From: Candidatus Heimdallarchaeota archaeon
GTDB taxonomy: Archaea; Asgardarchaeota; Heimdallarchaeia; Heimdallarchaeales; Heimdallarchaeaceae
Direction: 5' to 3'
Assembly (NCBI GenBank): GCA_016840095.1
Contig: JAEOSZ010000093.1
Location: 1 to 17,497, forward strand
DNA: 17,497 nucleotides
Positions within the stretch are counted from its first letter, which is position 1; the number at the start of each line of letters is the position of its first letter. Below are positions 1-17,497 of this stretch, piece by piece. The notes under the pieces are model-generated. The model was given only the letters and a program-made list of their open reading frames with translations, was not told the origin of the DNA and searched no databases. The translations under genes were made by a program, and so were the position numbers.

Positions 1-143
1 GCAATTTGGGGATTATTTGGTAGGTTAGTATAAGAATAGCAAACTTCACTACAGATAGAACAAGGAATCAATAATGTAGCAATTGAAATGAATATTATCA
101 AAATCCTAGTAGTTTTTTTATGCAATACTAACTCTTTAATCAT
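1..143 (-). CDS. N-terminal fragment of a secreted or membrane-anchored protein (runs off the left edge)
   Basis: Manual translation: MIKELVLHKKTTRILIIFISIATLLIPCSICSEVCYSYTNLPNNPQI..., a basic n-region followed by a hydrophobic h-region. ATG at 143, alternative TTG at 125. Not in the ORF track because it is truncated. Confidence 0.65.
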   Translation of the reverse strand, partial: MIKELVLHKKTTRILIIFISIATLLIPCSICSEVCYSYTNLPNNPQI

Positions 144-278
144 TTTACATAAAAAAACGTTTCCTACAGCGTTGTTCAATAGAATGCTAAACATTTTATC
201 ATTAATGAAAATCTGTATGAGACTTTTCTGAGACTATGAAAATATCGTTAAAAAAGCGTAATTCTTCTTGATAAGGAG

Positions 279-554
279 TTATTCTTTTCCAAAATTAATT
301 TGATCTGGACTTATGATTTTCTCAGTGAAGTAGGGAACTTTAGTAATCTCCTCTTCATGTGAAAAATCCTTTAGGAGAATCTTATAGTATTCCTTCCAAT
401 TGTGCCAACATCCAGTTTTGCAAACAAGAGTTACATGGATGATTTGAAAGAATTTGTTATTATCTAAATGATAAGATTCTTTACTCTCTAATACCGTTGC
501 TCCTTCTGTAAAACATTTAGGACAAACGTAGTTATCAGAGACGATTGACATCAA
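279..554 (-). CDS. Small zinc-ribbon protein (CPKC...CKTGCWHNW)
   Basis: Two Cys knuckles, CxxC and CxxxC, followed by H-x-W-x-E as in TFIIS-C or Ogr/Delta-type ribbons. Start is TTG 554 or ATG 551. Confidence 0.65.
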   Translation of the reverse strand: MMSIVSDNYVCPKCFTEGATVLESKESYHLDNNKFFQIIHVTLVCKTGCWHNWKEYYKILLKDFSHEEEITKVPYFTEKIISPDQINFGKE

Positions 555-677
555 AAATACATTGCCTTTTTAAAATAAAAGTATAATCACAGGGGCAACA
601 ATTTTCAAGGATATTTAGCTATCATTCCAACTCTTCATAATTCTACTTTCTTAAACTTGATTTAAAATTTGCATAAT

Positions 678-685
678 TTTATAAA
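678..685 (+). promoter_or_regulatory. Putative TATA box for the TM2 gene
   Basis: TTTATAAA about 50 nt upstream of the ATG, with a GGTGA Shine-Dalgarno just before ATG 737. Confidence 0.45.
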
Positions 686-736
686 TAAGCTCTATCGCTT
701 CTAAAGAGAGATTTACATCTCTTAAGGTGAATAAAA

Positions 737-919
737 ATGGTCAAACTATTAGATTTCCTCCTAGCATTCTTTCTAGGAGAATTTGGTATCTATAGATTCT
801 ACAAAGGATATTTTCTAACTGGTTTACTCTGGTTAGTTACTGCTGGGGTCTTTGGTATTGGATGGTTAGTAGATTGGGTATGGGTTCTTCTAGGCAAGAA
901 ACTCGAGTATCCAAAATAG
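737..919 (+). CDS. TM2 (NINE) domain small membrane protein
   Basis: LLAFFLGxFGIYRFYxG...GLLWLVTAGVFGIGWLVD is the TM2 signature. GGTGA SD upstream. Confidence 0.9.
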   Translation: MVKLLDFLLAFFLGEFGIYRFYKGYFLTGLLWLVTAGVFGIGWLVDWVWVLLGKKLEYPK

Positions 920-921
920 AT

Positions 922-951
922 GAGAGTTTTCACAACTTCTCTTTTTTTTTT
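922..951 (+). terminator. Oligo-T terminator with a weak preceding hairpin
   Basis: GAGAGTT...AACTTCTC imperfect stem followed by T10 (942-951), between convergent genes. Confidence 0.6.
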
Positions 952-955
952 GCTT

Positions 956-2719
956 TCATTCAATATCTACATTGAAATAATCTTCAATTATACCTCTAAA
1001 ATTATCCTTAGTTACTCTGAAATCATCTACTATATTCCCATCTTCTAACTTTATCAATCTAAATCCAATTCTTACCAAGGACAAATCATGGGTGCTCATC
1101 AAGATAGTTGTTTTTTGGAATTTGTTAATATCCATCAATAGGGAGACTATATTTCTCGCAATTAAGCTATCAACATTAGCTGTAGGTTCATCAGCAAAAA
1201 GTAAAGGATTTCCTCTAGATAATGCCATTGCTAATGCTGCTCGTTGATTTTCTCCTCCTGAGAGTTCAATAGGATAGTGTTTAGCTTTGTGTAGAATCTT
1301 GCAATCTTCCATCATATGCCAATCTTCATCCTCTAACTTGTTTTTCTTCCTACTGAAGATTTTAGGAATTACAATATTATCAGCAACAGTATACTGACCA
1401 TACAAATTGTGCATTTGAGAGATCATTGAGATATTATTAAATCTAAATTTTGACATGTTGGCCCTGTTCATCTCTGTAACATCTATACCATTAAGGATGA
1501 TTGAGCCTGAGTCAGGAGTTTCAATTCCGGAAACAACATTTAACAAAGTTGTTTTACCAGCTCCACTTTTCCCTGCAATGACAACAAAATCTCCTCTCTG
1601 AACACTAAAAGAGATTTTATTCAAAACATGCTGTGTTTTACTATTTATGGCAAAAGCTTTGGATAATTTCTGAACTTCTATGATATTGGGAGTCGATTTC
1701 TTAGGAATAGTATGTCTTTCTTCAAAAAGAAAATCCACATGATCAAGTGTTGGGGGAGTATCTTCTTTCTCAATTTCTGATAAGTCTTCTTCTTTGTCAT
1801 AATATTCCTCAGATTTTCTAAGAACATCTTGAACTGCACTTTCTGAAATCGCTTGAGGATTGTAAATAATAGCAAACTTCTTCGAAGGATGCAAACTGAA
1901 CTCAGCTAGAGAACTAATACCAGCTTCAGTTAGAATTGTTTTTGGAACTCTTACATACTGAAATTTATCAACAGCTGATTGGAGAGCAGAATCTATTGGT
2001 TTAAGAAGAAAATCCAAACTAGACCTGTCAAAATCTTGGTTAATACCTACAAGTCTTCCATCACGAAGAATATAGCTTTTACGAAAAGCATTTCTAAATC
2101 GAAGATCATGAGTAACTACTAAGATTGATGTTCCAAGATTCTTATTCAAATCCTTAAAGGTTTCAATAACATCATTAGTATTTTCAGTATCGAGTTGACC
2201 TGTTGGTTCATCTGCTAGAATTATGTCTGACTTCTTAGCTATGATGGCTCCAATGCTTGTTCTAATTGCTTCTCCTCCTGAGATTTTAGTTACTTTTTTG
2301 TTAGCTAAAGGGAAGATGTTCAAGCTCTTCATTATTTCTTCTGATTCTTTTTTAGCTTTTTCTAGAGGTACTTTTCTCAACCTCATTGGTAAAAGAATAT
2401 GTTGTTTGACTGTAAGGTGAGGGATTAAGTTATCATTCAAATGCTGACTGAGAATTCCTATCTTACTAAATCTAAAATCTTGCATTTCTCTTTGACTTAA
2501 GTCAGTTAGACTTGTTCCATGGAGTAAAACATTGCCACTAGTTGGTGCTTCTAATCCGGAGAAAATTTTGATAAGGGTTGTTTTTCCGGCACCAGAGGGT
2601 CCAACTATTGAGGCGATTTCACCAGTTTTAACCTCTAGATCTATACCTCTAAGAGCTATTACATTTACTTCTGTGATTGGATCTGTATAAACTTTTGAGA
2701 GGTCATTACATATTATCAT
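956..2719 (-). CDS. Tandem double ABC ATPase (two LolD/MacB-type NBDs with an AbrB/MraZ-like linker segment)
   Basis: NBD1: GPSGAGKT, ISGGE, ILADEPTGQLD, VTHD. NBD2: GKSGAGKT, LSGGE, LFADEPTANVD, STHD. Start moved from 2746 to ATG 2719, which has a GGAGTGA SD overlapping the permease stop codon. Confidence 0.9.
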   Translation of the reverse strand: MIICNDLSKVYTDPITEVNVIALRGIDLEVKTGEIASIVGPSGAGKTTLIKIFSGLEAPTSGNVLLHGTSLTDLSQREMQDFRFSKIGILSQHLNDNLIPHLTVKQHILLPMRLRKVPLEKAKKESEEIMKSLNIFPLANKKVTKISGGEAIRTSIGAIIAKKSDIILADEPTGQLDTENTNDVIETFKDLNKNLGTSILVVTHDLRFRNAFRKSYILRDGRLVGINQDFDRSSLDFLLKPIDSALQSAVDKFQYVRVPKTILTEAGISSLAEFSLHPSKKFAIIYNPQAISESAVQDVLRKSEEYYDKEEDLSEIEKEDTPPTLDHVDFLFEERHTIPKKSTPNIIEVQKLSKAFAINSKTQHVLNKISFSVQRGDFVVIAGKSGAGKTTLLNVVSGIETPDSGSIILNGIDVTEMNRANMSKFRFNNISMISQMHNLYGQYTVADNIVIPKIFSRKKNKLEDEDWHMMEDCKILHKAKHYPIELSGGENQRAALAMALSRGNPLLFADEPTANVDSLIARNIVSLLMDINKFQKTTILMSTHDLSLVRIGFRLIKLEDGNIVDDFRVTKDNFRGIIEDYFNVDIE

Positions 2720-2723
2720 TTTT

Positions 2724-5700
2724 TCACTCCATTTGTGTTGGTGCATATCTTCTGAATTCTCTTCTTAAATTCCAATTCAAGCTTAAATATAGTATTATTG
2801 GAATTAGTACAAATACAATAATTATTGCATTCGTTGGATACACTATTGTATATTTTGTAAATGGTTCTTTCCCATACGCTAATAGAGAAAGTAATCTTTT
2901 CAAAACTGAGTTGCCTAGAGCTGTTCCAATTCCTAGTCCCGGTATCATTGCCGCTAGACTACTTTCTACTAAGGTGAGATTGACAATCGTGTTTGCCTTT
3001 AACCCCGTTTTCTTCATCAATTCATGTTTGATAACTCTTTTCTCAATTACCTTTGTAGCTGTAGTATAACTTGAAAAAATGAATATCACACTTGCTACTC
3101 CAAGTGAAAGAAAGATCTCCATTATAAAAATACTATAAAGAGGAGTTTTCAGAGATTCCCTCACATCTACATAGGATATTACTTTCTTCTGACTCATTTG
3201 GTAAAGCTCTTCTTTCATTTCATCTAAATACTTCAGATCATTTAAACGAACCATAAGTACGTCTGAAGTAAGGACCATGCCTGGAGTCAAAAGTTGTATT
3301 AAATCAAAACACTCGCTAGATACTATCATAAGTGTATTACTTCTAGAACTATCTCTTTCTGAGTGATAAACAGGAAATAATGAAAAAGAACTTAGAATTA
3401 AAGCTGAATGACTAACTATTTGTGAATCTATAACTCTTGTGAAAGTAACATAATCCTCTGGAATAATTCCAAATTCAGCTATTGTAGTGTTAGAAATTAT
3501 TACAGTGTCATTTTCTAACTGTTGTAATTCAGTCCAATTAAACTCCATTAAATCATTGGATGGTTCATAAATCGTATTGATGAAATCCGTTTTATTTATA
3601 ACTAATATTTGCAAATCTGCTAATGCTCCATAAAGAACAGTATAAAGACGAAGATTAGCAGAATTTTTCACTTGCGCTAGATCATTAATTTCAGCTTGAG
3701 TTAGATTTTCAACCAAATTCCAATCATTAATCATTAAATCTGAACCGTTCTGGAAAAATGCTTGATTAGTTAATACTTCTTCTTTCGTATATGGTATTGC
3801 AATAGAAGGAATTACGATAATTATTACCATCAAAAAAATAACTGTTATATTTTCAAAGTATTTTATATCTTTGCTAATTTCTGCAAAAATGTATGTAATT
3901 TTATTCTTTCTAGTGTTCCATAGAATATATCCTAGAAATCTCCAGACTATTGATAGTATTTTAATAAATATTGGTAGTCCTCCCACAATTAAGAATAATG
4001 CACCTAGCAATGTAAGCATAAGATTGACAATATATTGAGATAGATCTTGGGTATATAATGCAACTATCGTTCTGTTGTAGAAAATTTGAAATAGAATGAT
4101 TCCTGGAATTAGAACTGCTAGATCCCTGTATGGTAATTTCTTAATAAGATTAACAACCTTCTTAGGATCCTTCTCATATTTTCTTCTTGCTGAAGCAATT
4201 GAGACAATCTTAGGTACTGAAATAACTATTAAAACTCCAAAAACAATTAGTAATTTAAGAAATACATTACTTAGTAATAGTTTTGTTTTTTCATTCGAGA
4301 AACTCAAAAATCCTTCAATTCTTATCAGAGGAATTGATGTTAAAACTGCTATTCCAAAACTAATAGTTGTAGCAATAAAAGCTTCAACCATTCTAACCGA
4401 GAGAAATAGGTTTGCAATTTTCATCCTTCTAAGACCTTTTTTCCTCAGTATGTCAACTTCTTGTTCATAGCTAGTAGAAAATAGGTCTGAAGATTCTATT
4501 ACCATGAATACGGATAACAGTAACGCTGGGCAAGCAAAGAAGATAATTCTAGCCATATTTTGCATATAATAACTATTGAAATATCCCAATAACCACATCA
4601 TTTCTTCTGTAATGATAATTGAAGAAGAACTATCAAATGGAAATGTATAAGTCTTGTTGACTATTGTCCTCTGTTCATTTAACAAAGGGATTCTATCTTT
4701 TATCTGAAAATCAGTAAAATCAAAATCTATTTGATAGAAACCTTGAATCATCAGTTCAAATCTATTACTTGAAGAAAACAGTTGAAAAAGAATGTCATTT
4801 GTTGTAAGTAAATTTGCCATCCTAATTTTTCTGAAAAGATCGTAGTGTTGACCATAATAATCTGTCAAAGTCTTAAGTTCAGTTGATGTAGGAAGTGAAA
4901 AAAAACCTACCACAGTGACTTCCATACTGAAATTACCAATGACTTCTGCTGATTGTTCGATTGAGGAAATGGTTAAATTAAAAGTGTCATTAAGATTCAA
5001 ACCCAAACCATGTTCTATAGCAGTAGAAACAACAATCTCATTCGAGTTTACTGGGGCTCTACCTTCAACTAATATATTTGTGATTATTTCTGTTGTATCA
5101 TTTGGAATTGAAGTCATTTGACGGTGAAGATTTCCCGATATACCTAGCATGACTGTATAAGTGGACGTGACAGATTCAACGTATTTGCCAATCTCAAGAT
5201 TCGAATAAATTTGAACTAATTCATCTTCTGCAAGTTGATGATATAAAGGTGAAAAGTCAGAGGATGAATCTTCAAGATGTTCTATAGCTGTTGTGAGTTC
5301 AGCTGTAACTACTCTATTATCAGTTAAATCTTGAGCTTCATAAAATGAATTGATCATCGCAGGTTGTTGTGATTCTGAGATTATCAAAAATGAGTTTAAC
5401 AGAAAACCTGTTATCAACAAACTAAATATTGTAAGTATTGTTCTCTTCTTGTTTGTAAATCCTATCATTTTGAAAGTTTCAAAAGCATTTCCTATGTATC
5501 TTAATGAATTTTTGTAAACTAAAATTGCAAAAGGAAGTTTGCCATACTCCTCCTTATCTGTTAGGAATTTCATAGCTTTCGGGATTTTTCTTCTCAAGAT
5601 CAAAATGACTACAACGACAATCGCAGCTGATGCTATTATTGAAAGAGTAAAAAATACAATATTTTCGGATAACCAGTATCTAAAGACATTATATAATTCA

Positions 5701-6941
5701 GTATCTTCAAAAATCACTTCTGGTACAACTTCGAGAGAAGTTTTGGTCATAAGAACCATCAAATTCTCTTGTACATAGTCGTAACCTTTTGGGCTTTCCA
5801 CTATGCTTGAGGTAATTACAGAAACATATTGAATTACATAGTTATCATCATTTGAATCAAAGCCATATGTGTTATCTAAAGCTTGGAATTGAGTTGAAAC
5901 AGAGTTAAATTCCCACCTAAAAGTTTGGTTATTATAATATCCATTATAGAAGTAAACAAAATTACTAATTCCAAGTTTTGCTACTAGACACACTTTCGTC
6001 AGATTTTCAGTATATCTAAGAATAAAATTGTCTATGAAATAGTTTAGTTTTAGTTCTTGTGTTTCGTAATTAATATTTGAACCATTAAACGTACCATAAT
6101 AAATTGTATTGGCATGAAAGAATAAAACACTGAATATATCTTTATTTTCTAAAAATGTAACGAATCTTTCTACTTGATAGGTAATTCCTTCAAACAAGGA
6201 ATTTGTAACGTAAGTCAAAGCTTCATTCTCTAATTTTCCTATACCCAAATATCTCAATATACCTAAATAAGTAGGAGGTGAATTCCACTCTTGGAAAAGG
6301 TACCAAAGTACACCATTCGAATCCATAATTATGTCTACAACCTCTTTCTGGAAATAATTAGCTATGAAAAACTCCTCACTTGTAAATGAATTCAAACCCG
6401 AATAGTGAGTTACATTCATGAAAACATATTCAACACCATAGAGATGTGTTAGGTAGAAGTGGAATGAATTATTGATGAATTGTGATCGTGTAAAACGTAT
6501 AGCATAAAGCTCAAAATCACTATAAGAAGCAACTATTGTTGTTGTTTCGTTCTCAAGGGACCAGCTATAAAGTTTGAAATGAGTTAAACTTGAAAAAGTG
6601 TATTCTCTATAAAAAAGATAGAAACTACCATTAAATAGAAAACTATCCATGAATTCAATTTCTCTGAAATTACTTGCAAATAGAGATTGATGAGTGATAT
6701 TGTTCTCAACATAATGATGTATGATTTTTTTCCTATCAGTTTGTAGAAGTATGAATGAATGAAGAGTATTGTTCTCGTCTAAAACAGGATAGCTACTAAT
6801 TAAACCTCCATCTTCAATTTCTTCTGTATATATTAGAGGAAATTCTGAAATCTGGGCATTTACAGCGGTTCCACTAAAAACATAAAGAATCAAAACAGCA
6901 ATTATTACAATCCTCTTTTTAAGTTTCACTTCTTTCACCAT
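2724..6941 (-). CDS. Large FtsX/MacB-family (type VII ABC) permease with duplicated FtsX modules and an extra N-terminal extracellular domain
   Basis: Signal peptide, about 400-aa beta-rich domain, extra TM, then TM1 (RTILTIFSLLITG), a MacB-like ECD (GRAPVNSNEIVVS...VTVVGFF), coupling motifs EVDILRKKG and HELMKKTG, and multiple TMs. Adjacent to a LolD-like ATPase. Alternative GTG start at 6929. Confidence 0.85.
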   Translation of the reverse strand: MVKEVKLKKRIVIIAVLILYVFSGTAVNAQISEFPLIYTEEIEDGGLISSYPVLDENNTLHSFILLQTDRKKIIHHYVENNITHQSLFASNFREIEFMDSFLFNGSFYLFYREYTFSSLTHFKLYSWSLENETTTIVASYSDFELYAIRFTRSQFINNSFHFYLTHLYGVEYVFMNVTHYSGLNSFTSEEFFIANYFQKEVVDIIMDSNGVLWYLFQEWNSPPTYLGILRYLGIGKLENEALTYVTNSLFEGITYQVERFVTFLENKDIFSVLFFHANTIYYGTFNGSNINYETQELKLNYFIDNFILRYTENLTKVCLVAKLGISNFVYFYNGYYNNQTFRWEFNSVSTQFQALDNTYGFDSNDDNYVIQYVSVITSSIVESPKGYDYVQENLMVLMTKTSLEVVPEVIFEDTELYNVFRYWLSENIVFFTLSIIASAAIVVVVILILRRKIPKAMKFLTDKEEYGKLPFAILVYKNSLRYIGNAFETFKMIGFTNKKRTILTIFSLLITGFLLNSFLIISESQQPAMINSFYEAQDLTDNRVVTAELTTAIEHLEDSSSDFSPLYHQLAEDELVQIYSNLEIGKYVESVTSTYTVMLGISGNLHRQMTSIPNDTTEIITNILVEGRAPVNSNEIVVSTAIEHGLGLNLNDTFNLTISSIEQSAEVIGNFSMEVTVVGFFSLPTSTELKTLTDYYGQHYDLFRKIRMANLLTTNDILFQLFSSSNRFELMIQGFYQIDFDFTDFQIKDRIPLLNEQRTIVNKTYTFPFDSSSSIIITEEMMWLLGYFNSYYMQNMARIIFFACPALLLSVFMVIESSDLFSTSYEQEVDILRKKGLRRMKIANLFLSVRMVEAFIATTISFGIAVLTSIPLIRIEGFLSFSNEKTKLLLSNVFLKLLIVFGVLIVISVPKIVSIASARRKYEKDPKKVVNLIKKLPYRDLAVLIPGIILFQIFYNRTIVALYTQDLSQYIVNLMLTLLGALFLIVGGLPIFIKILSIVWRFLGYILWNTRKNKITYIFAEISKDIKYFENITVIFLMVIIIVIPSIAIPYTKEEVLTNQAFFQNGSDLMINDWNLVENLTQAEINDLAQVKNSANLRLYTVLYGALADLQILVINKTDFINTIYEPSNDLMEFNWTELQQLENDTVIISNTTIAEFGIIPEDYVTFTRVIDSQIVSHSALILSSFSLFPVYHSERDSSRSNTLMIVSSECFDLIQLLTPGMVLTSDVLMVRLNDLKYLDEMKEELYQMSQKKVISYVDVRESLKTPLYSIFIMEIFLSLGVASVIFIFSSYTTATKVIEKRVIKHELMKKTGLKANTIVNLTLVESSLAAMIPGLGIGTALGNSVLKRLLSLLAYGKEPFTKYTIVYPTNAIIIVFVLIPIILYLSLNWNLRREFRRYAPTQME

Positions 6942-7086
6942 GTCCCATTGTTAAAAACAAAGTTGATAGGTATTAGATAGTATTCGTATGCTATTCTAGC
7001 TCTAGTTGTCAATCTTCTTTAACTAAATTTAACTGAAGATTCTAAACATGGATATTTATATAGATTGTGGGGATTTGATAATCGAA

Positions 7087-8034
7087 TCAAGATATGCCTT
7101 TCCAAACTGCTTTTGCGATTTGAATATCTTGAACTGCTACTCCAGTTAGATCTACCACAGTAGTTTCATCATCAGATTGTCTTCGGAATTCTTTGTTAGA
7201 AATGACCTTTCCCAACTCAACCATTTTATCCTTAGTAATCATTCCATTGCTTATTGCTTTGTAGCTCTCTCCTCTTTCAAGACATTGGTCAAAACTATCA
7301 ACAACCAATCTATCAGCATTTTTAACAATTACAGAATCTAGTTCTTGTTTCTCAGGGGTGTCGGAACCAATTGCAGTAATATGAGTTCCTTTCTGAATTT
7401 GATCAGCAAAAATAAGTGGTTCTTTAGAAGGTGTACATGTTATTATCAAGTTGCAGGTTGAAGTTATTTCTTCTGGATTTGTAGTTGTTTGAACTTTGAA
7501 TCCTAGTTTTTTCATATCCTTTTCATAGATGTCTAATTCTTCTTGACTAATCCCCCAAGTGATTATATCTTTACAATCTAGAACTTTCTGAAGATAGATT
7601 GGTTGCATTCTTCCATGAACACCTGCACCAAAAATTCCTATTCTATTTACTTTACTTGGTGCCATATACTTGGCAGCTATAGCACCAGCAGTTGCAGTTC
7701 TCACATTAGTCAAATGACCATTATCAAGTAATACAGAAATTAATTCCCCTGTTTTTTGACTAAAAAGAAGCATTAAACCTCCACTAGAAGGTAGTCCTAA
7801 TTTAGGATTTTCATAAAAACCTGAAGCTACTTTAATGACATAGTAATCATCATTTTTAATGAAACCATACTTAATATGACACTCTCCTGGAGGTTCATCA
7901 AATATCATTTCTCCTACTGGTGGAACGACAACTTTTCCTTCAGAATAAGCAATGAATCCCTCTTCTATAATTTTTATAGGATCTATTGTAGCTAGAATCT
8001 CTTTTATTTCATCCAATTCAATAATAGAAGTCAT
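7087..8034 (-). CDS. Ornithine cyclodeaminase / mu-crystallin family protein
   Basis: LTNVRTATAGAIAAKY, GIFGAGVHG (NAD-binding), HITAIGSDTPEKQELD and DLTGVAVQD motifs. Confidence 0.93.
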   Translation of the reverse strand: MTSIIELDEIKEILATIDPIKIIEEGFIAYSEGKVVVPPVGEMIFDEPPGECHIKYGFIKNDDYYVIKVASGFYENPKLGLPSSGGLMLLFSQKTGELISVLLDNGHLTNVRTATAGAIAAKYMAPSKVNRIGIFGAGVHGRMQPIYLQKVLDCKDIITWGISQEELDIYEKDMKKLGFKVQTTTNPEEITSTCNLIITCTPSKEPLIFADQIQKGTHITAIGSDTPEKQELDSVIVKNADRLVVDSFDQCLERGESYKAISNGMITKDKMVELGKVISNKEFRRQSDDETTVVDLTGVAVQDIQIAKAVWKGIS

Positions 8035-8071
8035 TAAATTGTATGAAGCATTAGACTTCTTTACTTTTTCG

Positions 8072-8080
8072 AAAAAAAAA
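8072..8080 (-). terminator. Oligo-T terminator of Kelch gene A
   Basis: T9 on the minus strand shortly after the stop codon at 8094. Confidence 0.55.
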
Positions 8081-8093
8081 GGAGAGTGAAGAA

Positions 8094-9290
8094 TTAGTTT
8101 CTTCTTCTTAAAACAACAATAACAGCTAAAATACTGAAAAGAGAGATCATTGGTAACATAAAGAAGAAGTCTGTTTCAGTAGGACAGATTATCTGCGACA
8201 TCACAGTCCAGTTATTGTTGTTATAGTCATAGGTATAAATTTCATTGTAGAATATACTATATTGAGAGGAGTTTAATCCACCGAACAATATGACTAAATC
8301 ACTCTCTACATCATATGCCATTTGATGAGCTAGTCTTATAGGTTGATTAGTTGGGGTCATATCTTCCCAAGTTTGAGTATTGTAATCAAAGGCCCATGTT
8401 TCATCTTCTAAAGTGTAATCAAAAGGAATTATATGACCACCAACTAATATAGTTCTGTCACTTTCCGAATCATAAGCTAATGCATGATCCATTCTATGTG
8501 TAGGATGAATTGTAGTAGTTATATTTTCCCAAGTATTAGAATTGTAGTCATATGCCCAAGTCTCTGTAGCGTAATATTCCTCTAGTGGATTTCCATAAGG
8601 AGAAACAAAATATCCACCAACCATAATCATTCTATCACTCTCAGTGTCATAAACCATCTGTGATTCAGCTAAACCAACATCTAAACCAGTCGGAGACATA
8701 TCTGTCCACGTATCAGTATTGTAATCATATGCCCAAGTATCATTGTAGTGAATATCTATTACTCCTGGATAATAATCCGCTTCAACAATTCCTCCATGCA
8801 TTATAACCATATCAGACTCTGAGTCATATGCCATAACATGAGAGCTTCTCAAACCTGGAGATGTATTAGGATCTGCTTTCGTCCAAGTATTTGTTGAATA
8901 GTCATATATCCAAGTTTCAGCTAAAGTATATCCTTCTTTAGGGACTCCTCCAAACAGAATTAGTTTCTCTGATTCAGAATCATAAGCCATTGATAACCAG
9001 CTTGAAGCATTAGGTTTTATAGTAGGATTCAGATTTGTCCATTCATTATTGTTGTAATCGTATGCTCGAGTATCATATACTCTATTTTCAGACCCACTAG
9101 CAAAGTGCCCTCCATATACAATTATCAAATCATTAACTGAATCATACGCCATTGAATGTCCAACTTTTGCTAGTGGATAAGGTGTTGGAGCGCAATCAGC
9201 TGAAATACTAATTGTTACGTAAAGCAAGTTAACTATGATAAGTACTGCTGAAAAAATCAGATATTTCTTTTTGTGTTTATTTTTTTTCAT
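8094..9290 (-). CDS. Secreted, C-terminally anchored Kelch-repeat beta-propeller (paralog A)
   Basis: Signal peptide, six repeats of H-x-MAYDSESD-xx-hhGG...TW-x-YDY-x-x-NTW, and a C-terminal TM ending RRRN. ATG 9290 follows an AGGTGA SD. Confidence 0.9.
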   Translation of the reverse strand: MKKNKHKKKYLIFSAVLIIVNLLYVTISISADCAPTPYPLAKVGHSMAYDSVNDLIIVYGGHFASGSENRVYDTRAYDYNNNEWTNLNPTIKPNASSWLSMAYDSESEKLILFGGVPKEGYTLAETWIYDYSTNTWTKADPNTSPGLRSSHVMAYDSESDMVIMHGGIVEADYYPGVIDIHYNDTWAYDYNTDTWTDMSPTGLDVGLAESQMVYDTESDRMIMVGGYFVSPYGNPLEEYYATETWAYDYNSNTWENITTTIHPTHRMDHALAYDSESDRTILVGGHIIPFDYTLEDETWAFDYNTQTWEDMTPTNQPIRLAHQMAYDVESDLVILFGGLNSSQYSIFYNEIYTYDYNNNNWTVMSQIICPTETDFFFMLPMISLFSILAVIVVLRRRN

Positions 9291-9295
9291 TGTTA

Positions 9296-9398
9296 TCACC
9301 TGTTAAAGCTCAAAACTTTAACAAAACTATATTCACTTCAGATTACATGAAATATCGCAGAAATTAAAAATAGAAAAGTTTCACAATTGTTGTTTAAC
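9296..9398. repeat. 103-bp upstream element, copy 1 (promoter plus 5' leader of Kelch A)
   Basis: Ungapped match to 10675-10777 with 3 mismatches (9365, 9388, 9394). Positions 9296-9364 are identical. Confidence 0.95.
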
Positions 9399-9458
9399 AT
9401 TTCGTATTTGCAAAATAAGAAAAAAGAAAAGAGTAATTTAAATTTCAGATTAATTATT

Positions 9459-10670
9459 TCAATTACGTTTTCTTCTAATTACAATAACTGCTAAGATACT
9501 GAATAGAGAAAGCATTGGTAACACAACGATGAAGCTTGTGGGTGTTGGTGTTGGGCAGAGCACTTTAGACATAGCTGTCCAATTGTTGCTATTATAGTCA
9601 TAAGTATAAATCAAATCATAAGGTACTGATGCCTGTGTTCTACTTATTCCACCAAATAGAATAACCAAATCACTTTCGGAATCATAAGCTATTTGATGTC
9701 CATACCTTTCTGGTTGAGATGATGGATTCATGTTCTCCCATGTTTGTGTATTGTAATCAAAAATCCACGTTTCAGATACTATTGGAGAGTTAGCTAGCAG
9801 TTGCCATCCACCAATTAGAATAGTTCTATCACTCTCTGAATCGTAAGCTAATGCATGATCAATTCTATAGTCTGGATGAATAGTTGTAGTTACATTTTCC
9901 CAAGTATTAGAGTTATAGTCGTATACCCATGTTTCTTGGGAGTAATGTTCTGGACCTGGAGCATCATATGGTTGAGTATAGTACCCACCAAACATGATCA
10001 TCCTATCACTCTCTGAATCATAAACCATCTGTGCTTCAGCTAGACCAACATCTAAACCACTTGGATTCATATTCGTCCAGGTATCAGAATTGAAATCATA
10101 TGCCCAAGTATCGTTATAGTGGATATATTCTCCTGTTGGATTATATTCATTGTGCGCAATACCTCCATGCAAAATTACTACATCACTCTCCGAGTCATAT
10201 GCCATTACATGGTTGTGTCTAATTGCAGGAGTAGCATTAGGATTTGCTTTTGTCCATGTTCTAGTTACATAATCAAATATCCAAGTATCATCAGAATACG
10301 TACCATCTGGTGCAACTCCACTAAACTGAATCAATTTTTCTGATTCAGAGTCATATGCTATTGCAGTCCAACTGGAACCATTTGGTTGTCCTATAGGATT
10401 CAAATTAGTCCAATTGTTATTATTACAATCATAAGCTAAAACATCATAAGTAGAATGATCTTTGTAATCCCCAACAAAGCTTGTTGTACCTCCATATACA
10501 ATGATCACATCATTTAGTGTATCATAAATCATTGAATGACCAGCTTTTCCTGAAGGATATGGATTAGGAGCACATTGAGCTGAAACGTTAATAGATGCAG
10601 AGCAGAGTATAGTTATAAATAGAAAAGATATAAAGAGAATAACTTTGTTTTTGTGTTTTTTATTTTTCAT
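9459..10670 (-). CDS. Secreted, C-terminally anchored Kelch-repeat beta-propeller (paralog B)
   Basis: Same six-blade repeat, signal peptide, Pro/Thr linker and TM ending RRKRN. AGGTGA SD. Confidence 0.9.
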   Translation of the reverse strand: MKNKKHKNKVILFISFLFITILCSASINVSAQCAPNPYPSGKAGHSMIYDTLNDVIIVYGGTTSFVGDYKDHSTYDVLAYDCNNNNWTNLNPIGQPNGSSWTAIAYDSESEKLIQFSGVAPDGTYSDDTWIFDYVTRTWTKANPNATPAIRHNHVMAYDSESDVVILHGGIAHNEYNPTGEYIHYNDTWAYDFNSDTWTNMNPSGLDVGLAEAQMVYDSESDRMIMFGGYYTQPYDAPGPEHYSQETWVYDYNSNTWENVTTTIHPDYRIDHALAYDSESDRTILIGGWQLLANSPIVSETWIFDYNTQTWENMNPSSQPERYGHQIAYDSESDLVILFGGISRTQASVPYDLIYTYDYNSNNWTAMSKVLCPTPTPTSFIVVLPMLSLFSILAVIVIRRKRN

Positions 10671-10674
10671 TTTT

Positions 10675-10777
10675 TCACCTGTTAAAGCTCAAAACTTTAA
10701 CAAAACTATATTCACTTCAGATTACATGAAATATCGCAGAAATAAAAAATAGAAAAGTTTCACAATGGTTGTATAAC
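10675..10777. repeat. 103-bp upstream element, copy 2 (promoter plus 5' leader of Kelch B)
   Basis: Direct repeat of 9296-9398 at an offset of 1379 bp. Confidence 0.95.
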
Positions 10778-10794
10778 TCTTTTCGATATAGAAA

Positions 10795-12558
10795 TTAAAC
10801 TGGAGGTGCAGCTAGAGGGTAAAGATCTTCTGAACCAGCTGAACCTGAGATAGTGTAAGGACCAGAGATCCAGTCAGACCAATGATTCCCTTCTGAAGAA
10901 AGTATGTCATACCAAATATTATTAGTTCCTGAGTCAAATCCTTGACTTGTTCCCACGAGATTATTATTAATGAAACTATTATGATGAACCTTATTTTGAT
11001 ATCCTGCATAGATTACTACACCATACTGTGTATTGTCTGAGATAGAATTATATGTAATAGTAGTAAAATTTGTGAATCCAAACGCAATTCTACCAAACAA
11101 TATGATACCTAAACTGTTTTGAGAAACTGTATTATTCACTATGATGCAAGTCTCTGAATCATATAATGAGACCCCATACTGGTTATTCATCATAGTATTA
11201 TTATTGACTGTTATGTCTGTACATTCTGTAAGATCGATTCCTGTCATGATGTTGTTGCTGTAATTGTTTCTTTGAATGTCGATTTGAGTACTCCATGCTA
11301 TACTTGATCCAATGTTCCCATTGTAGTTACACTGATTTTCTATATGAGAATTGTTGAAGGAGTAATCATTTGATAAACCAACACGAGAATTGTAATTGAA
11401 AGTGTTGTTTTTACAAAGTGAGTTATTACTATAAAGAAACTCGATTCCCCCAATTTCATTGAAATTGCATATGTTGTTTTCAATAGTTGTATTGTCACTA
11501 TAAAAGATGTTAATTCCACATTCAGCAGAATTAATAATATTATTATCTAGTATATACAGATTTTCACAATAGTAAAAAGCTAGTCCTGTAGAATCAGTTA
11601 TATCTAAACCTGAAATTGTCAAGTTTGAGCTCTTTATAAAGATATATTGATCATGAAGATCAGTGTTTATCACTTGATTATGATAGTCAACATAGTAACC
11701 TAAAGGTTTACCATTTACGATATTTGATTCATCTACTATAAATGATTCATAATATTCTAGAGGAATAACATTCACTCCAAAAGTATATCTATTATAAGTA
11801 TCAAAGACTATACCAGAACCAATAATCTCATTATTCCTAATAACTGCGTTTGCAGAATCCCAAATATATAAACCTGTTAAAATATTTTGGTTTAAATTGT
11901 TTTGTTCAATTGTACAATTTGGGGAATATGATAAAGATATTCCATTTCCATCATTTTCTGAAACTTGATTCCTTAAAATCTGAGAATCTGGACAGTTGGC
12001 AATTAATATTCCATTACCAAAATTTGCATTCTCTGAAAATTCATTTTTACCTTCAACAGAGTTGATAGTATTATTTATCAATTTCATCTCATTTGAGTGA
12101 TGAATTGATATACCATTTTGACCATCTATGTTTTCACATGTATTATTGATTATATATGCTCCATCTGAGTTGGAAACAAAGATGCCAATTTTGCCGTTCT
12201 TAACAATATTATTAGAGATATGAGCTGTATTTTCAGCAGTATTCTGAATATAAATTCCTGCATATGGTGCTTCGATATCACACCCTTCTATAATAAAATG
12301 CTTCGTAGTATCAGCAATGAAAATACCTCTAGCTATGGAGGTGGAAATCTCATAATTAGTAATTAGATAAGGTTCAGTTTCAGTTCCCTTCCCTTCGAAC
12401 TTATAATTTCTAAAATCACTATCATTCCAAATAACGATGTTATCGAATTCTGTTAATCTTGGTGGAGAGATTACTGTAAAGTAAACAGCTAGAAACGTGG
12501 ATAATAATAAAACAACTGAAGAAGAAATTGCAATAATTATCTTGATTTTTCTATTCAT
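10795..12558 (-). CDS. Membrane-anchored right-handed parallel beta-helix (PbH1/NosD-like) surface protein
   Basis: N-terminal signal anchor, many GI-x-L-xx-S-xN-xx-I-xx-N-xxx-N repeats, GKGTETEPYLI at the N-terminus and a GNHWSDW...DLYPL C-terminal cap. Confidence 0.88.
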   Translation of the reverse strand: MNRKIKIIIAISSSVVLLLSTFLAVYFTVISPPRLTEFDNIVIWNDSDFRNYKFEGKGTETEPYLITNYEISTSIARGIFIADTTKHFIIEGCDIEAPYAGIYIQNTAENTAHISNNIVKNGKIGIFVSNSDGAYIINNTCENIDGQNGISIHHSNEMKLINNTINSVEGKNEFSENANFGNGILIANCPDSQILRNQVSENDGNGISLSYSPNCTIEQNNLNQNILTGLYIWDSANAVIRNNEIIGSGIVFDTYNRYTFGVNVIPLEYYESFIVDESNIVNGKPLGYYVDYHNQVINTDLHDQYIFIKSSNLTISGLDITDSTGLAFYYCENLYILDNNIINSAECGINIFYSDNTTIENNICNFNEIGGIEFLYSNNSLCKNNTFNYNSRVGLSNDYSFNNSHIENQCNYNGNIGSSIAWSTQIDIQRNNYSNNIMTGIDLTECTDITVNNNTMMNNQYGVSLYDSETCIIVNNTVSQNSLGIILFGRIAFGFTNFTTITYNSISDNTQYGVVIYAGYQNKVHHNSFINNNLVGTSQGFDSGTNNIWYDILSSEGNHWSDWISGPYTISGSAGSEDLYPLAAPPV

Positions 12559-12636
12559 TTACCTTACCTACCTTACACTCAATTTGAACAATTATGAGAA
12601 ATTGTATTTGTTTATTTTGCAACTGTTCTACAACAT

Positions 12637-13665
12637 TCATTCTATCACCTTTCTTCCTCTATCAGTTATGAAGACCTTATACTCTCTACCCCATCTTTCT
12701 TTAGATATCAATTCATTGTTTTCTAAAGGAGTCAAATTTCTAGATATCTTTGATTTCGTGAAACCTGTCCTATTTATCAACTCTTTCTGAGTTATTTTAC
12801 CTTCTGATTCAATAATCAGATTAAGAATTAGCTTCTGATCTTCTGTCAGAAATACTTTTCCTACTTCCTTCATTACCTTTGTTTCTTTTTTCTTCATCCA
12901 CCAATATACACTAAATGCTCCAAGAGCAATGCCAAATAATGGACCTACAATATATAACCATAAAGGATTGCTGGGATCACCAGGTTCATCAAAATATACT
13001 TCAATGAAGAAGTAAGTTTCTGGATTAACATTGATGAAAGACCAATAAATAAAAATTCTCCCTCCTGAAGGATCATAGGTACCATTAATAGGGAAGAAGG
13101 ATTGTTGAATTATTTCATCTTCATGTAACCAACTATTTGTTGGTAAACCTAATTCAACATTATATTCATGTGTAAAATATGTCAATACTGGGAAATATTG
13201 AAAATTATAATAATATGGAGGTTTGTGACCACTAGGATCAAGACTTATATCTAGATAATAATCAACAATAAATGTAAAACTTTGATTTGTGTTTATAACT
13301 TGGTCAAAATAAATGGTAATTGATTTTGTGATTTCATGAGGAACTGAAGTAATAGGTGAGTATCCTTCATCAGTAACTAATATATTTCTGAAATCTAAAT
13401 TCAAGCTTGGCCAAAATTCCATCTCGGAAATCGAATCATTTTCTAAATTCTTTATTTCCAGCTCTTCAACAACATGGATTTCATCAATGCTTCTGAAATC
13501 AATTCTAACCTTCTGATAGTTTACTTCTATAACCTCTTGATTTATCTCAGCATAAACTGAATCTTGGTTTGAAGAAATCGAAATATTGCTAGATTTACCT
13601 ATAGATATCAATAGCATTACTATTACTATTAAAAACTTAAAGGATATTCTAGCTATTTTGTTCAA
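12637..13665 (-). CDS. Membrane-tethered winged-HTH regulator: signal peptide, about 200-aa ectodomain, TM, C-terminal MarR-like wHTH (COG2512-like)
   Basis: TM LWLYIVGPLFGIALGAFSVYWW followed by KKK. wHTH: LTEDQKLILNLI...GKITQKEL...GFTKSKISRNLTPLENNELISKERWGREYKV. TTG start. Confidence 0.85.
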   Translation of the reverse strand: MNKIARISFKFLIVIVMLLISIGKSSNISISSNQDSVYAEINQEVIEVNYQKVRIDFRSIDEIHVVEELEIKNLENDSISEMEFWPSLNLDFRNILVTDEGYSPITSVPHEITKSITIYFDQVINTNQSFTFIVDYYLDISLDPSGHKPPYYYNFQYFPVLTYFTHEYNVELGLPTNSWLHEDEIIQQSFFPINGTYDPSGGRIFIYWSFINVNPETYFFIEVYFDEPGDPSNPLWLYIVGPLFGIALGAFSVYWWMKKKETKVMKEVGKVFLTEDQKLILNLIIESEGKITQKELINRTGFTKSKISRNLTPLENNELISKERWGREYKVFITDRGRKVIE

Positions 13666-13732
13666 TAGTAACCATTATCGAGGTTATAATTAAAAAGAAT
13701 TTCCCAAAAAAATAGAAAATAAAGAAGTTTAA

Positions 13733-14935
13733 CTACCTTCTTTTAAATTTCATAACTAAAACTACTGCAAAAGCAGAAATCAGACTTAGTATGTAAAAAT
13801 TTGTCTTTGATGTTGGAGGTGTGCAAATTTGATCAATCATTGTCCAGGTATCTGTATTAGAGTCATAGGTCCATAAATCACTAAGATAAGTACTAACAGA
13901 TGTAGCAACAAATCCTCCATATAGAATTATCAAATCACTTTCAGAATCATAAACCATTTGATGTGAAGATCTCTGTAATCCTGTTGGAGGAATCATTTCT
14001 GTCCATGTTTTTGTATTATAGTCGTACGTCCAGGTTTCATCTTGCATGTCTTCATTGTTCAAATGAGTATGTCCTCCAAACATAACTATCAAATCACTCT
14101 CAGAATCATAAGCCATTGCATGGTCCAATCTAGGATCTGGATTAACAAGAATGTCTGTAGCATTTTCCCAAGTATTAGTGTTGTAGTCATAAGCCCAAGT
14201 TTCCATCTTATACACTTGACCTGTTGGATCCATGAAGGGAACATCATATGGACTGTGATAACCTCCAAACATGATTATTCTGTCACTTTCTGAATCATAT
14301 GCCATTTGTGCTGAACTCATCCCTAGTGGGGAAGCAACTGGTGTAACATTTGTCCATGTATCTGTGTTTAGATCATATGCCCATGTGTCATTGTAGGTTA
14401 TACGGTCCCCATAAGGGTTGTAATCAGGTGTTAAAGCACCTCCATGCATGATCATAACATCTGATTCTGAATCATAAGCCATACAATGTCCAACTCTTAG
14501 AAGAGGATTAGCATTGGGTGCTTGAGGAGTCCAGGTATTTGCTGTATAATTATACACACTTGTTTCGTCCGAAGAGAAATCTTCAGCATGATTTCCTCCA
14601 AAACAAACAATTTGATCAGATTCTGAATCATATTCTAATTGTGTTCCTACAGAACCGTAAGGTGTTTCTGATGGAGACATTTTTGTCCAAGCATTGTTAT
14701 TATAGTCATAAACCCAAGTTTCAAAAGACCAATCAACATAAGCAGTAGTTGTTGTTCCCCCATATACAATTATTACATCATTAGTAGAATCATATGCCAT
14801 AGCATGAGCTACTCTACCTTGGGGACAAGCTGCATAAACTTGATTTGATATACTAACAGTAAAGAGTAGTAAAGAAGTGACAATTAAAACTGAAAAGAGA
14901 ATTCTTTTTTTGTTATTTTTCTTTTGTTTATTCAT
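13733..14935 (-). CDS. Secreted, C-terminally anchored Kelch-repeat beta-propeller (paralog C)
   Basis: Same repeat architecture, TM ending KFKRR. ATG 14935 follows an AGGTGA SD. Confidence 0.9.
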   Translation of the reverse strand: MNKQKKNNKKRILFSVLIVTSLLLFTVSISNQVYAACPQGRVAHAMAYDSTNDVIIVYGGTTTTAYVDWSFETWVYDYNNNAWTKMSPSETPYGSVGTQLEYDSESDQIVCFGGNHAEDFSSDETSVYNYTANTWTPQAPNANPLLRVGHCMAYDSESDVMIMHGGALTPDYNPYGDRITYNDTWAYDLNTDTWTNVTPVASPLGMSSAQMAYDSESDRIIMFGGYHSPYDVPFMDPTGQVYKMETWAYDYNTNTWENATDILVNPDPRLDHAMAYDSESDLIVMFGGHTHLNNEDMQDETWTYDYNTKTWTEMIPPTGLQRSSHQMVYDSESDLIILYGGFVATSVSTYLSDLWTYDSNTDTWTMIDQICTPPTSKTNFYILSLISAFAVVLVMKFKRR

Positions 14936-15012
14936 TTTATTCACCTAAAAGCTTTAAAGCTTCAAGAGATAGTAAGGTTCTCAAAATATTTGAAATGTTG
15001 CTCAAAGTATTG

Positions 15013-15027
15013 GTGAAACAGTTTCAC
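15013..15027. promoter_or_regulatory. Perfect inverted repeat GTGAAAC-A-GTTTCAC, candidate operator
   Basis: Perfect 7-1-7 dyad upstream of Kelch C. Its GTTTCACAA half recurs at 9378-9386 and 10757-10765 at nearly the same distance from the SD. Confidence 0.6.
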
Positions 15028-15191
15028 AACATTTAGACAAACTTGTTTGGGACATTCAAATTGCTTCAAAGCTTAGTAAATATGACATTACACATTATGT
15101 TATATAAACTATTTGGGGTTTCTTCAGATTGTTCTCTGAAAACAATTCTGTAACCTTATGAAACAATTCTTTTCAGATGGAATTTTTCTTG

Positions 15192-15207
15192 TTGCAAAAT
15201 TTATAAA
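15192..15207 (+). promoter_or_regulatory. BRE/TATA promoter of the aminotransferase (probably leaderless)
   Basis: GCAAAA followed by TTTATAAA (15200-15207), ending about 25 nt before ATG 15233. No SD is visible. Confidence 0.55.
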
Positions 15208-15232
15208 GAAGAAAATTACCTATATCTTGTTT

Positions 15233-16351
15233 ATGAAAATCGAAACATTTGAACTCGAGAGAAGACAATCCCTTTGGGAGAACTTTGTAGATTATAATCT
15301 TACTGAAAGTGGAATTCATCCTTTTACTTTAGAAGAACTCCTTAATTTAGATCAACTTGAAGAATTGTTCAACATTCGCATTGGATATGGACAAACAAAT
15401 GGTTCTATTGGTTTACGTGATGCTATAAGTAACCTTTATCCAACTTCTTCAATAGACAATATTTTAGTAACTAATGGTTCAGCAGAAGCTAATTTCATTT
15501 CTATTTGGAGTATTTTGGAAAAAGATGAAGACTATGTAGTTATGTTACCCAATTATATGCAAACTTGGGGTTTAGCTCAATCTTTTGGAACAAATGTTAG
15601 ACCTTTTTATCTTAAAGAAGAACTAAACTGGCAACCTGATCTTGATGAGTTAAAAGATGCTATTACAAGCAATACAAAAATGATATCTGTCTGCAATCCA
15701 AATAATCCTACAGGTTCTATTTTGAATGGTGAAGCTATGAATTGCATTATTGATCTTGCTCAGGATGTTGATGCATTTATTCATAGTGATGAGGTCTATC
15801 GAGGAGCAGAGCTTGATGGAAAGGAGATAGAGACATTTTATGGCAAATATGATAAGGTTATAGCAGTTGCAGGATTATCAAAAGCTTATAGTCTTCCAGG
15901 ATTAAGAATGGGCTGGATTGTGGCACCTGAAGACATTGCAGCTAAAGCTTGGGCATATCATGATTATACAACTATTTCTCCATGTGTTCTTAGTCAACAA
16001 ATTGCTGAATGGGCTCTTCAAAACGATAAACGAGAGATGATACTTACTAGAAATCGCAAGATTTTAAATGAAAATCTTGAATTCTTTCTAGATTGGGTTG
16101 AGACAAGAAAACATCTATTCAGTTTTATTCCTCAGAAAGCAGGAGCTATGTCTTTTGTTCGATACAATCTTGATATCAACTCTACTGAGTTAACTGAACA
16201 ATTAAGAAAGGAGAAAAGCTTGTTAATAGTTGCTGGAGATTGTTTTGGAATGGATGGATACCTTAGAATAGGAATAGGTTCAGAAAAAGATTATCTCCTT
16301 AAAGGTTTAGAAAGATTTGCTGAACTATTAGAGGAACTCATAGACTCCTAA
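15233..16351 (+). CDS. PLP-dependent aminotransferase, class I/II
   Basis: VTNGSAEA, CNPNNPTG, SDEVY, GLSKAYSLPGLRMGW (PLP lysine) and LRIG motifs. Start moved to ATG 15233 (MKIETFELER) based on TATA spacing. Confidence 0.93.
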   Translation: MKIETFELERRQSLWENFVDYNLTESGIHPFTLEELLNLDQLEELFNIRIGYGQTNGSIGLRDAISNLYPTSSIDNILVTNGSAEANFISIWSILEKDEDYVVMLPNYMQTWGLAQSFGTNVRPFYLKEELNWQPDLDELKDAITSNTKMISVCNPNNPTGSILNGEAMNCIIDLAQDVDAFIHSDEVYRGAELDGKEIETFYGKYDKVIAVAGLSKAYSLPGLRMGWIVAPEDIAAKAWAYHDYTTISPCVLSQQIAEWALQNDKREMILTRNRKILNENLEFFLDWVETRKHLFSFIPQKAGAMSFVRYNLDINSTELTEQLRKEKSLLIVAGDCFGMDGYLRIGIGSEKDYLLKGLERFAELLEELIDS

Positions 16352-16639
16352 TTCATCTTCTTCAAAAGCGTCTTTCATTATTTCTATTGTTTCATCTTTG
16401 TAAATGAATTTAATATTTAGCTCTCTTCTAGGTAACCATTCTAGTTCCCAATGTATCATCTCATCATCTGTTTTAAATCCAAGTTCATCTAGAACTTCTT
16501 GCTTGGGAATAGAATAACCATAGATGTTGATTAAGTTTCTAATTTTTTCGTACAGCTTTTTCGCTTCTTCCCTCTCTTTTCTGGAGATTTCTTGTAATGC
16601 TTTCCATGCACTTTGAGAAGATTTGTCATTTTCGTTCAA
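16328..16639 (-). CDS. Hypothetical protein, possibly a small winged-helix/PCI-like domain
   Basis: Charged N-terminal helix followed by a helix-helix-helix-beta-hairpin pattern. TTG start. 3' end overlaps the aminotransferase by 24 bp. Confidence 0.6.
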   Translation of the reverse strand: MNENDKSSQSAWKALQEISRKEREEAKKLYEKIRNLINIYGYSIPKQEVLDELGFKTDDEMIHWELEWLPRRELNIKFIYKDETIEIMKDAFEEDELGVYEFL

Positions 16640-16737
16640 ATGATTCCACTCTCAGACAAGTTTTGTGTAATTTCTGTCTGTTTATCAATAAAAGTAATGG
16701 AATATAAATATTTGTAGCACTTTTAAAAGAGAGAAAA

Positions 16738-17118
16738 TTACTCTTCAACTAAACTCTCAACAAATACTATCATATTTCCATCAGGATCAAAAGAAATTAC
16801 CATTTTAACCATACCTGGAAGCTCTTGAATCTCTAAAGTATTCACACCTTTTCCTTCTAAGTATTTCTTAGTATTTTCTGCACTCTTAACACCGAAATTG
16901 ACTGTAGTAGAACCGTGAACAATATCTCCCTCTTTTTTTAGATTCAATCCTAGAGTTAGACCTTTTGTTACGTCTATTTCGAGCCAACCAAAATCTACTG
17001 CTTTATCCCATCCCCTTTTGAAACCTAATATTTCTGTGTAGAATTTTTCAGCTACTTCAAGATCTTTAACATCTAATGATATAACAATAGTGTGAGGTTC
17101 TGTATATTCTATACTCAT
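16738..17118 (-). CDS. VOC / glyoxalase-bleomycin resistance family protein
   Basis: ISLDVKDLEVAEKFYTEILGF...FDPDGNMIVFVE. ATG 17118 follows an AGGTGAT SD. Confidence 0.9.
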   Translation of the reverse strand: MSIEYTEPHTIVISLDVKDLEVAEKFYTEILGFKRGWDKAVDFGWLEIDVTKGLTLGLNLKKEGDIVHGSTTVNFGVKSAENTKKYLEGKGVNTLEIQELPGMVKMVISFDPDGNMIVFVESLVEE

Positions 17119-17177
17119 ATTATCACCTATACTGAACAAAATATTTGAATATATAAAATACTTTCATCTTACAAAAA

Positions 17178-17497
17178 TTACAATTCATTATAGAACTCAA
17201 GCATTCTAAAGAAATCAATAGCATCTTCTTCAAACTTACTAGGGATACCACCTGTAAGTTCTAAACCTTCCATATTTTCAAATCTGTTAATTAGTCTTAA
17301 TAGAAAACTTCCAAGTTTCTTTAAAGAATCATCCTTCACTTTTTCTGCTGTATCTAAAGGTGTATTGTATATTCCAGGTTCTGTAGCACCCTTAATCATG
17401 AAAAGGACACTTGGAATACCTTCATGAATAAAAGCCATGCTACTCCCTCTGTTTGTTATACTATTTACAGTTAAAGTGGGATAGTTATTTGACAAAC
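17178..17497 (-). CDS. C-terminal fragment of an M28 peptidase-like protein (degenerate motifs, runs off the right edge)
   Basis: F-xx-EGIPSV...Y-x-TPLDTAEKV resembles the M28 pattern SDH-xx-F-xxx-GIP...YHT-xx-DT. The frame is open to the window edge. Confidence 0.7.
   Translation of the reverse strand, partial: LSNNYPTLTVNSITNRGSSMAFIHEGIPSVLFMIKGATEPGIYNTPLDTAEKVKDDSLKKLGSFLLRLINRFENMEGLELTGGIPSKFEEDAIDFFRMLEFYNEL

Follow-up and report, generated by a model that had tools for sequence, protein, structure and literature searches.

A five-gene locus of a Heimdall (Asgard) archaeon of the Heimdallarchaeaceae contains a protein, here called Reg, that spans the membrane between an outer domain and a DNA-binding domain and is encoded amid box-bearing surface-protein genes, so that it is probably a kinase-free switch; we put the probability that Reg is a transmembrane transcription regulator acting without a kinase on the adjacent surface-protein genes via GTTKCA boxes at roughly 0.6. 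Judged from its sequence and structural model, Reg is an uncharacterised variant of the transmembrane transcription regulators (TTRs) such as ToxR, CadC and ArnR, with predicted DNA binding.

The window, that is, the whole stretch of 17,497 nucleotides that was analysed, carries KelchC, Reg, BetaH, KelchB and KelchA in this order, all on the minus strand (Table 1), and the co-oriented set of Kelch, ectodomain–TM–wHTH and beta-helix genes proposed in a sequence-only reading was borne out by Pfam matches, inspection and the AF2 model. Export and anchoring were assigned by sequence inspection together with the AF2 model. By inspection, each of the three Kelch proteins combines a basic N-terminus with a hydrophobic core and an AxA-type site, and ends in a TM helix followed by an R/K cluster; KelchC, with its signal peptide and a C-terminal TM plus KFKRR anchor, is likewise predicted to be exported, and BetaH, which contains TIGR03804 repeats, is a predicted surface protein with a single N-terminal TM helix. 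The start codons of KelchA and KelchC are ATG 9290 and ATG 14935, behind the Shine–Dalgarno (SD) sequence AGGTGA, within which the GTG starts of the open-reading-frame listing fall. Oligo-T stretches follow the stop codons of KelchC and KelchB.

Table 1. Genes, protein domains and candidate promoter elements of the Reg locus
Feature	Position	Strand	Description
KelchC	13733-14935	-	Six-blade Kelch propeller, Pfam PF24681 (E 4.6e-67)
Reg	12637-13665	-	DUF7343 PF24034 (E 3.6e-13, ~4e-13) + MarR_2, residues 274-332
Reg signal peptide/TM1	13606-13659	-	Hydrophobic N-terminal helix, residues 3-20
Reg ectodomain	12988-13533	-	Ost1/ribophorin-I-like beta-sandwich, residues 45-226 (AF2 model)
Reg TM helix	12895-12963	-	Residues 235-257 and beyond; AF2 helix 235-269; then KKKETK
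Reg wHTH	12640-12852	-	MarR-like, DUF7343 type, residues 272-342 of 342
BetaH	10795-12558	-	NosD-type right-handed beta-helix; Pfam Beta_helix E 1e-39, NosD E 2e-38
KelchB	9459-10670	-	Predicted exported Kelch propeller, C-terminal TM + RRKRN anchor
KelchA	8094-9290	-	Predicted exported Kelch propeller, C-terminal TM + RRRN anchor
KelchC operator candidate	15013-15027	.	Perfect inverted repeat GTGAAAC-T-GTTTCAC, 16 nt upstream of TATA-like box
KelchC TATA-like box	14983-15000	-	CAACATTTCAAATATTTT; placed relative to half-sites as in BetaH, KelchB and KelchA
Reg promoter	13684-13705	-	GGGAAATTCTTTTTAATTATAA; BRE/TATA type, no half-sites, conserved among paralogs
BetaH operator candidate	12618-12634	-	Tandem GTTGTA-gaaca-GTTGCA, begins 5 nt past Reg stop
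BetaH TATA-like box	12589-12604	-	CAATTTCTCATAATTG; 15 nt after operator candidate, about 45 nt before ATG
KelchB promoter + leader	10679-10777	-	Half-site pair, box, leader dyad, SD; family D10
KelchB half-site pair	10757-10773	-	TTGTGAAAC
KelchB box	10721-10736	-	CGATATTTCATGTAAT
KelchB leader dyad	10681-10701	-	
KelchA promoter + leader	9300-9398	-	Half-site, box, dyad
KelchA half-site pair	9378-9394	-	TTGTGAAAC
KelchA box	9342-9357	-	
KelchA leader dyad	9302-9322	-	

Reg was predicted to consist of a signal peptide, an ectodomain, a TM helix and a wHTH domain of the DUF7343/MarR-like type, and the AF2 model has a pLDDT of 82.6, with values of about 90 in the ectodomain and the wHTH domain. 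In the model fold search, the wHTH domain superposes on MarR and BpsR (Z 13.4, r.m.s.d. 1.1–1.3 Å, 70 residues), and the PDB profile match is a MarR structure (8xt8, E 5e-4). The core of the MarR family, recognition helix plus wing, is present, the flanking dimerisation helices of the MarR type are absent in the alignment and the AF2 model, so that a core of ~70 residues stands alone after the TM helix, and Pfam gives no Trans_reg_C match. The hydrophobic core of the TM helix, LWLYIVGPLFGIALGAFSVYWWM, precedes the basic KKKETK segment, and the alignment reveals a conserved small-residue face, G245, G249, V253 and M257, at positions i, i+4, i+8 and i+12. Across the Reg paralogs the recognition helix KSKISRNL is invariant and the ectodomain is divergent. 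TTRs in the sense of Demey et al. 2023 occur widely among archaea (PMC10269533); for Reg, the DNA-binding domain of this definition is provided by the DUF7343 match and a MarR_2 match above its cut-off together with the MarR/BpsR fold, and at least one TM helix in the same polypeptide is predicted by the AF2 helix and inspection. For the third element of the definition, transcriptional regulation from within the membrane, the operator-like element conserved beside the gene gives indirect support. The earlier proposal of a membrane-integrated one-component-type regulator is thus supported by Pfam and the AF2 model, with the topology reversed (type I). A profile search at E ≤ 1e-10 recovered 544 clusters with the full-length Reg architecture, and the four that were named among the ten looked up belong to Heimdallarchaeota, Asgardarchaeia and Nitrososphaerota.

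The upstream motif that had been claimed for the four non-regulator genes is real and was located at each of them. At all four, pairs of GTTKCA/TGMAAC half-sites are found some 15 nt before an atypical TATA-like box that matches the usual TATA of this genome poorly, the promoter elements being assigned solely from position and similarity. The KelchC operator candidate lies in the 213-nt spacer common to the divergent aminotransferase gene. The BetaH operator candidate directly follows Reg, and in relatives most Reg loci have GTTKCA pairs at this same position; boxes related to the BetaH TATA-like box (TCTCATAWAT / TTTCATATAT) also occur in relatives. KelchA and KelchB, which are tandem duplicates, each have one good and one degenerate half-site in the orientation opposite to that at BetaH, and their near-identical promoter–leader DNA (95–98% identity) compares with 50–90% (mostly 55–85%) in 60-nt windows of the coding DNA. 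The spacing from half-site to TATA-like box is kept while the half-site orientation varies, and because half-sites are seen in both orientations, they are more likely to act as DNA than as RNA. The promoter of Reg differs from those of its neighbours and is canonical, ending about 18 nt before the TTG start (TATA element at about 25–30 nt); genome-wide, TATA words peak 26–40 nt before start codons. Within 130 nt of the start codon, exact half-sites in the window are confined to KelchC, BetaH, KelchB and KelchA, with none at Reg, the ornithine-cyclodeaminase gene, the FtsX-like permease gene or the aminotransferase gene. The window statistic alone is modest (about 1e-3 with KelchA and KelchB counted once), because the half-site is a short AT-rich hexamer that about 10% of genes in the genome carry at least once upstream by chance, and the evidential strength comes from the loci of relatives.

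Among 40 distinct Reg loci in the Heimdallarchaeaceae, 34 have a surface- or exported-protein gene downstream, beginning a median of 90 nt (IQR 85–97) after the Reg stop codon: BetaH in 18, a protein with a signal peptide and C-terminal anchor that belongs to no Pfam family in 13, Kelch in two and another TM protein in one. In this genome a BetaH homolog comes after each of the five Reg paralogs, and it is the Reg–BetaH pair, rather than Reg with Kelch, that is the conserved core; the pair was duplicated as a unit (98/100 clade support), and the downstream gene type clusters on the Reg tree (0/500 shuffles as low). The proposed linkage to Kelch and NosD genes nevertheless recurs in relatives: ortholog G187 retains KelchC–Reg–BetaH–Kelch, and Reg–Kelch linkage is found in at least six other genomes (G187, G145, G127, G209, G160 and G151). 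The first 45 nt past the Reg stop codon contain half-sites in 19 of 31 loci (Fisher 2e-15); of 647 control spacers, 5.3% do. Two or more are present in 35% of loci compared with 0.3% of controls. In an unbiased 6-mer test restricted to other genomes and de-duplicated, GTTGCA was found in 9/21 versus 6/647 (p 2e-11) and GTTTCA in 7/21 versus 28/647 (p 4e-5). All Fisher tests on these loci overstate independence, since the loci share ancestry. In relatives, Kelch promoters contain two to three GTTKCA boxes in phase, together with the same TATA-like box, and two paralog loci of this genome, C6 and C91, lack clear GTTKCA pairs.

Reg would thus be a one-component switch that connects the cell surface with the genes beside it and needs no kinase. 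Its divergent ectodomain would supply a paralog-specific input, either a ligand from outside or the state of the surface protein paired with it, and the small-residue face of the TM helix would mediate dimerisation. A short basic linker joins this helix to the cytoplasmic MarR-like wHTH domain. The membrane-bound protein may then bind pairs of GTTKCA half-sites, in tandem at 10–11 bp or inverted, the predicted targets being BetaH as the next gene downstream, KelchC on the upstream side, and KelchB and KelchA farther downstream. Activation is the most likely outcome, since the sites lie upstream of the BRE/TATA position, as for ArnR, and the TATA-like boxes poorly resemble the usual TATA of this genome. 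With the same recognition helix in five paralogs, specificity would need cis-restricted action; given the common half-site and the sites abutting each regulator's own gene, tethering and proximity may insulate the five Reg circuits of this genome. A soluble factor other than Reg could also read the boxes.

A compatible layer on this switch, tentative yet to be taken seriously, is that Reg joins with BetaH in a two-protein sensor of the ToxR/ToxS or TcpP/TcpH kind, in which BetaH, as a co-sensor, binds the Reg ectodomain and sets its activity or stability, the true outputs being the Kelch and other C-anchored proteins. The conserved pairing (5/5 own paralogs, 18/40 loci), its duplication as a unit and the gene order and partner topology shared with toxRS and tcpPH point this way, as does the lack of an oligo-T terminator past the Reg stop codon, which makes basal Reg–BetaH co-transcription possible; BetaH may double as a ToxS/TcpH-like partner. 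However, the partner would need to be exchangeable, since 13 of the 40 loci have the signal peptide plus C-anchor protein downstream and two have Kelch, and BetaH has a promoter-like box and candidate operator of its own. Release of the wHTH domain by intramembrane proteolysis, following the logic of SREBP, ATF6 and RsgI-type proteins, would spare the DNA from having to reach the membrane, and the TM helix contains Gly/Pro helix-breakers (IVGPLFGIALGA) typical of intramembrane protease substrates; but the same Gly positions belong to the i, i+4, i+8 and i+12 face, which suits helix–helix packing equally, and Pfam matches identify no protease gene linked to Reg in the window. Such release is unlikely, and so is a repressor version in which tethered Reg keeps the adjacent promoters shut and is taken off by a signal, as the operator candidates lie upstream of the TATA-like boxes, the usual place for an archaeal activator, and not over or after them.

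The ectodomain raises a further alternative, in which Reg is not a transcription factor. In the model fold search its best matches are yeast Ost1 and human RPN1 (Z 16.6–17.9, r.m.s.d. 2.3 Å, 176 residues), ahead of M1-aminopeptidase N-domains (Z about 14), and in its model it folds like their membrane-proximal luminal domain, the one just before the TM helix. Asgard homologs of Ost1/ribophorin I have been reported (PMC10307638). As in Ost1, the fold directly precedes a single TM helix with a cytosolic tail after it, and the neighbours of Reg are secreted proteins with abundant N-x-S/T sequons, so Reg might be a ribophorin-I-like accessory of the secretion and N-glycosylation machinery specialised for neighbouring glycoproteins, with its wHTH domain docking ribosome, RNA or protein while another factor reads the boxes. 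This is improbable: the cytoplasmic domain of Reg is a canonical MarR-type, DNA-reading wHTH domain whose recognition helix is invariant, and a matching conserved DNA element adjoins the gene; Ribophorin_I (PF04597) matches none of 19 Reg homologs at E ≤ 5; hhalign aligns the equivalent region of Asgard Ost1 at a probability of 8–13% (E 0.002–0.004), which is not significant; and the genome encodes a separate, genuine Ribophorin_I protein (PF04597 E 4.4e-16, 697 residues, coiled-coil tail). Reg also differs from Ost1 in having just one of the luminal beta-sandwich domains and a wHTH tail in place of a helical ribosome-binding domain. Very improbable, too, is that the shared motif is promoter sequence inherited through gene duplication and unconnected to Reg. 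The KelchA/KelchB duplication and the alignable Kelch promoters of relatives would fit such inheritance, but half-sites turn up again behind Reg paralogs of just 30–45% identity, past their stop codons, in spacers otherwise unalignable and before unrelated families (BetaH, Kelch, C-anchored protein). The far stronger conservation of upstream than of coding DNA in KelchA and KelchB, and the fixed TATA-like spacing at varying half-site orientation, also argue against it.

Control by Reg is probably local, as the sites cluster at Reg loci rather than marking a broad regulon: of 23 genes with paired sites genome-wide, 9–10 are at Reg loci. The surface-protein repertoire that the sequence-only reading had placed under the motif holds for paralogous and orthologous Reg loci, where the motif is strongly enriched, but not across the genome, where no regulon was found, surface-protein genes showed no upstream enrichment of the motif and intergenic DNA showed none of the exact 7-mer GTGAAAC. 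A link to the downstream type VII ABC system was not supported: these genes have neither the half-site motif nor constant synteny with Reg, and a metabolic gene, encoding ornithine cyclodeaminase (7087-8034), sits between them and KelchA.

In toxRS and tcpPH, the gene directly downstream of the regulator encodes an N-anchored periplasmic partner, a layout that Reg–BetaH resembles. Reg also shares with ToxR, TcpP and CadC an extracytoplasmic sensor, a single TM helix and a cytoplasmic winged helix in one polypeptide, and a regulator gene that adjoins its targets. Membership in this type (N-terminal OmpR/PhoB winged helix, C-terminal periplasmic domain, type II) was nevertheless ruled out, since the DNA-binding domain of Reg is C-terminal (residues 272-342 of 342) and MarR-like. 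Reg differs further in its sensor, an Ost1/ribophorin-I-like beta-sandwich in the model, and in its host, an archaeon with TBP/TFB promoters. ArnR and ArnR1 of Sulfolobus acidocaldarius, the only characterised archaeal membrane-bound transcription factors, activate surface structures and have their boxes between −43 and −84 (PMC6396743). They too are membrane-bound one-component proteins with paired boxes upstream of BRE/TATA and paralogs that share DNA-binding domains; ArnR, however, has an N-terminal HTH, cytoplasmic HAMP/sensor domains and two C-terminal TM helices (PMC6396743), a layout that implies sensing inside or at the membrane, whereas in Reg an extracellular domain comes first and the wHTH domain is C-terminal. 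The reversed domain order and extracellular sensor rule out the ArnR family, and no sequence relationship between the two appears in Pfam or NCBIfam matches. The earlier remark that no characterised system of this type is known in Asgard archaea fits the Reg family, which is uncharacterised, but archaea are known to have regulators of this class (TTRs, ArnR). The C-terminal wHTH domain places Reg with the 'membrane-associated' archaeal wHTH proteins of DUF7343/COG2512, for which the literature search returned no characterised member and no publication, and the Heimdallarchaeaceae subfamily is set apart from these by the invariant KSKISRNL, the pairing with surface-protein genes and the GTTKCA boxes.

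The candidate membrane-tethered regulator Reg and the surface-protein gene that follows it form a conserved pair, and a short DNA box recurs in the spacer between the two genes. In the host genome (G000) there are five Reg paralogs with 35–40% identity, and after each of them, on the same strand, comes a homolog of BetaH, the NosD-type beta-helix surface protein (5/5). Across a sample of 200 further genomes from the phylum, homologs of Reg were found in 20 of the 21 of the same family and in all three of a second family; they are rare outside those two families and number one to five in a genome. A set of 40 distinct Reg loci, none more than 90% identical to another, was pooled. The gene downstream of Reg encodes BetaH at 18 of these loci, an ~350-aa protein with a signal peptide and a C-terminal anchor but without a Pfam family at 13, a Kelch protein at two and another TM protein at one, and it starts at a median of 90 nt (IQR 85–97) past the Reg stop codon. 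On the Reg tree, copies with the same type of downstream gene cluster together, and all BetaH-linked copies fall in one clade with 98/100 support; the regulator and its neighbour were therefore duplicated as a pair.

At most Reg loci two or three GTTKCA boxes lie right after the stop codon, either spaced by 10–11 bp or inverted. At least one half-site (GTTKCA/TGMAAC) occurs in the first 45 nt past the Reg stop at 19 of 31 loci, compared with 5.3% of the 647 co-directional spacers used as controls (Fisher 2e-15), and at least two occur at 35% of loci compared with 0.3% of controls; an unbiased 6-mer test confined to the other genomes, in which near-identical spacers were merged, ranked GTTGCA top (p 2e-11) and GTTTCA sixth (p 4e-5), although all of these p-values overstate independence because the loci are related. 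The spacers of the Reg paralogs are otherwise unalignable, and the genes after them belong to unrelated families.

The window is a complete 17.5-kb contig of a 3.44 Mb MAG with 33% GC, and close homologs carry the names Candidatus Heimdallarchaeota or Heimdallarchaeaceae, among them Heimdallarchaeum endolithica, H. aukensis and AB_125. The gene order, domains and anchors described from the sequence alone proved correct.

Features of the window, of the Reg protein and of other host-genome contigs (C numbers)
Feature	Position	Strand	Description	Upstream half-sites
91-aa ORF	279-554	minus	CPNC zinc-ribbon-like start, without Pfam family	
FtsX-like permease	2724-6941	minus	1405 aa, after OCD	
ABC ATPase		minus	two NBDs of LolD/MacB type, adjoins FtsX-like permease	
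OCD	7087-8034	minus	ornithine-cyclodeaminase-family, after KelchA	
KelchA	8094-9290	minus	signal-peptide-like N-terminus, C-terminal TM + R/K cluster	degenerate copy of KelchB site
KelchA leader dyad	9302-9322		GTTAAAG-N7-CTTTAAC	
KelchB	9459-10670	minus	signal-peptide-like N-terminus, C-terminal TM + R/K cluster	TACAAC-N5-TGAAAC
KelchB leader dyad	10681-10701		GTTAAAG-N7-CTTTAAC	
BetaH	10795-12558	minus	single N-terminal TM, NosD-type beta-helix repeats	GTTGTA-N5-GTTGCA, start 5 nt past Reg stop codon
Reg	12637-13665	minus	DUF7343/MarR_2 at extreme C-terminus	
KelchC	13733-14935	minus	signal-peptide-like N-terminus, C-terminal TM + R/K cluster	GTGAAAC-T-GTTTCAC, perfect palindrome
KelchC leader dyad	14941-14963		AAGCTT-TA-AAGCTT	
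Aminotransferase gene			class I/II, divergent from KelchC	
Reg N-terminal helix	residues 3-20		AF2	
Reg all-beta domain	residues 45-226		AF2	
Reg long helix	residues 235-269		hydrophobic part then KKKETK, AF2	
Reg winged helix	residues 272-342		AF2	
755-aa protein gene	C33:35513-38068		adjoins Reg paralog	
GTTTCAcaaagGTTTCA	C82:4119-4192		before Reg paralog	
Locus with exosortase/archaeosortase-family gene (L054)	C14:28435-29196, C14:32425-33168		PF09721	

The upstream motif that the sequence-only reading had noticed at the four non-regulator genes is borne out as paired half-sites at all four, each pair being followed after 15–16 nt by a non-consensus TATA-like box that is alike at all four genes (ATTTCTCATAAT, ATATTTCATGTAAT, ACATTTCAAATAT). 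The Reg promoter differs from these: GGGAAATTCTTTTTAAT lies ~30 nt before the TTG start, which is the distance at which TATA words peak genome-wide, so that transcription of Reg probably yields a leaderless or short-leader mRNA. Exact half-sites in the 130 nt ahead of a start codon are confined, in the window, to the four surface genes; genome-wide, 10% of genes have at least one half-site, and the window alone therefore gives only ~1e-3. The strict box CGATATTTCATGTA occurs in G000 only at KelchA and KelchB and is thus not a general promoter element. The promoter-leaders of these two genes are 95–98% identical, compared with 50–90% (mostly 55–85%) for their coding regions in 60-nt windows, and the ortholog in the relative G187 retains this promoter despite only ~43% protein identity. 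The Kelch genes of relatives have the same layout, with two or three phased boxes, 13–17 nt and then a CGATATTTCATATAT-like box. The boxes are found in both orientations, a point in favour of double-stranded DNA as the target and against an RNA signal. The window has no match in Rfam at E ≤ 1; the conserved Kelch leader corresponds to no known RNA family.

A dyad stands directly 5' of the Shine–Dalgarno sequence in all three Kelch leaders, with modest predicted RNA folds (−8.8, −8.8 and −7.2 kcal/mol; z −2.2, −2.3 and −1.1). The leaders of relatives have a dyad at the equivalent place with other sequences (AAGCT/AGCTT, GAGCA/TGCTC), in changes that look like compensatory ones, and the dyad could either form a hairpin in the mRNA or be a second site for a protein.

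The surface genes lie in a variable island set among conserved housekeeping genes, with the aminotransferase gene on one side and OCD, the 91-aa ORF and the FtsX–ABC genes on the other (the window compared with loci L034, L062, L037, L040, L059 and L055). Across species of one genus the gene number, the gene order and the type of Reg paralog vary, with Reg at the island position showing 32–67% identity between species, whereas the flanks, including the aminotransferase gene, are 68–85% identical; the island is fast-evolving, in the manner of surface repertoires. The linkage of Reg to Kelch and NosD-type genes, which had been put forward as a check, is kept in relatives: the order is KelchC–Reg–BetaH–Kelch in G187, Kelch–Reg–BetaH in G145 and Kelch–Reg–Kelch in G127, and the G151 island contains at least four Kelch genes. 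Such an island could report cell-surface remodelling, for example on partner contact or in virus avoidance. The 91-aa ORF travels with the island: in G127 it separates Kelch from Reg, whereas it follows Kelch in G187, OCD in G145 and BetaH in G157. In all three Kelch proteins one Cys closely follows the predicted site of signal cleavage (SAQC, SADC, YAAC) and another closely precedes the C-terminal anchor (LCPT, ICPT, ICTP), and the two may form a disulfide that closes the propeller.

The sequence-only reading had proposed that Reg controls a repertoire of surface proteins, possibly together with the downstream ABC system. Control of the adjoining surface genes, which have the boxes, is probable. 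A genome-wide surface regulon was rejected: paired half-sites occur at 23 of 3155 genes, 9–10 of them at Reg loci, a scan for at least two half-sites returned 13 genes, and neither genome-wide scan showed enrichment of membrane or exported proteins outside the Reg loci. The exact words GTGAAAC and TTGTGAAAC occur 53 times in intergenic and 364 times in coding DNA, with no intergenic enrichment genome-wide, so that the 9-mer originally noticed is unusable alone as a regulon marker. Kelch genes in G000 are confined to the window contig, and the control by Reg looks local from the distribution of the boxes. The link to the FtsX-like/ABC genes falls away, as they are without upstream half-sites, OCD intervenes and the neighbourhood varies among relatives. 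The FtsX match of the permease is weak (E 0.0065, residues 801–918), with a long N-terminal extension that has no family match. Elsewhere in G000, a gene for a 755-aa protein with a signal peptide and a C-terminal anchor adjoins a Reg paralog on C33 and has three phased upstream boxes (GTTTCAcataGTTGCAttttgGTTTTA); it looks like a further local target. On C82, GTTTCAcaaagGTTTCA precedes the gene of a Reg paralog itself, and some paralogs may therefore be autoregulated; none is present at the window Reg.

The AF2 model of Reg (mean pLDDT 82.6) has an all-beta ectodomain and a C-terminal winged helix on either side of the membrane helix. Among 19 aligned homologs, conservation is highest in the wHTH and the ectodomain is far more divergent; the recognition helix K304-S-K-I-S-R-N-L311 is essentially invariant, and a face of the TM helix formed by G245, G249, V253 and M257 is invariant. 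The wHTH can be superposed on MarR and BpsR (Z 13.4, rmsd ~1.2 Å), and this invariant reading head matches the single half-site common to all paralog loci. The top fold matches of the ectodomain are yeast Ost1 and human ribophorin I (Z 16.6–17.9, rmsd 2.3 Å, ~176 residues), in which the aligned region is the luminal domain just before the TM segment, whereas the N-domains of M1 aminopeptidases/LTA4H score lower (Z ~14). In eukaryotes, the ribophorin-I/Ost1-type domain presents nascent glycoproteins to oligosaccharyltransferase. G000 has a bona fide Ost1 homolog of 697 aa with a coiled-coil tail; aligning Reg with this homolog alone or with a 17-sequence Asgard Ost1 alignment in hhalign paired the equivalent region at a probability of 8–13%, which is not significant. 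Pfam Ribophorin_I matched none of the 19 Reg homologs, no NCBIfam model covers the ectodomain, and the ESM Atlas gave low-scoring leads only (0.79–0.83), among them a Ribophorin_I cluster from eukaryotes and clusters of DUF7343 from Thor-, Heimdall- and Aenigmatarchaeota. As the sequence link is not significant, we call the ectodomain an Ost1-like fold, possibly homologous to Ost1.

The transmembrane transcription regulators (TTRs) form a known class reported to be widespread in archaea, in a census that does not mention Asgard archaea (PMC10269533), and ArnR and ArnR1 of Sulfolobus acidocaldarius are the only characterised archaeal membrane-bound transcription factors (PMC6396743). Reg falls within the TTR definition but differs in its architecture from that which defines ToxR/CadC and from that which defines ArnR, and the family is a variant within this class; a literature search on DUF7343, COG2512 and Heimdall-CTERM found nothing relevant.

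Reg would dimerise and bind the box pairs from the membrane, and would activate the adjoining promoters, since the position of the boxes, upstream of the TATA-like element, is the one used by the membrane-bound activator ArnR (−43 to −84), and the TATA-like boxes deviate from the usual TATA of the genome; its control would be restricted to adjoining genes. By analogy, BetaH may be a ToxS/TcpH-like partner of Reg, given its constant position, its N-terminal anchor and the absence of a T-rich terminator after Reg. We would give roughly one chance in five to the fuller reading, in which the Ost1-type domain is the extracellular sensor of a strictly cis-acting family of membrane-tethered transcription factors, each paralog monitoring the export or glycosylation state of its neighbour surface protein and tuning the gene of the latter from the membrane. 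In this reading a paralog would owe its specificity to being tethered beside its own gene and not to the DNA sequence, since the recognition helix and the half-site are common to all paralogs. If true, an Asgard 'eukaryotic signature' fold would be tied to gene regulation, and paralogous circuits would be insulated by position. An Ost1-like sensor domain would also be a new role for a fold that has hitherto been discussed solely as a precursor of the glycosylation machinery of eukaryotes. To our knowledge, almost nothing is known of how Asgard archaea transduce signals; the Reg family, with 1–5 copies per genome in Heimdallarchaeaceae, offers a concrete candidate operator (GTTKCA pairs), specific promoters as presumed targets and a presumed sensor of defined fold, all of which are testable in vitro without culturing the organism.

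An exosortase/archaeosortase-family gene (32.9 bits summed) lies ~3 kb from the Ost1 homolog of G000. No NCBIfam model covers a C-terminal sorting signal, and by a crude pattern 318 predicted proteins (~10%) end, like the Kelch proteins, in a TM segment and R/K cluster, 214 of them also having an N-terminal hydrophobic segment, which suggests a sortase-type C-terminal sorting signal in this genome.
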